64,000 nt of DNA from Myxococcales bacterium (GCA_037442205.1 JBBIQS010000017.1:21964-85963), one strand, 5' to 3'; positions 1 through 64,000 are shown, numbered from the stretch's first letter. Notes: generated from the letters alone by a model not told the origin. Numbers and translations are program-made.

Positions 1-379
1 CACCCGGCACGGCAGGTTCCAGACTCCGCACGTGGCGATCCTGCTGGTGACCGGCTTCGGGTTGCTGGGGACGCTGGCCCTCGACTTCAAGCAGCTGGCC
101 GACCTGACCATCATCACGCTGTTCACCCAGTACGTGCCCACCACCTTGTCGGTGCTGGTGTTCCGCAAGAAGCGGCCGGAAGCCAAGCGGCTGTTCCGCA
201 TTCCGCTGGGGCCGGTGATTCCACTGCTGGCGCTGGCCGCCATGGCCCCGCTGATCCTCAAGATCGAGCTCAAGTCGCTGGCGATGACCGGGGTGATCAT
301 GGGGGTGGGGCTGGCGGTCTACGTCGTCCACCGGATGGTCGCTAGGCCTTCGACCGGGGCGGTGGGGCCGCAGCCCTGA
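1..379 (+). CDS. APC-type amino acid/polyamine permease, C-terminal fragment (5' end outside window)
   Basis: The frame is open from the window edge into track ORF 32..379. Hydrophobic helices flank a basic loop (FRKKRPEAKRLFRIPLGP), as in APC permease C-termini. Family assignment is from memory only. Confidence 0.5.
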   Translation, partial: TRHGRFQTPHVAILLVTGFGLLGTLALDFKQLADLTIITLFTQYVPTTLSVLVFRKKRPEAKRLFRIPLGPVIPLLALAAMAPLILKIELKSLAMTGVIMGVGLAVYVVHRMVARPSTGAVGPQP

Positions 380-429
380 GCCTGGCCGGTCGCTTCGCAA
401 TCCGCGCCCGGCTGTTAGACTAGGCCCCG

Positions 430-1203
430 ATGCCTCGCCTCGCTCCATTCATCGCGCTGGCGCTCCTGCTGAGCGCCGGTTCCGCCCGTGCCGCCTCGGT
501 CTGGATCGACGCCGGCCACGGTGGCGCCAAGGCCGGAGCCCCGGGCCCCAAGCAGCGGATGGAGAAGGAGATCACCCTCGAGCTGGCCAAGCGGCTCAAG
601 GCCGAGCTCGAGAAGGCCGGGGCCCGCGTCGGTCTCTCGCGCGACAGCGACGTCGAAGTCGGCCTGCAGGAGCGGATGCGCCGGGCCAACGCCACCGATC
701 CCGACCTCTTCATCTCCATCCACTGCAACTCGATGCCGCTCAACAGCCCGTCGCGCAAGACGGCGCGGGGCGTGGAGACCTACTTCCTGTCGGCCGACGC
801 CTCGGGCGAGCAGGCCGAGCGGGTGGCCGCCCTGGAAAACGCCGAGGCCGGGGCCGCCGCCGAGTCCGCCGACCCGGTGGAGAACATCCTCAACGACCTG
901 GCCCAGACCCAGGCCCACCGCGACGCCTCGGCGCTGGCCTATGCCATCCACCAGCAGCTGGTGAAGGACCTGGGAGTGCCCAACCGCGGCGTCCACCAGG
1001 CCCCGTTCCTGGTGCTGATGGGCGCCAAGATGCCGGCGATCCTGGTGGAAGTGGGCTTCCTCTCCCACCTCACCGAAGGCCCCAAGCTGGCCGAGCCGGC
1101 CTACCAGAAGAAGATCGTCGCCTCGCTGGCCGCCGGGATCCGCGCCTTCCTGGCCGGCCGCGCCGGCCAGTCCGAACCGCCCAAGACCAGCGCCAAGCCC
1201 TGA
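430..1203 (+). CDS. Secreted N-acetylmuramoyl-L-alanine amidase (Amidase_3 / AmiC-like)
   Basis: Track ORF of 257 aa with signal peptide MPRLAPFIALALLLSAGSARA. Amidase_3-type motifs IDAGHGG, FISIHCNS, GVETYFLS, LVEVGFLSH. Confidence 0.85.
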   Translation: MPRLAPFIALALLLSAGSARAASVWIDAGHGGAKAGAPGPKQRMEKEITLELAKRLKAELEKAGARVGLSRDSDVEVGLQERMRRANATDPDLFISIHCNSMPLNSPSRKTARGVETYFLSADASGEQAERVAALENAEAGAAAESADPVENILNDLAQTQAHRDASALAYAIHQQLVKDLGVPNRGVHQAPFLVLMGAKMPAILVEVGFLSHLTEGPKLAEPAYQKKIVASLAAGIRAFLAGRAGQSEPPKTSAKP

Positions 1204-1314
1204 ATCGCGGGCGGCGGCGGAAAGTTCTCCATTTGACGCCGGGGCAGGGGCGCCGCTAGCTTGCGCGCCTTCTTGGCGAGGGGCCAACCCGTGGTCGGAG
1301 TGCGAGGAGGCAGC

Positions 1315-2031
1315 ATGCGTTCAGGTGGCCGTGGAGTGCGCGACTTGCGCCCGGTGAAGTTCACGCCCGGCTTCACCAAGCACGCCGAGGGCTCGGTGCT
1401 GGTGGAGTTCGGCGACACCCGGGTGCTGTGCACCGCGTCGGTGGAGGAGAAGGTCCCGCCGCACGTGATGGGCAGCGGCAAGGGCTGGGTCACCGCCGAG
1501 TACGGGATGCTGCCGCGCGCCACCCACACCCGCGGAAGCCGCGAGGCGGCCAAGGGCAAGCAGACCGGGCGCACGGTGGAGATCCAGCGGCTGATCGGAA
1601 GGGCGCTGCGGGCTTCGATCGACCTGGGGCTGCTCGGGCAGCGCTCGATCCTCATCGACTGCGACGTGCTGCAGGCCGACGGCGGGACGCGGACCGCCTC
1701 GATCACTGGCAGCTGGGTGGCGCTGTCGCTGGCCTGCCGCAAGCTGCGCAGCAAGGGCGTGATCCTGCAGGACCCGATGCGCGAGCCGGTGGCGGCGGTG
1801 AGCGTGGGCGTGGTGGGAGGCCAGCCGATGCTCGACCTCGACTACGGCGAGGACAGCAGCGCCGAAGTCGACATGAACGTGGTGGCCAACGAGAAGCAGG
1901 AGCTGATCGAGATCCAGGGCACCGCCGAGGGCAAGGTCTTCAGCAAGGCGACCTTCGACCAGATGCTCTACCTAGCGCTGGACGGCATCGGCCAGCTGGC
2001 CAAGCTGCAGCGGGAGGCGGTGGGCAAGTGA
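1315..2031 (+). CDS. rph: Ribonuclease PH
   Basis: Lies inside track ORF 1261..2031. ATG at 1315 is preceded by GAGGAGG, giving 238 aa. Motifs [65 protein letters not shown]. Confidence 0.95.
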
Positions 2032-2630
2032 AGCTGCTCTTCGCCACCGGCAACAAGGGAAAACTCGAGGAGCTGCGGGCGCTTGTGAAGGGTCTGCCGG
2101 TCGAGGTCCTGTCGCTGGCCGACGTCGAGGCGGTGGAGGTGGTGGAGGACGGGGCGACGCTGGAGGAGAACGCGCTCAAGAAGGCGCGGGCCTACGCGGC
2201 GCTGCCGGGGATCGCGGTGCTGGCCGACGACACCGGCTTGTGCGTGGACGCGCTGGGCGGGGCCCCTGGGGTTCACTCGGCGCGGTACGCCGGGGTGAGC
2301 AGCAGCGAAGAGGCGCGCTACCGCGCCAACAACGAGAAGCTGCTGCGGGAGCTCTCCGGCAAGCCGTTCGAGGGGCGGGGAGCGGAGTTCCGCTGCGTGC
2401 TGTGCCTGATCGTTCCGGGGCGCGAGCCGCTGAGCGTGGCCGGGGTGTGCTGGGGGCGGATCGCGCTCTCGCCGCGCGGGGGCCAGGGTTTCGGCTACGA
2501 CCCGCTGTTCGAGCTGCCCGAGCTGGGCAAGACCTTCGCCGAGCTGACCGGGGGCGAGAAGAACACCCTGTCGCACCGGGCGCGGGCGTTCCAGGGGCTG
2601 CGGCCGCACCTGGAGAAGCTGGCGCGGTAG
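2028..2630 (+). CDS. rdgB: dITP/XTP pyrophosphatase (RdgB/HAM1 family)
   Basis: In-frame 3' part of track ORF 1428..2630. GTG at 2028 overlaps the rph stop (GTGA), giving 200 aa. Motifs [28 protein letters not shown]. The rph-rdgB pairing is a common arrangement. Confidence 0.9.
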
Positions 2631-2643
2631 GGCAGAAGGCGGC

Positions 2644-2672
2644 TTGCAAAGCCGGTTCAACCCGTTTAAATG
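2644..2672 (+). promoter_or_regulatory. Sigma-70-like promoter for the tRNA cluster (TTGCAA-N17-TAAATG)
   Basis: TTGCAA at 2644..2649, a 17-nt spacer, TAAATG at 2667..2672. The -10 box ends 12 nt before the tRNA-Pro 5' end. Confidence 0.45.
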
Positions 2673-2684
2673 GTCGGGCTTTTT

Positions 2685-2758
2685 CGGGGCGTAGCGCAGC
2701 CTGGTAGCGCACCTGCCTTGGGCGCAGGGGGTCGGAGGTTCAAATCCTCTCGTCCCGA
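2685..2758 (+). tRNA. tRNA-Pro (anticodon TGG)
   Basis: Hand-folded cloverleaf. Acceptor CGGGGCG/CGTCCCG, anticodon stem CCTGC/GCAGG with loop CTTGGGC, T-loop TTCAAAT. No CCA is encoded. Confidence 0.9.
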
Positions 2759-2766
2759 TAGAGCGG

Positions 2767-2802
2767 GGCCGCGGCAGTCGGAAGGCTGCCGCGGCCTTGT
2801 TG
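2767..2802 (+). terminator. Perfect 11-bp GC hairpin between tRNA-Pro and tRNA-Arg (terminator or processing signal)
   Basis: GGCCGCGGCAG-tcggaagg-CTGCCGCGGCC followed by TTGTTG. The next tRNA starts only 5 nt later, so a processing or attenuation role is equally possible. Confidence 0.3.
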
Positions 2803-2806
2803 ACCG

Positions 2807-2880
2807 GCGCCAGTAGCTCACCGGGATAGAGCAACGGCCTTCTAAGCCGTAGGTAGGGGGTTCGAGTCCCTCCTGGCGCG
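2807..2880 (+). tRNA. tRNA-Arg (anticodon TCT)
   Basis: Acceptor GCGCCAG/CTGGCGC, anticodon loop CTTCTAA, T-arm GGGGG-TTCGAGT-CCCTC. No CCA is encoded. Confidence 0.9.
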
Positions 2881-3002
2881 CTCGATGTCGTTTTTTCTCT
2901 CGCGCCAGGGCCCGGCTCTGGTAATAAGGAGGCGCCGCGGACGGTCGGCGCGCCACGGCGCCGAAAAGCAGTCGAGGACGCGGGACGCAGCGAAGGCAGC
3001 AC

Positions 3003-3076
3003 GGTGGGTGTAGCTCAACTGGCAGAGCACAGGACTGTGGCTCCTGGGGTTGTGGGTTCGAGCCCCTCCATCCACC
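3003..3076 (+). tRNA. tRNA-His (anticodon GTG, with G-1)
   Basis: An extra 5' G pairs with C73, the His identity feature. Anticodon stem CAGGA/TCCTG with loop CTGTGGC, T-loop TTCGAGC. The hand fold has one T:T mismatch in the T-stem. Confidence 0.85.
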
Positions 3077-3139
3077 CTCTCTTCTCTCGGATCGCCAAGA
3101 CAGCACCGGCGGTCCCACGGCGTGCGATTCCGCAGCCGA

Positions 3140-3213
3140 GCGCCTGTAGCTCAACTGGATAGAGCGTTGGGCTTCGAACCCAAAGGCTGGAGGATCGTGC
3201 CCTCCCAGGCGCG
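3140..3213 (+). tRNA. tRNA-Arg (anticodon TCG) with atypical T-loop
   Basis: Acceptor GCGCCTG/CAGGCGC, D-arm GCTC-AACTGGATA-GAGC, anticodon stem TTGGG/CCCAA with loop CTTCGAA. The T-arm GGAGG-ATCGTGC-CCTCC reads A54/T58 rather than T54/A58. Confidence 0.7.
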
Positions 3214-3304
3214 CTGTATCTTGCCGCGGTGACTGGCGTTCTCGGGCGCCGCCTGGTCCTCGCTCTCATGGTGCGGCCAGGGCAGTAGGGCTAACCTCTC
3301 CTCG

Positions 3305-3553
3305 ATGTTCGAGGACACCTCACCAGAGCAGTTGCGGCGCTACCACGAGCTGCTTCGCTCAATGACGCCGGCTCAGAGGCTGCGCCAGGCGGCGGCGCTC
3401 ACCATGGCTGTGCGGACCATGGCGATCGCGGGAATTCGCCAGCGGCACCCCAACGCCACCGAGGAGGAGGTCCGCGCTCGACTCGCGGTGCGCCTCGACG
3501 GACGAGCTGCCGCCCGGCGCCTGTGCCGCGAGATTCCCGATGACGCCGTCTGA
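3305..3553 (+). CDS. Small hypothetical protein (82 aa, helical, Arg/Ala-rich)
   Basis: Track ORF. The central stretch MTPAQRLRQAAALTMAVRTMAIAGIRQRHPNATEEEVRARLAVRL resembles, from memory, small proteins often found next to minimal nucleotidyltransferases. No Shine-Dalgarno is visible upstream and no partner gene is present. Confidence 0.45.
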   Translation: MFEDTSPEQLRRYHELLRSMTPAQRLRQAAALTMAVRTMAIAGIRQRHPNATEEEVRARLAVRLDGRAAARRLCREIPDDAV

Positions 3554-3741
3554 GTCGGACCTTCCCTCTCGCTGCGAGCGGAGCCCTCGTCGCTCTCAAG
3601 CACCGCCCGATTCGCTTCGTCCGGCTCCTGCCGGCGCGCGACATTCCTCAGATCGGAATTGCCCAGTTGCGCCGAGCCGATGCGAGCGCGATCCTCGGGT
3701 GGTGCGGCGCCCGTCTCGGGTGCGAGCGAGGGGGTAGTTCG

Positions 3742-6552
3742 TTGAAGCGGCCAATTCTCGTGTGGTCAGCGATCGCCGCCTTGGGCGTGATCGGAGGACT
3801 CGCCGCGGTCGCTTGGCATCTCCATGTGGCGGCCCCGATCGCTGCCGAGGCGGAGGCAGGAGCTGCCGAAGTGCCGGCGCAGGCCCGAGCGGCAGCCGCG
3901 GTCCCGTCCGCGCAAGGCGCGTCGCAGAACCTCGGCTACGTGGTAGTTGCGGTGACCGTGAACGGAGCACCGCTTGCGACCGGAGAATTGCGCGCCTATC
4001 GACTCGACGAGGTCGATTCCCGGCGCCGATGGAGCTCGGCAGCTAGTGCGCCGGTAGTCGATGGGAGCGCCCGCCTCCAGGTCGGCCGCGGCGAATTCCT
4101 CGTCGTGGCGCACGCGAACGGCTATGCGCCGAGCCGAGTGGTCCTGGAGCGCCAGACTGCCGACGAGCTGACCAGCCTCGCGCTGGAAATGAAGGCGGGC
4201 GTCGAGCTCGTTGGCCGCGTGATCGCCGGGCGCACGCACGACCCGGTTCCCGGCGCTGTGGTTTCCCTCGAACTGCTCGATCCGACGATGCCCCGGCGCG
4301 CGGCGGCTCCTGCCGAGGAGCGCATCAGTGCGTCGAGCGATGCCAAGGGCGTGGTCATTCTCACCGGCCTCACGAAGGGAAAGTTCGCGGCGCGGGTCGA
4401 GGCGCCCGGCTATCGCAGGATGGGAAGCGAAGTCGCCGTGCCGCCGGAGAAGGAGTGGACGATCGAGCTCGAGTCCACGGCGTTCATCAACGGGCACGTC
4501 CTCGACGACCGAGGCAATGCCGTGGCGGACGCTGAGGTCTTCGCCAGCCCAGCCAGGCGCTTCGCGTTCAATGAGGTTCAAAGCACGCGCACCGGAACCA
4601 AAGGGGAGTTCGTGCTCGAGGCGCCTGCCGGCGCCTACCACCTCTGGGCCCGCCAAGGATCCCTCACTGGAAGAGCGCCCGGCCCAGTCGCGGTTACGGC
4701 GGGAATGACGCGCAATGATGTCATCGTCAGGCTCGGTCCGGGCGCCGCCGTGGAGGGAACGGTGGTCGAGAGCAGCACCAAGTCCCCAATCGCCGGAGCC
4801 GAGGTGACGGTGCACGAATCTTGGTTCGCCGAAGACGTGGGAAAGGCAGAGACGGACGCACAGGGGCGCTTCGAGATCAGTGGGATTCCGGCCGGCATCT
4901 ACCTGGTTTCCGCACACCGCGATGGATTCTCCGGCGGCAGCCGCGACGACATCGGCCTGATTGCCGGCGGCCGATTCAAGGTTTCGATCGCGCTCAGCAG
5001 ACCCGAATCCGGATCCATCGAGGGACTGGTGCTCGGCGCCGAGGGACAGCCGCTCGGCGGAGTCCTCGTGAGCGCTGGCGAACGGCGAACCCGCACCGGC
5101 GCGGACGGGCACTACCGTCTCGACAGCCTGGATTCCGGGTTCCGGCCGGTCACAGCTGTGATTCCCACTGTTGAGGCTCCGCTGGAGGACATGGTGCAGG
5201 TCAGGCCCGGGCAGGTCGCGCGCCTGGATCTCCAGGTGAAGCTGAGTGGCCGGGTTGCGGGGCACGTTCTCACGCGATCTCATCGCCCTCCGGTGCGAAG
5301 TTGCTCGGTCGAGGCGGAGCCTTCGGATGATGGCGACAGCGTGAAGCGCTACCTGTGGAAAGGAACCCCTGAATTCGCGCCCAAGATCCGCTCCGATGGT
5401 GGGTATGAAATGGATCTGCCGGTGGGAGAGCATCGGATCCGAGTGCACTGTGCGGAGGATCGAGAGAGCGGTGGAGAGGCAGTCGTCCACGTGGTCGCCG
5501 GCGAAACCACGACTCACGACTTCGTCATCGACGATGATCCACCTGTATTGCTCGAGGGCGATGTCCTGGAGCCCGACGGCACTCCGTCGATTGGCGCCAA
5601 GATAGCCGTGACGGATGAACGCGGTTGGTCGCCAGGATCCTCAGAGACCAAGTCAAACAGCGACGGCCACTTCACGCTTCGCGATTCCGGTTGGCCGGCC
5701 AATCGAGTCCTGGTCGTCCGCGCGAGCAATGAGTCGCGCACGGCTACGCTCAAACCAGTTCGAGCCGGAAGCAGATCTCTGGCGATCAGGCTTCAGGCCG
5801 GGGCTTCGCTGCGCGGTCGGGTGATCGGAACAATGCCGGTGGAGCACTTCTCGCTGCGGGTTGAAGCGACTGGCACCTCGGCGAGGGTGGAGTTCTCAGA
5901 CAGCGAGTTTGAGCTCTACGACCTTCCGCCAGGTCCGGCCGTGTTGTCCGTGGATGCTGGAGCGGCGGGAAGCGGGACGAAAGCCGTGAACTTGATCCCC
6001 GGCCGGGAGGCGGAGACCGAAATCCGGCTCGGCTCGGCCGGACGGGTCGTCGGGAGGATGGTTTCCCGTGCTCCGGAGGAACCTTGGCACTTCTGGCGCG
6101 CCTCCGCTACCGATGCGAACGACAACAAGATTGGCGAAGGCCGTTGCGACGGTGACGGCCGATTCGAAATCAATGGATTACCGGTGGGCGACTACACAGT
6201 CCACCTGTTCGGTAGCAGCTGGATGACGGAGCGCCGCGTCGCAATCCTTGGCGGGCAGACGATTGACCTGGGCGACGTGAACGTAGACGGCTTCCGTGCT
6301 CCTCCCGGAAAGATCGGCGTCGGCCTCGAGGACCGTGCGGATGGTGTCTACGTCGGGTCCCTCGCCAAGGATGGTCCGGCAGAACGCGCGGGGGTACTGG
6401 AGGGAGACCGAATCGTCGCGGCAGACGGGGTGCCCGTTTCCTCCTCGAAGGAGGTGATGGAGCGCGTTCCAGGAAAACCGGGAACGCCGGTGGTCATCGC
6501 CATTTCGCGCGGCGGCCAGGAGCAGTCTTTGACCATCATTCGGGCGGAGTAA
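3742..6552 (+). CDS. Membrane-anchored multi-domain protein: about 8 carboxypeptidase-regulatory-like (CarboxypepD_reg) beta-sandwich repeats plus a C-terminal PDZ domain
   Basis: Track ORF 3667..6552. I prefer the TTG at 3742, which has GAGGGGG 7 nt upstream and yields KRPILVWSAIAALGVIGGLAAVAW as an N-terminal anchor. Repeats of the type GRV.G.V.D..G.PV.GA.V, DAQGRFEISGIPAGIYLVSA, CDGDGRFEINGLPVGDYTVHL. PDZ-like tail GVYVGSLAKDGPAERAGVLEGDRIVAADG. Confidence 0.75.
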   Translation: MKRPILVWSAIAALGVIGGLAAVAWHLHVAAPIAAEAEAGAAEVPAQARAAAAVPSAQGASQNLGYVVVAVTVNGAPLATGELRAYRLDEVDSRRRWSSAASAPVVDGSARLQVGRGEFLVVAHANGYAPSRVVLERQTADELTSLALEMKAGVELVGRVIAGRTHDPVPGAVVSLELLDPTMPRRAAAPAEERISASSDAKGVVILTGLTKGKFAARVEAPGYRRMGSEVAVPPEKEWTIELESTAFINGHVLDDRGNAVADAEVFASPARRFAFNEVQSTRTGTKGEFVLEAPAGAYHLWARQGSLTGRAPGPVAVTAGMTRNDVIVRLGPGAAVEGTVVESSTKSPIAGAEVTVHESWFAEDVGKAETDAQGRFEISGIPAGIYLVSAHRDGFSGGSRDDIGLIAGGRFKVSIALSRPESGSIEGLVLGAEGQPLGGVLVSAGERRTRTGADGHYRLDSLDSGFRPVTAVIPTVEAPLEDMVQVRPGQVARLDLQVKLSGRVAGHVLTRSHRPPVRSCSVEAEPSDDGDSVKRYLWKGTPEFAPKIRSDGGYEMDLPVGEHRIRVHCAEDRESGGEAVVHVVAGETTTHDFVIDDDPPVLLEGDVLEPDGTPSIGAKIAVTDERGWSPGSSETKSNSDGHFTLRDSGWPANRVLVVRASNESRTATLKPVRAGSRSLAIRLQAGASLRGRVIGTMPVEHFSLRVEATGTSARVEFSDSEFELYDLPPGPAVLSVDAGAAGSGTKAVNLIPGREAETEIRLGSAGRVVGRMVSRAPEEPWHFWRASATDANDNKIGEGRCDGDGRFEINGLPVGDYTVHLFGSSWMTERRVAILGGQTIDLGDVNVDGFRAPPGKIGVGLEDRADGVYVGSLAKDGPAERAGVLEGDRIVAADGVPVSSSKEVMERVPGKPGTPVVIAISRGGQEQSLTIIRAE

Positions 6553-6562
6553 GTCGGAGGCG

Positions 6563-7069
6563 CTACCGCCGAGCGAGCCCCAGCTCGAACAGCCGCACGC
6601 CCTCGTCCTCGCCCTGCTCCCACATCCCGAGCGAGGACCAGAAGGCCGCCGCCCCGTCTTCACCCGGCGCCACTCCCAGCTTCACCGTCTGGTAGCCCTG
6701 CGCGGCCAGCACTCCGAAGAGCGCCTCGGCCACCTCGCGCCCGACGCCCTTGCCCCGCTCGCTCTGCACGATGGCCAGCAGCGCCAGAGTCACCTCGCCG
6801 CGGTGCGGGGTGTCCATCGCCAGATCCAGGATCCCGACCGGCGATTTCGCCTCGTCGTTCCTGGCCACCACGAACAGCCGGCGCTGGTCATCGGCCAGCG
6901 CGTCGAAAAGCCGCTCCGCCGCCAGCTCCTTGGCCGGGCGCGCTCCCTCGGTCCGCTTGAAGTAGTCGGCAGCCCCCTTCACGCAGCGTTCGACGGCGGC
7001 CAACGACGACTCTCGCGCCGGCAGCGCGATCAGGTTTCCCAACGCAAGCTGGCCGGCGAGGCGTCTCAC
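6563..7069 (-). CDS. GNAT-family N-acetyltransferase
   Basis: Track ORF of 168 aa. Acetyl-CoA binding motif context VQSERGKGVGREVAEALF. The GTG start overlaps the upstream gene's stop (GTGA). Confidence 0.75.
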   Translation of the reverse strand: MRRLAGQLALGNLIALPARESSLAAVERCVKGAADYFKRTEGARPAKELAAERLFDALADDQRRLFVVARNDEAKSPVGILDLAMDTPHRGEVTLALLAIVQSERGKGVGREVAEALFGVLAAQGYQTVKLGVAPGEDGAAAFWSSLGMWEQGEDEGVRLFELGLARR

Positions 7070-7662
7070 TTGTCGTGCAGCTCGTCCTCGGGCGCGACCA
7101 CGCGGCCGCTGGGCGCCGAGAAAATGGCGTAGACGTTGGTGACCTTGCCCACTCCACCGGTGTCCAGGACGGTGGCCTTGAGGGTGAACGGCTCGTGCTC
7201 GGGCAGCAGCGCCGAGACGTCGACCTCACCCGGCCCGAAGGCGAACTTGAGCCCGCCCAGGGCGTCGATCTGCTCGGTGCCCACGGTGCAGCCGGCCTGG
7301 AAGCCGACCGCCACCCGGTGCCGCACCGTCCCCGAGGCGTTGCCGATCTCCAGCAACAGGAAGTTGTCGACCGACCAGCCCTCCTGGCCCGCCTCGTCGC
7401 CATAGAGCTTGACGGTGGCGCCGTGGCGGCTCACCGGGCCCATCTCGCCGGAGGCCACGACGTAGGGCACCGGCTCGCCGTTCTCCACCGTGACGTAGAC
7501 GTCCTGGCGCTTGTGCGCGCGGGTGGCGGTCTCCGCCTCGGGCGTCTCCTGCAGGAGCTGGTAGGCCTTCGGCGGCCCGGAGTAGACCGGCAGCGCCGGC
7601 GCCTGGCTCTTGGGGCATCCAGCGGCGAGCAGCGGAATCAGGAAGGCAAGTGCACGGCGCAT
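7066..7662 (-). CDS. Hypothetical lipoprotein
   Basis: Inside track ORF 7066..7728. ATG at 7662 gives MRRALAFLIPLLAAGC (lipobox LAAGC), with GAGGGG upstream. No recognisable catalytic motif. Confidence 0.65.
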   Translation of the reverse strand: MRRALAFLIPLLAAGCPKSQAPALPVYSGPPKAYQLLQETPEAETATRAHKRQDVYVTVENGEPVPYVVASGEMGPVSRHGATVKLYGDEAGQEGWSVDNFLLLEIGNASGTVRHRVAVGFQAGCTVGTEQIDALGGLKFAFGPGEVDVSALLPEHEPFTLKATVLDTGGVGKVTNVYAIFSAPSGRVVAPEDELHDK

Positions 7663-7697
7663 CGGACCCCTCGAGTGTGTCAGGTTGAACGGCGCGC

Positions 7698-7728
7698 ACT
7701 TTAAGCCAGCGCGCCCCCGGCTGGTCAA
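7698..7728 (-). promoter_or_regulatory. Sigma-70-like promoter candidate for the lipoprotein-GNAT pair
   Basis: The minus strand reads TTGACC-N18/19-TTAAAGT, about 35 nt upstream of the ATG at 7662. Confidence 0.3.
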
Positions 7729-7820
7729 GGGAGCCCAGGCGCCGCCCTGGACGCCTGGATCGCGCGCGGGCGGCGGAATACCATCGCTGCCTCACGCGGC
7801 AACAGGAGGGGCGGGCGCTC

Positions 7821-9644
7821 ATGCGGCGGGCACAGGTTCTCCTCTTCCTCCTCCTTCTTGCTGTACCGCTGGTCGCTCGCGGTGAGACCGCCGAGCCGGC
7901 CGACGCCGAGCTCGAAGTCCTGCACTCGAGCCTGCTGCCCGACCAGCGAGCGGGAATTTCCTCGGCCGTCCGCAATCTCGCCCGGCTGCCGCGCTATCGC
8001 ATCGACGCTCGCCTGGAGCCCGACGCCTTCCGCCTGCTCGCCACCGAGGAGGTCTCGGTCTTCGTCGAGGCCGAGACCCGCGAGCTCTTCTTCCGCATCC
8101 CGGCCAACGCCGCCTTCCTCGACCGCGGGCTGGGGGCTCCGGTGTCGGTGGCGCTCTCCGACGACTCGCCGACGCTGCGCGCCGAGTCGGTGCGCCCGGG
8201 GCTTCTCCGCGTCGGCCTGGACGTGCCGGCTCCGGCGGGCTCGCTGCTCGCGGTGCGGTTCGAGGTCATCGCCAACGTCCCCAAGCAGTCCGCCAGCGCC
8301 CCCGCCGCCCAGCTGATGCAGCAGGCGATGGCTTTCATGGGCGGCGGGATGGCCCGCGATCGCCAGACCGACTACGGCGCCTTCGGCTGCCAGGATGGCG
8401 TCTTCCACCTCGCGGGAGCCTTCCCCGAGCTGGTGGCGCCCGAGGCCGGCGGCATCGATCTCGCCGGCGAGGCGGGCCTGGGCGAGCCGCGCTGGGGGGC
8501 GCTCGGTCACTACACGATTTCGCTGGTGACTCCGGCGGGTTGGCTGACCGCGGGCACCGGGACGGTGGTGGGCGAGACGGTCGAGCGCGACGGCAGTCGC
8601 CGGGTGACGCGGGTGGCGGCGGCGGTGCGCGGGGCAGCGCTGGTGGCCGGCCAGGGCTTCGCCGAGCAGAAGCTGAGCGCCGGCCCGGTCCGGGTGCGCC
8701 TGATCTCGCGGCCCGAATTCGCGGCCCAGGGCAAGAAACTGCTCGACACCGCCGCGCGCGCCGTCCGCTTCTTCGCATCCAAGCTGGGGCCCTATCCCTG
8801 GTCGGATCTGGAGCTGGCCGAGGCCCCGCTCATCGACGGGATGGAGTGCCTCTCGTGGCCGGGCTTGATCAGCGCCTCCTCGATGCTGATCGATCCCGAC
8901 GCCTCAAATGCGGTGGCCGGCCTAGTCCCCAACCCCGAGCAGACCTACGACGCGGTGCTCGAACTGGCGGTCGCGCACCATGTCGCCCACCAGTGGATCA
9001 AGGGAGTGGTCGGCTCGGATGCCCGGCTCCACGCCTCCCTGCACGAGCCGCTGGCGCTCTGGCTTGGCATCGCCTACGTCGAACAGCGGCGCGGGGCCGA
9101 CAGCGCCAAGGCGCTGCTCGAGCAGCAGGTCCGCCGGGCCTACCGCATCTACCGGATGCTGGGCGGGGCCGATGCGCGGGTCGATCGCCCCATCGACGAG
9201 TATCGGGGCCGGGCCGAGATCGACGCCCTGCTCCACGGCAAGGCTGTCCTCTTCTTCGAGGCGCTGCGCAAGCTGGCCGGCGACAAGCTCCTGTGGGCTG
9301 GCCTCAAGCGCTACCTGACGCAAGAGCGCTTCCATCAACTGGAGACCGAGGGGCTGCTGCCGGCGCTTGCGGGAGTGGCGCCGGCCAAGGCCGAGCGCGC
9401 GCTCCAGCTCTACGACCGCTACTTCCACCAGCTGCACGGCGACGAAGACGTCGGTGGCCCGATGTCGCTGGAGGCTTTGCTCAAGGCGGCTGGGATGCAG
9501 CTCCCGCCGGGAATGCCAGGGATGTCGGGAATTCCGGGCGCCAACTCGGGCAGCTTCGTCCCAGTCGCGCCGGTCGCGCCGCCCAAGGCTGCTCCGCCGG
9601 CTCCGCCGGCCTCCGGCAGCGGCCAGCCGGCCACGCATCCCTGA
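7821..9644 (+). CDS. Secreted M1-family (aminopeptidase N-like) metallopeptidase homolog with altered active-site motif; Pro/Ala-rich C-terminal tail
   Basis: Track ORF of 607 aa with signal peptide MRRAQVLLFLLLLAVPLVARG. GxMEN-like DGMEC, VAHHVAHQW in place of HExxHxW, and a distal Glu 19 residues after the second His (LHEPLALW). Confidence 0.7.
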   Translation: MRRAQVLLFLLLLAVPLVARGETAEPADAELEVLHSSLLPDQRAGISSAVRNLARLPRYRIDARLEPDAFRLLATEEVSVFVEAETRELFFRIPANAAFLDRGLGAPVSVALSDDSPTLRAESVRPGLLRVGLDVPAPAGSLLAVRFEVIANVPKQSASAPAAQLMQQAMAFMGGGMARDRQTDYGAFGCQDGVFHLAGAFPELVAPEAGGIDLAGEAGLGEPRWGALGHYTISLVTPAGWLTAGTGTVVGETVERDGSRRVTRVAAAVRGAALVAGQGFAEQKLSAGPVRVRLISRPEFAAQGKKLLDTAARAVRFFASKLGPYPWSDLELAEAPLIDGMECLSWPGLISASSMLIDPDASNAVAGLVPNPEQTYDAVLELAVAHHVAHQWIKGVVGSDARLHASLHEPLALWLGIAYVEQRRGADSAKALLEQQVRRAYRIYRMLGGADARVDRPIDEYRGRAEIDALLHGKAVLFFEALRKLAGDKLLWAGLKRYLTQERFHQLETEGLLPALAGVAPAKAERALQLYDRYFHQLHGDEDVGGPMSLEALLKAAGMQLPPGMPGMSGIPGANSGSFVPVAPVAPPKAAPPAPPASGSGQPATHP

Positions 9645-9660
9645 GGAAATCCAGGCCGTT

Positions 9661-10329
9661 TCAGCTGCCCAGAACCGCCAGCACCCGCGGGTCCTCGAGG
9701 GTGGCCACGCACAGTTCGGCTCCCAGCTTGGAGAGCTCGCCGACTCCGTAGCGCCCGGTGGCCACCAGCACGCAGCGCGCCCCGGCCGCCCTCGCCGCCG
9801 TCAGATCGCGCGGCGTGTCGCCGATGATCCAGGGATCGGCCGCCTTCCGGCCCAGGATCCGCTCGCCGCGGGCCAAACCCGCACGGATCAGCGCGGCGCG
9901 ATCTTCATGGTCGTCGCCGAAGCCGCCGAAGCCGAAGTGGCGGTTGAGCCCGCCCCTCTCGAGCTTGATGCGCGCCCCGGCTTCGACGTTGCCGGTCCCC
10001 AATCCCAGCACCCGGCCGCGTGCGACCAGCGCCTCCAGCAGCACCTCGACCCCGGGGTAGATGAGGTAGCTCTTGGAGGCCGCCACCTCCTCGGCCAGGT
10101 ACTCGAGGTAGGACTCGATCATCCGGTCGATGTCGTCCTCGCCCCAGGCGCGCTCGAGCTGATGCAGCGCCGCGCGGACGATGGCCCGGTCGGTCATCCC
10201 GTCGAAGAGGATGCCGTCGAAGAAGTTGGGCTTGCCGTGCAGCCTCGCGGCGGCGCGGTCGATGGCCCGCCGGCCGGCTCCGCCGGTGTCCACCAGGGTT
10301 CCGTCGATGTCGAAGAGCGCCAGGTCCAC
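9661..10329 (-). CDS. HAD-superfamily hydrolase (phosphoglycolate phosphatase-like, subfamily IA)
   Basis: Track ORF of 222 aa. Motif I LFDIDGTLVDT, motif II GLGTGN, motif IV IIGDTPRDLTAA. Confidence 0.8.
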   Translation of the reverse strand: MDLALFDIDGTLVDTGGAGRRAIDRAAARLHGKPNFFDGILFDGMTDRAIVRAALHQLERAWGEDDIDRMIESYLEYLAEEVAASKSYLIYPGVEVLLEALVARGRVLGLGTGNVEAGARIKLERGGLNRHFGFGGFGDDHEDRAALIRAGLARGERILGRKAADPWIIGDTPRDLTAARAAGARCVLVATGRYGVGELSKLGAELCVATLEDPRVLAVLGS

Positions 10330-10341
10330 GCTTGCTCGTCC

Positions 10342-12000
10342 CTACTCCGCGGCGGGGGCCGCGCGCTGGCCGCGCTTGTTGGCCATCACCGACTCGGCCA
10401 GGTTGCTCACCAGGTTGTTCACCCGCCGCAGGTAGGAGAACACGTCGAGGTGGATGGAGCTGGTGTCCAGGGTCTCCGGCAGCCCCTGGTGCAGGCGGCC
10501 GATGTGCTTCTGCTTGAGCTGGGTTTCGATGGTGATCAGGTAGTCGCGGTGGCGCAGGACCTTGCGCGCCAGCTCCTCGTCGCCGGTGGAGAAGGCGGTG
10601 ATCGCCAGGTCGAAGTTCTCCACCACCTTGCCGTGGAACAGCTCGATCTCCCGCTGGCCATCCGCGCTGAACTGCAGCCCGGCGACCGCCTTCTTGCGCG
10701 CCATGGAGAGCAGGTTCTTGTTGATGGTGTCGCCGGCGTTCTCGATGTCCGCGGTCATGGTGATCAGCGTCATCTGCCGCTCGGCCTGCTCCGGGGTCAT
10801 GTTCTCCTGGGCCAACCGCGCCAGGTAGAAGCGGATTTCCCGGTTGAGGATGTCGACCTTGTCGTCGCGGGCTTCGATGTCCTCGATCAGGTCGAGGTCG
10901 TTTTTGGCGAAGGCCCGCATGCTGTCCTGGAGCATGTCGCGCACGATGTCGCACATGCGCAGGAATTCGCGGGTGGCCAGCCCGAAGGCCAGCGACGGGG
11001 TTTCGATGGCCGCCGGGTCGAGGTAGCGGGGGCCGAACTTCTCCTGCTCCGGCGGCTTGTAGAAGCGGGTGATCAGCCCGGCCGCCAGCCCGGTGAAAGG
11101 CAGGAACAGCAGCGCCAGGATCACGTTGAACAGCGTGTGGGCGTTGGCGATCTGCCGCGCCAGGTCGTGGGCGGTCATCTCCACCAGCTTCTGGAACAGC
11201 GGCAGCAGCGGCAGGAAGATCCCCACCCCCGCCACCTTGAACAGCACGTGGCTCAGCGCGACCCGCTTGCCCTCCGGCTTCTGGCCCATCGAGGCCAGCA
11301 CCGGGGTGACGGTGGTCCCCAGGTTGGCGCCCAGCACCATCGGCAGCGCCGCCTCGAGGGTCAGCGGATGTGCCGCGCCGCCGGTCGAGGCCGAGTGCGC
11401 CAGCGACAACAGCAGGCCGATGGTCGGGGCCGAGCCCTGCAAGAGCACGGTGAAGCTGGCGGCCGCCAGCACGCCGAGGATCGGGTTGTCGGCGAAGTAC
11501 TCGGCGGCCCGGCCGAAGGCCTCGCCGCGGGTGAGGGGCGAGGCCCCGTCGCTCATCAGCTTGAGGCCGTAGAACAGCAGGCCGAAGCCGAGGATCGAAT
11601 CGCCCAGGTAGCGGGCCTGGCGCTTGCGGGTGCCGAAGCGGATGGCGAAGCCGATGAAGGCCAGCAGCAGCGCGTAGTTGCTCAGCCGGAACGAGAGCAG
11701 CTGGACGGTGATGGTGGTGCCGACGTCGGCCCCCAGCAGCACCGCCATCGCCTGGGCGAGGGTGAGGACCCCCGAGGCGGCGAAGCCGACCAGCATCACC
11801 GTGGTGGCGGTGGAGGACTGGATGATGGCGGTGACCCCGGCCCCGGAGAGCAGCCCCAGCACCCGGCTCTTGGTGACCGCGCCGACGATGGTGCGCAGCT
11901 TCTCGCCGGCCAGCTTCTGCAGGCCGTCGCGGGCCAGGCCCAGGCCGTGGAGGAAGATGGCCAGTCCGCCCAGGGTGATGGTCAGGTCGAGGAAGGTCAT
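10342..12000 (-). CDS. Na+/phosphate cotransporter family protein with C-terminal PhoU-like domains
   Basis: Inside track ORF 10342..12039, with ATG at 12000 (MTFLDLTITLGG). N-terminal polytopic region with GVTAIIQSSTATTVMLVG and a GSAPTIGLL repeat. Cytoplasmic PhoU-like helices follow (DDKVDILNREIRFYLARL). Confidence 0.8.
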   Translation of the reverse strand: MTFLDLTITLGGLAIFLHGLGLARDGLQKLAGEKLRTIVGAVTKSRVLGLLSGAGVTAIIQSSTATTVMLVGFAASGVLTLAQAMAVLLGADVGTTITVQLLSFRLSNYALLLAFIGFAIRFGTRKRQARYLGDSILGFGLLFYGLKLMSDGASPLTRGEAFGRAAEYFADNPILGVLAAASFTVLLQGSAPTIGLLLSLAHSASTGGAAHPLTLEAALPMVLGANLGTTVTPVLASMGQKPEGKRVALSHVLFKVAGVGIFLPLLPLFQKLVEMTAHDLARQIANAHTLFNVILALLFLPFTGLAAGLITRFYKPPEQEKFGPRYLDPAAIETPSLAFGLATREFLRMCDIVRDMLQDSMRAFAKNDLDLIEDIEARDDKVDILNREIRFYLARLAQENMTPEQAERQMTLITMTADIENAGDTINKNLLSMARKKAVAGLQFSADGQREIELFHGKVVENFDLAITAFSTGDEELARKVLRHRDYLITIETQLKQKHIGRLHQGLPETLDTSSIHLDVFSYLRRVNNLVSNLAESVMANKRGQRAAPAAE

Positions 12001-12197
12001 GGTGGCCCGACGAGAGGGCGTCGGCGAGCTTAGCCGCACAGCGAGAGGGCTGCGAATTAATCGACACTGACCGCGGCAGGTCAGACCCGCGCCAAGAGGA
12101 GGCGGATGGACGGCGGCAGGGCGGGGAAGTCGGCGCCTTCAAGGAGCGCGAGCGAGGCGCTGCTTGCCGCGACGCGCCGCGGTGCCAGCTTCAAATC

Positions 12198-12668
12198 ATG
12201 AACGTCCTGCGCCTGCTCATGCAGCAACACGATCGGATCGAGGGGCTGCTGGTGGACCTGACCCAGGCCAGCCGCCAGGGCGGCGGCGAGCGGGAGCGGG
12301 CCCTGGCCGAGTTCGGCCGGGAGATGCGCCGCCACTTCGCCTTGGAGGAAGCGCTCTTCTACTCGGCACTGCGAGGGCGGCTGATCCTGGTCGAGGCCGG
12401 CCGCTTCCTCGACGAGCACCGCCGGCTCGAGGCGCTGGCCGCCGACCTGGAGTCGCAGGTCGGAGGGCCGCAGTTCGAGGACACCTTGGAGTCGGTCCAC
12501 GGCCTGCTCGTCCAGCACGTCAGCGACGAGGAGATCGAGCTCTTTCCGGAGGTGAAGCGCCGGCTGAGCCTGGACGAGCTCGACACCATGGGCGAGCACT
12601 TCGAGCGGGCGCTGGAGGGCGAGCCACTGCCGCCGGTCGAGGAACCCGCCACGCACCCGGAGACTTGA
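12198..12668 (+). CDS. Hemerythrin (HHE cation-binding) domain protein
   Basis: Track ORF of 156 aa. Pattern LLMQQHDRIEGLL ... HFALEEALFY ... HVSDEEIELFP is typical of hemerythrin-like four-helix bundles. Confidence 0.7.
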   Translation: MNVLRLLMQQHDRIEGLLVDLTQASRQGGGERERALAEFGREMRRHFALEEALFYSALRGRLILVEAGRFLDEHRRLEALAADLESQVGGPQFEDTLESVHGLLVQHVSDEEIELFPEVKRRLSLDELDTMGEHFERALEGEPLPPVEEPATHPET

Positions 12669-12777
12669 CGAGCCGGGGAGCCCCAGCTCGTCGCGAGTCA
12701 GCGAGGGGCAGGCGTCCGGCCCAGGGCAGCGCGGGCTTGGAGCCCGGCGCTCGGCCGTCAATGCCGCTACTGGGGTT

Positions 12778-13314
12778 TCAGCCCCACAACCCGGCCAGCC
12801 AGAGCCGCAGGCGCATGCCGAGCTCGGAGGTGTAGCCGACCTCGGCAAAGCGGATTACGCCATTGCGATCGAGGAAGAGCGTGGTCGGGAAGCCCTGCAC
12901 GCCGAAGCGGTGCGCCAGCTTGCCCTCTTGATCGAGCACCACCGGGAAGCTCAGGCCGTTGGCCTTGAGGTAGCTGGCGACCTTGGCGGCGTCGCCCGAT
13001 TCGGCAGCGATGGTGATGACCTTCCGGTCGGACGCCAGCGACTGGATGCTTCCCTTCTCCATGGCACAGACCGAGCACCAGGTGGCCCAGAAGTGGACCG
13101 CCACCGGCTGGCCCTTCAAATCGGCGAGCGCCAGGGTGGTGCCATCCAGGGTCCTGCCCGACAGCTCGGGCGAGGGGCCGCTGGGGAGATTGCGCTGCTG
13201 CCAGGCGCGCATGCCAACGAGCACCGCCAGGATGAGCGCCGCGTCGATTAGTCTGCCGCGCCACTTGCTTCGCCGGGGCTTGGCTGGCTGCTCGGGTTTC
13301 GATTCCGCTTCCAT
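12778..13314 (-). CDS. TlpA/ResA-like thiol:disulfide oxidoreductase (membrane-anchored thioredoxin fold)
   Basis: Track ORF of 178 aa with N-terminal anchor LIDAALILAVLVGM. Redoxin motif VHFWATWCSVCAME (CxxC). Confidence 0.8.
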   Translation of the reverse strand: MEAESKPEQPAKPRRSKWRGRLIDAALILAVLVGMRAWQQRNLPSGPSPELSGRTLDGTTLALADLKGQPVAVHFWATWCSVCAMEKGSIQSLASDRKVITIAAESGDAAKVASYLKANGLSFPVVLDQEGKLAHRFGVQGFPTTLFLDRNGVIRFAEVGYTSELGMRLRLWLAGLWG

Positions 13315-13440
13315 GCGGCTTTAGAGCCTCGCACAGCGGCGAAAGTTTCGCCCTGCCGTCGCCATGGGCCGGCGGCGCCTTGATCGGACGGCCGCCGCCG
13401 AACCCTTCCCTTGGGATGCTCCCGGGATTCGCCGGCTCGC

Positions 13441-15588
13441 CTACGGGCCCAGCTTGAGCAGTTCTCCGCCCTGCCCGGCGGCGTAGACCGTCGAACCGAT
13501 TCCATGGATGGCGACGATCGGGCTGCTGGCGACGTCGCGATACCGCGTCCAGCCGAGGCCGTCCCAGTGGACGATGTCGTTGGGGGCGCCGAACTCTCCC
13601 GAGCGCCCGACCCACACGTCGTTGGGCCCAGTTCCCCAGAGCGGCCGGTAGAACACGTAACTGTCGATGATCACCTCTGTCCACCAGGTGGTGGCGTCGA
13701 AGTGCATCAGATGGCCGGGCCCGCCGGCCCACACCTCGCCGCCGCTTCCCCAGACCTTGTAGAAGGCGCCGTACGTCGACAGGAAGCGATCCCATCCGCT
13801 CCCGTTCCACCGATACATCCCGTCGTCGGAGGCAACCCAGACGTTCGAGGGACTCCCCACCCACACGTCGTTGGCGTTGGCGTAGGTCGACGACGAGGCG
13901 CTCGGCTTGACCGTCCAGGCGGTGCCGTCCCAGTGCGCCGTCTTGCCCTGATAGCCGACGGTCCAGACGTCGTTCGGACCGGAGCCTCGCACCGAGTAGT
14001 AGTGCGCCAGTCCCGCCGGGTTGCCGGTGCTCCAAGCAGTGCCGTCGTAGTGGATGAGCGCGCCCAGGCCGACCGCCCAGACGTCCGTCGAAGAGGTGCC
14101 CCAGACCGCGTCGAAGAAGCCCGAGCTGTAGCCGCTCCAGATGGTACCGTCCCAGTGCCGCATCCCCTTGCCGGTCGCCAGCCAGGCATCGGTGGCCGAG
14201 GACGCCCAGAGCCCCAGGTTGCTGTGCATCGGCGGTGTGACTTCCGCCCACGCCGCGCCGTTCCAGTGCGTCAGCAGCCCGTTGGTCCCCGCCCCCCAGG
14301 CCTCGCTCGGCCCCGCGCTCCAGATGTCGCGCAGCTCGCCGTAGCCGGTCGTGGCTGGCCAGTAGGTCCATGCGCTCCCGTTCCAGTGGTGGGCGCCCTG
14401 GGCGTTGGTCGCCCAGACGTCGCTCGCGGATGAGCCCCCGAGCGCTGGAGAGGACGAGGTGTAGAAATCGTGCTCCGTCGGGTGGGCGGCGTCGTTCTCG
14501 GGGAAGGTCAGGACCAGCGAGGACGACTTGGCGAAGCTATAGCCGGCGGCGAAGACGTGGCTCGGATCAGCGACCAGCACCGAGCTCAGATCCTGGCTGA
14601 TGGTCGCGACGGTGCTCCAGTTCCTGCCGTCGTAGTGCAGCAATCCTCCCGACGCGATGGCCCAGACGTCCGAGCTGCCGAGTCCCGAGAGAGCCTCCAC
14701 GTAGGTGTTGGCGACGGTAAGGGGTGCGGCGGAGAGGTTCTGGCCATCCCAGTAAAGGAAGAGCTTGTCGCCCCCGATCCAGACGTCGGCGACCGACGAT
14801 CCCCACAGCAACCGGAGCGAATTGCAGGTCGGGGCGGCGAGCTTGCTCCAACCGGCGGCAGTGCGGTGCAGCACGGTCCCCAAGGTGCCGACCGCGTAGA
14901 GATTGGTGGCCGAGGTGCCCCACAGTCCGGAGAGCGTTTCGCAGGTACCGCTCTCCTCCGCCGACCAGGAGGTTCCGTTGTAGTGCAGGATTGTGCCGCC
15001 CACGCCCGCTGCCCACACGTCGTTGGCCGAAGCGCCCCAGACCGCGTAAAGCGTCTGGCCCTGCGGCTGAGGTTCGACCCAGGTCCAATGGTTTCTTCCG
15101 CAGAGCTGGGTGCCGAAGGGGCCGGCGTGAGGATCGACGCAGCCTCCGGGGCCAGGCGCGCCCGCGTCGAAGGGCACGCCAGAGTCCGCCGCACCGGCGT
15201 CAGATCCCGCGTCCGGCCCGGGAGTCGCGGCGTCGGGCGCAGGCGTGCCCGCGTCCGGAGAGCCTGAATCCGGGTGGCCCGCATCAGTCGAGCCCGCGTC
15301 GGGAGATCCGGCGTCGTGTGGTCCTGTGTCGGGCGATCCGGCGTCGTGTGGTCCTGCGTCGGGCGATCCCGCGTCGTGGCCGGCGTCCCCAGGTTTGCCG
15401 GCGTCTATCTTCGCCGCCCCAGCGTCCGGGCTGGATCCCGCGTCGTCGGCCGCGACCTCGGCGTCGAAATCCCCGGCGTCCCACGTTTCGGCCTGCGGAT
15501 CGGCGCAGCCCGCGCAGCTCGCGAGCGAGGCCGCCAAGGCCAGAGCGACAAGCCACCGAGAAAGAACCACGGTTTCACCGCCTTCCAA
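13441..15588 (-). CDS. Large lipoprotein with Asp/Ala/Gly/Ser/Pro low-complexity linker and about 14 DVW-type beta-propeller-like repeats
   Basis: Track ORF of 715 aa, starting at TTG 15588 or alternatively GTG 15571. Lipobox LASCAGC. Linker with (DAGSPDxGPH)n. Repeats of the type WG.s..DVWAVG..G.ilHyDGt.Ws recur about every 40 aa. Confidence 0.75.
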   Translation of the reverse strand: MEGGETVVLSRWLVALALAASLASCAGCADPQAETWDAGDFDAEVAADDAGSSPDAGAAKIDAGKPGDAGHDAGSPDAGPHDAGSPDTGPHDAGSPDAGSTDAGHPDSGSPDAGTPAPDAATPGPDAGSDAGAADSGVPFDAGAPGPGGCVDPHAGPFGTQLCGRNHWTWVEPQPQGQTLYAVWGASANDVWAAGVGGTILHYNGTSWSAEESGTCETLSGLWGTSATNLYAVGTLGTVLHRTAAGWSKLAAPTCNSLRLLWGSSVADVWIGGDKLFLYWDGQNLSAAPLTVANTYVEALSGLGSSDVWAIASGGLLHYDGRNWSTVATISQDLSSVLVADPSHVFAAGYSFAKSSSLVLTFPENDAAHPTEHDFYTSSSPALGGSSASDVWATNAQGAHHWNGSAWTYWPATTGYGELRDIWSAGPSEAWGAGTNGLLTHWNGAAWAEVTPPMHSNLGLWASSATDAWLATGKGMRHWDGTIWSGYSSGFFDAVWGTSSTDVWAVGLGALIHYDGTAWSTGNPAGLAHYYSVRGSGPNDVWTVGYQGKTAHWDGTAWTVKPSASSSTYANANDVWVGSPSNVWVASDDGMYRWNGSGWDRFLSTYGAFYKVWGSGGEVWAGGPGHLMHFDATTWWTEVIIDSYVFYRPLWGTGPNDVWVGRSGEFGAPNDIVHWDGLGWTRYRDVASSPIVAIHGIGSTVYAAGQGGELLKLGP
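15298..15387 (-). repeat. 30-bp tandem repeat (about 3 copies) inside the coding region
   Basis: gtcgggagatccggcgtcgtgtggtcctgt / gtcgggcgatccggcgtcgtgtggtcctgc / a degenerate third copy. On the minus strand it encodes the DAGSPDxGPH decapeptide units. Confidence 0.85.
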
Positions 15589-15995
15589 GAAGATGCGCCC
15601 TTCGGCCGCGCCGAGACTGGCAGGGAGAACTAGAGATCATCGAGGGGTTTGTCGGCTAGAGCCGTCGAGAAGGGAAGAAGAGGTGCCGCCCGGCGGACTG
15701 TGGATGGAGCCCTTGCTGCGCACGGCGATGCCGGACCAGGACGGTAGCGGCAGCCGTGGTTATTCACGCCGGGCGGTAGGAGGCGTCAACCCATCTCCAT
15801 TTCTGGGAGTGCTCGCCTCGCGCTCTCCGCAGCGAGTTTTTGGCACTCTGGTCTGCCTCGCATCGTCGCGGGGGCCGCGGCCGGCTCACCAAAACGGATC
15901 GGGCGCTTCAGATTGGAGCGGCTCCAGGCGGAGCAGTCCTGCCGAGACGCCCAGTGATTTCAGCGGGTTGGCGCGTCTGATCGCCAGCGGGACGC

Positions 15996-16011
15996 CGGCA
16001 CGCGGCTTGCG
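15996..16011 (+). promoter_or_regulatory. Sigma-54-type -24/-12 promoter (cGGCACG-N4-TTGCg)
   Basis: GG at 15997..15998 and GC at 16009..16010, the exact consensus spacing of TGGCACG-N4-TTGCW. It sits 48 nt upstream of ATG 16059, and GGAGG lies 7 nt before the ATG. Confidence 0.5.
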
Positions 16012-16058
16012 GAAGGGTCAGCCGGACGACAGGGCAGGGCACCTGACGGAGGCGAGCC

Positions 16059-18290
16059 ATGGAAAAGATCGCGCGCAACCAGGCGGGCCGGGATCCGATG
16101 AAGGTCGAGGTCGAGACGCTGATGCCCGGCGCGGCGGTGATCCACGCCGACGACGAGCATATCCTGTGCGGCTTCCCGGAGGAAGTGGCCAAGGCCTGCT
16201 TCGCCAAGGGCAAGCAGATCACCGCCTGGCTGATCCCCGACGTGCGCAGTTCGCGCGGTGTGGTGCAGTGGGCGCTCGAGTTCCCGCTCTACGTGGCGCT
16301 CTTCGTCCAGGGCCTGTTCGCCAAGGGCAAGAAGCTGTCGGTCTTCGTCCACCGCCGCGACTGGCCCGAGGTGGTCGAGTACCTGCGGCTGACGCTCTTG
16401 GGTCTGAGCCGCGGGGAGATGGAGCAGGAGGGGCTGCGCGCCGAGGTCATCGACTTCCTGGAGAAGGAGGCGATCGCGCTGGCGCTCAAGCAACCCGACG
16501 GCAGCGTGGCCCAGATCGAGGACTTCCTGAACCCGATCTTCTTCGGCGAAGACGGCAGCGCGGTCTTCGGCGGGCTGACCGTCACCTCCCACGGCGACAA
16601 CACCTACAGCTTCGCCACCGCCGAGGACCGGGTCGAGCGCTTCGTGCTGCCCACCGACGGCGAGGTGCTGCCGCCCTACACCCGGCCCATCAACCCGGCG
16701 ACCACGCCCATCCTTTCGCAGCAGTTCGAGGTGGTGACCCTGGGCGCCTCCAACGGCTTCGACATCAGCGGGCCGTGCTCCAACCTGGTGGTGCAGGCCA
16801 GCGGGCGCTTCCTTCTGATCGATGCGGGGCCCTACATCCAGCAGGTGCTCGAGGCGAGCGGCATCAGCCTCAACCAGCTCGACGCGGTGGTGCTGACGCA
16901 CGCGCACGAGGATCACGCGGTCGGCATTTCCGCGCTCTTGCAGCTGGGGCGGCGCATCCGGCTCTTCACCACCCGCGAGACCGCGGCCATCCTGCGCCGC
17001 AAGCTGGCCATCCTGAATCCCAAGGTGGATCGGCCGGAGAGCCTGCTCGACGAGGCGTTCGAGCTGGTCTACGTCGAGCCGGGCGAAGAGTACGACTTCG
17101 CCGGGCTCTCGATGCGCTTCCACTACACCATGCACTCCATTCCCTGCGTCGGGGTCGAGCTGGCCTGCGACGACCGCGGGGTGATGCGCCGGGTGCTGGT
17201 CACCGGAGACAACAGCTCGCGCCCGGCGATCGAGAAGGCGGAGCAGGCCGGGGTGCTGTCGGAGAAGCGGCGCGCGGAGCTGACGGAGCTCTTCCAGCGG
17301 CAGTGCGACCTGGTGATCGCCGACGCCGGCGGCGGGCTGATCCACGGCGTCACCGCCGACTTCGAGCAGAACCCCTCCACCAACGTGGTCTACGTCCACA
17401 CCGGCAAGCTCCCGGAGGAGGAGGCGCACCGCTTCACCCTGGCGGCGCCGGGCCATCGCTACGCGGTCATCCCCGAGAACAGCCGGCCCACGCCGCTGGA
17501 GCGCGAGTGCGCCCACCGCGCGCTGACGAACAGCTTCCCCAGTCAGAAGGGCGAGTGGGTGAGCGCGCTGCTCGATACCGCCGTGCCCTGGTCGGTGAAC
17601 CGCGGCCAGGTAGTGGTGCGCCAGAACGACCTGACCCGCGACTTCTTCGTGGTCCTGAGCGGCAAGCTGGCGGTGCTGGTGCAGAGCGGGAAGGAGAGGC
17701 CGCAGAAAGTGGCGGAGATCCATCCCGGCGAAATCTTCGGGGAGATGGCGGTGATCATGGACCGTCCGCGCAGCGCCACGGTGGCGGCGCTGACCCCGGT
17801 GCGGCTGCTGCGGGTGCCGGGCGAGTCCTTCAAGCGCTTCGCCCTGCGCGAGAACCTGGCCGGCCAGCTGCGCAACGTCTGGGCCCGGCGCAGCGAGATC
17901 CAGTCGGTGGACATCCTGGCGCCGCTGCCGGTGAGCCTGGTCGATGAGCTGGCGCGGCTGGCCACTCCGCAGACCATCGCCGCCAGCTCCACCCTGATCC
18001 GCGAGGGCTCGCGCAGCAGCAGCGTCTACATCCTGGTGCAGGGCCGGCTGCAGGTCTTCAAGGGCGAGGAGCCGCTGCAGATCAATGGCGCGCCGGTGGT
18101 GCTCCACCCCGGCCAGCTGGTGGGCGAGACCGCGCCGTTCCGGGCCTCGGCGCGAAACGCCTCGGTGGTGGCCATCGACGAGTGCCAGGTGCTGGCCATC
18201 CGGGGCGAGGACTTCCGCCGGGTGGTGCGCCAGGCCCCGCAGCTCCACTACCGGATCTCGATGATGGTCAAGGCCCGCGAAGCCGCCTGA
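16059..18290 (+). CDS. MBL-fold metallohydrolase fused to two cyclic-nucleotide-binding domains (plus an unassigned N-terminal region of about 230 aa)
   Basis: Track ORF of 743 aa. MBL signature VVLTHAHEDHAVG (HxHxDH). Two CNB modules with phosphate-binding-cassette-like GEIFGEMAVIMDRPRSATVAA and GQLVGETAPFRASARNASVVA. Confidence 0.8.
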   Translation: MEKIARNQAGRDPMKVEVETLMPGAAVIHADDEHILCGFPEEVAKACFAKGKQITAWLIPDVRSSRGVVQWALEFPLYVALFVQGLFAKGKKLSVFVHRRDWPEVVEYLRLTLLGLSRGEMEQEGLRAEVIDFLEKEAIALALKQPDGSVAQIEDFLNPIFFGEDGSAVFGGLTVTSHGDNTYSFATAEDRVERFVLPTDGEVLPPYTRPINPATTPILSQQFEVVTLGASNGFDISGPCSNLVVQASGRFLLIDAGPYIQQVLEASGISLNQLDAVVLTHAHEDHAVGISALLQLGRRIRLFTTRETAAILRRKLAILNPKVDRPESLLDEAFELVYVEPGEEYDFAGLSMRFHYTMHSIPCVGVELACDDRGVMRRVLVTGDNSSRPAIEKAEQAGVLSEKRRAELTELFQRQCDLVIADAGGGLIHGVTADFEQNPSTNVVYVHTGKLPEEEAHRFTLAAPGHRYAVIPENSRPTPLERECAHRALTNSFPSQKGEWVSALLDTAVPWSVNRGQVVVRQNDLTRDFFVVLSGKLAVLVQSGKERPQKVAEIHPGEIFGEMAVIMDRPRSATVAALTPVRLLRVPGESFKRFALRENLAGQLRNVWARRSEIQSVDILAPLPVSLVDELARLATPQTIAASSTLIREGSRSSSVYILVQGRLQVFKGEEPLQINGAPVVLHPGQLVGETAPFRASARNASVVAIDECQVLAIRGEDFRRVVRQAPQLHYRISMMVKAREAA

Positions 18291-18315
18291 GCCGGTCCGG
18301 ACCGCCGCTCGAGAA

Positions 18316-18362
18316 CTGGCAAGCGCCTGCCAGCCCGCTAACGGTGACTCTCCGTTGGCGGG
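18316..18362 (+). terminator. Tandem hairpins downstream of the MBL-CNB gene (no U-tract)
   Basis: CTGGCA-agcgcc-TGCCAG at 18316..18333, then an 11-bp stem CCCGCTAACGG-tgactct-CCGTTGGCGGG at 18334..18362. The first hairpin starts 26 nt after the stop codon. Confidence 0.35.
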
Positions 18363-18445
18363 CTCGGGCGTGGGTCATTTCGATCGCGTCCCGCCAACCT
18401 CCCGCTCTTGCTGCCGAAAATGGCGCGCCCGATCATGGCCGCGGT

Positions 18446-18462
18446 TGGCAGGCCTTGTGCAT
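18446..18462 (+). promoter_or_regulatory. Sigma-54-type -24/-12 promoter (TGGCAgG-N4-gTGCAt)
   Basis: GG at 18447..18448 and GC at 18459..18460 with consensus spacing. It sits about 150 nt upstream of the OMP gene ATG at 18608. Confidence 0.5.
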
Positions 18463-18607
18463 TCAGGCCCGCAACCCTCGACGGCAGGGCCGCAACGAGA
18501 TTGAAAGGAACTGGGCAGAGGCGATGAGTGGACGAGGTGCGATGGACAGCACCGGCGACCATTTGATATCTCAGCCCACCCGCAGCATGAAACCGCGGAG
18601 GTTTTGG

Positions 18608-19840
18608 ATGGCCACAAAGAAGCTCCTGGCGACGATGGCAGCGCTGCTCCTCCTCGCCGGACCGGCCGTAGCGGCCGAAGACGCCGCGCCGGCCGAGGCC
18701 GCCAAGCCCGAAGCCAAGGTCGAAGCCGCGCCTGCTCCCGCCGCGCCCGCCGCTCCCGCCGCTCCCGCCGAGCCGGCTCCCGCCGCCAAGGAGGCCGCTC
18801 CCGCTCCCGCGGTTCAGCCCGCTCCGGCGCCTGCTGCGGCTGCCCCTGCGCCGGTCGCTGCTCCCGTGGCCGCCCCTATTCCCTCCGTCGCTCCGGCGGC
18901 CGCTGCCACTCCCGAGTTGACTCTCGAGGAGAAGCGCGAGGCCGCCGCCAGCCCGTGGGCCGGCAGCCAGGTCATGTTCGAGAACACCGGCGGGGTGATG
19001 GGAATCAGGAAGGATTCCGAGTTGACGTGGAATCCCTATGACGCGGTGAGCGTCTCGCTCCGCCCGTCCTACAAGGTGCTTCCTCAGCTGATCCTCGAGG
19101 GCCGGTTTGACGTGGAGAAGGAAGTCACGAACTCCGACGAGACCACGCTCAAATACGAGACGGTCTGGAGCGATTTCATCCTCGACGCCAAGAGCCCCGG
19201 CTTGAAGCAGAAGGTCCAGGGCTTCGGCGAATTGATGCTGTCTCCTGGCTTGCGGGCCGTCCTGCCCCTCTCCAAGCTGGCCCACGCCCAGACCCTGCGG
19301 CTGGCCCTGGCTCCGGGCGTCAGCGGCGGCGCCAAATTTGACGTCATGGGCGGGTTGACGGTGAAGATGTCCGCGCGCTGGACGCAGAACTTCCACCAGT
19401 ACACCACCGTGCAGCAGGACGCCCAGAGCATCCACTGTGGCTCCTCCGAGGGCTCGGAGTGTGGCCGGTTCTTCCACGAGGGCCAGCGCAACGCCTTCGG
19501 CCGGCTCGCCTGGGGCCCGATGGTGGTCTTCGACCCCACCGACAAGCTCGAGGTGACCTTCACCTGGAGCATTCGCCACGACTTCCTCTACGGGCTGACC
19601 GGCTCGGAGCTGGTTCCCGACGTCTCCGGCGACTATGCCTACCGAGACAGCCAGTGGGCGATTCTCGACGTCACCTACCAGGTGTTCGACTACCTGGGCG
19701 TCTCGCTCGGCACCTCGACCCTGCATCCCACGCTCAGGCCAAACTCGACCTACTACACGCCGATCTTCAACCGCTACACCAACCTCTACCTTGATCTGAG
19801 CGTCGATCTCGACGCCGTGGCCTCGCGAATCCACTTCTAG
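18608..19840 (+). CDS. Outer-membrane beta-barrel-like protein with long Ala/Pro-rich N-terminal linker
   Basis: In-frame 3' part of track ORF 18182..19840, with ATG 18608 preceded by GGAGG. Signal peptide MATKKLLATMAALLLLAGPAVAA, a PA-rich stretch of about 90 aa, alternating amphipathic strands, and a C-terminal ...ASRIHF (terminal Phe). Confidence 0.65.
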   Translation: MATKKLLATMAALLLLAGPAVAAEDAAPAEAAKPEAKVEAAPAPAAPAAPAAPAEPAPAAKEAAPAPAVQPAPAPAAAAPAPVAAPVAAPIPSVAPAAAATPELTLEEKREAAASPWAGSQVMFENTGGVMGIRKDSELTWNPYDAVSVSLRPSYKVLPQLILEGRFDVEKEVTNSDETTLKYETVWSDFILDAKSPGLKQKVQGFGELMLSPGLRAVLPLSKLAHAQTLRLALAPGVSGGAKFDVMGGLTVKMSARWTQNFHQYTTVQQDAQSIHCGSSEGSECGRFFHEGQRNAFGRLAWGPMVVFDPTDKLEVTFTWSIRHDFLYGLTGSELVPDVSGDYAYRDSQWAILDVTYQVFDYLGVSLGTSTLHPTLRPNSTYYTPIFNRYTNLYLDLSVDLDAVASRIHF

Positions 19841-19891
19841 TTTTCCCAATCACCACCGAAGTCGATGTCTCACCTCTCCTCTGGAGGGTTC

Positions 19892-22800
19892 ATGCGTCCG
19901 TGCCTCAAAACGTTGCTCGTCGCCGCCGTGGCGCTGCTCGCCGTCGGCTGCGCTCAGGAGCGAGCCCCGGTCAACCGGGTTCAGCCCAACTACTTCAAGA
20001 AGTCCTTCTTCGTCGGCGAGAAGCTGCTCGACACCAGCGACGACCCGGAGTTCTGGGCCCAGGGCACGGTGATCGACGTCGGCTACGGCGCCTCCCAGGA
20101 CGGCCTGTTCACCTCGACCTACGCCCAGCCGCTGTCGCGCGTGAAGTTCGTCATCCAGGAGAAGCAGCTCATCGCCCGGCTGACCTACGAGCGCATCAAG
20201 AACAGCGACGGCAAGGGCGTCGGCCGCGCCAGCAAGGACGGCATCATCGTCGCCGTCTACCCGATCGAGAGCCACTTCGACATCAAGCGCTCCTACAACC
20301 CCACCACCGGTGAGGAGCTCAACGTGCTGGAGGAGAACTCCTCCGACCGGCCCTGGTACGAGCGCGAGTACATGCGCGTCGACTGGTCGAAGAACCTGAA
20401 CACCGACTCCTACGACTTCGACACCCTGTCGCAGATGGGGATCTACGGCGGCATCAGCTACGAGCCGCTGGCCTACTACATCAACGACCCCTCCGACGAG
20501 AACGCCCCGCACTTCGCCGAGAACGACGGCTACCTCGACGTCACCAACAAGGCCTTCGCCGTCCCCGGGACCATCGACCTGGCCTACCTGGGCTGGGGCA
20601 TCGACCGCTTCCCCTCCTGCATGCTGCCCCCGGAGATCGGCGGCGGCACCGCCCCCACCGGCAACTGCAACCCGGTGGAGCTCACCATCCGCCAGGCCTT
20701 CCGCAAGATCCAGGACCACGACGTCGAGCCCGAGGAGTGGGACGGCTACAAGTTCCAGGCCTTCGGCGCCTTCACCGCCGACCGCTACGGCTACACCCGC
20801 AACTACGGGATGACCGACAGCGACTGGCACCGCATGATCGCCCGCCACAGCATCTGGCAGCGCAGCCACTACTACGATGACCCGGCGGCCATGACCGGCG
20901 CGGTCGAGTGCTACAAGCCCGACACCACCAAGTACGGCGAGGACCCGCACCGCGACGTGATGGGCAAGGGCAACTCGGTCAACAAGCTTCCCGACGGCAC
21001 CGAGGACGAGTGCCAGGCGGTCAACAGCAAGACCGACGCCAACGGCAATGCCCTGCACCGCGGCTCGCGCTGCGACACCTTCACCCAGAAGTGCACGCTG
21101 CCCTTCCGCGACCGCGAGACCAAGACCCTGGCCTGGTACTACACCACCGGCTCGAACCCCGATTACTTCGAGGGCTCGCGCTGGGCGGTGCTGGAGTGGG
21201 ACGTGGCGCTGCGCAGCGCGGTGGTCACCGCCCGCTACGCCGAGTGCATGCGCGCCGGCGACCCCAGCTGCAGCACCCAGTACCCGGTGCTCACCGGCCA
21301 GATGGACGACGACGCCGACGCAGTGGCCCTGACCCGCGAGGTCGAGGACTGCCGGGCCGCGGTCCGCGCCGGCACCAGCAGCGAGGACTGCAATGCCACC
21401 GCCGTCCGCCTGGCGGGCGCCCGCGGCTACACCCCGCAGGTCTCCTACCTGGCTCAGCTGCAGCCGATGATCGTCCTCTGCCACAGCCCGGTCGAGGCCA
21501 GTGACCCCGAGGCCTGCGGCAGCCCGCGCCTGGCGGCCGGCACCACCGCCGCCGACTGCTACAACGCCCGGCTGACCCGCAACAGCGCCAAGCTGGCCGA
21601 GTGCGACGCCGCCCTCAACGCCCGCATCGGCGACATGCGCTACCACCAGGTCAACGTGATCACCGGGCCGCAGACCCCGTCGCCCTGGGGCATCATGGTT
21701 GACTCGGTCGACCCGCTCACCGGCGAGAAGGTGGCGGCCTCGATCAACGTCTGGAGCTACGTCACCGACTTCTGGAGCCAGACCGTCGTCGACCAGGCCC
21801 GCCTGATCAAGGGCGAGTACAACGTCGGCGAGATCACCGACGGCGCGTACATCGAGGCCTGGGCCAAGGCCGCGGCCGCTGCCACCGGCGGCATGGCCCC
21901 GCGGCTCTCCAACGCCGAGTACGTGCAGAAGCTGGCCGACTACGCCGGCGTGGCCCCGGCCGACCTGCCCGACATGTCCCGCGCCAACCCGGCCTTCCTC
22001 GACCGGCTCAAGGGCCTGAAGAAGGAGCTGGTCAGCACCGTCGCTGACGCCAGCGCCCCCTCGGCCACCCGTGCCACCTACGAGGCCCGCCGCCAGCTGG
22101 CGGTCGGCAGCCAGATGGAGGCCGAGCTGACCACCAAGATGATGCAGCAGCTCTCCGGGCTGGGCTCGTCGGCGGACACCGAGACCGTGCTCGCGCTCTC
22201 CTCGCCGATGCGCGGGGCCAACCCCTCGGTGCTGCGCGATTTCCGCCGCATGCACGAGCTGGCCCTGGCTCAGCGTGGCGTGTGCGTGCTCAACGAGGCC
22301 CCGGCCCCGCTGGCCATCGCCGACCTGGCCAACGTGCTGGAGGACAAGTTCGGCAAGTTCGATCCCACCAACACCCAGAGCGGGGACGTGAAGAAGGCGC
22401 GCGCCGACCATATGCGCACCTACCTGGCCCAGCGGGTCCACTACTCGGTGATCGCCCACGAGATGGGGCACTCGATCGGTCTGCGGCACAACTTCGTCTC
22501 CAGCTCCGATGCCTTTAACTACCGGCCGCAGTACTGGCAGCTGCGCACCCAGAACGGTCAGGTGACCACCAAGTGCACCGACCTGGTCAACGTCGACAAC
22601 GCCGAGAGCTGCGTCGGGCCGCGCTACTTCGACCCGGTCTCCCAGAACGAGAAGGACAACCTGATCTGGATGTGGATGGACTCCTCGATCATGGAGTACC
22701 CGGGCGAGACCACCCAGGATCTGATGGGCCTGGGGGCCTATGACTTCGGCGCCGCGCGCATGTTCTACGGCTCGACGGTGGCGGTCCACGCCGACGCCAG

Positions 22801-24742
22801 CTACAAGGCCACCGCGAACCGCGGCAGCGGCGTGATCAGCAAGATGGACAACTTCGGCGGCCTGACCGGCTTCCAGTACGAGGAGGCGCCCAACAAGCGC
22901 ATCCACTACTCCGAGCTGCAGCGGGCCTTCGAGCTGATCAAGCCCGAGACCTGCAAGGCGGTGACCACCGACAACTTCAAGCCCGGCAACTGGAATGAGG
23001 CCGCCCAGGGCAAGTGGAGCCCGCTGGTCGACGGCCTGATGGTCAAGAACGTCGACGGCAAGTACTACCGCTGCCGCCAGCAGCCGGTGGACTACGTCCA
23101 GTGGCAGGTGCTGACGCCCAATGACGGGACCATGAACGGCCGCGCCGGCCCGCTGTTCGACTCCCAGGACCGCACCCGCGTCCCCTACGGCTTCGCCTCT
23201 GACGACTGGGCCGACCTGGGCAACCTGAGCGTCTACCGCCACGACAACGGCGCCGACGCCTACGAGCTGTTCGACTTCTTCATCACCCAGCAGGAGACCA
23301 ACCACATCTTCGACAACTACCGCCGCAACCGCACCACCTTCTCGGTGCGCAACGCCTCGCACCGCGCCCTGGAGCGCTACAACGAGAAGATGCGCGACGG
23401 CGTCAAGGCCCTGTCGCTGTACGCCAACATGGCCAAGGACTGGGCGGCGACCGAGGGCGTGCCCTACCGCGAGCTGTGGCCCTGGGTGGTGGGCAGCTGG
23501 TTCCCGGACAACGTGCTGGCCAACGAGATGGCCTTCAACTACTTCGCCCGGCAGCTGGCCCGCCCGGCGGCAGGCGGCCACTACCAGCCCGCCGGCGACA
23601 GGGTGCTGCGCTCCACCGAGGACTCGACCTCGATGGTCACGCTGCGTCCGTCGATCCAGGTGAACAACGGCGCCACCGGCATGTACGGCAACGTCTTCTG
23701 GGGCGGCCGGCCGGTGGAGAACAAGCTGGCGGACAACAAGGGCAACTACGACCGCGACTACACCATGAACTGCGGCTCGTACTACGAGAAGGCCTACACC
23801 TCGATGCTGATGACCGAGTCGGTCGACAACTTCATCAGCTCGTCGCGGCGCGACTTCACCGACCCGCGCTACCGCGCCGTGTCGATCGCCGACCAGTTCC
23901 CGGAGGCCTATCGCCGCTGGCTGGCCAACAACCTGACCGGCGACGACGAGATCAAGGGCCCGCGGCTGGCGGCCGACGCCACCGGCAAGCCGCTCAAGGA
24001 CGGCAGCGGCTACCCGGCCAACGGCATCGGCTGGACCGACTGGACCGCGCCCACCCCGCAGAGCTGCTTCTACTCGGCCAACGGCATCGTCAAGCCGGGC
24101 AGCTCGGTGCTGCAGCTGGCCTGCGCCTCGGCCCCGCCGGCGAACACGATCGCCATCGACCCGCAGGTCGACTGGGAGCAGCAGCGCTTCCTCATCGCCT
24201 GGACGCTGCTCTACCTGCCGGAGAACCAGCAGCAGAGCTGGCTGGACATGATGCGCATCTGGGAGCTGGGCCAGGACGCCGATCCGGGCTTCACCACCGC
24301 CCAGCGGGTCGAGTTCCACAACCCGGCGGGCAAGGTCTACGTGGCCAAGACCTTCGGCACCGAGACTCTGTTCGGCAGGACGGTGCAGCGCGGCATCGCC
24401 GCCCGGGTGGTCGAGTACGCCAACGAGCTGCTGCAGGAGGCCTACGAGACCGACCCGATCGCCGATGCCTCGGGCCACGTCTACGGCTACGAGGTGCGCA
24501 CCGACGCCAACGGGATGCCGATCGTGAAGTTCGACCCGACCTTCACCAACAAGATCAACGACCAGGGCCAGCTCGTGCCGCTGGTTACCCCGGGCTGCGA
24601 CTCTACCGACAACAGCAAGTGCACCTGCAACGACAACCACGCCTGCCTCAAGCTGCAGCGGTATGTGGAGATTCCGTTCTTCCTCCGCCAGGCGCTGTCG
24701 ACCTACCACCTGCACAACCCGGGCATGAGGGGCACCTACTAG
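19892..24742 (+). CDS. Giant (1616 aa) lipoprotein with metzincin-type zinc metalloprotease domain (HExxHxxGxxH)
   Basis: Track ORF 19865..24742, with ATG 19892 preceded by GGAGGG. Lipobox LLAVGCAQE. VIAHEMGHSIGLRHNF followed by SSIMEYP (Met-turn-like). From memory it resembles the DUF4953-type zinc-dependent metalloprotease family. Confidence 0.8.
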   Translation: MRPCLKTLLVAAVALLAVGCAQERAPVNRVQPNYFKKSFFVGEKLLDTSDDPEFWAQGTVIDVGYGASQDGLFTSTYAQPLSRVKFVIQEKQLIARLTYERIKNSDGKGVGRASKDGIIVAVYPIESHFDIKRSYNPTTGEELNVLEENSSDRPWYEREYMRVDWSKNLNTDSYDFDTLSQMGIYGGISYEPLAYYINDPSDENAPHFAENDGYLDVTNKAFAVPGTIDLAYLGWGIDRFPSCMLPPEIGGGTAPTGNCNPVELTIRQAFRKIQDHDVEPEEWDGYKFQAFGAFTADRYGYTRNYGMTDSDWHRMIARHSIWQRSHYYDDPAAMTGAVECYKPDTTKYGEDPHRDVMGKGNSVNKLPDGTEDECQAVNSKTDANGNALHRGSRCDTFTQKCTLPFRDRETKTLAWYYTTGSNPDYFEGSRWAVLEWDVALRSAVVTARYAECMRAGDPSCSTQYPVLTGQMDDDADAVALTREVEDCRAAVRAGTSSEDCNATAVRLAGARGYTPQVSYLAQLQPMIVLCHSPVEASDPEACGSPRLAAGTTAADCYNARLTRNSAKLAECDAALNARIGDMRYHQVNVITGPQTPSPWGIMVDSVDPLTGEKVAASINVWSYVTDFWSQTVVDQARLIKGEYNVGEITDGAYIEAWAKAAAAATGGMAPRLSNAEYVQKLADYAGVAPADLPDMSRANPAFLDRLKGLKKELVSTVADASAPSATRATYEARRQLAVGSQMEAELTTKMMQQLSGLGSSADTETVLALSSPMRGANPSVLRDFRRMHELALAQRGVCVLNEAPAPLAIADLANVLEDKFGKFDPTNTQSGDVKKARADHMRTYLAQRVHYSVIAHEMGHSIGLRHNFVSSSDAFNYRPQYWQLRTQNGQVTTKCTDLVNVDNAESCVGPRYFDPVSQNEKDNLIWMWMDSSIMEYPGETTQDLMGLGAYDFGAARMFYGSTVAVHADASYKATANRGSGVISKMDNFGGLTGFQYEEAPNKRIHYSELQRAFELIKPETCKAVTTDNFKPGNWNEAAQGKWSPLVDGLMVKNVDGKYYRCRQQPVDYVQWQVLTPNDGTMNGRAGPLFDSQDRTRVPYGFASDDWADLGNLSVYRHDNGADAYELFDFFITQQETNHIFDNYRRNRTTFSVRNASHRALERYNEKMRDGVKALSLYANMAKDWAATEGVPYRELWPWVVGSWFPDNVLANEMAFNYFARQLARPAAGGHYQPAGDRVLRSTEDSTSMVTLRPSIQVNNGATGMYGNVFWGGRPVENKLADNKGNYDRDYTMNCGSYYEKAYTSMLMTESVDNFISSSRRDFTDPRYRAVSIADQFPEAYRRWLANNLTGDDEIKGPRLAADATGKPLKDGSGYPANGIGWTDWTAPTPQSCFYSANGIVKPGSSVLQLACASAPPANTIAIDPQVDWEQQRFLIAWTLLYLPENQQQSWLDMMRIWELGQDADPGFTTAQRVEFHNPAGKVYVAKTFGTETLFGRTVQRGIAARVVEYANELLQEAYETDPIADASGHVYGYEVRTDANGMPIVKFDPTFTNKINDQGQLVPLVTPGCDSTDNSKCTCNDNHACLKLQRYVEIPFFLRQALSTYHLHNPGMRGTY

Positions 24743-24767
24743 CCCGTCGGTAGGCATCGCGAAGTTC

Positions 24768-24805
24768 CCGCGGCCGCGGTCCCTTCCGAGGGGCCGCGGC
24801 CGCGG
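24768..24805 (+). terminator. 16-bp hairpin built from two copies of the palindrome CCGCGGCCGCGG
   Basis: CCGCGGCCGCGGTCCC-ttccga-GGGGCCGCGGCCGCGG, 26 nt after the metalloprotease stop, followed by tcattc (a weak U-tract). Confidence 0.5.
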
Positions 24806-24872
24806 TCATTCAGGCGGGAGGATGCCGCCGCAGGCTTGCCTCAGGCGGCGGGCGTCGCCATCTCGGCACGAG

Positions 24873-26681
24873 ATGGAGCCGTGGATTCCAGGGGCGCTGC
24901 TCGGGCGGGACGGGACGCTCTTCCGGGTGTGGGCCCCGCGCGCCGAGTCGCTGGAGCTGCTGGTCGAAGGCGAGCGCCCGACCCCCATGCGCCGCGGCCC
25001 TCAGGGGCGGTTCGAGCTCCACCGCTCCGGGGTGCGGGTTGGAGCGCGCTACCAGTACCGCTTCGCCGATGGCCGCGCCCGGCCCGACCCCGCCTCGCGG
25101 CTGCAGGAGGGCTCGATCCACGGGCCGTCGACGGTGGTCGACCCGGGCTTCGACTGGAGCGACCGGCACTGGGAGGGGCCGGAGCTGGCGCGGATGCTCT
25201 TCTACGAGCTGCACGTGGGGACCTTCACGCCGCAGGGGACGCTGGCCTCGGCGCAGCGGCGGCTGCCGCAGCTGGCCGAGCTGGGGGTGACCGCGGTGGA
25301 GCTGATGCCGCTGTCGGCCTTCGACGGGCCGCGGGGCTGGGGCTACGACGGGGTGCAGCCCTGGGCGGTGCATCAGGGCTACGGCGGCCCCAAGGCGCTG
25401 CAGCAGTTCGTCGACGCCGCGCACGCGCTGGGGCTCTCGGTCTTCCTGGACGTGGTCTACAACCATCTCGGACCCTCGGGCAGCTACCAGCGCGAGTTCG
25501 CCCCGTACTTCACCGATCGCCACCAGACGCCCTGGGGCGACGCGGTCAACTTCGACGGGCCGCAGTCGCAGCAGGTGCGCGAGTACTTCGTCGAGAACGC
25601 CCTGTACTGGCTGCGCGACTACCACCTCGACGGCCTGCGGCTGGACGCAGTGCACGGGATCATCGACGCCTCCCCGGTGCACGTGGTGCGGCAGATCGCA
25701 GAGCGAGTGGAGCGGCTGTCCAAGGAGGTGAAGCGGCGGCTGGTGGTGATCGCCGAGAGCGACCTCAACGAGCCGAAGCTGGTGCTGCCCCGCGACCAGG
25801 GCGGCTGGGGCGTGTCGGCGCAATGGAGCGACGACTTCCACCACTCGCTGCACACGCTGCTGACCGGAGAGCGCACCGGCTACTACCAGGACTTCGGGGC
25901 GCTGGAGGACCTGGCCAAGGCCTACCGCGAGTCGTTCGTGATGGACGGCCAGCTATCGAGGTTCCGCGGCCGGCCCCACGGGGCCTCGGCGCGGGGCATC
26001 CCCGGGCGGCGGTTCGTGGTGGCGTCGCAGAACCACGATCAGGTGGGCAACCGGGCGCTGGGCGATCGGCTGTCGGAGAAGCTGGATCCGGCGGCGCTAA
26101 AGCTGGCGGCGGCGGCGACGCTGCTCTCTCCCTTCCTGCCGCTGCTGTTCATGGGCGAGGAGTGGGCGGAGAAAGCGCCGTTCCAGTACTTCACCAGCTT
26201 CGAGGATCGGCAGCTGGGGCGGGCGGTGAGCGAGGGCCGGCGCAAGGAGTTCGCCGGCTTCAAGTGGTCGGGCGAGGTGCCCGATCCCCAGGCGTCAGAA
26301 ACCTTCGAGCGCTCGCGCCTCGACTGGTCGCGCCGCGAAAGCCCCGAGGGCGCACGGATGCTGGGCTACTACCGCAGGCTCATCGCGCTGCGCCAGCAGC
26401 ACCCGGCGTTGAGCAGCGACAAGTCCGAAGACCGCGAGGTGTCGCTGTCCGGCCGGACGCTGCTGCTCCAGCGGCGGGGCCGAGGGCGCGAAGCGCTGCT
26501 CTGCCTGGTCTTTTCGGCCGAGGGCGAGAAGGTGGCGCTGCCCGAGGGGCGCTGGCGGCCGGTGCTCGATTCCTGGGCGCCCGAGCACTCGGGGACGACG
26601 CAGTTCAGCCTGCCGGCGCTGGCCATCTCCGGCAGCCTGTGCCTCGGGCCCTGGCACGCGGCGATGTTCGAGCGCGCCTGA
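24873..26681 (+). CDS. treZ: Malto-oligosyltrehalose trehalohydrolase (GH13)
   Basis: Track ORF 24822..26681. The ATG at 24873 is preferred, with 24822 as an alternative. Motifs FRVWAP, DVVYNHLGP, GLRLDAVH, VIAESDLN, QNHDQVGNR, and a SQWSDDFHH-type motif. Confidence 0.85.
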   Translation: MEPWIPGALLGRDGTLFRVWAPRAESLELLVEGERPTPMRRGPQGRFELHRSGVRVGARYQYRFADGRARPDPASRLQEGSIHGPSTVVDPGFDWSDRHWEGPELARMLFYELHVGTFTPQGTLASAQRRLPQLAELGVTAVELMPLSAFDGPRGWGYDGVQPWAVHQGYGGPKALQQFVDAAHALGLSVFLDVVYNHLGPSGSYQREFAPYFTDRHQTPWGDAVNFDGPQSQQVREYFVENALYWLRDYHLDGLRLDAVHGIIDASPVHVVRQIAERVERLSKEVKRRLVVIAESDLNEPKLVLPRDQGGWGVSAQWSDDFHHSLHTLLTGERTGYYQDFGALEDLAKAYRESFVMDGQLSRFRGRPHGASARGIPGRRFVVASQNHDQVGNRALGDRLSEKLDPAALKLAAAATLLSPFLPLLFMGEEWAEKAPFQYFTSFEDRQLGRAVSEGRRKEFAGFKWSGEVPDPQASETFERSRLDWSRRESPEGARMLGYYRRLIALRQQHPALSSDKSEDREVSLSGRTLLLQRRGRGREALLCLVFSAEGEKVALPEGRWRPVLDSWAPEHSGTTQFSLPALAISGSLCLGPWHAAMFERA

Positions 26682-26692
26682 CCGCGCTCGCT

Positions 26693-28258
26693 CTACAGCT
26701 TCGGCCAGGTCGGCAGGATGTCCACCGGCAGGTCCTTGAGGGTGCCGATGCGCTTGACCAGTTCCTCGGGCGGAGCGCCGTACTTCTCGAGGAACTCGGC
26801 CAGCTCGTTGGGCGTGCCCGAGGCCTGCAGCAGGGTGAGCCGCTCGAGCAGCGCCCGCGCCGCGGCGAACAGCTTGTCACCGACCACCTGCACCCGTCCG
26901 CTGGGCTCGAGCGCCAGCGCCCCCTGCTCCTTGAGGAAGCAGTACTGGATGACGTTGGCCCGCCCGTGGGCCTCGTTGAGCCCGAAGCGGGCGGAGCGGT
27001 AGAGGCCGGCGAGGTAGCTGACCCCCAGCACGTCGGGAGCGACCTTGGGGATGCCGAACTTGCCGCCGAAGCACAGCAGGAGCACCAGTCCGCCGATGTC
27101 GGCCTTGGCCTCCTCCAGCGGCGTGTGGGCGCTGCCGCAGGCCTCGTTGATCGAGCGGCCATCGGCGCGATAGGCCGGGCCCAGCCCGTGGGTGACCTCG
27201 TGCAGCAGCACGTGGTGGAAGAAGGCGTCGAATGAAAGCTTCGCCGCCTGTTCCTTTGGGAAGACCCGCTCGGCGATCCGCCGCGCCACCACGTCGAACT
27301 TGGCGTTCATCACGTTGCGGATCAGGATCTGCTTCCAGCCGACCTGGCCGCGCACCACCGGGTCGTTGGGCAGGTTGAAGGCCGAAGCCAGGATGCCGCC
27401 GTGGCCGTCGCCGGCGGCCAGAAGCTCGTCGGCGACGATCAGCGGAGCCATCCCGCCCACCGCCGGGCGGCTGTTGGCCGGGCAGGGGATCTCGCGGGCC
27501 AGCTCGCCCAGCCCTTGCTCGATGCTCTTGAGCCGGGCGCAGGCCTCGGGGTCCACCTGCAGCAGCATCCCCTCGTAGAACGCCTTCACCCCGCGCAAGT
27601 GGTCCTGGTAGACCTCGTACGGCCCGACCACCACCTCCAGCGGCGGCAGCTCCAGCTTGACCCAGGCGATCTCCGCGTCGCGCAGCGGCTTCTTCCCGAG
27701 CAGTGCGTCGGCCTTGAGCAGGAGGTAGCTCTTGAGACCCTGGTGCTCGATGCGGGAGGCGGCCTCGCGCAGCGCCTGGGCCGCCGGCATCAGCTCGTCG
27801 GCGTAGGCCTGGGTGTAGTCGATGGCCTCCAGCTTGTCGCCGTTGCGCACCACCACCGAGCAGGGATCGAGCAGCTTCGCCTGCTGCTTGGCGCTGCAGG
27901 TCTTGAGGTAGGCCTCGAACTCGTCGGCGGAGAGGTCGTCCGGATAGACCGCCTTGCCCGGCGCCGGGGGCTGCGTTCCCGGGAGCAGCGGCCGGTCCTC
28001 GTCGAGGCGATCCCAGGGGCCCTTGTAGGTCCAGAAGGCCTTGGCCTCGTCGGTGGCCTGGTCGCGGTACTTCTCGGCCTGCTCCAGCAGCTTGCGGCCT
28101 CCGAGCTGGCGGAAGTAGAGGCGGTTCATCGCCTCCAGGGCTCGCACCAGGTCGGGCAGGGCGGCGCGCACGTCGGGGGAGAGCGAGGCCACCGGTGCTT
28201 CCAGGGCCTGGGCCGCGAGCCGCGACAGCGCGCGAGAGAGGGGAGTGGTGTCGGACAT
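26693..28258 (-). CDS. M49 (dipeptidyl-peptidase III)-like zinc peptidase, HExxH variant
   Basis: Inside track ORF 26693..28393, with ATG at 28258 (MSDTTPL). FFHHVLLHEVTHGLGP plus a second motif LEEAKADIGGL, resembling the two M49 zinc-binding motifs but with a pentapeptide HExxH. Confidence 0.55.
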   Translation of the reverse strand: MSDTTPLSRALSRLAAQALEAPVASLSPDVRAALPDLVRALEAMNRLYFRQLGGRKLLEQAEKYRDQATDEAKAFWTYKGPWDRLDEDRPLLPGTQPPAPGKAVYPDDLSADEFEAYLKTCSAKQQAKLLDPCSVVVRNGDKLEAIDYTQAYADELMPAAQALREAASRIEHQGLKSYLLLKADALLGKKPLRDAEIAWVKLELPPLEVVVGPYEVYQDHLRGVKAFYEGMLLQVDPEACARLKSIEQGLGELAREIPCPANSRPAVGGMAPLIVADELLAAGDGHGGILASAFNLPNDPVVRGQVGWKQILIRNVMNAKFDVVARRIAERVFPKEQAAKLSFDAFFHHVLLHEVTHGLGPAYRADGRSINEACGSAHTPLEEAKADIGGLVLLLCFGGKFGIPKVAPDVLGVSYLAGLYRSARFGLNEAHGRANVIQYCFLKEQGALALEPSGRVQVVGDKLFAAARALLERLTLLQASGTPNELAEFLEKYGAPPEELVKRIGTLKDLPVDILPTWPKL

Positions 28259-28399
28259 GGGCGCCTCCGGCGCGAATGGCTCGCCGAGACTTAGGGGGTA
28301 CGGTGCTCGAAAGGAAATCTCACTGGTGCGCGATGGCCCTCGACCCCGCTTTGCTCCGCTCGGCAGGCCGGCGGGCGGCGGACTCGAAGGCATTATCCG

Positions 28400-28960
28400 C
28401 TAGAAGCCCCAGGCGACCTTGGCGGAAGCCGCGATGGCATTGGCGTTGTGGACCAGCAGCGTCTCGTTGAGCACCAGGGTGCGGTGGTACTCGACCTGGA
28501 AGCCGATGGCGGTGTTGCTGGCGACGTAGTACTCGGCCCCGCCGAAGATCGGCACTACCGCGAACAGCGCGTCGGGGAACAGCCCGCTGTCCGAGCCGAA
28601 GAAGTGCAGGTAGGAGATGCAGCCGCCGACGAAGGGGCGGAAGTCCTCCTGCGAGAACAGGTAGCGCAGCCCCAGCGCCGGGAAGACGCCGATCAGGTTC
28701 TTGGGGTTGGGCATCCCGCCGCCCTCCTGGTGGAGGCCGGCCTGGGCGCGGAAGTACAGGTCGACGCCGTGGTCCAGGTAGAGGGTGGAGTTGATTCCCA
28801 GGGTCGGCCCGCTGGTGGCCCCGACCTCGGGGGTCAAATAGAAGAAGCCGGCCTCGAAGCCGATGCTGTGGTTGGTGAACTGGGCCTGGGCGCTGCCGGG
28901 GAGGCAAAGGGCGGCGAGCAGGGCCAAAGGGGCGATTCGGGTGAGAAAAGCTGCGCGCAT
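28400..28960 (-). CDS. Small 8-strand-type outer-membrane beta-barrel protein (OmpW/OmpX-like)
   Basis: Track ORF of 186 aa. Signal peptide ending AQA/QF, alternating aromatic and hydrophobic strands, C-terminal AKVAWGF. Confidence 0.65.
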   Translation of the reverse strand: MRAAFLTRIAPLALLAALCLPGSAQAQFTNHSIGFEAGFFYLTPEVGATSGPTLGINSTLYLDHGVDLYFRAQAGLHQEGGGMPNPKNLIGVFPALGLRYLFSQEDFRPFVGGCISYLHFFGSDSGLFPDALFAVVPIFGGAEYYVASNTAIGFQVEYHRTLVLNETLLVHNANAIAASAKVAWGF

Positions 28961-29021
28961 GGCGCAGAGAGTAGCCCAGATTCCCGAGTCGTTGAAAGCA
29001 CTTGCTCCAGGAGGTCGGGCG

Positions 29022-29051
29022 TTGACCGCCCGCGCGCCGGCCCTCTAAGAT
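29022..29051 (+). promoter_or_regulatory. Sigma-70-like promoter TTGACC-N18-TAAGAT placed for a (near-)leaderless transcript
   Basis: The -10 box ends 9 nt before ATG 29061, and no Shine-Dalgarno lies between them. Confidence 0.4.
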
Positions 29052-29060
29052 CGCCACCCC

Positions 29061-30101
29061 ATGAATCGTTCCCTCCTCCTCCTCGTGGCGCTGCTGGCGG
29101 CGTCGGGCTGCAAGACTGCCGCGCCCATCCATCCCCTGGCCGCCGAGCACAACACCTACGGCGCCGCCTACCTGGAGCAGGGCGACCTCGACAAGGCCCA
29201 ACAGCGCTTCGAGCTGGCCCTCGAGTACAACGACGACTACCCCGACCCGCACAACAATCTGTGCCTGGTGTTCATCAAGCGCGGCCAGCTCGATCGGGCC
29301 AAGCAGGAGTGCGTCAGGGCCATCCGGCTGAACAACGACTTCTCGCTGGCCTACAACAACCTGGGCTACATCTACCTGCAGGAGAAGTCGCTGGGGAAAG
29401 CCCACGACGCCTTCCGCAGCGCCCTGCGCATCAACCCCGGCTACATCGAGGCCCGCTACAACCTGTGCCTGGCCCTGACCGGCCTCAAGCGCCGCGAGGA
29501 GGCCCGGGTCTGCTACGACAAGGTGATCGAGGTCAATCCCAACGTCGCCGACCCGTACAACAACCTCTGCGCGATGGACATCGACGACCAGGGCTACACC
29601 GACGCGATCCAGTACTGCAACAAGGCGGTGGAGCTCGCCCCCGACTTCGCCGGGGCCTACTTCAACCTGGGGCGCGCCTACCAGGGCGCCGGCAAGCACT
29701 GCGAGGCCCAGGAGGCCTACAAGCAGTGCATCGCCATCCAGCAGAACAATGCCGAGTGCCTGAACAATCTGGCCAGCGCCCACCGCCACTGCGCCCTGGT
29801 CAGCCCCGACCTCAAGGAGATGAAGGAAGAGGCGGCCAACGACAACTCGGCAGCCAGCAACTACAAGCTCGGCCTGGCGGAGAAGGAGAAGGGGCTGATC
29901 CCCGAGGCCGAGCGGCGCTTCAAGAAGTGCCTCAAGCTCGACGGGCGCTTCGGCCTGTGCCACTGCCAGCTGGCGGAGATCAAGCACAAGGACGCCCTGG
30001 AAGACGAGGCCCGCTCCTACTGCCGCAAGTGCGTTACCTACACCTCTCCCGAACAGTCGAGCGACGAGCGCGACCTGTGCGAGAAGATCCTCAAGAACTG
30101 A
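29061..30101 (+). CDS. TPR-repeat lipoprotein
   Basis: Track ORF of 346 aa with lipobox LLAASGC. At least 6 TPR units (AYNNLGYIYLQEKSLGKAHDAFRSALRINPGY and similar). Confidence 0.85.
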   Translation: MNRSLLLLVALLAASGCKTAAPIHPLAAEHNTYGAAYLEQGDLDKAQQRFELALEYNDDYPDPHNNLCLVFIKRGQLDRAKQECVRAIRLNNDFSLAYNNLGYIYLQEKSLGKAHDAFRSALRINPGYIEARYNLCLALTGLKRREEARVCYDKVIEVNPNVADPYNNLCAMDIDDQGYTDAIQYCNKAVELAPDFAGAYFNLGRAYQGAGKHCEAQEAYKQCIAIQQNNAECLNNLASAHRHCALVSPDLKEMKEEAANDNSAASNYKLGLAEKEKGLIPEAERRFKKCLKLDGRFGLCHCQLAEIKHKDALEDEARSYCRKCVTYTSPEQSSDERDLCEKILKN

Positions 30102-30113
30102 CGCTCCGCCCTC

Positions 30114-31184
30114 ATGCCCCTTCGCTTCACCATCAAGTCCAAGGCCGAGACCGGCGAGAAGCCTCCTGAGCAGGTGGTCCTCGACGGCGAGGTTCTGACC
30201 GTCGGCCGCGACAAGGTCTGCAACCTGGTGCTGGCCGACCCGGTCGTCTCGCGCAAGCACGTGCAGCTCACTCGCGAAGGGGCGCTCTACTTCCTCGAGG
30301 ACCTGGGCAGCTCCTTCGGCACCCGCGTCAACGGCGCCCAGCTGCCCGCGGGCGAGAAGCGGCTGCTCAAGAACGGCGACGTGATCGCCGTCGGCCCCTA
30401 TGACCTGACCTTCGACCGGCTGGCGGCCCCGGCGCCCTCGGACTCGGTGGCCGCCGAGCACAAGACCCAGTTCCTGGCCAAGAACCTGGTCAAGGACGCC
30501 TTGCGCGGGCTGTCCGGCGGCAACCCTCCCTACCTGCGGGTGATGAACGGCCCGCTCGAGGGCAAGAAGGTCGAGATCCTCGAGGCCCAGGAGATCTTCG
30601 TCGGCCGCGAGGAAGGGGTGGAGATCCGGCTGGAGAACGACGACCTGGTCTCCCGCCGCCACGTCAAGGTGCGCCGCGACTGGAGCGGCATCCACCTCGA
30701 GGACTTGCAGAGTCGCAACGGCGTCCGGGTCAACAAGAAGAAGGTCAACGGCAGCCAGCCGCTCAAGGACCGCGACGAAATCGAGATCGGCAATACCCGG
30801 CTGCTGTTCCTCGATCCCAACGAGGTGCGCGAGGCGCCGGTGGTCCCGAGCGCACCGCCCAGGGTCGAGGCGCCCAAGCCAGCCCCGCCGCCTCCCGCCC
30901 CGCCCAAGCGCGAGGAGCCTGCGCCGGTCGCCGCCAAGCCGCCGCCGCCCGCCCCGGCGCCCCCGGCCCCGGAGCCAGAGCCGGAGAGTGAGCCCGAACC
31001 CGAGCCCGATCCGGAGCCGGAGGAGCACGAACACACCACCGCCGATCCGCCGCCGGCCGCCGCGCACGAGGATCCGCCCGTGGACGAGGTGCCGGCTTGG
31101 AAGAAGCTGATGCCCATCGTGGTGGTCGCCGCGGTGGCGCTGGGCGCCCTGGGCCTGTTGGCGGCGGTCTTCTTCGCCGTCTGA
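30114..31184 (+). CDS. Tail-anchored protein with two FHA domains and a Pro/Glu-rich linker
   Basis: Track ORF of 356 aa. FHA cores VGRDKVCNLVLADPVVSRKHVQL...GSSFGTRVNG and VGREEGVEIRLENDDLVSRRHVKV...SRNGVRVN. PAPPPPAPP/EPEPE linker. C-terminal TM LMPIVVVAAVALGALGLLAAVFFAV. Confidence 0.85.
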   Translation: MPLRFTIKSKAETGEKPPEQVVLDGEVLTVGRDKVCNLVLADPVVSRKHVQLTREGALYFLEDLGSSFGTRVNGAQLPAGEKRLLKNGDVIAVGPYDLTFDRLAAPAPSDSVAAEHKTQFLAKNLVKDALRGLSGGNPPYLRVMNGPLEGKKVEILEAQEIFVGREEGVEIRLENDDLVSRRHVKVRRDWSGIHLEDLQSRNGVRVNKKKVNGSQPLKDRDEIEIGNTRLLFLDPNEVREAPVVPSAPPRVEAPKPAPPPPAPPKREEPAPVAAKPPPPAPAPPAPEPEPESEPEPEPDPEPEEHEHTTADPPPAAAHEDPPVDEVPAWKKLMPIVVVAAVALGALGLLAAVFFAV

Positions 31185-31290
31185 CAGCGAGCGCTCGGAG
31201 AGCGGCCTCCCATCCAGACGCTGGATTGGCAGGCAGCGGCCATTGTGGCCTGCGCCGCCGATTCGTAGCTTCCTCCAGGGGGAAGCGGAC

Positions 31291-32682
31291 ATGGCGCTGG
31301 CTCGGTCCTTGGGAGTGGCGCTGCTCTTGATCTCCGGAGCGGCGGCGGCGGTCCCGCTGTGGCAGGAGGGCGTGCCGGCCTCGGTGCCCAAGTCGGCGAC
31401 CTTGCCCGACTTCACCAAGATCGCCCAGAAGTCGAGCCTGGCGGTGGTGGCCATCTCCACGCTTCAGGACGCCGAAGACGCCGGCAACCCGATCAAGAAC
31501 CTGCTCGACCCGCATCACTCCGAGCAGCAGAAGGGCCTGGGGGCCGGGTTCTTCATCCACCCCGACGGCTACCTGATCACCAACTCCCACGTGGTCGAGG
31601 GCGCCACCGAGATGAAGGTGGCGGTGATCAAGAAGAACGGGCGCACCCGCGACTACCAGGCGCGGATCGTCGGGGTCGATGCCGGCACCGACGTGGCGCT
31701 GCTCAAGGTCGACGGCGGCGACGAGACCTTCCCCACCTTGCCCCTGGGCGACTCCGACCAGCTGGGCCTGGCCGACTGGGTGGCGGCCATCGGCAACCCC
31801 TACGGCCTGTCCCACAGCATCACCGTGGGAGTGGTCAGCTTCAAGGGGCGCACCGACGTGGTCCCAGCCGGCCGCGACGGCTACTACGACTACATCCAGA
31901 CCGACGCCTCGATTAACCCCGGCAACAGCGGCGGCCCGGTGATCAACGTCCGCGGCGAGGTGGTGGGCATCGCCAACGCCGTCAACGCGGTGGGCCAGGG
32001 CATCGGCTTCGCCATCCCGATCAACATGGCCAAGGCGGTGCTGATGCCGCTGCTCAAGGATGGGCGGGTGCACCGCAGCTGGCTGGGGATCACCGTCGAG
32101 GACCTGCCTTCCGACGCCGCCAAGGAGCTGGGGATGCAGCCGGACGCCGACGGGGTGCTGGTCTCGGAGGTGGTCGAGGGCGGACCGGGGGCCAAGGCCG
32201 GGCTCAAGCCGGGAGACATCATCACCGCCATGGACGGGGTGACCCTCGACGACGCCCAGCGGATGCGCTGGCTGGCGGCCTCCACCGGGGTGGGCAAGCA
32301 GGTAGCGCTGGGAGTGCTGCGCGGCGGCAAGGAGGAGCAGCTGAGCGCCGAGCTGGGGGCCATGCCCGACGCCGAGCCGGCCACCGCCATCGCCCAGCCG
32401 ACCGAGGTCGGGCTCCTGGTGCGGGAGGTGGACGTGCCCACCGCGCGCTCGGCGGGGCTGGCGCTGCCGATGGGGGCGGCGGTGCGCGAGGTGCGGCCCG
32501 GCTCCGCGGCCGAGCAGGCGGGGATGCGCAAGGGGGACGTGATCCTCAAGGTGGACGACTCGAACATCACCACCGCCGAGAGGGTGTCCAAGGCGCTCTC
32601 CCACCTGCAGGGGGGCGGGGTGGCCCGGCTGGTGGTGCGCCGGGGCCAGGAGACCGTGTTCGTCGGGCTGCGCAAGCCATGA
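31291..32682 (+). CDS. HtrA/DegP-family periplasmic serine protease with two PDZ domains
   Basis: Inside track ORF 31243..32682, with ATG at 31291. Signal peptide. Catalytic triad contexts TNSHVV, DVALLKV, GNSGGPVIN. Two PDZ-like segments. Confidence 0.9.
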   Translation: MALARSLGVALLLISGAAAAVPLWQEGVPASVPKSATLPDFTKIAQKSSLAVVAISTLQDAEDAGNPIKNLLDPHHSEQQKGLGAGFFIHPDGYLITNSHVVEGATEMKVAVIKKNGRTRDYQARIVGVDAGTDVALLKVDGGDETFPTLPLGDSDQLGLADWVAAIGNPYGLSHSITVGVVSFKGRTDVVPAGRDGYYDYIQTDASINPGNSGGPVINVRGEVVGIANAVNAVGQGIGFAIPINMAKAVLMPLLKDGRVHRSWLGITVEDLPSDAAKELGMQPDADGVLVSEVVEGGPGAKAGLKPGDIITAMDGVTLDDAQRMRWLAASTGVGKQVALGVLRGGKEEQLSAELGAMPDAEPATAIAQPTEVGLLVREVDVPTARSAGLALPMGAAVREVRPGSAAEQAGMRKGDVILKVDDSNITTAERVSKALSHLQGGGVARLVVRRGQETVFVGLRKP

Positions 32683-32720
32683 AAGCGAGGGGAAAGCGGG
32701 AATTCCTCTTGCGGGCAGTG

Positions 32721-32795
32721 CCTTCGATCGGATATCAACCGCGTTTCCAAAAGTGGACCGCCGTGCGCTAACTGAGGCGTTCGGCCGATCGAAGG
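32721..32795 (+). promoter_or_regulatory. Perfect 11-bp inverted repeat whose 3' arm overlaps the Shine-Dalgarno of the downstream gene
   Basis: CCTTCGATCGG at 32721..32731 and CCGATCGAAGG at 32785..32795, 53 nt apart. GAAGGAG at 32791..32797 is the SD for GTG 32805. Confidence 0.4.
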
Positions 32796-32804
32796 AGAAG
32801 TACC

Positions 32805-33104
32805 GTGGCTGAGACCGCCAAGAAGCACCAGGGCTCGAAGGCGAAGAAGTGGAAGCGCGCGCCGCGCGGTGGCGGGAAGAAGACCTGCCAGGTGAAGGAC
32901 TGCAAGCGGCCCTACCGCGCCAAGGGCTACTGCTTCTTCCACTACGCCAAGTGGCGCGTCGGCGAGCTGCCGCACGCTCGCTACGACCGGTGCAACACCG
33001 AGAAGTGCACCAAGAAGCAGTTCAAGGCCGGGCTGTGCCAGACGCACTACAACGAGTCGATCGGCAAGAAGCCGGAAGCGGCTCCCGCTGCTCCGGCGGC
33101 CTAG
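32805..33104 (+). CDS. Small basic protein with two tandem C-x4-C-x9-C-x2-H zinc-finger-like modules
   Basis: Track ORF of 99 aa with a GTG start and a good SD. Lys/Arg-rich N-terminus, then CQVKDCKRPYRAKGYCFFHY and CNTEKCTKKQFKAGLCQTHY. Confidence 0.7.
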   Translation: MAETAKKHQGSKAKKWKRAPRGGGKKTCQVKDCKRPYRAKGYCFFHYAKWRVGELPHARYDRCNTEKCTKKQFKAGLCQTHYNESIGKKPEAAPAAPAA

Positions 33105-33226
33105 CCTAAGGTCGGATTCGCTCTCGACTTTCCGAGCGCCGCGGGGCCCTTCGACGGCCCTGGCGGCGCTCGTGTATTTGCCGCTCGGCGGCCCGCCGTC
33201 GCCGGCGGCCGCTCTCCGGGCCCGGC

Positions 33227-33952
33227 TCAGCCCTTCCTGTCCATCTGCCGCTGCAGGTGCTTGAAGGCGTTGAGCAGCAGCTCCGCCTCGCGCTGGGTGG
33301 GGTTGGCCCGCTCCAGGAGCCGCTTGAGCTCGGAGAGGATCTCGTCCGGGTTCTGCAGGTTGAGGAAGTCGGCGGTCAGCAGCGCCTCGCGCATGCGGGT
33401 CCACAGCGCCTGCAGCGTGGCCACCTGGGCCGGCGGCGGGGCGTCCTCGGGCGGCAGCTTGGGCGCCAGCGAGGCCTCGTAGAGGGCGTGGCCGACCAGC
33501 ATCACCGACTGGGCCAGGTTGATCGACGACTTCTCCGGCGCGGTGGGGATGTTGACCACCAACTGGCAGTGGTCGAGCTCCTTGTCGGAGAGCCCGCGCT
33601 GCTCGTTGCCGAAGACCAGCACCACCTCGCCGCCCTGGTCGGTCTCGCGGCTGGCGCGCTGGACGAACTCGCGCAGCCACATCGACGGGCGCTTGGCGGG
33701 GATGCGCGAGGTGGTGCCGGCGACCAGCGTGCCGTGGGAGACGGCGCTGGCCAGGTCGGGGACGAGCTGGACTTTCTCCAGCAGGTCGTCGGCGTCGGTG
33801 GCCATGACCCGGGCGCGCTCGAAGTCGCGGGTGACCGGGTCGGAGAGGATCAGCCGGGCCAGCCCGCTGTTCTTCATCGCCCGCAGCGCCGACCCCAGGT
33901 TGTCGGGGTGGCGCACCTTGTCCAGCACCAGGGTGACGCGGCTCAGGTCCAT
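33227..33952 (-). CDS. SpoU/TrmH-family RNA 2'-O-methyltransferase (TrmJ-like)
   Basis: Track ORF of 241 aa. Motifs HPDNLGSALRAMKNSG, LVFGNEQRGLS, NIPTAPEKSSINLAQS. Confidence 0.8.
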   Translation of the reverse strand: MDLSRVTLVLDKVRHPDNLGSALRAMKNSGLARLILSDPVTRDFERARVMATDADDLLEKVQLVPDLASAVSHGTLVAGTTSRIPAKRPSMWLREFVQRASRETDQGGEVVLVFGNEQRGLSDKELDHCQLVVNIPTAPEKSSINLAQSVMLVGHALYEASLAPKLPPEDAPPPAQVATLQALWTRMREALLTADFLNLQNPDEILSELKRLLERANPTQREAELLLNAFKHLQRQMDRKG

Positions 33953-34118
33953 GCGCTCGAGGGCCCCACAGCTTTTGAGGGGGCGCGGAGTCTACACCGC
34001 CAACCCCCTGAATCGACCGGCGAATTGTCGGGAGGCGGAACCGGCGGGCGAGGGAGCGGTCTAACGACCCGGATCGGATGTGGATGGGGCCGCCGGCCCC
34101 GCGTATCATGGAGGGGTC

Positions 34119-34802
34119 ATGGCGCACCGCTCATGGACTTGGCGAGGGGGCAGCGGGCTGGTCGCCGCGCTGCTGTTGCTCTCGTGCGGGCCGGGGGCGC
34201 TCTCGCCGGCGGACGCGGCCATCCAGGACGTGCTGGTCTCCTCCTCCGATTACCTTGAGCTGACGCCGCCTGCGCGCCGGGCCCAGCTCTTCGCCGAGCT
34301 GGGAGCGCAGGCCGACTCCCAGGCGCGTGAGCAGGCGATCGACAGCCCGGCTCTCGTGGCGCTGGAGCGCCAGGGAAACCTCATCGCGGTGCCGCTGCCG
34401 GCGGCAGGGCAGCTGCTCGACGGCGGTCAGGCGAGCGTCGACGTCGAGACTTCATCCGACCCCTGGCCGATCGATCCCCGCGAGAGCCTGGGCGGCCAGA
34501 GCGAGCGCGAGCGCGCGCTGGCGGTCGGCTCGGCGCTGGCGGCCCTCCTCGGCGCCGATGGGCAGGTGGTCATCCAGCGCGCCGCCGGCGCTCCCTACGC
34601 CGCCGCGCTGCTTCTCGGAGAGCTTCGGCTCAATCCGGCGCTGCTCTACCTGGCCTCGGCCGCCGCCCCGGAGCCGAAGCCACGGCCGCTGGCCTCGCCC
34701 TCCGACGCCGGCGTCTCTTGCGCCAGCGCCTCTGGAGCTGCTTTCGCCTGGCTGATCCCGCTGCTCGCATGGCCGCTCCGCAGGCGAGCGATCGGGGCTT
34801 AG
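34119..34802 (+). CDS. Hypothetical secreted protein with N-terminal lipobox-like signal and MYXO-CTERM-like C-terminal sorting tail
   Basis: Inside track ORF 34080..34802, with ATG 34119 preceded by GGAGGGG. N-terminus LVAALLLLSCG. C-terminus GVSCASASGAAFAWLIPLLAWPLRRRAIGA (Cys, then a hydrophobic helix, then an Arg cluster). Confidence 0.6.
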   Translation: MAHRSWTWRGGSGLVAALLLLSCGPGALSPADAAIQDVLVSSSDYLELTPPARRAQLFAELGAQADSQAREQAIDSPALVALERQGNLIAVPLPAAGQLLDGGQASVDVETSSDPWPIDPRESLGGQSERERALAVGSALAALLGADGQVVIQRAAGAPYAAALLLGELRLNPALLYLASAAAPEPKPRPLASPSDAGVSCASASGAAFAWLIPLLAWPLRRRAIGA

Positions 34803-34863
34803 TCTCTCCCGGCCTCTGAGCAGGTTCGAGCCGTCCCTCGCTGCTCCCCAAGGCGGTGGCGCA

Positions 34864-35823
34864 ATGGATTCCTCCCTCTTCCGCAGCCAGCTCCTCTTCG
34901 CGCTGGGCGATTTCGACCTGCCGGCCCTGGGCGAACTGCACCGGGGCAAGGTGCGCGACAGCTTTCGCAAGGGCGATCGGCTGACCATCGTCACCACCGA
35001 CCGGATCAGCGCCTTCGATCGGGTGCTGGGGACGGTCCCGTTCAAGGGCGAGATCCTCAATCGCACCGCCGCCTTCTGGTTCGAGAAGACGCGCTCGGTG
35101 GCCCCCAACCACCTGCTCGACGTCCCCGACCCCAACGCGATGGTGGTCCGGGCCTGCCGGCCGCTGCCGATGGAGTTGGTGGTCCGCGACTATCTGACCG
35201 GCAGCCTGTGGCGCGACTACCAGTCCGGCGCCGGGGCCAAGGCCTACGGGCTCGAGCTGCCCCAGGGGTTGGCCAAGGACCAGCGCTTCGAGACCCCGCT
35301 GATCACTCCGACCACCAAGGCCGAGCTGGGGGCCCACGACGAGCCGATCAGCCTGGCGCGGCTGGTCTCAGAAGGGCTGGTGGAGAAGCGGCACCTGGAG
35401 CGGGCCTGCGAGATGGCGCTGGGGCTCTTCGCCGCCGGCCAGCAGTGGGCCCAGACCCGCGGGCTGATCCTGGTGGACACCAAGTACGAGTTCGGCCTCG
35501 CCGGCAACGAACTGCTGGTGATCGACGAGATCCACACCATGGATTCGTCGCGCTATTGGGAGGCGGCCGAGTACCAGGCGCGCCTCGCCCGCGGCGCCGA
35601 CCAGAGGATGCTCGACAAGGAGAACGTGCGGCAGTGGTTGATCCGCGAGCGCAACTTCTCCGGCCAGGGGCCGACGCCCTCGCTCCCCGACGAAGTTCGC
35701 GCCGACGTCGGCCGCATCTACGCCCAGGCTTTCGAGCGGATCACCGGCCAGAGGCTGCCGCTCCAGGTCGGCGACACCCGGGGGCGCATCGAGAAGAACC
35801 TGCGCGCCAAGGGCTACCTGTAG
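34864..35823 (+). CDS. purC: Phosphoribosylaminoimidazole-succinocarboxamide (SAICAR) synthase
   Basis: Track ORF of 319 aa. Motifs GKVRDSF, IVTTDRISAFD, LILVDTKYEFG. Confidence 0.9.
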   Translation: MDSSLFRSQLLFALGDFDLPALGELHRGKVRDSFRKGDRLTIVTTDRISAFDRVLGTVPFKGEILNRTAAFWFEKTRSVAPNHLLDVPDPNAMVVRACRPLPMELVVRDYLTGSLWRDYQSGAGAKAYGLELPQGLAKDQRFETPLITPTTKAELGAHDEPISLARLVSEGLVEKRHLERACEMALGLFAAGQQWAQTRGLILVDTKYEFGLAGNELLVIDEIHTMDSSRYWEAAEYQARLARGADQRMLDKENVRQWLIRERNFSGQGPTPSLPDEVRADVGRIYAQAFERITGQRLPLQVGDTRGRIEKNLRAKGYL

Positions 35824-35830
35824 CCGCCAC

Positions 35831-37150
35831 TCAGCCCTCCGCCGAGTGGGCGAAGACCCGGGCGAAGACCTCGTCCACGTGGGCCAGGTGCTTCTCGAGG
35901 TCGAAGCAGGCGCGGATCTCGTCGACGCTCATCGCCTTCAACAGCTCCTGGTCGGCGAGCAGCGCCTCGAGGAACGGCGTGCCTTCCTCATAGAAGCGCA
36001 TCGCGTTGCGCTGGACGACGAGGTAGGCCTGCTGCCGGTCGAATCCCTTGCGCGTCAGGGCCAGCAGCACCGACTGCGAGTGCACCAGGCCGCCCAGGGA
36101 CTCCAGGTTCTGCTTCATCCGCTCCGGGTAGACCCGAAGCTCGCCGACCAGGCGAGTGAAGCGGTCGAGCATGAAGTCCAGGGCGACGGTGGCGTCGGGG
36201 GCGATGATCCGCTCCACCGAGGAGTGGCTGATGTCGCGCTCGTGCCAGAGGGCGACGTTCTCCATCGCCGAGAGCGCGTGACCGCGCAGCAGCCGCGCCA
36301 GGCCAGTCAGGTTCTCGGAGAGCACCGGGTTGCGCTTGTGGGGCATCGCCGAGGAGCCTTTCTGGCCCTGGCCGAACGGCTCCTCGGCCTCGCGCACCTC
36401 AGTGCGCTGCAGGTGGCGGATCTCGGTGGCGAACTTCTCCAGGCTGCTGCCGATCAGGGCCAGCACCGTAAAGAATTCGGCGTGCCGATCGCGTTGGACG
36501 ATCTGCGTCGAGGCCGGGGCCGGCTTGAGCCCGGCGCGCCGGCAGACGTGAGCCTCCACCGCCGGAGGGAGGTGGGCGAAGGTCCCCACTGCGCCGCTGA
36601 TCTTCCCCACCGCGATCCGCTCGCGGGCCCGGGCCAGCCGGTCCACGTGCCGGCGCAGCTCGTCGTGCCAGACCGCCAGCTTCAGCCCGAAGGTGATCGG
36701 CTCGGCGTGGATGCCGTGCGAGCGGCCGATCATCGGAGTGCGCTTGTGCTCGAAGGCCCGGCGCTCGACCGCCTCCATGGCCAGCGCTAGATCCTTCAGG
36801 AGCAGGTCGCAGGCGGCGGTCAGCTGCATCGCCAGCGCGGTGTCGAGGACGTCCGAGCTGGTCATCCCCAGGTGCAGATGGCGGGCCGCGGGCCCGATTC
36901 GCTCCTCGAGGAAGGTGAGGAAGGCGATGACGTCGTGGCGGGTGGTCTGCTCGATCTCTTCGATGCGCGCGCAGTCGGCAGCGGAGAAGGAGGTGACCTT
37001 GGCGCCGCAGTCGGCCAGCGCCTCGGCGGGGGCCAGCCCCAGCTCGACCATCGCCTCCAACGCGTACAGCTCGACCTCCAGCCACCTCCGGTAGCGGGCC
37101 TCCGGCGACCAGAGGGCGCTCATCTCGGGCCGGCTGTAGCGCGCGATCAT
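35831..37150 (-). CDS. purB: Adenylosuccinate lyase
   Basis: Track ORF of 439 aa with AAGGAG upstream. Fumarate-lyase signature [12 protein letters not shown]-terminus [15 protein letters not shown] is typical of PurB. Confidence 0.92.
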
Positions 37151-37181
37151 CGGAAAGCTCCTTGGCGAGGAGGGATGTCGG

Positions 37182-38564
37182 TCAGGCCCGCGCCACCGCC
37201 AGCAGGCTCATCCCGACCGACGGCCGGGCCCGATCTTCGACCGCGGCGATCAGCGGCGCCACCAGATCGTAGGCCCGCAGCTGCAGCGGGGGCATCGCCC
37301 GCCGGCGCAGCAGCCGGCCGTTGACGAACCAGCCGGGAATCCCCAGCACGTTCATCGACTCCAGCCGCTCGACGGTGAAGCCGCACCCCTCGAGCAGCTC
37401 GCGCAGCCCCTGGCGCGAATAGCGGCGGAAGTGGCCCACCGCCTCGTCCAGCGAGCCGAAGAGCATCTGGTTGGCGGGGACCAGCACCACCAGCCGACCG
37501 CCGGGGGGAAGCACCGACTTGAAGCGCTGCACCGCCTCGCGGTCGTCGGCGATGTGTTCCAGCACGTTGGAGAGCAGCACCGAGTCGAACTTGTGATCCA
37601 GCAGGCCGCGCCAGTCGGCGTCCTCGATGCCGGCCAGGTGCGGGACCACCTGGGGCATGTGGGCGAACAAGTTCTTGAGGCGGTCGTAGTAGAAGCGGTC
37701 CATCTCCAGCGCCACCACCAGCTGCCGTCCCGAGGCGATCTGCTTGGTGATGGTGCCGATGCCCGCCCCGACCTCGAGCACCCGCTGTCCCAGGTGTGCC
37801 GACAGCTTGCGCCCGAGCCAGGCGTTGTAGCGCGGCGCCCCCTCCTCCATGCGCAGCAGGGTGTTGTAGCCCTCGTGCGTGTTGTCGGCGTCGTTGAGGG
37901 CGATGGCGTAGCGCATCAGGGTAATCGTCCGCTGCACGCGCCGGCGCATCGGCTCCGAGGCCTGGCGGCTGTCGTAGCTGATCGGCTCCTGGTGGATGCG
38001 GAAGAGCTGCGCCGCCAGCTTGACCGCGATCTCGGCGTCGATGCCGCCGCCGGGGCTGGAGAGCGGCATGCCCTTGAGGATCTCCGCGCGGAAGGCCTTG
38101 AGGCCCGTCTCGGCATCGGCCAGCGACAGGTCGGTGACGACTCCGGTGAGCAGGGAGAGGAAGTTGTCGGCCAGGTTGCCGTAGAAGGCGCCCACTGGCC
38201 GCGGCGCGTTGCCGCCCAGCTGGCCGTGGCGCACCCCGTAGACGGCATCGGCGCGCCGGGAAAGCAGCGGCTCCAGCAGCCGGGGGTAGTCGGCTGCCCG
38301 GTACGCCGGGTCGGGATCCTGGAAGATCACGTGCTCGCCGCGGGACTCGCGGAGCGCGGCCTTGATCGCGGTGCCACGGCCGCCGAACACCGCCAGGCTT
38401 CGGGCGCCGAGCGAGGCCAGCCCTGCCCGGTCGGATTCCGAGAGCCGCCCAGCGACCACCACCTCGCCCACCTGCTCGAGGGCCAGCGCGTCGCGCAACA
38501 GCTTGTGCACCCCGGCGGCGGTGCCCCGGTCTTCCACCGGGATCAGAATGGTCGCCTTCGACAT
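37182..38564 (-). CDS. Fusion protein: family-2 glycosyltransferase (N-terminal) plus class I SAM-dependent methyltransferase (C-terminal)
   Basis: Track ORF of 460 aa. GT2-like ILIPVEDRG...FQDPDPAY. Methyltransferase motif I VLEVGAGIGTIT and post-I/II LSNVLEHI, GGRLVVLVP. Confidence 0.7.
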   Translation of the reverse strand: MSKATILIPVEDRGTAAGVHKLLRDALALEQVGEVVVAGRLSESDRAGLASLGARSLAVFGGRGTAIKAALRESRGEHVIFQDPDPAYRAADYPRLLEPLLSRRADAVYGVRHGQLGGNAPRPVGAFYGNLADNFLSLLTGVVTDLSLADAETGLKAFRAEILKGMPLSSPGGGIDAEIAVKLAAQLFRIHQEPISYDSRQASEPMRRRVQRTITLMRYAIALNDADNTHEGYNTLLRMEEGAPRYNAWLGRKLSAHLGQRVLEVGAGIGTITKQIASGRQLVVALEMDRFYYDRLKNLFAHMPQVVPHLAGIEDADWRGLLDHKFDSVLLSNVLEHIADDREAVQRFKSVLPPGGRLVVLVPANQMLFGSLDEAVGHFRRYSRQGLRELLEGCGFTVERLESMNVLGIPGWFVNGRLLRRRAMPPLQLRAYDLVAPLIAAVEDRARPSVGMSLLAVARA

Positions 38565-38621
38565 GGGTCCGGGGTTCTACCACGGCCGGAGTGTCGGCCG
38601 GGATAGCTGCGCGCGCGATTC

Positions 38622-40655
38622 TCAGGAGGTCGCCGGCTCGCCCGGCCGCTCCTCCCCGCGCTCCAGCAGGTCCAGCCCGGCGCGGAGCGACTCTCCGGAG
38701 CCGACCAGGAACAGGGTGTCGCCGGCCTCGAACGCCATCGTCGGAGCCAGCTCGTTGAGCAGGGCGCCCTTGCGGCGCAGCGCCACCAGCAGCGCCCCGG
38801 TGCGGCTGCGCAGCCGCAGCTCGACGGCGTTGCGCCCGTTGGCGTGCGACTTCTCCTCCACCAGGAAGCTCTCGATCTTCAGGTCGGTCAGCTCCGCCAG
38901 CTCGCCCAGCCGCGGGCGGGGCAGGGTGAGGCGGCGCTCGGTTTCCTGGGTGTTCTCGCGGGCCTGCCGGAGCTGGGCGACGATCAGGTTGCGGGGCACG
39001 CCCGCCCGGCGCAGCACCCTGGCCATCATCTCCAGGCCGGCCTCCAGCTCCTCGAACACCGCCACGTCGGCGCCGGCCTTGATCAGCGCGGCCTGCTCGT
39101 TCAGGTAGCGGGTGCGCACGAAGATCGGCACCGAGGGCGCGCTGCTGCGGGCCGCGGCCACCGTGCGGCGCGCGGCCTCGGCGTCGTTGATCATCAGCAC
39201 CAGCGCCTGGGCGTGCTCGAGGCGCACGTGCGCCAGCACCTCGGGGCTGGTGGCGTCGCCGTAGTAGACCGGCTCTCCGCCGGCGTGTGCCCGGCGCACC
39301 GACTCGGCGTTGAGCTCCAGCACCAGGTAGCGCACCCCGCAGGCGGCCAGCGCCCGGGCCAGCAGCTTCCCCGACAGCCCGTAGCCGACGATCACCACGT
39401 GGCCCTGGGCCAGCGACTGCTCCTTGACCGCGTCCTCCACGCCGCTGACCCGCAGCAGCCGCTCCAGCGGGCGCAGCAGCCGCTCGCCGGCGGTGAAGCG
39501 CGGCGCCAGCCGCATCGCCATCGGGGTCAGGAACATGCTCAGCACCCCGGCGCTGAGCAGCGCCGCGGAGTCCGAATCCTTGAGCAGCCCGACCCCCTCG
39601 CCCAGCTTGGCCAACACGAAGCCGAACTCGGAGAACTGCGCCAGGCTGACCCCGGCCAGCCAGGCCACCCGCGACGGGAAGCGCATCGCCAGCGCCGAGA
39701 GGGTGGCCACGAACCCCTTGCCGACCAGCAGCCCGAGCAGCAGCGAGAAGACCAGCTGCGGCCGGCTGGCGATGACCTGCACGTCGAACAGCATCCCCAG
39801 CGACATGAAGAACAGGCTGGTGAGTGCGTCGCGCAGCGGCAGCACGTCGGTGAGGGCGCGGTGAGCGTAGTCGCTGTCGGCCAGCACCATCCCGGCGAGG
39901 AAAGCGCCCAGCGCCAGCGACAGCCCCATCAGCGAGGTCAGCCAGGCGGTGCCGATGCACACCCCGACCACCGCCAGCAGGAAGATCTCGCGGCTGCGGG
40001 TGGCGTCGACCCAGGAGAAGAGCCGGCGGGCCAGGGCGCGGCCGAAGCCGACGGTGACCGCCACCAGCAGCGTCGCCTTGCCCAGCGCCAGCAGGATGCC
40101 CTGGGCCGCCCCCTCGCCGCTGCCGGCCAGGACCGGGACCAGCAGCACCATCGGGACCACGCACAGATCCTGGAAGATCAGGGCGCCGACGGTGATGCGA
40201 CCGTGGGGCGCGTCGACCTCGCCGCGCTCGGCGAGGCCGCGCAGGACGATGGCGGTGCTCGACTGGGCAAAGATGAACCCGTAGAGGATCGCCCGCTGCA
40301 TCGGCTCGCCCAGGGCGCGCGCGGTGAGCACCACCCCGGCGATGGTAAGCCCCACCTGCAGCGAGCCGCCGAGGATCACCTGGCGGGCGATGACCTTGAG
40401 GCGCTCGATCGAGAACTCGAGCCCGATTGTGAAGAGCAGCAGGACGACCCCGACCTCGGCCAGGGCGTCGATGGTCTCGGGGCGAGTGACCAGCCCGAGG
40501 CCGTGCGGGCCGACCAGGGCGCCGGCGGCCAACAGCCCGGCGGCGGCGGGGATGCGCAGACGGCCGAGCAGGGCCGCGACGGCGACGCCGACCAACAGGA
40601 TGAGGGCCAGGGGGCCCAGGCTCGGGATCGTGGACACGGGAGGTGCTGGCTCCAA
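38622..40655 (-). CDS. CPA2-family (Kef-type) monovalent cation:proton antiporter with RCK/TrkA-N and TrkA-C domains
   Basis: Track ORF of 677 aa, starting at TTG 40655 or GTG 40637. About 12 TM helices, then a Rossmann motif VVIVGYGLSG, and a C-terminal TrkA-C-like segment. Confidence 0.85.
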   Translation of the reverse strand: MEPAPPVSTIPSLGPLALILLVGVAVAALLGRLRIPAAAGLLAAGALVGPHGLGLVTRPETIDALAEVGVVLLLFTIGLEFSIERLKVIARQVILGGSLQVGLTIAGVVLTARALGEPMQRAILYGFIFAQSSTAIVLRGLAERGEVDAPHGRITVGALIFQDLCVVPMVLLVPVLAGSGEGAAQGILLALGKATLLVAVTVGFGRALARRLFSWVDATRSREIFLLAVVGVCIGTAWLTSLMGLSLALGAFLAGMVLADSDYAHRALTDVLPLRDALTSLFFMSLGMLFDVQVIASRPQLVFSLLLGLLVGKGFVATLSALAMRFPSRVAWLAGVSLAQFSEFGFVLAKLGEGVGLLKDSDSAALLSAGVLSMFLTPMAMRLAPRFTAGERLLRPLERLLRVSGVEDAVKEQSLAQGHVVIVGYGLSGKLLARALAACGVRYLVLELNAESVRRAHAGGEPVYYGDATSPEVLAHVRLEHAQALVLMINDAEAARRTVAAARSSAPSVPIFVRTRYLNEQAALIKAGADVAVFEELEAGLEMMARVLRRAGVPRNLIVAQLRQARENTQETERRLTLPRPRLGELAELTDLKIESFLVEEKSHANGRNAVELRLRSRTGALLVALRRKGALLNELAPTMAFEAGDTLFLVGSGESLRAGLDLLERGEERPGEPATS

Positions 40656-40701
40656 GTATTACCCAGCCGCGGGGCGCCCGGCCACCACACGGCCGAATCT
40701 T

Positions 40702-41469
40702 TCAGGAGCGCAGGTCGAAGGCGAGCTTGGCCGCCAGCGCCAGGGCCACCGCCACCACCACGCGGCGCACCAGCCGATCGCCATTGCGAATGGCCAGGTG
40801 TGCTCCCAGCCAACCGCCGGCGAACTGCGCCGCGGCCATCGGCAGAGCCACCTTCCAGATCACCGTCCCGCGCCAGGCGAAGAGCGAGACCGCGGCGAGG
40901 TTGGAGGCGAAGTTGACCACCTTGGCGTCGGCGGTGGCCCGGGAGAGCGAGTCGCCCAGCAGCGCGACGAAGGCCACGATGAGGAAAGTGCCGGTCCCCG
41001 GCCCGAAGAAGCCATCGTAGGTGCCGATGGTCAGCGCGACCGCACCCGCGACAAACCGGGCCGCCCTCGGGCCGACCAACAGCCGCGGCTGCGCCAAGCC
41101 TGGGCGGCGCAATCCCACGAACAGCGCCGCCCCGGCCAAAAGGATCGGGATCAGCGGCTTGAGTGCCTGGGGGGAGAACTCCAGGACCAGGGCTGCACCG
41201 GCGAAGGCACCGGCCAGTCCGAGGGGAAAGGTGATCCGCGCCCGCCGGCGGTCGACCAGCCCGCCGCGGCCGAATCGCACCAGGGCGGCGAACGAGCCGA
41301 AGACCGACTGGCCCTTGTTGGTCCCCAGCGCCAGGTGCGGCGGCAGGCCGGCGAAGAGCAGCGCGGGGAGGGTGAGCAGCCCGCCGCCGCCGGCGATGGC
41401 GTCGATGGTTCCGGCCACCAGCGCCACCAGCGCCAGCAGGCCGATGCGCTCGGGCGACAGATCGGTCAT
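40702..41469 (-). CDS. TauE/SafE-family anion exporter (membrane protein)
   Basis: Track ORF of 255 aa. Polytopic, with AGTIDAIAGGGGLLTLPAL and the internal repeat TYDGFFGPGTGTF typical of TauE/SafE. Confidence 0.8.
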   Translation of the reverse strand: MTDLSPERIGLLALVALVAGTIDAIAGGGGLLTLPALLFAGLPPHLALGTNKGQSVFGSFAALVRFGRGGLVDRRRARITFPLGLAGAFAGAALVLEFSPQALKPLIPILLAGAALFVGLRRPGLAQPRLLVGPRAARFVAGAVALTIGTYDGFFGPGTGTFLIVAFVALLGDSLSRATADAKVVNFASNLAAVSLFAWRGTVIWKVALPMAAAQFAGGWLGAHLAIRNGDRLVRRVVVAVALALAAKLAFDLRS

Positions 41470-41663
41470 GGGGGCGGTCTCTTAGCACACGGCCATGCTC
41501 GTCCAGCAAACGAGCGAGAACGCGGGGGGCGAGCGGCTCCCTGGGTGACCTGCAAGTGGATGGAATTGCTCGCGTTTTTGCCGGCGCTCTGCGCCCTGGC
41601 CGCCCGCCTGGGCGCGCGAGGAGTGCCCGGAGCCGGACCGGGCTCTGTTATGCTCGAAAGCGA

Positions 41664-42008
41664 ATGAAGGCCTTCGTCAAACGCTTGGTGGAGCGGCTGT
41701 CGGACCCGGACGGCCCGCTCTCGCGCAATCGGCACTTCGACGCCCTCGACAACCCCGAGGGGCGCCAGGCGCTGCGCGTGTCGCGACGGCTGCGTGCGCT
41801 GCGCCTGGAGATCGAGGAGCAGGTGCGCTCAGGTGAGCCGATCCGGGTGGAGATGGTGCGCGAGAACGGCGCGGTGGTGCGGGTGCTGCTGGAGATCGTG
41901 CGCCTCAAGGCGAGGCGCACCGCGTTGCTCTCCGCCGACGAGCTGGAGCTGCTGATGCAGAGCGAGATCGTGCGCCGGGCGCTCGAGGGGCCGCTCAAGG
42001 CGGCCTGA
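41664..42008 (+). CDS. Hypothetical protein (114 aa, helical, Arg-rich)
   Basis: In-frame 3' part of track ORF 41556..42008, with ATG at 41664. Plausible composition but no recognised motif and a weak SD. Confidence 0.45.
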   Translation: MKAFVKRLVERLSDPDGPLSRNRHFDALDNPEGRQALRVSRRLRALRLEIEEQVRSGEPIRVEMVRENGAVVRVLLEIVRLKARRTALLSADELELLMQSEIVRRALEGPLKAA

Positions 42009-42719
42009 TCACCGCTGCGGGGAAGCGAGCGAGCGAAGCATCCAGAACAGCGCGCGCAGCAGCGGGTCCTTGGGCAGGTAGAGGTCGGGAATCGGCTCGC
42101 CGGCGCGCTCAGTCCAGGGCTCGTAGGAAACCGAAGAGCCGGACTTGATCCACAGGTGGATCCCATCCCGCGCCTCGAGCCGCAGCTGTTGGCCGTCGGA
42201 GGTCACCAGTTGGAGTCTGGGCGCCTCGACCTTGGCCTGGCCGATGACCAGCTGAGAGGCGACGACTTCGATGGTGATCGGGGACCCCCGCGCATCGGGA
42301 GAGGGGTGCTCGCGCGTCAGGTGCAGCGACAGCCGGCCGCCCAATGGCGTGTCCCCAACGGCGCAACCCTTCCCGAAGTCGACCTCGATCGAGGGCGAGC
42401 CAGCCGACTCCACGACTCGAGCGTCGGGGCACGAATGGAAGGCCAGGCGCAACGAGCGGCTCAGGCGAGCGCGCACCTCGGGCAGCGTCCCGAGGGGATC
42501 GAACAGCGGCTCGTCGAGCTTGAGGTTGACCTGGATCGCCGTGCCGCCGGGGTTGGACCACTCGCCCGAGGGCGACGGCCGCCCAACCGGCGGCCGCGCG
42601 GGGGCGGTCGCCGGCCTCAACGGAGTCTGCGGCTCGGCGGCGAGCGGCGCGGGCGAGTGGGCGCAGGCGGAGGGCGCCCACGCCACTGCCAGCAGCATCC
42701 TCGCCGCGCTGCGGATCAC
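42009..42719 (-). CDS. Hypothetical secreted protein (236 aa)
   Basis: Track ORF with a GTG start overlapping the upstream stop (GTGA). Signal peptide MIRSAARMLLAVAWAPSACA, a Pro-rich linker, then a beta-rich region. Confidence 0.6.
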   Translation of the reverse strand: MIRSAARMLLAVAWAPSACAHSPAPLAAEPQTPLRPATAPARPPVGRPSPSGEWSNPGGTAIQVNLKLDEPLFDPLGTLPEVRARLSRSLRLAFHSCPDARVVESAGSPSIEVDFGKGCAVGDTPLGGRLSLHLTREHPSPDARGSPITIEVVASQLVIGQAKVEAPRLQLVTSDGQQLRLEARDGIHLWIKSGSSVSYEPWTERAGEPIPDLYLPKDPLLRALFWMLRSLASPQR

Positions 42720-43555
42720 GCCTTTGCTTCGGGGGCGTTGGGCGCCGGCGCGGAGGGCTTGCCGGCCTCCTCGGACTTGGCGGCCTCTGCCGCCTTCGGC
42801 TCCTCGGCGGTGGGCCGCAGCGACTTCATCTCCCTCTCCACCAGGACCAGTTTCTTGGCCAGGTCGTCGCGCTCCAGGGTCAGGGCGCTGTGCTTGGCCT
42901 CGAGGGCGCGGAACTTGTCCTTGGCCACGTCCAGCTCGCCCTTCTGCACGATGAACACCCGCCGGTCGGTCTCGGCCCGGCCCTTGAGGCGCTTGACCTC
43001 CTCGTCCAGCGAGCGGAGCTGCTCCCGGGCCTTGCCCAGCTGCTTCTCGGCCGAGTCCTGGCGGGCCTTCTCCTCGGCGCTCGGCTCGCGCGGCGCCTTC
43101 TCGGCGGCGGGCTCGGCCTTGGCCTCGGCCGGCTTCTCCTCGCGGACCGGGCGGCGCGACTTGAGCGCCTCCACCTCGGCGGTCGCTTTCTTGAGCGAGC
43201 CCTTGGCGACCTCGGCCTCCTCGCGGGCCACCGCCAGCTTGTGCTCCATCTCGCGCTCGATCTCGGCGCGGGCGGTCTCGAGGTCGCTCTTGAGCTTGGA
43301 GGCCTCCTTCTCCTCGTAGCGGCGCTTCTTGACGTCGCGCAGCTTCTCCTTGAGCTCCTCGGCCTCCTTGCGCTTGGCCTCGAGCCCCTCGGTCGACTTC
43401 TTGGCCTCGTCCCTGAGCCCGCTCAGCTGCTGCTTGAGCGCCTCCAGCTCGGAGAGCGCCTTGTTCGAGGCCGCCCGGGCCCCGCCGACCTGCAGGCCCA
43501 TCAGGATTGCGGCGATCGCCGCGAACGCGAACAGAATCCCCAGCACCACTTCCAT
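42716..43555 (-). CDS. N-terminally membrane-anchored coiled-coil protein (279 aa, Glu/Lys/Ala-rich)
   Basis: Inside track ORF 42716..43720, with ATG at 43555. TM MEVVLGILFAFAAIAAILMGL followed by about 230 aa of heptad-like charged sequence. Confidence 0.65.
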   Translation of the reverse strand: MEVVLGILFAFAAIAAILMGLQVGGARAASNKALSELEALKQQLSGLRDEAKKSTEGLEAKRKEAEELKEKLRDVKKRRYEEKEASKLKSDLETARAEIEREMEHKLAVAREEAEVAKGSLKKATAEVEALKSRRPVREEKPAEAKAEPAAEKAPREPSAEEKARQDSAEKQLGKAREQLRSLDEEVKRLKGRAETDRRVFIVQKGELDVAKDKFRALEAKHSALTLERDDLAKKLVLVEREMKSLRPTAEEPKAAEAAKSEEAGKPSAPAPNAPEAKA

Positions 43556-43640
43556 GACCGCTCCTTGCCCTGCGTGGACGGCGCGCCGCCCCCGATGCCG
43601 GGCTCGGGCCCGGCCTGACACGCCGCGAAAAAGGGGCCTT

Positions 43641-43668
43641 AACCTAGCCCGGCCCCCACCGCCGTCAA
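43641..43668 (-). promoter_or_regulatory. Sigma-70-like promoter candidate TTGACG-N16-TAGGTT for the coiled-coil/secreted-protein pair
   Basis: Minus-strand reading, located between the terminator at 43683..43713 and ATG 43555. Confidence 0.35.
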
Positions 43669-43682
43669 GGGCCAAAGGGCGC

Positions 43683-43713
43683 GAAATGAAACGGGCGGCC
43701 GCCGGGCCGCCCG
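43683..43713 (-). terminator. Rho-independent terminator after the Kelch lipoprotein gene
   Basis: Minus strand: 9-bp all-GC stem CGGGCGGCC-cggc-GGCCGCCCG followed by TTTCATTTC, 32 nt after the stop at 43745. Confidence 0.7.
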
Positions 43714-43744
43714 CTCGCAACTCAGACCGATGGCTGGCCGAAGG

Positions 43745-45436
43745 CTACTCGGCCGGGGTGGGCATGAAGATCTCCATCGTGTCCAGGGTGGAGAAGCGGC
43801 TGCCGGCGTCCATGTCCACCCCGCCGATGACCAGCACGCTGCCGTCGTTCAGGAGGGTGCAGCTGTGGAAGACCCGGCGGTCGGCCATGTCCGCGCCCTT
43901 GGTGGCCCGCACCGCGGCGCCGCCGTCGGACAGCACCGCGGTGCTCGACACCGAGGCCACCGGCGAGCCGCCGCGCCCGCCGATCACCAGGGCCCGGCCG
44001 TCCTTCAGGGTGACCGCGCAGCTCTGGCCGACGGCCAAAGGCAGCTCGTCGCCGCCCTGCTCGACTTGCGGGCCGGTGGGAGGGCCCTGGACGGTGATCA
44101 CGTCGATCTTGCTGCTGGGGGTCGCCGGGAAGAGGTTGAAGGGGTTGGAGGAGGAGAAATCGGAGAAGCCGCCGGCCAGCGCCGCCTTGCCCTTGCCGCC
44201 GGAGTAGAAGCCGACCTCGGCCGCCGCCGAGTATTGCCGCAGCCGGGTCAGGTCCAGCGGGGCGCCCGGGAACTGCAGGGTGTTGTTGAGGCTGTTGACC
44301 TGGGTTCCGTCGTACGAGAAGAACTGCGCGGCGTTGGGGGTGAGCGCCGGCGCCTTGTCGGTGGCGTTCTGGACCGCCGCCCCTGCCAGGAGCATCACGA
44401 ACTGGCCGCTGTTGGCGGAGACGGCGGCGTGCCCGCTGCGCGCGATGAACCTGGTGCCGGTGGTGGTGCTCAGGCTGTGCGCGCTGCTGTCGGTGCTGTC
44501 GTACCACTCGGCGCTCTCAACGAACCAGGGCTTGCTGGGGCTGCCGCTCCAGAAGATGCCTCCGAAGATGATCGCCATCCCCTTGCGCTCCAGGGTGGCG
44601 GTGTGGCGCGAGCGGGGCTGGCGCGAGGTCGAGACCATGAAGATCCCGCTTCCGCCGCTCCCGGTGGGGTCGAAGAGCAGGGTGACCTGCTGGGTCTTCA
44701 TCGCCGGCGCGCTGCTGGCCGGCTTGTCGGCGTACTCGCCGCCCACCACCAGCACCTGGTCGGTGGCCGGCAGGTAGGTGGCGCTGTGGAAGGCGCGCGG
44801 GGTGGTGGCGCCTCCGTTGACCCCGTCCTTGGCCATGGTCAGGTGGTCGGGCAGCTCGACCAGGCCGGTATTGAGGTCGAGGAGCTCGGCGGTGGCGTGG
44901 TAGGTCCAGTTGGTCTGGGTCTGGCTGGCGCCGGTGAACCCGCCGGTGATCAGCACCCGGCCATCGCCGATCTGCGTGGCGGTGTGCCCGGCGCGGGCGA
45001 CGTTGAGGCGGGTGGCCTTGGCCGGCTCGTCGGCGGTCACCACCGGGGAGAAGGACTCGACCGGGCGCAGGAAGACGTTGATCGCCAGCGGATCGGGATT
45101 GCTGGCCAGGTCCTCGGGAACGGTGAATTGCCCGGAGACGCCGTTGCTGACGATGCTCCCGCCCGGCGGGGCGCCGTTGAAACCGGTGACCTGCAGCCGC
45201 ACCGGCACGCCAGCGGGGATCGAGGTCAGGGTGTCCTTGCTGTTGCCCACCGCCGACACCTTCTCGGACAGCGTCTTGCCGTCGGCGTCGAGGGCGCGGA
45301 AGCGCAGGTGGGACACGTCCTTCATCGGGTTGGTGCTGCCGGGGCGGAGCACCTGCACCGCGATCCGCGCCTCGCGGTTGCAGGCGGCCAGGGCCAGCAC
45401 GGCCAACAGGACAGGGGTGCGAACAAGAGCGCGCAT
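43745..45436 (-). CDS. Kelch-repeat lipoprotein (563 aa)
   Basis: Inside track ORF 43745..45559, with ATG at 45436. Lipobox LALAAC. Kelch-like blades GHTATQIGDGRVLITGG, FHSATYLPATDQVLVVGG, RHTATLERKGMAIIFGG, FHSCTLLNDGSVLVIGG. Confidence 0.75.
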   Translation of the reverse strand: MRALVRTPVLLAVLALAACNREARIAVQVLRPGSTNPMKDVSHLRFRALDADGKTLSEKVSAVGNSKDTLTSIPAGVPVRLQVTGFNGAPPGGSIVSNGVSGQFTVPEDLASNPDPLAINVFLRPVESFSPVVTADEPAKATRLNVARAGHTATQIGDGRVLITGGFTGASQTQTNWTYHATAELLDLNTGLVELPDHLTMAKDGVNGGATTPRAFHSATYLPATDQVLVVGGEYADKPASSAPAMKTQQVTLLFDPTGSGGSGIFMVSTSRQPRSRHTATLERKGMAIIFGGIFWSGSPSKPWFVESAEWYDSTDSSAHSLSTTTGTRFIARSGHAAVSANSGQFVMLLAGAAVQNATDKAPALTPNAAQFFSYDGTQVNSLNNTLQFPGAPLDLTRLRQYSAAAEVGFYSGGKGKAALAGGFSDFSSSNPFNLFPATPSSKIDVITVQGPPTGPQVEQGGDELPLAVGQSCAVTLKDGRALVIGGRGGSPVASVSSTAVLSDGGAAVRATKGADMADRRVFHSCTLLNDGSVLVIGGVDMDAGSRFSTLDTMEIFMPTPAE

Positions 45437-45450
45437 GGAGTCCAGGTCTC

Positions 45451-47127
45451 TCACCAGTTGATGGTGGCGGTGCCGGTCACCGGCCGGGTCATGTAGGAGT
45501 AGCCGAAGAAGCCGCCGGCCCCCACCGCGCCGACGGCGACGATGCCCAGCGCGATCCACAGGGCGGTGTTGCTGCTGCCCTTCTTGAGCGCCGGAAGCTC
45601 GCTCTCGTTGGGGCCCGTCGGCTCGCCGTTGAGGTCGCCGGGCTGGGCGATGACGTTGCGGACCTCGGAGCGCGGGGCGGTCTCGACCACCCGGGGCGCG
45701 TCGCCGCCGCGGCGGGACACCACCCGTTCCGAGCCACTGGCCGGAGCGCGGGTCTCACCGTCGGAAGAGCCGCCGTAGCTGGAGCTGGACGACGAGCTGG
45801 AGCTGGACGAGCGGGAGCTGCCCGAGTTGGAGGAGACCGGGGCGCGGCCGCCGCCGCCCGCCGGGCGCCGCCCGCCGGACTCGGAGCTGGAGCCGGCACT
45901 GACCGAGGCGATGGCCGAGGACGACGAGCCGGGGCGGGGCAGGGCGTCGCGGGCGACCTTGGTCGGGATCCTCTCCTCGTCGCCGAAGATGTCGACTCGG
46001 TTGGCGACGTCGGCGCCCACCTTGTAGACCTCGATGCCGGCGCCGAGCATCTCCTGGTCGAAGACCACCCGCTGCAGCAGGCACAGCTTGCGGTTGGAGG
46101 TGTTGAGCAGGTGGCTGCTGACGACGATGGTGTCGCCCTCCTTGTGGACGCCGCCCAAGACCACGAAGTCGGCCTTGGCGGAGTCGGCCAGGGACAGGGC
46201 CTTGGAGACCGCCACCTCGTCGAGCGCGTTGCGTGACAGCAGCGCGGCCAGCTCGCCGCCCGGGCCGCCGCCGCCGCCCAAGTCCGGCGAGACCTTGGCT
46301 GTGTCGTTCGGCCGCACCTCGATCCGGTCCGCCCAGACATCGCCCGAGGCGGGGACCACCGCGAGGAAGTGGCGGCCCTTGATGACGTCGTTGATCTGCA
46401 GCGGGGATTTGCCCAGCTCGCGGCCATCGAGGAAGACGGTGGCCCCGGAGGCGCCGGTCACCTGGATCGAGCCGCGGGGAGCGCCGCGCAGCTTGCCGCC
46501 CAGGTTGTCGAAGATCCGCAGAAACACCGGGGGAAAACGCTCGGCGTCCAGCTTGCGGTCGGGTTCGAGGCGGATCACCTGGGACAGCATCCGCTCGCCG
46601 TCCGAGTCCTGGCTGAGCCGGAAGTAGGCGACTGCGAGGCTGAGGTAGGCGCTGGTCAGCTCCCCGAAGTCGACGTAGGCGTGCTGGCCCTCGAAGAGGG
46701 CGATGGCCTTCTCCAGCTCGTCGGCGGCCGGCTTGAACTTGAGCTTCTTGATCAGCTCGTCGGCCTTGTTGGCGTGCTCCTTGGCCTCGGCGAGCAGGCC
46801 GGAATCGCGGCGGGGGGTCGGGTTGATCTGCTTGGTGACCACCGGGGCCGCTTCGGCCTTGAGCTGGACCAGCTGCAACTGCTCGGAGCTCTTGAGCTCG
46901 TTGCTCAGCAGGTCGGCGGTCTTCTCGCCCACGCTCGCCGGCAGGCTGTCGTAGATGGGCGCGTAGGGGAGGACCAGCACCTTGGGCAGGTCGCCGGCGA
47001 AGGCGGGGGGAGTGAGCAGGCCGCCGGCGCTGGTGAGGACCAGCGCCACGATGGTCGTGGAGGCGACCGCACGGCCGGCGCGCTCTCTCAGCGCGGCCAG
47101 CGCCGCCATCCCTCGGCGTGAACTCAT
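45451..47127 (-). CDS. PEGA-domain envelope protein with poly-Ser tract and C-terminal TM helix (558 aa)
   Basis: Inside track ORF 45451..47169, with ATG 47127 preceded by GAAGGAG. PEGA-like GSIQVTGASGATVFLDGRELGKSPLQINDVIKGRHFLAVV. S-rich stretch SSRSSSSSSSSSSS. TM ALWIALGIVAVGAVGAGGFFGY. Confidence 0.7.
   Translation of the reverse strand: MSSRRGMAALAALRERAGRAVASTTIVALVLTSAGGLLTPPAFAGDLPKVLVLPYAPIYDSLPASVGEKTADLLSNELKSSEQLQLVQLKAEAAPVVTKQINPTPRRDSGLLAEAKEHANKADELIKKLKFKPAADELEKAIALFEGQHAYVDFGELTSAYLSLAVAYFRLSQDSDGERMLSQVIRLEPDRKLDAERFPPVFLRIFDNLGGKLRGAPRGSIQVTGASGATVFLDGRELGKSPLQINDVIKGRHFLAVVPASGDVWADRIEVRPNDTAKVSPDLGGGGGPGGELAALLSRNALDEVAVSKALSLADSAKADFVVLGGVHKEGDTIVVSSHLLNTSNRKLCLLQRVVFDQEMLGAGIEVYKVGADVANRVDIFGDEERIPTKVARDALPRPGSSSSAIASVSAGSSSESGGRRPAGGGGRAPVSSNSGSSRSSSSSSSSSSSYGGSSDGETRAPASGSERVVSRRGGDAPRVVETAPRSEVRNVIAQPGDLNGEPTGPNESELPALKKGSSNTALWIALGIVAVGAVGAGGFFGYSYMTRPVTGTATINW
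45777..45812 (-). repeat. 18-bp tandem duplication encoding the poly-Ser tract
   Basis: agctggagctggacgacg / agctggagctggacgagc on the plus strand. On the minus strand these are Ser codons. Confidence 0.7.
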
Positions 47128-47175
47128 GAAAATGCTCCTTCTTCGCCCGGTTGGACCCTTGGGGGCCAACCGAAA

Positions 47176-47204
47176 AAGCTACCTTCCGCCAGCAGGCAGG
47201 TCAA
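47176..47204 (-). promoter_or_regulatory. Sigma-70-like promoter TTGACC-N17-TAGCTT for the PEGA-Kelch operon
   Basis: Minus-strand reading, followed by a leader hairpin GGTTGGCCCCCAAGGGTCCAACC and the SD GAAGGAG. Confidence 0.45.
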
Positions 47205-47317
47205 ATCGCAGCCCAGCGGCGCCTCCCGTCCGATCGCGGCCAGTGTTCACCACCAGTTGGCGAGAAGGCGAGCGCGCGCTAGAAAGGCTCGCTTCTGTGA
47301 CCGATGAGGAGCTCCGC

Positions 47318-47956
47318 ATGACCCGTCTCTTGTGCGCGTCCCTGCTGTGCGCCGCGCTGGCAACGCTCGGCGCGCCGGCCACCTGCCGCGCCCAGGAGGG
47401 CCTGCAGCTGACCGCGCCTCCGCTGCTGGAGAACACCGAGCTCTCGCGCACGATGGAGCCCAGGCTGCTCCACGAGCAGCTGCTGTTCTCGGGAGTGACC
47501 GCGCTGGTGGCCGTGCCGGCGGCGATGGGGCTGGGCTCGCTGTGGGGCCGGATCCCCTCCAACCTGATCGCCGCGGCGCTGCCGGCGGTGCTGTTCTACC
47601 TGGTCGTCCCGCCGCTGGCGACGGCATGGGTGGCGCGCCTCATCGGCTCGGAGAGCCAGAACCTCTCTCCCGGGCTGTTCCTGCCGGCGCTGGCTGGTTT
47701 TGGCGTCCACCTGGCGGCGACGGCGGTGGGAGTGCTGCTCAACGTCTCCACCAGCCAGCCTTGGCTGGCGCTGCTGCTGGCGGTGGTGGACGCGGTGGCG
47801 ATGACCCCGGCCACGGTCTTCGCCATGAACGCCCTCGCCGCTCCGCGCGCCCCCGCGCCGATGCCCGCGGCGCCCGCGGTCGAGACTCCGGCCCCTGCCG
47901 GCTCGCGCGAGCTTCCCGACGCCAGGCCGCTCTTCGCCCTCTCCATCCCCTTCTGA
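47318..47956 (+). CDS. Hypothetical integral membrane protein (212 aa)
   Basis: In-frame part of track ORF 46982..47956, with ATG at 47318. Signal peptide MTRLLCASLLCAALATLGAPATCRA plus about 4 TM helices and a Pro/Ala-rich tail. Confidence 0.6.
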   Translation: MTRLLCASLLCAALATLGAPATCRAQEGLQLTAPPLLENTELSRTMEPRLLHEQLLFSGVTALVAVPAAMGLGSLWGRIPSNLIAAALPAVLFYLVVPPLATAWVARLIGSESQNLSPGLFLPALAGFGVHLAATAVGVLLNVSTSQPWLALLLAVVDAVAMTPATVFAMNALAAPRAPAPMPAAPAVETPAPAGSRELPDARPLFALSIPF

Positions 47957-47974
47957 CGATCGCGAGCGAACCCC

Positions 47975-49126
47975 ATGAGAAGTCTCCTCGCCTCCCTCGC
48001 GCTGCTCCTCGCCTGGTCGCCGGCGAGTGCGCCGGCCCAGACCTGCCCGGCCTCGAGCGGCTTTCCCGGCGCCGCCTGGACCGATGCCAGCGCCGCCATC
48101 GCCGCAGCGCGGACCGCCGAGATCAAGGCCCTCGAAGACTACATGTTCACCCTCACCGGCACCGATGCGGAGCGAAAGGGCATCCGCACCGACTCGGTGG
48201 TGATCATCCAGGGTGGGAAGCTGGTGTACGAGCGCTACGCCCGCGGCTTCAACCCCGACCGCCGCCACATCGCCTGGTCGGTCACCAAGAGCTACACCGG
48301 CACGCTGATCGGCGTGGCGGCGCAGCGCGGCCTGCTCAAGCTCGAGGACTCGATCTGCAAGTACGTCCCCGAGGCTCCCTCCGACAACTGCTCGATCCGC
48401 GTGGTGGACCTGCTCGAGTTCGCCAGCGGCATCGACTGGAAGGAGATCTACGAGAACCAGAGCAATCAGGAGTCGAGCGTGCTGGCCATGCTCTACGGCC
48501 AGGGGCACACCGACATGGCCGGCTTCGTGGCCGGGCATCACCGCCGCGACGAGCCGGGCACCAGCTACCAGTACTCCACCGGCGAGACGACCCTGCTGGC
48601 GGCGGTGGCGGCAGGGGCGCTGGAGCCGACGCTGGGCGCGGAGTGGCCCTGGCCGGCGCTGTTCGATCCGATCGGGATGCAGAACCCGGTCTTCGAGCGC
48701 GACGCCCGCGGCCACTACGTCGGCGGGGCCTTCCTCTACCTGACCGCGCGCGACCTGGCGCGCCTGGGCTGGCTGATGCGCAACGACGGCTGCTGGAGCG
48801 ACCAGCGCCTGCTGCCGCAGGGCTGGGTCGCCGATTCGACCAAGGTCAGCGAGCCCATCAAGAAGAAGACCCTCGAGCGCGCGGACGGCGACGTGCAGGG
48901 CCGCCAGTGGTGGATCAACACCCCGGTCCCGGAGCAGAACCAGGGCGTGCCCTGGCCCGATCTGCCGGCCGACACCTTCATGGCCCAGGGGCATTGGGGC
49001 CAGTTCTGCGCCGTCATCCCGTCGCTGGACATGGTGGTGGTGCGCATGGGCGACGACCGCGACTCCACCGCCCTGGACCTCAACAAATTCGTCAAGCTGG
49101 CGATCGAAGTGGGGAAGAAGCCATGA
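47975..49126 (+). CDS. Serine hydrolase of the beta-lactamase/transpeptidase-like (class C / esterase) family
   Basis: Track ORF of 383 aa with a signal peptide and the SxxK motif AWSVTKSYTG. Overall length is typical of beta-lactamase-family hydrolases. Confidence 0.75.
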   Translation: MRSLLASLALLLAWSPASAPAQTCPASSGFPGAAWTDASAAIAAARTAEIKALEDYMFTLTGTDAERKGIRTDSVVIIQGGKLVYERYARGFNPDRRHIAWSVTKSYTGTLIGVAAQRGLLKLEDSICKYVPEAPSDNCSIRVVDLLEFASGIDWKEIYENQSNQESSVLAMLYGQGHTDMAGFVAGHHRRDEPGTSYQYSTGETTLLAAVAAGALEPTLGAEWPWPALFDPIGMQNPVFERDARGHYVGGAFLYLTARDLARLGWLMRNDGCWSDQRLLPQGWVADSTKVSEPIKKKTLERADGDVQGRQWWINTPVPEQNQGVPWPDLPADTFMAQGHWGQFCAVIPSLDMVVVRMGDDRDSTALDLNKFVKLAIEVGKKP

Positions 49127-49443
49127 AGACCGCCAAGTTCTCCCTCGCGGCAGCGGCGCTGCTGCTGGCACTGGCGCTGGGCTGTGGCAGCTCGCGTCCG
49201 GGCTATCCCTACTCTTGGAACGACCTGCGGCTGATCAGCTCCTACACCGCCAAGACCGCCTGCTCCTGCCTGTTCGTCATGGAGTTCGACGAGGCCGCTT
49301 GCCGGGCCTACGCCAAGCAGGAGCCGCCCATCGCCACCTGGACGGTCGACCGCAACGCGAAGACGGTGGACGCCTCGACCGGCCTGATGTGGGGCGCGCG
49401 CGCCCGCTACATGGGCCCCAAGTTCGGCTGCACACTGGAGTAG
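49123..49443 (+). CDS. Small Cys-containing lipoprotein (106 aa)
   Basis: In-frame tail of track ORF 47332..49443. The ATG at 49123 overlaps the upstream stop (ATGA). Lipobox LALALGC and six further Cys residues. Confidence 0.6.
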   Translation: MKTAKFSLAAAALLLALALGCGSSRPGYPYSWNDLRLISSYTAKTACSCLFVMEFDEAACRAYAKQEPPIATWTVDRNAKTVDASTGLMWGARARYMGPKFGCTLE

Positions 49444-49447
49444 CCGG

Positions 49448-50233
49448 TCAGCGGTGGCGCAGGGTGAGGAAGGCCACCTCGCGAGGGGCGGCCACCCGCA
49501 GCGGCAGCGCCGAGCCCAGCCCGCGGCTGACGTAGAGGTGGGTCTCGCCGACGGCGAAGAAGCCGGACAGGTACTTGACCCCGATCCGCCGGGCGATCCC
49601 TCGGGTGACCCTGGGCAAGAGGATCTGTCCGCCGTGGGTGTGGCCGGCCAGCGCCAGCGCCACTCCACGTCCGGGCAGCAGGTCGGCGGCATTGGGGTCG
49701 TGGGTGAGCACCAGCCGGGTTCCGTCCAGCGGCAGTCCGGAGAAGGCCGCCTGGGCATCGGAGTTTCCAGTGCGGTGATCGTCGATGCCGATCAGGTGCA
49801 GGTCCTGGTCGCGCAGGCGGACGGTGGCGAACTCGTTGCGCAGCACCGCGATCCCCGCCCGGCGCAAGCCGGCCTCGATGGCCCGCGGATCGGTCCAGTG
49901 ATCGTGGTTGCCGAGGGTGGCGAAGGCCGGCGGCTGCAGGCGCGACAGCGCCAACTCGAGCCGGGGAATTGCCCTCGCCGAGGTGCACACGTAGTCGCCG
50001 GTGAGCAGCACCAGATCCGGCCGCCGAGCGTTGATCAGGTCGAGGATCCGCCACAGCCGCCTGGGCCGCAGCGCGGCCGAGACGTGCAAGTCGGTGAGGT
50101 GGGCCACCACCACGCCGTCGTGCTCGGGCTGGATGAGCGGCGAGCGGACCTCGTATTCCTCGAGATTCACCCGGGCCAGCCGGCGCGGCCTTGGGGAGAG
50201 AGGGCGCCGGTCCTCGGTCAACGGCAGCTTCAT
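49448..50233 (-). CDS. Calcineurin-like metallophosphoesterase (YaeI-like)
   Basis: Inside track ORF 49448..50569, with ATG at 50233. Motifs HLTDLHVS, LTGDYV, GNHDHW, THDP, GHTHGGQ. Confidence 0.85.
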   Translation of the reverse strand: MKLPLTEDRRPLSPRPRRLARVNLEEYEVRSPLIQPEHDGVVVAHLTDLHVSAALRPRRLWRILDLINARRPDLVLLTGDYVCTSARAIPRLELALSRLQPPAFATLGNHDHWTDPRAIEAGLRRAGIAVLRNEFATVRLRDQDLHLIGIDDHRTGNSDAQAAFSGLPLDGTRLVLTHDPNAADLLPGRGVALALAGHTHGGQILLPRVTRGIARRIGVKYLSGFFAVGETHLYVSRGLGSALPLRVAAPREVAFLTLRHR

Positions 50234-50552
50234 CGCGCGGCCAAGGTAGCGCGAGAGCGGGCCAGATCGCAGGCTTCGGCCTGAGGAGCGCCTGCCCGCT
50301 TGTCCGGGAAGCGTGAGGTCGTCCTGGCACCGGTCCGGTTGCCTGCGACCCGGGCGGCCAAGATCGCAAGCAGTGCGGCATTCTGCACCGCTAGTCGCGC
50401 CAAAATTGTCGCGGACAGGCCACAGCAGGGTGGAGGCCGACCCGGTGGCGAGCCGTCGGCAACGGCCGCCTGTGCCGGAAACCTCTTGGCCGGCGGGAGG
50501 TTGGTGGCCGTGGCAGCCGCCGCGAGGTCGCCGCTGTAGGGACCAGCAACGC

Positions 50553-50568
50553 TGGCACGCCCGGCGCA
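50553..50568 (+). promoter_or_regulatory. Sigma-54-type -24/-12 box (TGGCACG-N4-gcGCA)
   Basis: GG at 50554..50555 and GC at 50566..50567 with consensus spacing. The -24 half is perfect and the -12 half lacks the TT. It sits 108 nt upstream of ATG 50676. Confidence 0.35.
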
Positions 50569-50675
50569 TTCAACAGACGGCGGGCGAGCGGTGGGACTGG
50601 TGAAGGTGCCGCGCGCCCAACGTAGGTGTTTCGAGCAGCCGGTCGAAGGAAGAGGAGGAAGAAAGGCAGGACGCC

Positions 50676-50855
50676 ATGAATGCCCAGAACCACTATTGCT
50701 GTCGTTGTCACCGGACGACCAAGTTCGCGGTCGACGGAGTGAAGCTCACCTGCACCAGCTGTGGCGTGATCGTCGAGAGGCAGGCGCGCAGCGAAGGGGC
50801 GCGAGGCATGGTCGGCAATCCCCTGCGCTCTTTCAAGACCTCGTTCGCCGCCTGA
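50676..50855 (+). CDS. Small zinc-ribbon protein (59 aa), absent from the ORF track
   Basis: Hand translation: MNAQNHYCCRCHRTTKFAVDGVKLTCTSCGVIVERQARSEGARGMVGNPLRSFKTSFAA. Pattern C8-x2-C11-x14-C26-x2-C29. A purine-rich GAGGAGGAAGAAAGG lies upstream. Several A/T-ending codons lower the coding confidence. Confidence 0.5.
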   Translation: MNAQNHYCCRCHRTTKFAVDGVKLTCTSCGVIVERQARSEGARGMVGNPLRSFKTSFAA

Positions 50856-50877
50856 GCTGGGCGCGGTTTCCCTCCCG

Positions 50878-50914
50878 CCCCGCACGCCGAGGCGGGGTCC
50901 CCTTCCTTCTTTCT
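50878..50914 (+). terminator. Hairpin plus pyrimidine/T-rich tail after the zinc-ribbon ORF
   Basis: CCCCGC-acgccgag-GCGGGG followed by tccccttccttctttct, 23 nt after the stop. Confidence 0.4.
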
Positions 50915-51115
50915 AGCGATCGCCCCCGAGCGCCGAAGTCCAGCGCTGGCGCGCCCGCGTCATGCGTTGGCCGGCGAGCCTTGGCGCCCCGTGGGGCAAG
51001 CGCTGATGCCCGCGAGGCCGAGCGGGGAGCTGCGGAGCGCCCGGCGCCTGCGCGCCTCCGCACTCGGAGTGACCAGAGCCGTCCCGAAAGTCGCTGGAGA
51101 GCTTCTGCCGCGGAG

Positions 51116-52018
51116 CTAGTGGCCGCCGAGCATCTGGGCCTCGACTCGGTTCCGACCGGCCTGCTTGGCTTTGTAGAGGTACTTGTCGGCGGCGGCGATC
51201 AGGGCGCTGCCGTCGGCGAACGAGCCGTCGACCAGCGTGGCGAGCCCGAGGGAGATGGTGACCTTCATCTCCTGGCCGTTGAAGCTGAACTGAGTGCTCT
51301 CGATGAGCCGGCGCACCCGCTCGGCGAGGATGAACGCCTTGTCCTCGGGGGCCTCCCGCAGCAGCAGCACGAACTCCTCGCCGCCGTAGCGGGCGAAGAG
51401 GTCCTCGGCGCGGATGGTGTCGGACACCTTCTGCGCCAGCCGCGCCAGCACGTAGTCGCCGGCAGGGTGGCCGTGGGTGTCGTTGATCTTCTTGAAGTGA
51501 TCGACGTCCATCATGATGGCGCTAAGCGCCACCCGGTGCCGCAGGCAGTAGGCGAACTCCTTCTGCAGCGAGTCGAGGAAGAACTTCTTGTTGTAGACCC
51601 GGGTCAGCGCATCGCGGGTGGCCGAGTCGTAGAGGTTCTTCTGCAGCGCCTCGTCGAAGGCGTCCTGATAGCTGAACTTGAGGATGGTCGCCGAGCCGAT
51701 CTGGATCTTGTCGCCATCCTTGAGCGCCTGGATCTCGATCTTCTCGCCGTTGGAGAAGGTGCCGTTGGTCGAGTTCAGGTCCAGCAGCTGGATGGTGCCG
51801 TCGGCGCGCACCGAGATCTTGGCGTGCTTTCGACTGACCCCCTCGTCGTCGAGCATGATGTCGCACTCGGCCGCCCGGCCGATGACCATCTCGTTGCGGT
51901 CGAGCTTGAACATCTTGCCGACGCTGGTCTTGCCCGAGACGACGATGAGGTAGGCGTTGACGCGCTTGGCCTGCGACAAGAGCTCGGAGACGGTATGGAC
52001 TATTGTTTTGTCTTCCAA
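51116..52018 (-). CDS. FHA-domain diguanylate cyclase (FHA + GGDEF)
   Basis: Track ORF of 300 aa with a TTG start and GAGGA 6 nt upstream. FHA core IGRAAECDIMLDDEGVSRKHAKI...STNGTFSNG. GGDEF domain with active site RYGGEEF and an I-site RAED five residues upstream. Confidence 0.9.
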   Translation of the reverse strand: MEDKTIVHTVSELLSQAKRVNAYLIVVSGKTSVGKMFKLDRNEMVIGRAAECDIMLDDEGVSRKHAKISVRADGTIQLLDLNSTNGTFSNGEKIEIQALKDGDKIQIGSATILKFSYQDAFDEALQKNLYDSATRDALTRVYNKKFFLDSLQKEFAYCLRHRVALSAIMMDVDHFKKINDTHGHPAGDYVLARLAQKVSDTIRAEDLFARYGGEEFVLLLREAPEDKAFILAERVRRLIESTQFSFNGQEMKVTISLGLATLVDGSFADGSALIAAADKYLYKAKQAGRNRVEAQMLGGH

Positions 52019-52082
52019 AACGAGTCCTCAGTGGCAGGCCGACCGACCGAACCATCATAACAGCCCTTTCCCAGTGGGTGCC

Positions 52083-53021
52083 ATGCCCGCACGCCGCCCT
52101 CTAGTGCTAGCTCCTTTGCTCGTGGTGAACCTGCTGGGTTGCCTGCGCCCCGCCGCTCCGACCGTGCAGCTGCAGGCCTTCCTCGGCGCCAGCGAAGAGG
52201 GCGGCTATGAGATGGCCGAGGTCACTTCGCACCCAGGCGAGCCGCAGAGCGCCCGGCGAGTGATCGTCGGTCCCGACGGAAAGGTCGCCTCCTCGCAGAC
52301 CCTGGCGAGCGAGCGGGCCCAGCAGGCCATCGCCGCCGCGCTCGCCGGCACCGCGGGCCGGCGCACGGCCGAGGATTCTCTCGGAGGCATGGAAGGAAAG
52401 GCGTTCTCGCGCGAGCGAGCGCGCGTGCTCGAGGTCCCCGACCAGCTCCCGGCGAGCTGGCCCATCGAGCCGGTCCCTGGACTGAAGGCGCAGCTGGCGG
52501 TCGAGCGACGAGCCGAGGGCGGGCTGCTCTTCCGGGTCCAGCTCGAGGGCGGCGGGCGCGCCGCGCTGCTGTCGCTGCCGGAGCTCGAGGGCGGCGCGCT
52601 GGAGTCGGTGCTGCTGCTGCCCGAGGGGCACCTGGCGCTGGCCCGGTTCTGGGCGTCGTCGGCCGGAGCCGGGCGCCACCGCCTCGAGGGGCTGGCGCAG
52701 CTCGAGCTGGGCAAGGCGCTGGCCTCGCTGCTCAACGCCCGGGCCATCGACGAGCTCAAGCAGGGCCAGCTGGCGGCGGCCCGCGGCGATCTGGAGCAGG
52801 CAATCCGCATCGCCCCCGAGGACGCGCTGGCCCGCTACAACCTGGCCTGCGCGCTGACGCTCGAGGGGAGTCTCGACCAGGCGCTGCTGACGCTCGGGCG
52901 GGCGGTCGATCAGGATCCCGACCTGCGCCGAGAGGCTGTGCGAGACCCCGACTTCGCCGCCCTGCGCGGACGGGTCGAGTTCAGGCTGATGGTCGAGCCC
53001 CGCGCCGGCGAGGAGCTGTGA
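52083..53021 (+). CDS. Lipoprotein with C-terminal TPR-like repeats
   Basis: In-frame part of track ORF 51957..53021, with ATG at 52083. Lipobox NLLGC. C-terminal LEQAIRIAPEDALARYNLACALTLEGSLDQALLTLGRAVDQDP. Confidence 0.65.
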   Translation: MPARRPLVLAPLLVVNLLGCLRPAAPTVQLQAFLGASEEGGYEMAEVTSHPGEPQSARRVIVGPDGKVASSQTLASERAQQAIAAALAGTAGRRTAEDSLGGMEGKAFSRERARVLEVPDQLPASWPIEPVPGLKAQLAVERRAEGGLLFRVQLEGGGRAALLSLPELEGGALESVLLLPEGHLALARFWASSAGAGRHRLEGLAQLELGKALASLLNARAIDELKQGQLAAARGDLEQAIRIAPEDALARYNLACALTLEGSLDQALLTLGRAVDQDPDLRREAVRDPDFAALRGRVEFRLMVEPRAGEEL

Positions 53022-53201
53022 CTGGCGCCGGTGCAGGCCGAAAAACCTGAGCGACCAAGGAAGGTCGTGGAGCTTGCTGGCCGGGGAGCCGCCGTTCGGC
53101 TTGCCGGGAAACGGCCGTCTGGCGAGGCGTCTTTCGCTCGGAATCGGCCTGCGCGCCTCGGCAGCTGCGTGCTAAGGTCGGCGGCTTCCGAGGAGGGCCG
53201 T

Positions 53202-54431
53202 ATGAACCTGGCCGAGGCGAGCCACTACTACTTCACCAAGGCCGCGAAGCTGATGGAGGTCAGCGACCGGGTGGCGACGCTGCTCACCAACCCGCTGCGC
53301 GAGATCACCGTCCAGATCCCGATCGAGATGGACGACGGGCAGATCAAGACCTTCGTCGGCTACCGCATCCAGCACGACAACGCCCGCGGTCCGATGAAGG
53401 GTGGAATCCGCTTCCACCCGTCGGTCAACCGCGAGCAGATGCAGGGCATCGCCGCGCTGATGACCTGGAAGACCGCGGTGGTCAACCTCCCCTACGGCGG
53501 CGCCGCCGGCGGAGTGGCCTGCCAGCCCGCCTCCCTGAGCCCCCGCGAGCTGGAGCGGCTGACCCGCAAGCTCGTCGACCAGATCCAGGACGTGATCGGG
53601 CCCACCCGCGACATCCCCGGCCCCGATCTGAACACCAACCCCCAGGTCATGGCCTGGATGATGGACCAGTACTCCAAGTACCGCGGGCACACTCCGGCGG
53701 TGGTCACAGGCAAGCCGGTCGAGCTCTACGGCTGCCGCGGGCGGGACAGCGCCAGCGGGCGCGGCCTGCAGCTGATCTGCCGGGAGATCCTGCGCGACAT
53801 CGGGATGGAGGTGCGCGGGACGCGCTTCGCCGTCCAGGGCTTCGGCCACGTCGGGCGCCACGCGGTGCGGCTGCTGGCCGAGGATGGGGCGCGCATCGTC
53901 GCGGTCAGCGAGGAGGGCGGCGGCACCTTCAATCCCAACGGCCTGGACGTCCCGGCGCTGCTCGAGCACTTCCGGACCAGCGGCTCGATCAAGGGCTTCG
54001 CCGGCGGGCAGGCGATCGCGCCGGCCGACGCGCTGCTGGTCGAGTGCGACGTGCTGATCCCGGCGGCGCTCCCCGGGTCCCTCACCGGGATCAACGCCGG
54101 CAGCGTGCGCGCCAAGATCGTGGTCGAGGGCGCCAACGGCCCCACCGATCCCGAGGCCGACGAGATCCTCGAGAAGCGCGGGATCATCACCGTCCCCGAC
54201 ATCCTGGCCGGCGCCGGCGGGGTGACGGTCAGCTATTTCGAATGGGTGCAGAACATCCAGCAGTTCACCTGGGAAGAGGAGCGGGTGAACGCCGAGCTGG
54301 AGAAGCTGCTCAAGGACGCCTACGAGCGGACCGCCCACCTGGCCAAGACCCGCCGGGTCTCGCTGCGCACCGCCGCCTATGCCCTGGCCATCGGCCGGGT
54401 CGGCAAGGCCACGGTGCTGCGCGGCGTTTAG
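53202..54431 (+). CDS. gdh: Glutamate dehydrogenase (Glu/Leu/Phe/Val dehydrogenase family)
   Basis: Inside track ORF 53031..54431, with ATG 53202 preceded by GGAGGG, giving 409 aa. Motifs GPMKGGIRFHP, LPYGGAAGGV, and the Rossmann-type VQGFGHVG. Confidence 0.9.
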   Translation: MNLAEASHYYFTKAAKLMEVSDRVATLLTNPLREITVQIPIEMDDGQIKTFVGYRIQHDNARGPMKGGIRFHPSVNREQMQGIAALMTWKTAVVNLPYGGAAGGVACQPASLSPRELERLTRKLVDQIQDVIGPTRDIPGPDLNTNPQVMAWMMDQYSKYRGHTPAVVTGKPVELYGCRGRDSASGRGLQLICREILRDIGMEVRGTRFAVQGFGHVGRHAVRLLAEDGARIVAVSEEGGGTFNPNGLDVPALLEHFRTSGSIKGFAGGQAIAPADALLVECDVLIPAALPGSLTGINAGSVRAKIVVEGANGPTDPEADEILEKRGIITVPDILAGAGGVTVSYFEWVQNIQQFTWEEERVNAELEKLLKDAYERTAHLAKTRRVSLRTAAYALAIGRVGKATVLRGV

Positions 54432-54469
54432 AGAAAGGGGCCGCCCGCGCCGGGCCGGCCGTCGCACCC

Positions 54470-55630
54470 ATGGATCCGATTTCCCGAGACCTCGCCAAGT
54501 GGATGCCGCGCCTGCTCGCCGTCTGGCGCAAGCGGCGCCGCGATGAAGGCGGGCCCACCGACCGGCTGCGCTCCGAGGAGCTGCGCGAGGCGGCGGCGGC
54601 GGTGCGCGCTCTCTCCAAGGGGCTGACCCGCGACCGCGAGCTGGCCGGCGCCCGCTACATGGAGGACCGCAAGCTGCTGGGCGGCTACCTCTTGTTCTAC
54701 TGGCCGGTCTCGTACGCCCAGGCTCGCCACGCGCTCAACGAGCTGCCGTCCAGGCCGCGCTCGGTGCTCGACCTGGGCTCGGGCCCCGGCCCGCTCTCCT
54801 TCGCCTGCCTCGACGCCGGCGCGGGCGAGGTGGTGGCCGCCGATCGCAGCCCGGCCGCCTTGCAGCTGGCGCGGGAGCTGGCGGGAGAGGCCGGCGAGGC
54901 GATCGCCACCCGGGCCTGGAACGGCAGCGCCGGCGACGCGTCTCCCGAGGGCCAGTACGACCTGGTCACCATGGGCCACGTGCTCAACGAGCTGTGGGCC
55001 GGCCAGCCCGACTGCGTCCAGCGCCGGGCCGGGCTGGTCGAGCGCGTCAGCGAGCGGGTGAAGAAGGGCGGGTCGCTGCTGTTGATGGAGCCGGCGCTGC
55101 GCGAGACCTCGCGCGCCCTGCTGCAGGTGCGCGATCGGCTGGTGGCTGACGGCTACGTGGTGCGCAGCCCGTGCCTGTTCCGCGGCAGCTGCCCGGCGCT
55201 GATCAAGGAGAGCGACTGGTGCCACGCCGAGCGCGACTGGGAGCTGCCGCCGGTGGTGCAGCAGATCGCCAAGGCCGCCGGGCTGCACAAGGAGTCGCTG
55301 AAGATGACCGCGCTCTTGATGGGCCGGCCGGGCGAGTCTTGGCAGGAGCTGCCGGCGGGGAGGCTGTTCCGCATCGTCTCCGAGCCGCTGTCGTCCAAGG
55401 GGCGGCTGCGCTACATCGGCTGCGGGCCGGAGGGGCGCTTCGGGCTGTCGCTGCAGGACAAGCACCTCAACCCCGGCAACAAGCCCTTCGCCCGCCTCTT
55501 CCGCGGCGACGTGATCGCCGTCGAAGGCACCGAGGAGAAGGGCGACGGGCTGGCGCTCTCCGAGACCAGCAAGGTCGAGATCAGGGCGCACGTCGGCCAG
55601 CGCATCGTCTCCCCGGGCCAGGAATTCTGA
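54470..55630 (+). CDS. Rsm22-like class I SAM methyltransferase with C-terminal Cys cluster
   Basis: In-frame part of track ORF 54044..55630, with ATG at 54470. Motif I VLDLGSGPGPLS, then LLLMEPA, then CLFRGSCPALIKESDWCH. Confidence 0.65.
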   Translation: MDPISRDLAKWMPRLLAVWRKRRRDEGGPTDRLRSEELREAAAAVRALSKGLTRDRELAGARYMEDRKLLGGYLLFYWPVSYAQARHALNELPSRPRSVLDLGSGPGPLSFACLDAGAGEVVAADRSPAALQLARELAGEAGEAIATRAWNGSAGDASPEGQYDLVTMGHVLNELWAGQPDCVQRRAGLVERVSERVKKGGSLLLMEPALRETSRALLQVRDRLVADGYVVRSPCLFRGSCPALIKESDWCHAERDWELPPVVQQIAKAAGLHKESLKMTALLMGRPGESWQELPAGRLFRIVSEPLSSKGRLRYIGCGPEGRFGLSLQDKHLNPGNKPFARLFRGDVIAVEGTEEKGDGLALSETSKVEIRAHVGQRIVSPGQEF

Positions 55631-55786
55631 CCCGTTGAGCGCTCGTCGAGCGGGCGCTCGCTTCCAGGCTCGGCGATCCTCGAATCCCTGAGGGGACCCG
55701 CCCGGCGGGCCTCGGGTTTCTGCCGAGCGCGCGCCCGAGCGCTCAGTAACTAGCCGATTTTCCTGGCGATTGGCGCGCCGCTCCCG

Positions 55787-55802
55787 TGGCGCGTCGGTTG
55801 CA
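55787..55802 (+). promoter_or_regulatory. Sigma-54-type -24/-12 promoter (TGGCgCG-N4-TTGCA)
   Basis: One mismatch to TGGCACG-N4-TTGCW. GG at 55788..55789 and GC at 55800..55801. It sits 60 nt upstream of ATG 55863. Confidence 0.55.
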
Positions 55803-55862
55803 GACCGTGCCGTCGACCATTTTCCGCGACCTTGCGGAGACGAGGGAGACGAGGGAGACGAC

Positions 55863-57905
55863 ATGCGACACCAATTGATCGCGACCCTGGCAGCGGCAGC
55901 GCTTCTCGGCCTGGGCTGCAGCTCGAAGACCACCAGTGATCCGCTGCACCAGAAGCCGCCGCCGCTGGGGCAGGACCACGCCTCGCTGGTCAGCTTCGCC
56001 AGCTGCGACGAGCTCGAGCAGTACATCGAGGACACCGCCACCCTGCAGATGAAGGAGATGCTCGAAGGGAGCGGCGGGTACATGCTCGGCGGCGTCGCGG
56101 ACGGCAAGAGCCCGGCGGCCAATACCGCCGGCGGCGCGGGCGCGGCGCCGGCCCACTCCGAGACCAACACCCAGGTCGCCGGGGTCGACGAGGCCGACTT
56201 CGTCAAGACCGACGGCAACCGGGTCTTCTACCTCAACGGCGGCCGGCTGCTGGTGCTCAAGAGCTGGCCGGCGGCCGAGACCGCCATCGACGCCCAGGTC
56301 GACGTCGAGGGCTATCCCCAGGAGATGTTCCTCGCCGACAACAGGCTGGTGGTCTTCTCGCAGGTCTACGACCCGGTGCAGTACCCCGGAGTCTGGGACT
56401 ACTACTACAACTGGATGACCGCCTCGGCGACCAAGGTCTCGGTCTTCGACGTCACCTCCAACCAGCCGGTGCTGCTCGACGCCTGGTACCTGGGCGGCTA
56501 CTACAACACCTCGCGGCGCATCGGCAACGCGGTGCGGATGGTGATGTGGGCCAGCCTCAACTGGCCGACCGACCTGCAGTACTGGATCCCCAATCGCCAC
56601 TGGGATCACCCCGAGCTCGACGCCAGCGCCATCGCCCAGGTCGAGGCCGACAACGAGGACAAGATCCGCGCCCGTACCTTGGCTGAGTGGCTGCCGCACA
56701 ACTACCTGCTGCAGCACGGGCAGTTCGTCGAGGCGCCGCTGCAGTGCCAGCGCTACGCGCGCCCGAGCGTGCCCTCCAGGCTGGGCCTGACCATGGTCGC
56801 CACCCTCGACCTGGCCAACCCGCAGAATGGCATCGATCAGATGGGGCTGATCGCCGATACCGGCACCGTCTACTCCAGCCTGGAGTCGCTCTACATGGCC
56901 ACGCCGATCTGGTGGTGGGGCTGGTGGGGCCGGGCCGACGGGCAGAGCGAGGACTGGGACCGCACCTACCTGCACAAGTTCAGCCTCTCCGATCCTGCCA
57001 GCGTGCAGTACCAGGCCACCGGCGTGGTCCCCGGACACATCCTCAACCAGTTCTCGCTCGACGAGTACCAGGGCAACCTGCGGGTGGCCACCAACACCTG
57101 GCCGGTGTGGGACTACGTCACCGGCACGCAGATCGGCGGCCGGGAGAACCGGGTCTACGTGCTGCAGCAGGCCGGGCAGGAGCTGGTGACCATCGGCGCC
57201 ACTCCCGACCTGGCCCCCGGCGAGAGCATCTACGGCTCGCGGTTCTTCGGTGAGAAGGGCTTCGTGGTCACCTACCGGCAGATCGACCCGCTCTTCACCC
57301 TCGACCTGAGCGATCCCACCAATCCGCATGTGGTCGGCTCCCTGCACATCCCCGGCTTCTCGACCTATATCCACCTGCTCGACGACACCCACCTGCTGAC
57401 CATCGGCCAGGACACAGTGACCACCGCCACCGGCGAGCGGCGCAACGGCGTCAGCCTGCAGCTGTTCGACGTCGGCGACATGGCCAACCCGAGGCTGACC
57501 GCCAAGCAGGTGGTGGGCACCAACTGGGGCTACAGCGAGGCGCTGTGGGACCACAAGGCCTTCAACTACTTCGCCAAGACCGGGGTGCTGGCCATCCCGT
57601 TCACCGACTACGTCAGCACCGGCGACGCCAACTACTGGAACTACTTCCAGAGCAAGCTCAAGGCCTTCAAGATCGACGCGGCCGGGGCCATCACGCCCAT
57701 CGGAGAGGCTGACCACAGCGAGTACTACCAGCACTACGGTTACAACAGCTGGTACTGGTGGTACGAGCCGTACATCCGGCGCAGCGTGCAGATCGAGAAC
57801 TACGTGTACTCGTTCAGCTCGGCGGCGGTGAAGGTCAACGACATCGCCGACCTGACCCAGACCGTGGCGCTGGTCGAGCTGCCGCCGCAGCGCACTGGGC
57901 CGTAG
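55863..57905 (+). CDS. Beta-propeller-domain lipoprotein (PF09826-like, function unknown)
   Basis: Inside track ORF 55770..57905, with ATG 55863 preceded by GAGGGAG. Lipobox LLGLGCSS. TNTQVAGVDEADFVKTDGNRVFYL and downstream repeats match my memory of the Beta_propel family. Confidence 0.65.
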   Translation: MRHQLIATLAAAALLGLGCSSKTTSDPLHQKPPPLGQDHASLVSFASCDELEQYIEDTATLQMKEMLEGSGGYMLGGVADGKSPAANTAGGAGAAPAHSETNTQVAGVDEADFVKTDGNRVFYLNGGRLLVLKSWPAAETAIDAQVDVEGYPQEMFLADNRLVVFSQVYDPVQYPGVWDYYYNWMTASATKVSVFDVTSNQPVLLDAWYLGGYYNTSRRIGNAVRMVMWASLNWPTDLQYWIPNRHWDHPELDASAIAQVEADNEDKIRARTLAEWLPHNYLLQHGQFVEAPLQCQRYARPSVPSRLGLTMVATLDLANPQNGIDQMGLIADTGTVYSSLESLYMATPIWWWGWWGRADGQSEDWDRTYLHKFSLSDPASVQYQATGVVPGHILNQFSLDEYQGNLRVATNTWPVWDYVTGTQIGGRENRVYVLQQAGQELVTIGATPDLAPGESIYGSRFFGEKGFVVTYRQIDPLFTLDLSDPTNPHVVGSLHIPGFSTYIHLLDDTHLLTIGQDTVTTATGERRNGVSLQLFDVGDMANPRLTAKQVVGTNWGYSEALWDHKAFNYFAKTGVLAIPFTDYVSTGDANYWNYFQSKLKAFKIDAAGAITPIGEADHSEYYQHYGYNSWYWWYEPYIRRSVQIENYVYSFSSAAVKVNDIADLTQTVALVELPPQRTGP

Positions 57906-57933
57906 TCATCCGCGGTCGCTGAGGAACCAAATT

Positions 57934-57970
57934 GAAGAGGCGGTCCTTTCGGGGCCGCCTCTTCGCTTTC
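57934..57970. terminator. Bidirectional terminator between convergent genes
   Basis: 13-bp stem GAAGAGGCGGTCC-tttcg-GGGCCGCCTCTTC, flanked by AAATT upstream and GCTTTC downstream. Confidence 0.6.
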
Positions 57971-57975
57971 GCGCG

Positions 57976-58653
57976 CTAGAAGGAGAAAGTCGCCCCGAGC
58001 AGCGCGCCGCCGTTGGTCGGAGCGGCGCCCACGGCGAGCAGCTTGAAGGCAGCGCTGTCGGTCTCGGCGGAGGCGGTCTTGAGGGTGGCGCGGCTGCGGC
58101 TCATGGCGCCGAAGCCCACGCCGCCGAGGACGCCGGCGATCGCTACTCCAGTGCCGCCCACGACCAGGCTCGTGAACAACAGGGCGCCGGCCAGCTGGCT
58201 GTCGCCGCCCTTCGAGGCGACGAGCGCCGAGAGGCCGAACACCCCGCCGACGATCGCCACCGGCACGCCGATCCCCAGCCCGACGATGCCCATGACCATC
58301 AATCCGGCGCGGCGCTTGTCCAGGATCACGGTCGAGGGGCCGGCGGGGAAGACGATGTCCTGGTTGTAGGAGGCGTCGCCCTCGACGCGGATGCGGTGGC
58401 GACCCGGAGTCACCACCACGTCGCAGGGAGTGTGGCAGGCAGTCGCGCCCTCGACCTCCACCGTGAAGTGGTGGTTCTCGCCGTCAAAGTGCACGGGATA
58501 GCCCATCGCCGGAGCCGGAATCGGGGCCGGGGCAGGCGCGGCAGCCTCAGGAGGCGGGGGCGGCGGGGGCGGCGGAGGTGGCGGCAGCTCGGCCTGCGCC
58601 CGCGCCGAGAGAGGGATGAGAAGCAGCCCCAGAATCAAGCCCGACGCGCGCAT
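57976..58653 (-). CDS. Secreted/membrane protein: poly-Pro tract, beta-sandwich (PEGA-like) segment, Gly-zipper TM region
   Basis: Track ORF of 225 aa with signal peptide MRASGLILGLLLIPLSARA. P13 run, then TVEVEGATACHTPCDVVVTPGRHRIRVEG, then GLMVMGIVGLGIGVPVAIVGGVFGL, and a C-terminal ...GATFSF. Confidence 0.6.
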   Translation of the reverse strand: MRASGLILGLLLIPLSARAQAELPPPPPPPPPPPPEAAAPAPAPIPAPAMGYPVHFDGENHHFTVEVEGATACHTPCDVVVTPGRHRIRVEGDASYNQDIVFPAGPSTVILDKRRAGLMVMGIVGLGIGVPVAIVGGVFGLSALVASKGGDSQLAGALLFTSLVVGGTGVAIAGVLGGVGFGAMSRSRATLKTASAETDSAAFKLLAVGAAPTNGGALLGATFSF

Positions 58654-58831
58654 GAGGATTCCCTTCCTGTGTTCGGCAGTGTCCGCCTCTCAATATCATG
58701 CAGTTCCTGGCTTTTTCGAATCGCCGGCCGAGGCCGGCGGCGAGCCAGGTCCTGGCCGGTCCTCGCCCGGTTGCCGCCGTCCACCTCAGGCGAGAAGATG
58801 GACGCCGTTCCGGTTCCCCGGGAGGCCCGCC

Positions 58832-59464
58832 ATGATCGCCGCCGTGCTGTCGCTGTCGCTGCAGCTGGTCCTCGCTGCCGAGCCCGTCGAGCAGACCATC
58901 CGGGTCAGCCCCGGCACCCAGCAGGTGATCAAGATCCCCGGGCTGACCCGGGTGGCGCTGGCCGACCCGACGGTGGCCGACGTCAATGTCACCGGGGCGG
59001 GCGAGCTGCTGGTGCTGGGCAAGCGGCAAGGGCGCACCTCGATGACGCTGTGGGTCGCCGGGCAGAAGGGGATTCTGACGCGGACCATCGCCGTCGACGA
59101 CGGCAAGTTCGCCGAGCTGGAGGCCCTGTGCCGGGAGAAGGTCAACCCGTCGATCAAGTTCCTCACCGCCGCCGACAAGGTGGTGGTCGAGGGGACGCTG
59201 GACTCGATGGAGGAGTACCGCCGGCTCAAGGTGATCGTCGGCGACGACGCGCGCATCAAGCTGATGGTCAGGCTCAACCCCCGGCTGCTGCCGGCCATCG
59301 CCAACGCCATCAACGAGGCGCTCAAGAAGGCCGGGCTGAGCTCGGCCAAGGCAGTGGTGATGGGCCAGAAGATCGTTCTCGAGGGCTCGGTGGCCGATGC
59401 CGAGGAGAACAAGCGGGCCCAGCTCATCGCCGATTCGTATTACCAGGACCTGGCGGGCAGGTAG
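58832..59464 (+). CDS. Stand-alone CpaC/RcpA-type pilus-secretin N-terminal module (pilus-N plus two BON-like units) without a secretin barrel
   Basis: In-frame part of track ORF 58616..59464, with ATG 58832 preceded by GGGAGG. IRVSPGTQQVIKIPGLTRVALADPTVADVNVTGAGELLVLGKRQGRTSMTLW matches the pilus-formation N-terminal region as I remember it. KVVVEGTLDSMEEYRRL and KIVLEGSVADAEENKRA are BON-like. Confidence 0.6.
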   Translation: MIAAVLSLSLQLVLAAEPVEQTIRVSPGTQQVIKIPGLTRVALADPTVADVNVTGAGELLVLGKRQGRTSMTLWVAGQKGILTRTIAVDDGKFAELEALCREKVNPSIKFLTAADKVVVEGTLDSMEEYRRLKVIVGDDARIKLMVRLNPRLLPAIANAINEALKKAGLSSAKAVVMGQKIVLEGSVADAEENKRAQLIADSYYQDLAGR

Positions 59465-59502
59465 CCGAAGGTCCGCGCTCCTCTCCAACCCACGAAAGAC
59501 GA

Positions 59503-59528
59503 AGGCCCGGGAGAATCCTCCCGGGCCT
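59503..59528. terminator. Bidirectional terminator between convergent genes
   Basis: 11-bp stem AGGCCCGGGAG-aatc-CTCCCGGGCCT, with GAAAGACGA upstream (T-rich on the minus strand) and CGCCATTTCC downstream. Confidence 0.6.
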
Positions 59529-59561
59529 CGCCATTTCCACAGGAAGCGAGGGAGGTTGCCG

Positions 59562-61664
59562 CTACTCCTCCTCCACCTCGGCCTTGGCCTTGCCCTTGTG
59601 CTCGGCGACCACCTTCTCGGCCAGGTGGCCGGGCAGCTCGTCGTAGTGGCTGAACTCCATGGTGAAGCTGCCGCGGCCGCTGGTGATCGAGCGCAGGTCG
59701 GGGGCGTAGGTGAGCAGCTCGCTCATCGGCACCTGGGCCTTGATGATCTGGTTCTTGCCCTTGGTGTCCACTCCCAGCACCCGGCCGCGGCGCTGGTTGA
59801 CGTCGCCGATCACGTCGCCGGTGCACTCGTCGGGGATGGTGATCTCCACGTTCATCACCGGCTCGAGCAGGACGGGCTTGGCCAGCAGGAAGCCGGCCTT
59901 GAAACCCTTGCTGCCGGCCATCTGGAAGGAGAAGTCGCTGGAGTCGACGTCGTGGAACTTGCCGTCGTAGAGGTGGACCTTGACGTCGACCACCGGGTAG
60001 CCGGCGTAGACCCCGCGCGCCAGGCCGGCGCGGATCCCCTTGTCCACCGAGGGGATGAAGTTGCGCGGGATGGACCCGCCGACGATCTCGTCCAGGAACT
60101 CGTAGCCGCCGCCGCGGACGTTGGGCTCGATGTTCAGGTAGCAGACCCCGAACTGGCCGCGCCCGCCGGACTGCTTCTTGTGCTTGCCCTCGACGCCCTT
60201 GGCGGTGCCCTTGATGGTCTCGCGGTAGGGGATCTTCGGCGGCAGCAGCTCGACGTCCACCGAGTACTTGCGCTTGAGCCGCTCGACGGTGACCTCGATG
60301 TGGGTCTGGCCCACGCCGCCGATCAGCGTCTCGCCGGCCTCGACGTCGCGGCTGATCTCCAGGGTCGGGTCCTCCTCGTGCAGGCGGTGCAGGGCGTTGG
60401 CGATGCGGTCCTCGTCCTGCTTGGTCTTGGGCTTGAGGGCGTAGGTGATCACCGGCTTGAGGCGCGGGATGTCGGGCAGCTTCACCGGCTGCTTGGACTC
60501 GGTCAGCGAGTCGCCGGTGAGGGTGTCCTTGAGCTTGGCGATCACCGCCAGGTCGCCGGCCACCGCCCTGGGCACCGGTTCATACTTGCGGCCCTGCAGG
60601 TTCAGCAGCTGGGTATAGCGCTCGGTGGTCTGGTGGTTGGCGTTGTAGATCTGCCCGTCGCCGGGCATGGTCCCCGACCAGACCCGGAACAGCGACAGCT
60701 TGCCCTGGAACTGGTCGACGATGGTCCGGAAGACCTGGGCCGCCAACGGGCCGTTGGGATCGCAGGAGCGCTCGACCTCGGCGTGCTCGCCCTTGGCGTC
60801 GTGGGCCTTGACCGGGGTCCGGTCGGCCGGGGAGGGGCAGCTGGCGACCAGGAAGTCGAGCAGCGCCGAGGCGCCGATGTTGCGAGTGCCCGAGGCGTAG
60901 AGCACCGGCACCAGGGTGCCGGCGTTGACCGCCTTGACCAGCCCGCCCTTGAGCTCCTCGGCGTTCAGGTCGCCGACCTCGAGGTAGTGCTCGGTGAGCT
61001 TGTCGTCGGTGGAGGCCACCGCGTCCACCAGCGCCTCGCGGGCGCGCTTGGCGGTGGCGGCCAGGTCGGCCGGGACGTCATCCTCCTGCACCGCCCCCGA
61101 GTCGCTCTTGTAGCGCAGGGCCTTCATGGTCAGCAGGTCGATGATTCCGGCGAACTTGTCCTCCTTGCCCAGCGGCAGCTGCACCGGAGTGGCCTTGTCG
61201 GAGAGCGAGGCGCGAATGTCGGCCAGCACGCCCTCGGGGTCGGCCCGGTCGCGGTCCATCTTGTTGATCACCAGGATCCGCGGCAGCCGGGCCTCGGCGG
61301 CGAAGCCCCAGGTGCGGTCGGTCTGCACCTGCACCCCGGAGACCGCGTCGACCAGGATTACCGCCACGTCCACCGCGGTGACCGCGGCCCGGGTGTCCAT
61401 CAGGAAGTTGGAGTCGCCGGGGGTGTCGAGAAAGTTGACCTTGTGGTCCTTCCAGCCGGCCCAGGCCAGGTGCAGGCCGATCGAGGCGTGGTGCTTCACC
61501 TCCTCGGGCTCGGTGTCGAGGTTGCTGCTGCCGTCGGCCACCGAGCCGAGCTTGGGGGTGGCCTTGGCGGTGCAGAGCAGGGCCTCGAGCAGCTGGGTCT
61601 TGCCCGCGCCCTGGTGGCCGAACAGGCCGGCGTTGCGGATCTTCCGGGGGTCCTGGACGTTCAT
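59562..61664 (-). CDS. Elongation factor G paralog (EF-G-like GTPase)
   Basis: Inside track ORF 59562..61772, with ATG at 61664, giving 700 aa. G1 GHQGAGKT, G3 DTPGDSNF, G4 NKMDR, with domains II-V recognisable. It is not in an rpsL-rpsG-fusA-tuf context. Confidence 0.85.
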   Translation of the reverse strand: MNVQDPRKIRNAGLFGHQGAGKTQLLEALLCTAKATPKLGSVADGSSNLDTEPEEVKHHASIGLHLAWAGWKDHKVNFLDTPGDSNFLMDTRAAVTAVDVAVILVDAVSGVQVQTDRTWGFAAEARLPRILVINKMDRDRADPEGVLADIRASLSDKATPVQLPLGKEDKFAGIIDLLTMKALRYKSDSGAVQEDDVPADLAATAKRAREALVDAVASTDDKLTEHYLEVGDLNAEELKGGLVKAVNAGTLVPVLYASGTRNIGASALLDFLVASCPSPADRTPVKAHDAKGEHAEVERSCDPNGPLAAQVFRTIVDQFQGKLSLFRVWSGTMPGDGQIYNANHQTTERYTQLLNLQGRKYEPVPRAVAGDLAVIAKLKDTLTGDSLTESKQPVKLPDIPRLKPVITYALKPKTKQDEDRIANALHRLHEEDPTLEISRDVEAGETLIGGVGQTHIEVTVERLKRKYSVDVELLPPKIPYRETIKGTAKGVEGKHKKQSGGRGQFGVCYLNIEPNVRGGGYEFLDEIVGGSIPRNFIPSVDKGIRAGLARGVYAGYPVVDVKVHLYDGKFHDVDSSDFSFQMAGSKGFKAGFLLAKPVLLEPVMNVEITIPDECTGDVIGDVNQRRGRVLGVDTKGKNQIIKAQVPMSELLTYAPDLRSITSGRGSFTMEFSHYDELPGHLAEKVVAEHKGKAKAEVEEE

Positions 61665-62113
61665 GAGCGCCTCGAGCGCCCGCCTCGACGTCAGGCAGGG
61701 CGCGACGTTGATGGAGAAGAGATCGGGGGGCGGGCGGGATCGGTTTTTCCCAAGGCTTGGCTCCCCTTCCAACCTTGCTGCCGAGCGGGCCCTCGCCTGC
61801 CCGGCCGCGGAAAAACTGGCCGTACACTAGGCAGATGGACCTGGGCGAGTCAAACCGCGCCGCTGGCCACTATTCGACGATCCACTGCCCGACATAAGCA
61901 GAGTTAAAACAAGGACTTCTGGGGCTTTCTGGCGGCGGAAATCGGGCGCGCCGAGAGCGCGCCGGGCGCGACGGCGGAGAGGCGCCGGCGGCGATCCGGT
62001 CGCGCGAGCGCCGCCGTCGAGACGAATCGCCGGAGCGCGCGCGGAGCCCAAGACCGCGGCTCGCCGCACCGCCGGCTGGTTGCCTGCCGCGGAAGTTCGG
62101 TGCCGGCGCCGCG

Positions 62114-64000
62114 CTAGTTGGCCCTGGCGGAGGCGCCCTTGGTGCTGCGGTGGCGGCCCTGGTGGCCGTTGGCCTTGGCGTCGGCCGGGGGCTTGGAGCT
62201 GCCGGAGGCCTTGGACTCGTCGGGCCAGAGGGTGAGCTCCTGGCCGACCTTGAGGGAGACCGTGCGCGAGGAGAGCGAGTTCCAGGAGACGATCTTGTCG
62301 ACGGTGACGTCGAACTTGCGGGCGATGGTCCACAGCGAGTCGCCGTTGGCGACGCCGTAGACGATCTTGACCTTGCCGTTCTCGACGGTCTTCTTGACCA
62401 CGCCGGTGGGGGCCTGGGGCTTCCTGGCCGGCGGCTCGGCGGGGATCTCCTCGGCGGCCGGGGCGGGGTTGAAGCCCTTCTTGCGCGCCTGGGCGGCCAG
62501 CGCCTCCTTGCTGCCGGACGAGCGGGCCACCGGGATGACCAGGTCCATGTTCAGCTTGAGCTTGCGCGAGTCGCGGATGCCGTTGATCCGCATAATCGCC
62601 TCGCTGGCGCTGCCGTAGCGGGCGGCGATCTTGGAGAGGGTGTCGCCGCGGGTGACGTGGTGGACGCGGAAGGTCAGCCGCTCCCTGGGGGCCAGCTTGG
62701 AGAAGTTCTCGGCGAACCTGTCCTTGGTCCCGACCGGCAGGCGGATGCGGTAGTTCTCATTGCCCTTGGAGGCCGGCGGGGTGCACCAGCGGCGCAGCTC
62801 GGGGTTGAGTTCCTGCAGCTCCTCGACCGTGGTTCCCGCCGAGCGGGCGATGACGTCGAGATCGGTGAACTCCGGGACCTCGGCCTCCTCGAACTCCAGC
62901 GGCTTGAGCGGGCTGAACTCCGCCTCGGAAAAGCCGAAGGCTTTCAGGTGCTTGCAGATCAGGGCCGCGGCCATCAGCTTGGGGACGTAGTGGCGGGTCT
63001 CCTTGCGGAAGACCCGGCTCTTGCTCATCTCCCAGAAGTCGGTGGTCTTGCGATCTTTGACCGCGAAGCGGACGCGGTTCTCGCCGGCGTTGTAGCTGGC
63101 CCAGGCCAGCCGCCAGTCGCCGAACTCGGCGTAGAGCTCTTTGAGGTACTGGGCGGCGGCGGCGGTGGCCTTGATCGGGTCGCGGCGCTGGTCGAGCCAG
63201 AAGTCGCTGGCCAGGCCGTAGCGGCGGCCGGTGGCCTCGATGAACTGCCACATCCCCGAGGCGCGGGCGCGGGAGTAGGCCAGCGGGCTGAAGCCGGACT
63301 CGATCATCGACAGGTAGACCGTGTCCTCTGGGAGGCCGGATTCCTTGAGGGTCTGGCGCATCATCGGCAGGTAGCGGGAGGAGCGCTCGAGCCATTTGAC
63401 GAAGTGCTTGCGGCCGACGGTCTGGAAGAAGCGGATGTACTCGGCGACCAGGGGCTGCATCTCGACCGGGATGTCGTAGAGCTTCTTGGCCTTCTCGATG
63501 TCGAAGGCGCCGACCTCGGCCAGGGCCTCCTGCTCGATCTCGCGGGAGTCGGGGATGAGAGGGAGGGCGCGAGAGGGATCGAGGGCGTCGTCGAGGCGCT
63601 GGTGGAGGGGGTTGGCGGCGCCGGCGCGCTGCAGGGCCTTGAAGATCTCGATGGCGTGCTTGGAGCCCTCGTCGACGGTGGCGGCCTCGGCGGCCTGCAA
63701 CTCCTCCATCTCCTGCTGGGCTTCCTTGATCTCCTTGGCGATGGCGGGAGCCTCGGGAGAGTCGGCGGGAGGGACGGGCTCGACGGCCTCGGCGGCTGGT
63801 TGGGCTTCGGGGGCGGGAGCGGCCGGAGCGATGGCGGCCGGCTGAGGAGCCGCCGGCTGGGAAGCGGCGGGTGGCTCAGCGGGAGGGGCTGCGGGCGCTT
63901 CAGTGGCGGCAGGCGCAGGAGCGGCTGCGGGGGCCTCGGTAGAGGCGGCGGGCTCTGGTTTGGAGGGAGAGGGAGGCGGTTCCGCGGCAGGCGCGGGGAC
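62114..64000 (-). CDS. MltD-like lytic transglycosylase with LysM domains (5' end outside window)
   Basis: Track ORF 62114..63709, and the frame stays open to the window end through an Ala/Pro-rich region. SLT core LSMIESGFSPLAYSRARASGMWQF...AYNAGENRV. At least 2 LysM units (HVTRGDTLSKIAARYG, GVANGDSLWTIARKF). Confidence 0.85.
   Translation of the reverse strand, partial: VPAPAAEPPPSPSKPEPAASTEAPAAAPAPAATEAPAAPPAEPPAASQPAAPQPAAIAPAAPAPEAQPAAEAVEPVPPADSPEAPAIAKEIKEAQQEMEELQAAEAATVDEGSKHAIEIFKALQRAGAANPLHQRLDDALDPSRALPLIPDSREIEQEALAEVGAFDIEKAKKLYDIPVEMQPLVAEYIRFFQTVGRKHFVKWLERSSRYLPMMRQTLKESGLPEDTVYLSMIESGFSPLAYSRARASGMWQFIEATGRRYGLASDFWLDQRRDPIKATAAAAQYLKELYAEFGDWRLAWASYNAGENRVRFAVKDRKTTDFWEMSKSRVFRKETRHYVPKLMAAALICKHLKAFGFSEAEFSPLKPLEFEEAEVPEFTDLDVIARSAGTTVEELQELNPELRRWCTPPASKGNENYRIRLPVGTKDRFAENFSKLAPRERLTFRVHHVTRGDTLSKIAARYGSASEAIMRINGIRDSRKLKLNMDLVIPVARSSGSKEALAAQARKKGFNPAPAAEEIPAEPPARKPQAPTGVVKKTVENGKVKIVYGVANGDSLWTIARKFDVTVDKIVSWNSLSSRTVSLKVGQELTLWPDESKASGSSKPPADAKANGHQGRHRSTKGASARAN

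Follow-up and report, generated by a model that had tools for sequence, protein, structure and literature searches.

Four neighbouring genes, termed g1 to g4 here, lie on the minus strand at positions 42009-47204 of the 64-kb stretch of DNA analysed in this study (Myxococcales bacterium GCA_037442205.1 JBBIQS010000017.1, hereafter the window). A first-pass annotation had described them as one envelope cluster, which raises the question which of these genes belong together and what their products might do. The coordinates of all four open reading frames were reproduced. Furthermore, the families are not scattered in related loci. The genes g1 and g2 adjoin each other with a spacing of -7 to +45 nt in each related locus for which sufficient DNA was available (about 25 loci). 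The adjacency holds in no fewer than seven deep g1 subfamilies, between which g1 identity falls to about 27%, and the other neighbours differ among loci of separate subfamilies. The four genes do not, however, form a single conserved unit: g4 has no homolog in about 30 related loci, even at E = 5, and g3 is predicted to form a transcription unit of its own behind a conserved promoter box. Membership of the conserved module is limited to two or three of the four genes.

The view that the set cannot be assigned to any described machinery held true. Pfam, NCBIfam, PADLOC, a PDB sequence search and a literature search yielded no characterised complex, nor is there a curated family, a solved structure or a paper from which a function could be assigned. 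Among the anti-phage defence profiles of PADLOC the sole match was a coiled-coil artefact in g3 (E = 0.004). All four products had been placed in the envelope. For g1 together with g2 an envelope-spanning role is still the most obvious interpretation, but an envelope location is doubtful for g3, the coiled coil of which is, by prediction, cytoplasmic. The data suggest that g1 and g2 are a conserved envelope pair of many uncultured myxobacteria, an undescribed device bridging or monitoring the envelope.

Architecture of g1 and g2

The gene g1 (45451-47127, minus strand, GC3 0.95) encodes a predicted type I membrane protein of 558 amino acids. Its N-terminal signal, noted before, is a predicted cleavable signal peptide (residues 1-46, cleavage between AFA and G, AxA conserved in the family alignment). 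This is followed by a split alpha/beta domain of TolB-N/LpoB-like type (about residues 47-90 and 288-395), into which TPR-like helices (109-214) and a PEGA beta-sandwich (217-280) are inserted. The PEGA domain was also recovered by Pfam PF08308 at residues 227-280 (28.2 bits compared to a gathering cut-off of 20.8, E = 1.8e-6), in agreement with the first-pass annotation. A Ser/Gly/Pro-rich stalk of about 120 residues (400-519), predicted to be disordered, leads to the C-terminal transmembrane helix, a Gly/Ala-rich hydrophobic segment at residues 520-542 (519-543 by hydropathy), as expected from the earlier description. The AlphaFold2 model reaches a pLDDT of about 90 over residues 45-400, including PEGA, and stays below 50 over residues 414-518; Foldseek gave domain-level matches only. 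The serine run, reported as ten residues long, comprises 11 (440-450) and sits in a low-complexity insertion found in this genome alone according to the family alignment.

After the transmembrane helix g1 ends in the tail YSYMTRPVTGTATINW (45454-45501, minus strand), the last residue of which is Trp. Its family consensus, which reaches the C-terminus, reads [KR]-P-[VT]-[TS]-[GA]-T-[VA]-T-[AIV]-x-W. No other short motif of the family is as well conserved, and the tail is present in 117 of the 133 representatives having a C-terminal hydrophobic segment, as well as in all g1 orthologs of the fetched loci. None of the other open reading frames of these related loci (about 400 kb) carries it. The same WxW-helix-tail module is borne by P0168, a multi-PEGA relative of different build. 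The strong conservation of the tail behind the helix argues for a cytoplasmic partner. At 50% identity the g1 family falls into at least 278 clusters. Its members are known from metagenomes and MAGs only and follow a common plan of signal peptide, TolB-N/LpoB-like domain with TPR and PEGA inserts, stalk, transmembrane helix and Trp-ending tail.

The gene g2 (43745-45436, minus strand) starts 14 nt past the g1 stop codon, as described before. It encodes 563 amino acids and, likewise in accordance with the earlier description, a predicted lipoprotein with a signal peptide and the lipobox LAAC (residues 17-20, Cys20). The lipid-bearing Cys is aligned in 17 of 17 orthologs, none of which has a Lys at position +2 to it. 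Lys at +2 is the mark of inner-membrane lipoproteins in M. xanthus (PMC3222651). By this sorting rule, taken from a distant cultured relative, g2 is predicted to reside in the outer membrane.

In the AlphaFold2 model of g2 (pLDDT 83.5, pTM 0.86) the fold begins two residues past the lipid-bearing Cys. It consists of an N-terminal Ig-like beta-sandwich (about residues 22-122) and a Kelch propeller of about seven blades (about 145-557), and the protein stops directly past the last blade with the C-terminus F-x-P-x-P-x-E. The Kelch repeats recognised in the first reading were found again with Kelch_4 (E = 9.6e-23, 80.3 bits compared to a cut-off of 21.6, four stretches), and the Attractin/LZTR1 propeller profile was matched with 52.7 bits (cut-off 50). 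In Foldseek, the propellers of NS1-BP, KLHDC2 and galactose oxidase were retrieved at E values of 1e-12 to 1e-14, with 6.5e-14 for the NS1-BP Kelch domain. The conserved residues of g2 represent the generic Kelch signature RxxH and GG, structural positions also present in non-enzymatic relatives. No catalytic motif had been noticed in the gene set, and this observation can be maintained: g2 stays below the cut-off for every catalytic family and the parts are interaction modules (TPR, PEGA, Kelch, coiled coil).

Transcription signals and neighbouring genes

Upstream of g1 the sigma-70-like box P1 (TTGACC-N17-TAGCTT, 47176-47204, minus strand), proposed earlier as the g1 promoter, is invariant with its exact 17-nt spacer in seven orthologous loci, among which the surrounding intergenic DNA is only about 55% identical. 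P1 scores 8/12 against the sigma-70 consensus and was not called by a generic sigma-70 scan; boxes of this type occur at three places only in the window, at g1, g3 and rph. The second promoter-like box, P2 (TTGACG-N16-TAGGTT, 43641-43668, minus strand), precedes g3 and is retained in 7 of the 8 intergenic regions between g2 and g3 orthologs. From this conservation, P1 and P2 can be regarded as phylogenetically conserved predicted promoters of housekeeping sigma-70 type. The putative Shine-Dalgarno sequence of g1, read off the sequence as AAGGAG (47135-47140, minus strand) 7 nt before the ATG, is kept as (A)AGGAG in the ortholog alignment. The structured leader postulated for g1 was not substantiated, as folding from the predicted transcription start was no better than for shuffled sequence, and Rfam families gave no match across the region. 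The intrinsic terminator after g2, which had been called clear, is borne out only in part. A terminator-like GC-rich hairpin (10-bp GC stem, CGGC loop) followed by UUUCAUUU is present at 43684-43714 on the minus strand (-33 kcal/mol for a 65-nt piece, z = -2.2), but its U tract is interrupted, its conservation in orthologs is not clear and a generic scanner was silent on it, calling a different hairpin at 43634-43650.

The product of g3 (42716-43555, minus strand, 279 aa, GC3 0.968) exhibits an N-terminal transmembrane segment (residues 3-22) and then a coiled coil, as had been described. Two conserved coiled-coil blocks are separated by a variable Pro/Ala/Glu/Lys linker, the C-terminus is of low complexity, and KRKEAEELKEKLKDVKKRRHEEKE and GRAETDRRVF(I/L)VQKGEL..KDKFRALE are motifs conserved among the aligned orthologs. 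The transmembrane segment is preceded by an acidic N-terminus and followed by Arg/Lys residues. From the positive-inside rule only, an N-out, C-in topology with a cytoplasmic coiled coil is predicted, which makes the periplasm-spanning coiled coil suggested earlier doubtful. Pfam, NCBIfam and further profile searches revealed no curated family. Homologs of g3 lie within 1-2 kb of g1-g2 in all of the seven loci from the window's subfamily and, despite inversion, also in about four further lineages; in several lineages g3 is inverted or missing.

The 236-aa reading frame g4 (42009-42719, minus strand) starts with a GTG overlapping the g3 stop codon (GTGA), as already noted; gene callers favour an ATG at 42698, 21 nt downstream, resulting in 229 aa. 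Secretion of its product, also proposed before, agrees with a predicted signal peptide, but this is weak and its hydrophobic region short. Neither Pfam and NCBIfam nor PADLOC and the PDB gave a match. The GC3 of 0.886, below that of the neighbours, suggests a coding gene less adapted than these, and g4 is probably lineage-specific and outside the conserved module. It is located between g3 and the convergent gene 'dn'. In relatives in which g3 and 'dn' are adjacent they are about 90-370 nt apart (e.g. 93 nt in L009 and 264 nt in L008).

The gene 'dn' (41664-42008, plus strand), a conserved convergent small gene missed in the first-pass annotation, encodes a 114-aa cytoplasmic protein with the motif LSRNRHF..F..P.GR.AL, for which no known family or solved structure was matched. 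Homologs recur around g1-g2 at varying positions, not only in the window's subfamily but also among kinase-linked ones (L015, L025, L027, L028, L032 and L034).

The strongest association of g1-g2, a divergent HAMP sensor kinase, had been missed as well. Beyond the window's subfamily, every one of the roughly 20 loci has a homologous kinase of HAMP-HisKA-HATPase type beside g1, both genes diverging from a shared intergenic region of 70-280 nt. The periplasmic sensor domain of this kinase measures about 170 aa. Within the window's subfamily the kinase is absent within 64 kb, and the g1-g2 pair is unchanged in loci without it. The kinase-linked loci exhibited neither an operator-like motif common to the kinase/g1 intergenic regions nor a consistently adjacent response regulator; a TTGACx-N17-TAnnnT box is situated upstream of g1 in these loci as well. 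An M16 peptidase is linked to g1-g2 in some subfamilies only.

Possible roles of the g1-g2 pair

Our preferred reading, held tentatively, is that g1 and g2 form a bridging or sensing pair between inner and outer membrane, with a coupling to partners in the cytoplasm. The analysis shows gene structures, domain folds, the conservation of the linkage and that of the promoter boxes; localisation, physical g1-g2 contact and the signalling role are what we infer here. Both proteins would be made from one housekeeping-type promoter, with translation probably coupled. The g1 head (TolB-N/LpoB-like, TPR and PEGA) would be periplasmic, sitting atop the disordered stalk of about 120 residues and anchored in the inner membrane, and the conserved 12-16 residues past the helix would be cytoplasmic. 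As a non-enzymatic Ig-like and Kelch lipoprotein, g2 would be held near its membrane, predicted to be the outer one, and the g1 head would span the periplasm to reach it. By this contact the pair may bridge or measure the gap between inner and outer membrane and pass its output through helix and tail of g1 to partners in the cytoplasm. For the majority of lineages, the divergently encoded HAMP sensor kinase might be this partner. As the kinase is absent within 64 kb in the window's subfamily, the signalling link is drawn here by analogy, with g3 and perhaps 'dn' as candidate partners; g4 would be a recent add-on. The adjacency of the kinase could also reflect only that it regulates the g1-g2 operon, to which the housekeeping-type promoter of g1, conserved in all lineages, is a counterpoint.

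Close to the view of the first-pass annotation, g1 and g2, with or without g3, might be a purely structural tether or scaffold, which joins inner membrane, peptidoglycan and outer membrane or organises an envelope zone without any signalling output. All parts being interaction modules without enzymatic motif, promoters of the housekeeping type, a subfamily which does without an adjacent kinase and a stalk-plus-anchor build like that of reach-across adaptors are in line with such a role. We nevertheless consider it rather unlikely, because it leaves the invariant divergent sensor kinase of all other subfamilies and the highly conserved tail of g1 unexplained, and the g3 coiled coil, predicted to be cytoplasmic, could not cross the periplasm. 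Alternatively it might be that the kinase linkage means regulation and not complex formation, g1-g2 being the regulated output of the neighbouring two-component system and acting as an envelope or surface pair that binds ligands (e.g. for adhesion or the binding of polymers or prey components). The intergenic region common to the divergent g1 and kinase genes fits this explanation, as does the ligand or peptide binding often displayed by Kelch propellers, and PEGA domains have been reported in cell-surface proteins (PMC2447325). However, it is unlikely in view of the sigma-70-like box conserved before g1 in kinase-linked loci, the failure to see a shared operator-like motif or a consistently adjacent response regulator there, and the persistence of the pair where the kinase is missing.

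The helix and tail of g1 could instead be a sorting or processing signal, by which g1 is cleaved or moved to the outer membrane or surface and meets g2 there. C-terminal signals of outer-membrane proteins are hydrophobic at positions 1, 3, 5 and 9 from an aromatic C-terminus, and the g1 tail shows the same pattern; the recurrence of the module on the differently built P0168 also agrees with a signal. C-terminal sorting tags are in use among Myxococcota, the MYXO-CTERM tag consisting of an invariant Cys motif, a transmembrane helix and an Arg-rich cytoplasmic tail (PMC11980579). As in this myxosortase tag of secreted Myxococcota proteins, a C-terminal transmembrane helix is combined with a short conserved motif in g1, but its motif P-x-T-G-T-x-T-x-x-W sits past the helix, on the cytoplasmic side, whereas known tags have the motif ahead of it. 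The g1 tail was rejected as MYXO-CTERM, as there is no Cys ahead of the helix, the tail, with its terminal Trp, is rich in Thr and not in Arg, and NCBIfam gave no match. Since, in addition, no protease or sortase gene is consistently linked, the M16 peptidase included, and the tail is confined to g1 in the related loci, a sorting signal is very unlikely. Slightly less likely still is a role of g2 as an enzyme with g1 as its membrane partner, be it a radical copper oxidase like galactose oxidase or GlxA or a mutarotase like NanM. Galactose oxidases and GlxA were among the top structural matches in Foldseek and there were faint profile matches to Glyoxal_oxid_N, GlxA and YjhT, but the scores are far under the cut-offs and the invariant residues are the generic Kelch positions. 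The oxidase was rejected with 12.8 bits compared to 37.5 for Glyoxal_oxid_N, 25.7 compared to 800 for GlxA (ortholog) and no C-terminal third domain, the source of a copper ligand in galactose oxidase; the NanM/YjhT mutarotase was rejected with 22-24 bits for an ortholog compared to cut-offs of 256 and 416 and no match of the window protein.

The bridging or sensing pair that we prefer shares features with several known systems. RcsF-IgaA and NlpE-CpxA of Enterobacteria each comprise an outer-membrane lipoprotein that signals across the periplasm to an inner-membrane protein and phosphorelay. By analogy, g1-g2 would also combine an outer-membrane lipoprotein with an inner-membrane protein, but folds and families are unrelated and the long disordered stalk is carried here by the inner-membrane partner g1 and not by the lipoprotein. 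LpoB and LpoA, which activate penicillin-binding proteins, likewise reach over the periplasm with a globular head carried by a long disordered linker. The g1 alpha/beta domain matches the fold of the LpoB C-domain (4q6l, prob 0.99, 52 columns; E 5e-2, not significant), and TPR is also found in LpoA. In contrast to the Lpo proteins, anchored in the outer membrane by an N-terminal lipid, g1 would be anchored in the inner membrane by its C-terminal helix, and no PBP gene is linked to g1-g2. A function of g1 as LpoB, the PBP1b activator, was rejected, as g1 lacks a lipobox, does not match the LpoB profile and resembles the fold over 52 columns only.

The Tol-Pal system (TolB, TolA, CpoB) resembles the present set in a TolB-N-like domain (4pwz, prob 0.97, E 8e-3, a weak match like that to LpoB), in having a beta-propeller and a TPR element, and in a helical protein that is highly charged and anchored in the membrane (g3). 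The parts are distributed over other polypeptides, however, the propeller is of the Kelch and not the PD40 type, and the helical region of g3, unlike that of TolA, is predicted to be cytoplasmic. An assignment of g1/g2 to Tol-Pal (TolB) was rejected due to the lack of a TolB profile match, the weak fold match and the absence of tolQ, tolR, tolA and pal among the neighbours. In the MtrB-LpqB 'three-component system' of Actinobacteria, the accessory lipoprotein LpqB interacts with the sensor kinase MtrB on its extracytoplasmic side and lowers its activity (PMC5845573). Kinase and lipoprotein are genetically linked there, and most g1 subfamilies have the HAMP kinase beside the pair. There is no sequence relationship between the two systems, and none of the present proteins was assigned to the LpqB or MtrB family. 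The present kinase is divergent, not in the same operon and missing from the window. Moreover, the present hosts are diderm, with the lipoprotein probably in the outer membrane, and the stalked g1 is added as a second partner.

Conservation of the PEGA/Kelch gene pair

The four minus-strand open reading frames described in the first-pass annotation were all found at exactly the positions reported there. The gene encoding the PEGA protein, g1 (45451-47127, 558 aa), is indeed separated by 14 nt from the gene of the Kelch lipoprotein, g2 (43745-45436, 563 aa). Downstream lies g3 (42716-43555, minus strand), encoding a membrane-tethered coiled-coil protein of 279 aa, and the GTG start of the fourth frame, g4, overlaps the g3 stop codon (GTGA) as had been proposed. 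Gene callers prefer an ATG start for g4 situated 21 nt downstream, resulting in 229 aa. At a G+C content of the window of about 70%, the GC3 values were 0.95-0.97 for g1 to g3 and 0.886 for g4. By these values, all four reading frames look coding, g4 less typically. The serine run of g1 comprises 11 residues and not 10 as previously counted; it is part of a low-complexity insertion, about 35 residues long, that occurs only in this genome.

A word-indexed protein search with the window's g1 yielded 17 close relatives, all labelled Myxococcales and all derived from metagenome-assembled genomes (MAGs) or metagenomes. Only the same relatives were retrieved with a profile made from a diverse g1 alignment, and an exact look-up of the g1 sequence returned no record. 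In all fetched loci of the close relatives, g1, g2 and g3 follow each other in unchanged order and orientation; no g4 homolog occurs in any of them, nor did any search made reveal relatives of g4. When the g1 profile was used for an exhaustive HMM search, 278 representatives were obtained at E ≤ 1e-30, corresponding to a family of at least 278 clusters at 50% identity; among the matches listed, most cover the greater part of the profile. Another 16 loci were added by scanning metagenomes with the alignment of a subfamily that shares only about 27% identity with the window's g1. In every one of them that has downstream DNA, g1 was followed by a g2-like Kelch lipoprotein gene (two in tandem in one locus), and the g1-g2 pair was present in all of five further deep subfamilies looked up singly. 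Over all loci, the spacing of both genes ranges from a 7-nt overlap to 45 nt. Homologs of g3 were located at most 1-2 kb away in four other lineages, three on the opposite strand and one on the same strand. A small convergent gene (41664-42008, plus strand), encoding a cytoplasmic protein of 114 aa, recurs near g1-g2 at varying position, both in the window's subfamily and in loci linked to a sensor kinase.

This linkage indicates that g1-g2 is the conserved core, that g3 and the small convergent gene are frequent associates, and that g4, placed between g3 and the small gene, is an insertion carried by this genome only. The proposed four-gene unit has to be replaced by g1-g2 plus either the kinase or g3. 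The module is real, conserved and assigned to no known system. No paralogous copy was found within the window, no cultured carrier among 28 clusters (exclusively of MAG or metagenome origin), and no functional study of such a pair in literature searches on PEGA, Kelch and Myxococcus. Genetic work cannot yet be done, as all members seen stem from MAGs or metagenomes.

In several relatives, the small convergent gene adjoins a gene for another conserved protein, cytoplasmic and about 485 aa long (L007, 10021-11478; L008, 12192-13649; L011, 8751-10208; L002, about 17441). This protein was not found in the window and has no match in Pfam or NCBIfam.

Domain architecture of the encoded proteins

The PEGA domain of g1 was recognized by Pfam with 28.2 bits (curated cut-off 20.8). 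A long signal peptide ending AFA-G precedes a region modelled by AlphaFold2 with a pLDDT of about 90 (residues 45-400). In this model an alpha/beta domain is split into two segments (about 49-87 and 288-380), and TPR-like helices (109-214) as well as the PEGA beta-sandwich (218-279) are inserted. A disordered, Ser/Gly/Pro/Ala-rich stretch of about 120 residues follows, and then the C-terminal helix, the single hydrophobic one in this part (519-543). Foldseek against the PDB revealed no whole-chain match at E ≤ 0.001. At domain level, TPR proteins, a carboxypeptidase regulatory domain, the TolB N-terminal domain (4pwz, probability 0.97) and the LpoB C-domain (4q6l, probability 0.99) were matched.

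The C-terminus is the most distinctive feature of g1. It consists of an aromatic WxW, a Gly/Ala-rich helix and the terminal sequence [KR]-P-[VT]-[TS]-[GA]-T-[VA]-T-[AIV]-x-W, and was present in 117 of the 133 family representatives having a C-terminal hydrophobic segment. We define this arrangement (WxW, helix, PxTGTxTxxW) as a conserved C-terminal module, which has been without annotation so far. Because of the cleaved signal peptide and the C-terminal helix and tail, g1 would have type I topology in the membrane, its short and conserved tail lying in the cytoplasm. A differently built metagenomic relative, P0168 (580 aa), shows a CsgG/LpoB-like N-terminal strand motif and several PEGA domains and bears the same module (WWxW-helix-...TGxGxIxW), which thus travels with PEGA proteins beyond the g1 architecture. 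At L006/L012 (9631-11152), g1 is split by a frameshift in a long-read MAG, probably an assembly error, and the deposited protein P0017 (384 aa) is truncated.

The lipobox of g2 is LAAC, and strong Kelch matches were obtained with Pfam. Its model (pLDDT 83.5, pTM 0.86) shows a beta-sandwich straight after the lipid Cys and then a propeller of about seven blades, with NS1-BP, KLHDC2 and galactose oxidases as the nearest structures. In 17 orthologs, the Cys is invariant, as are the RxxH and GG positions generic to Kelch repeats, a pair of Cys in the last two blades and, at the C-terminus, an F-x-P-x-P tail. Lys never occurs at position +2 in these orthologs. In M. xanthus, a Lys in this position identifies lipoproteins of the inner membrane (PMC3222651), and by this rule g2 is predicted to reside in the outer membrane. 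A homolog search with g2 returned two orthologs and generic Kelch proteins. Binding of the g2 tail (F-x-P-x-P-x-[DE]) to the TPR region of g1, in the manner of EEVD peptides and TPR clamps, was considered as a possibility, but the family-conserved TPR residues are structural. In the g2 orthologs of L002, L006, L009 and L011, the N-terminal beta-sandwich is enlarged by about 35-45 inserted residues that are rich in Cys (5-6 additional ones, e.g. CGTANE...CQVENGYECGSDSDCGFG); the g2 of the window has no such insertion. At L022 (7431-10712), g1 precedes two tandem paralogous Kelch lipoprotein genes, not one.

The g3 protein has an N-terminal transmembrane segment followed by a coiled coil. Its orthologs share two strongly conserved sequence blocks and begin with Met-Glu or Met-Asp, followed by the transmembrane segment and Arg/Lys, so that the positive-inside rule predicts a cytoplasmic coiled coil. 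EzrA and ZipA have the same placement. The hydrophobic start of g4 is only short. No usable match was obtained for g3, g4 or the small convergent protein in Pfam, NCBIfam or PADLOC, nor in PDB sequence searches with these three, g1 and g2.

Signalling neighbours and a candidate trans-envelope bridge

Outside the window's subfamily, the gene directly upstream of g1 is divergently oriented in all loci and encodes a homologous sensor kinase (about 534 aa). Two transmembrane segments flank a periplasmic region of about 170 aa, followed by HAMP, HisKA and HATPase domains; the core is nearest to AtoS and ZraS, yet under their cut-offs. Genes recurring beyond the kinase encode an M16 peptidase, a PATAN (DUF4388) protein and a TPR protein of about 440 aa. 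In the window's subfamily this kinase was not detected within 64 kb. Instead, a metallophosphoesterase and an FHA-GGDEF protein are kept upstream. The latter, a diguanylate cyclase (51122-52015, minus strand), was present there in all loci of this subfamily, with 66-78% identity, and in none of the kinase-linked subfamilies; it may take the place of the kinase as signalling neighbour. Three plus-strand genes (47318-49443) separate g1 from the metallophosphoesterase gene (49448-50233, minus strand). Their products are a membrane protein of 212 aa, a protein of the beta-lactamase family (383 aa) and a small lipoprotein of 106 aa. As the metallophosphoesterase is directly upstream of g1 in L007 and L008, this block looks like a lineage-specific insertion.

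It is highly probable that g1 and g2 act together as a functional pair. That they form a bridge from the inner to the outer membrane we consider an evenly balanced proposition: the stalked head of the inner-membrane g1 would reach the propeller lipoprotein g2 at the outer membrane. The helix and tail of g1 would then relay the state of this bridge to cytoplasmic partners, i.e. the adjacent kinase in most lineages and g3, possibly also the small convergent protein, in the window's lineage. Linkage, domain folds and the promoter boxes have been shown by the analysis; localisation, contact and signalling are parts which we infer. The statement as a whole (pair, bridge and relay) is the best-supported reading but tentative, the chances being somewhat against it. 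An unlikely extension would be that kinase, g1 and g2 constitute a previously undescribed three-component envelope sensor of the Myxococcota. Here g1 on its flexible stalk would engage the outer-membrane Kelch propeller, and the inputs would be altered spacing of the two membranes, the state of the peptidoglycan or contact at the outer membrane. The output would pass through the conserved helix and the Trp-terminated tail to the HAMP kinase, or to the g3 scaffold in this genome, resembling an adhesion receptor with its cytoskeletal adaptor.

The same arrangement may also be read as a purely structural tether, or as a ligand-binding pair regulated by the kinase. Alternatively it might be that g2 is an enzyme, galactose oxidases being among its structural neighbours; none of the enzyme families in Pfam and NCBIfam reached its cut-off with g2, and the membership test for a copper oxidase failed. 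The g1 C-terminus might be a sorting signal; on other reading frames of the related loci no such tail was seen, and it failed the test for MYXO-CTERM (PMC11980579). Membership of the module in TolB, LpoB, NanM or defence systems failed in all tests, too.

The nearest known analogies are functional, not homologous. This applies to MtrB-LpqB (PMC5845573), to the outer-membrane lipoprotein sensors of RcsF and NlpE type, to LpoB for the stalk principle and to Tol-Pal for the parts list. We rate the general kind as envelope accessory modules coupled to signalling. If a trans-envelope bridge or sensor does exist, it would be a new and widespread way for diderms to couple the outer membrane to inner-membrane and cytoplasmic signalling, assembled from Kelch, PEGA, TPR and TolB-N-like parts. 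It would occur in a phylum noted for predation, development and movement on surfaces.

Predicted promoters and transcription units

A generic scan detected no sigma-70 site. Upstream of g1, TTGACC-N17-TAGC[CT]T is invariant in seven orthologous loci, and TTGAC[GC]-N16-TAGGTT upstream of g3 is kept in 7 of 8 loci. Kinase-linked loci also contain TTGACx-N17-TAnnnT in front of g1. Within the window, a single further box of this type was detected, TTGACG-N18-TAGCTT (1233-1262, plus strand) ahead of rph (RNase PH) and an rdgB-like gene (1315-2630). Because of this position before rph, a special regulon was rejected, and the box is most likely the housekeeping promoter form of the lineage. A cluster of four tRNA genes at 2684-3214 (plus strand) follows rph and rdgB: Pro-TGG, Arg-TCT, His-GTG and Arg-TCG.

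The predicted transcription units are g1-g2 and g3(-g4). The hairpin after g2, annotated as a clear terminator, is real but modest and not clearly conserved in orthologs. The structured leader ascribed to g1 could not be upheld: folded from the predicted start, it was no better than shuffled sequences, and no Rfam family matched the region. In one kinase-linked subfamily (L015, L016, L022, L024) the conserved A/T-rich motif GTTTTATCAG immediately precedes the g1 start, with the variants TTGTTTTATCAG in L015, L016 and L024 and CGGTTTTATCAG in L022; it could be a 5'-UTR or operator element.
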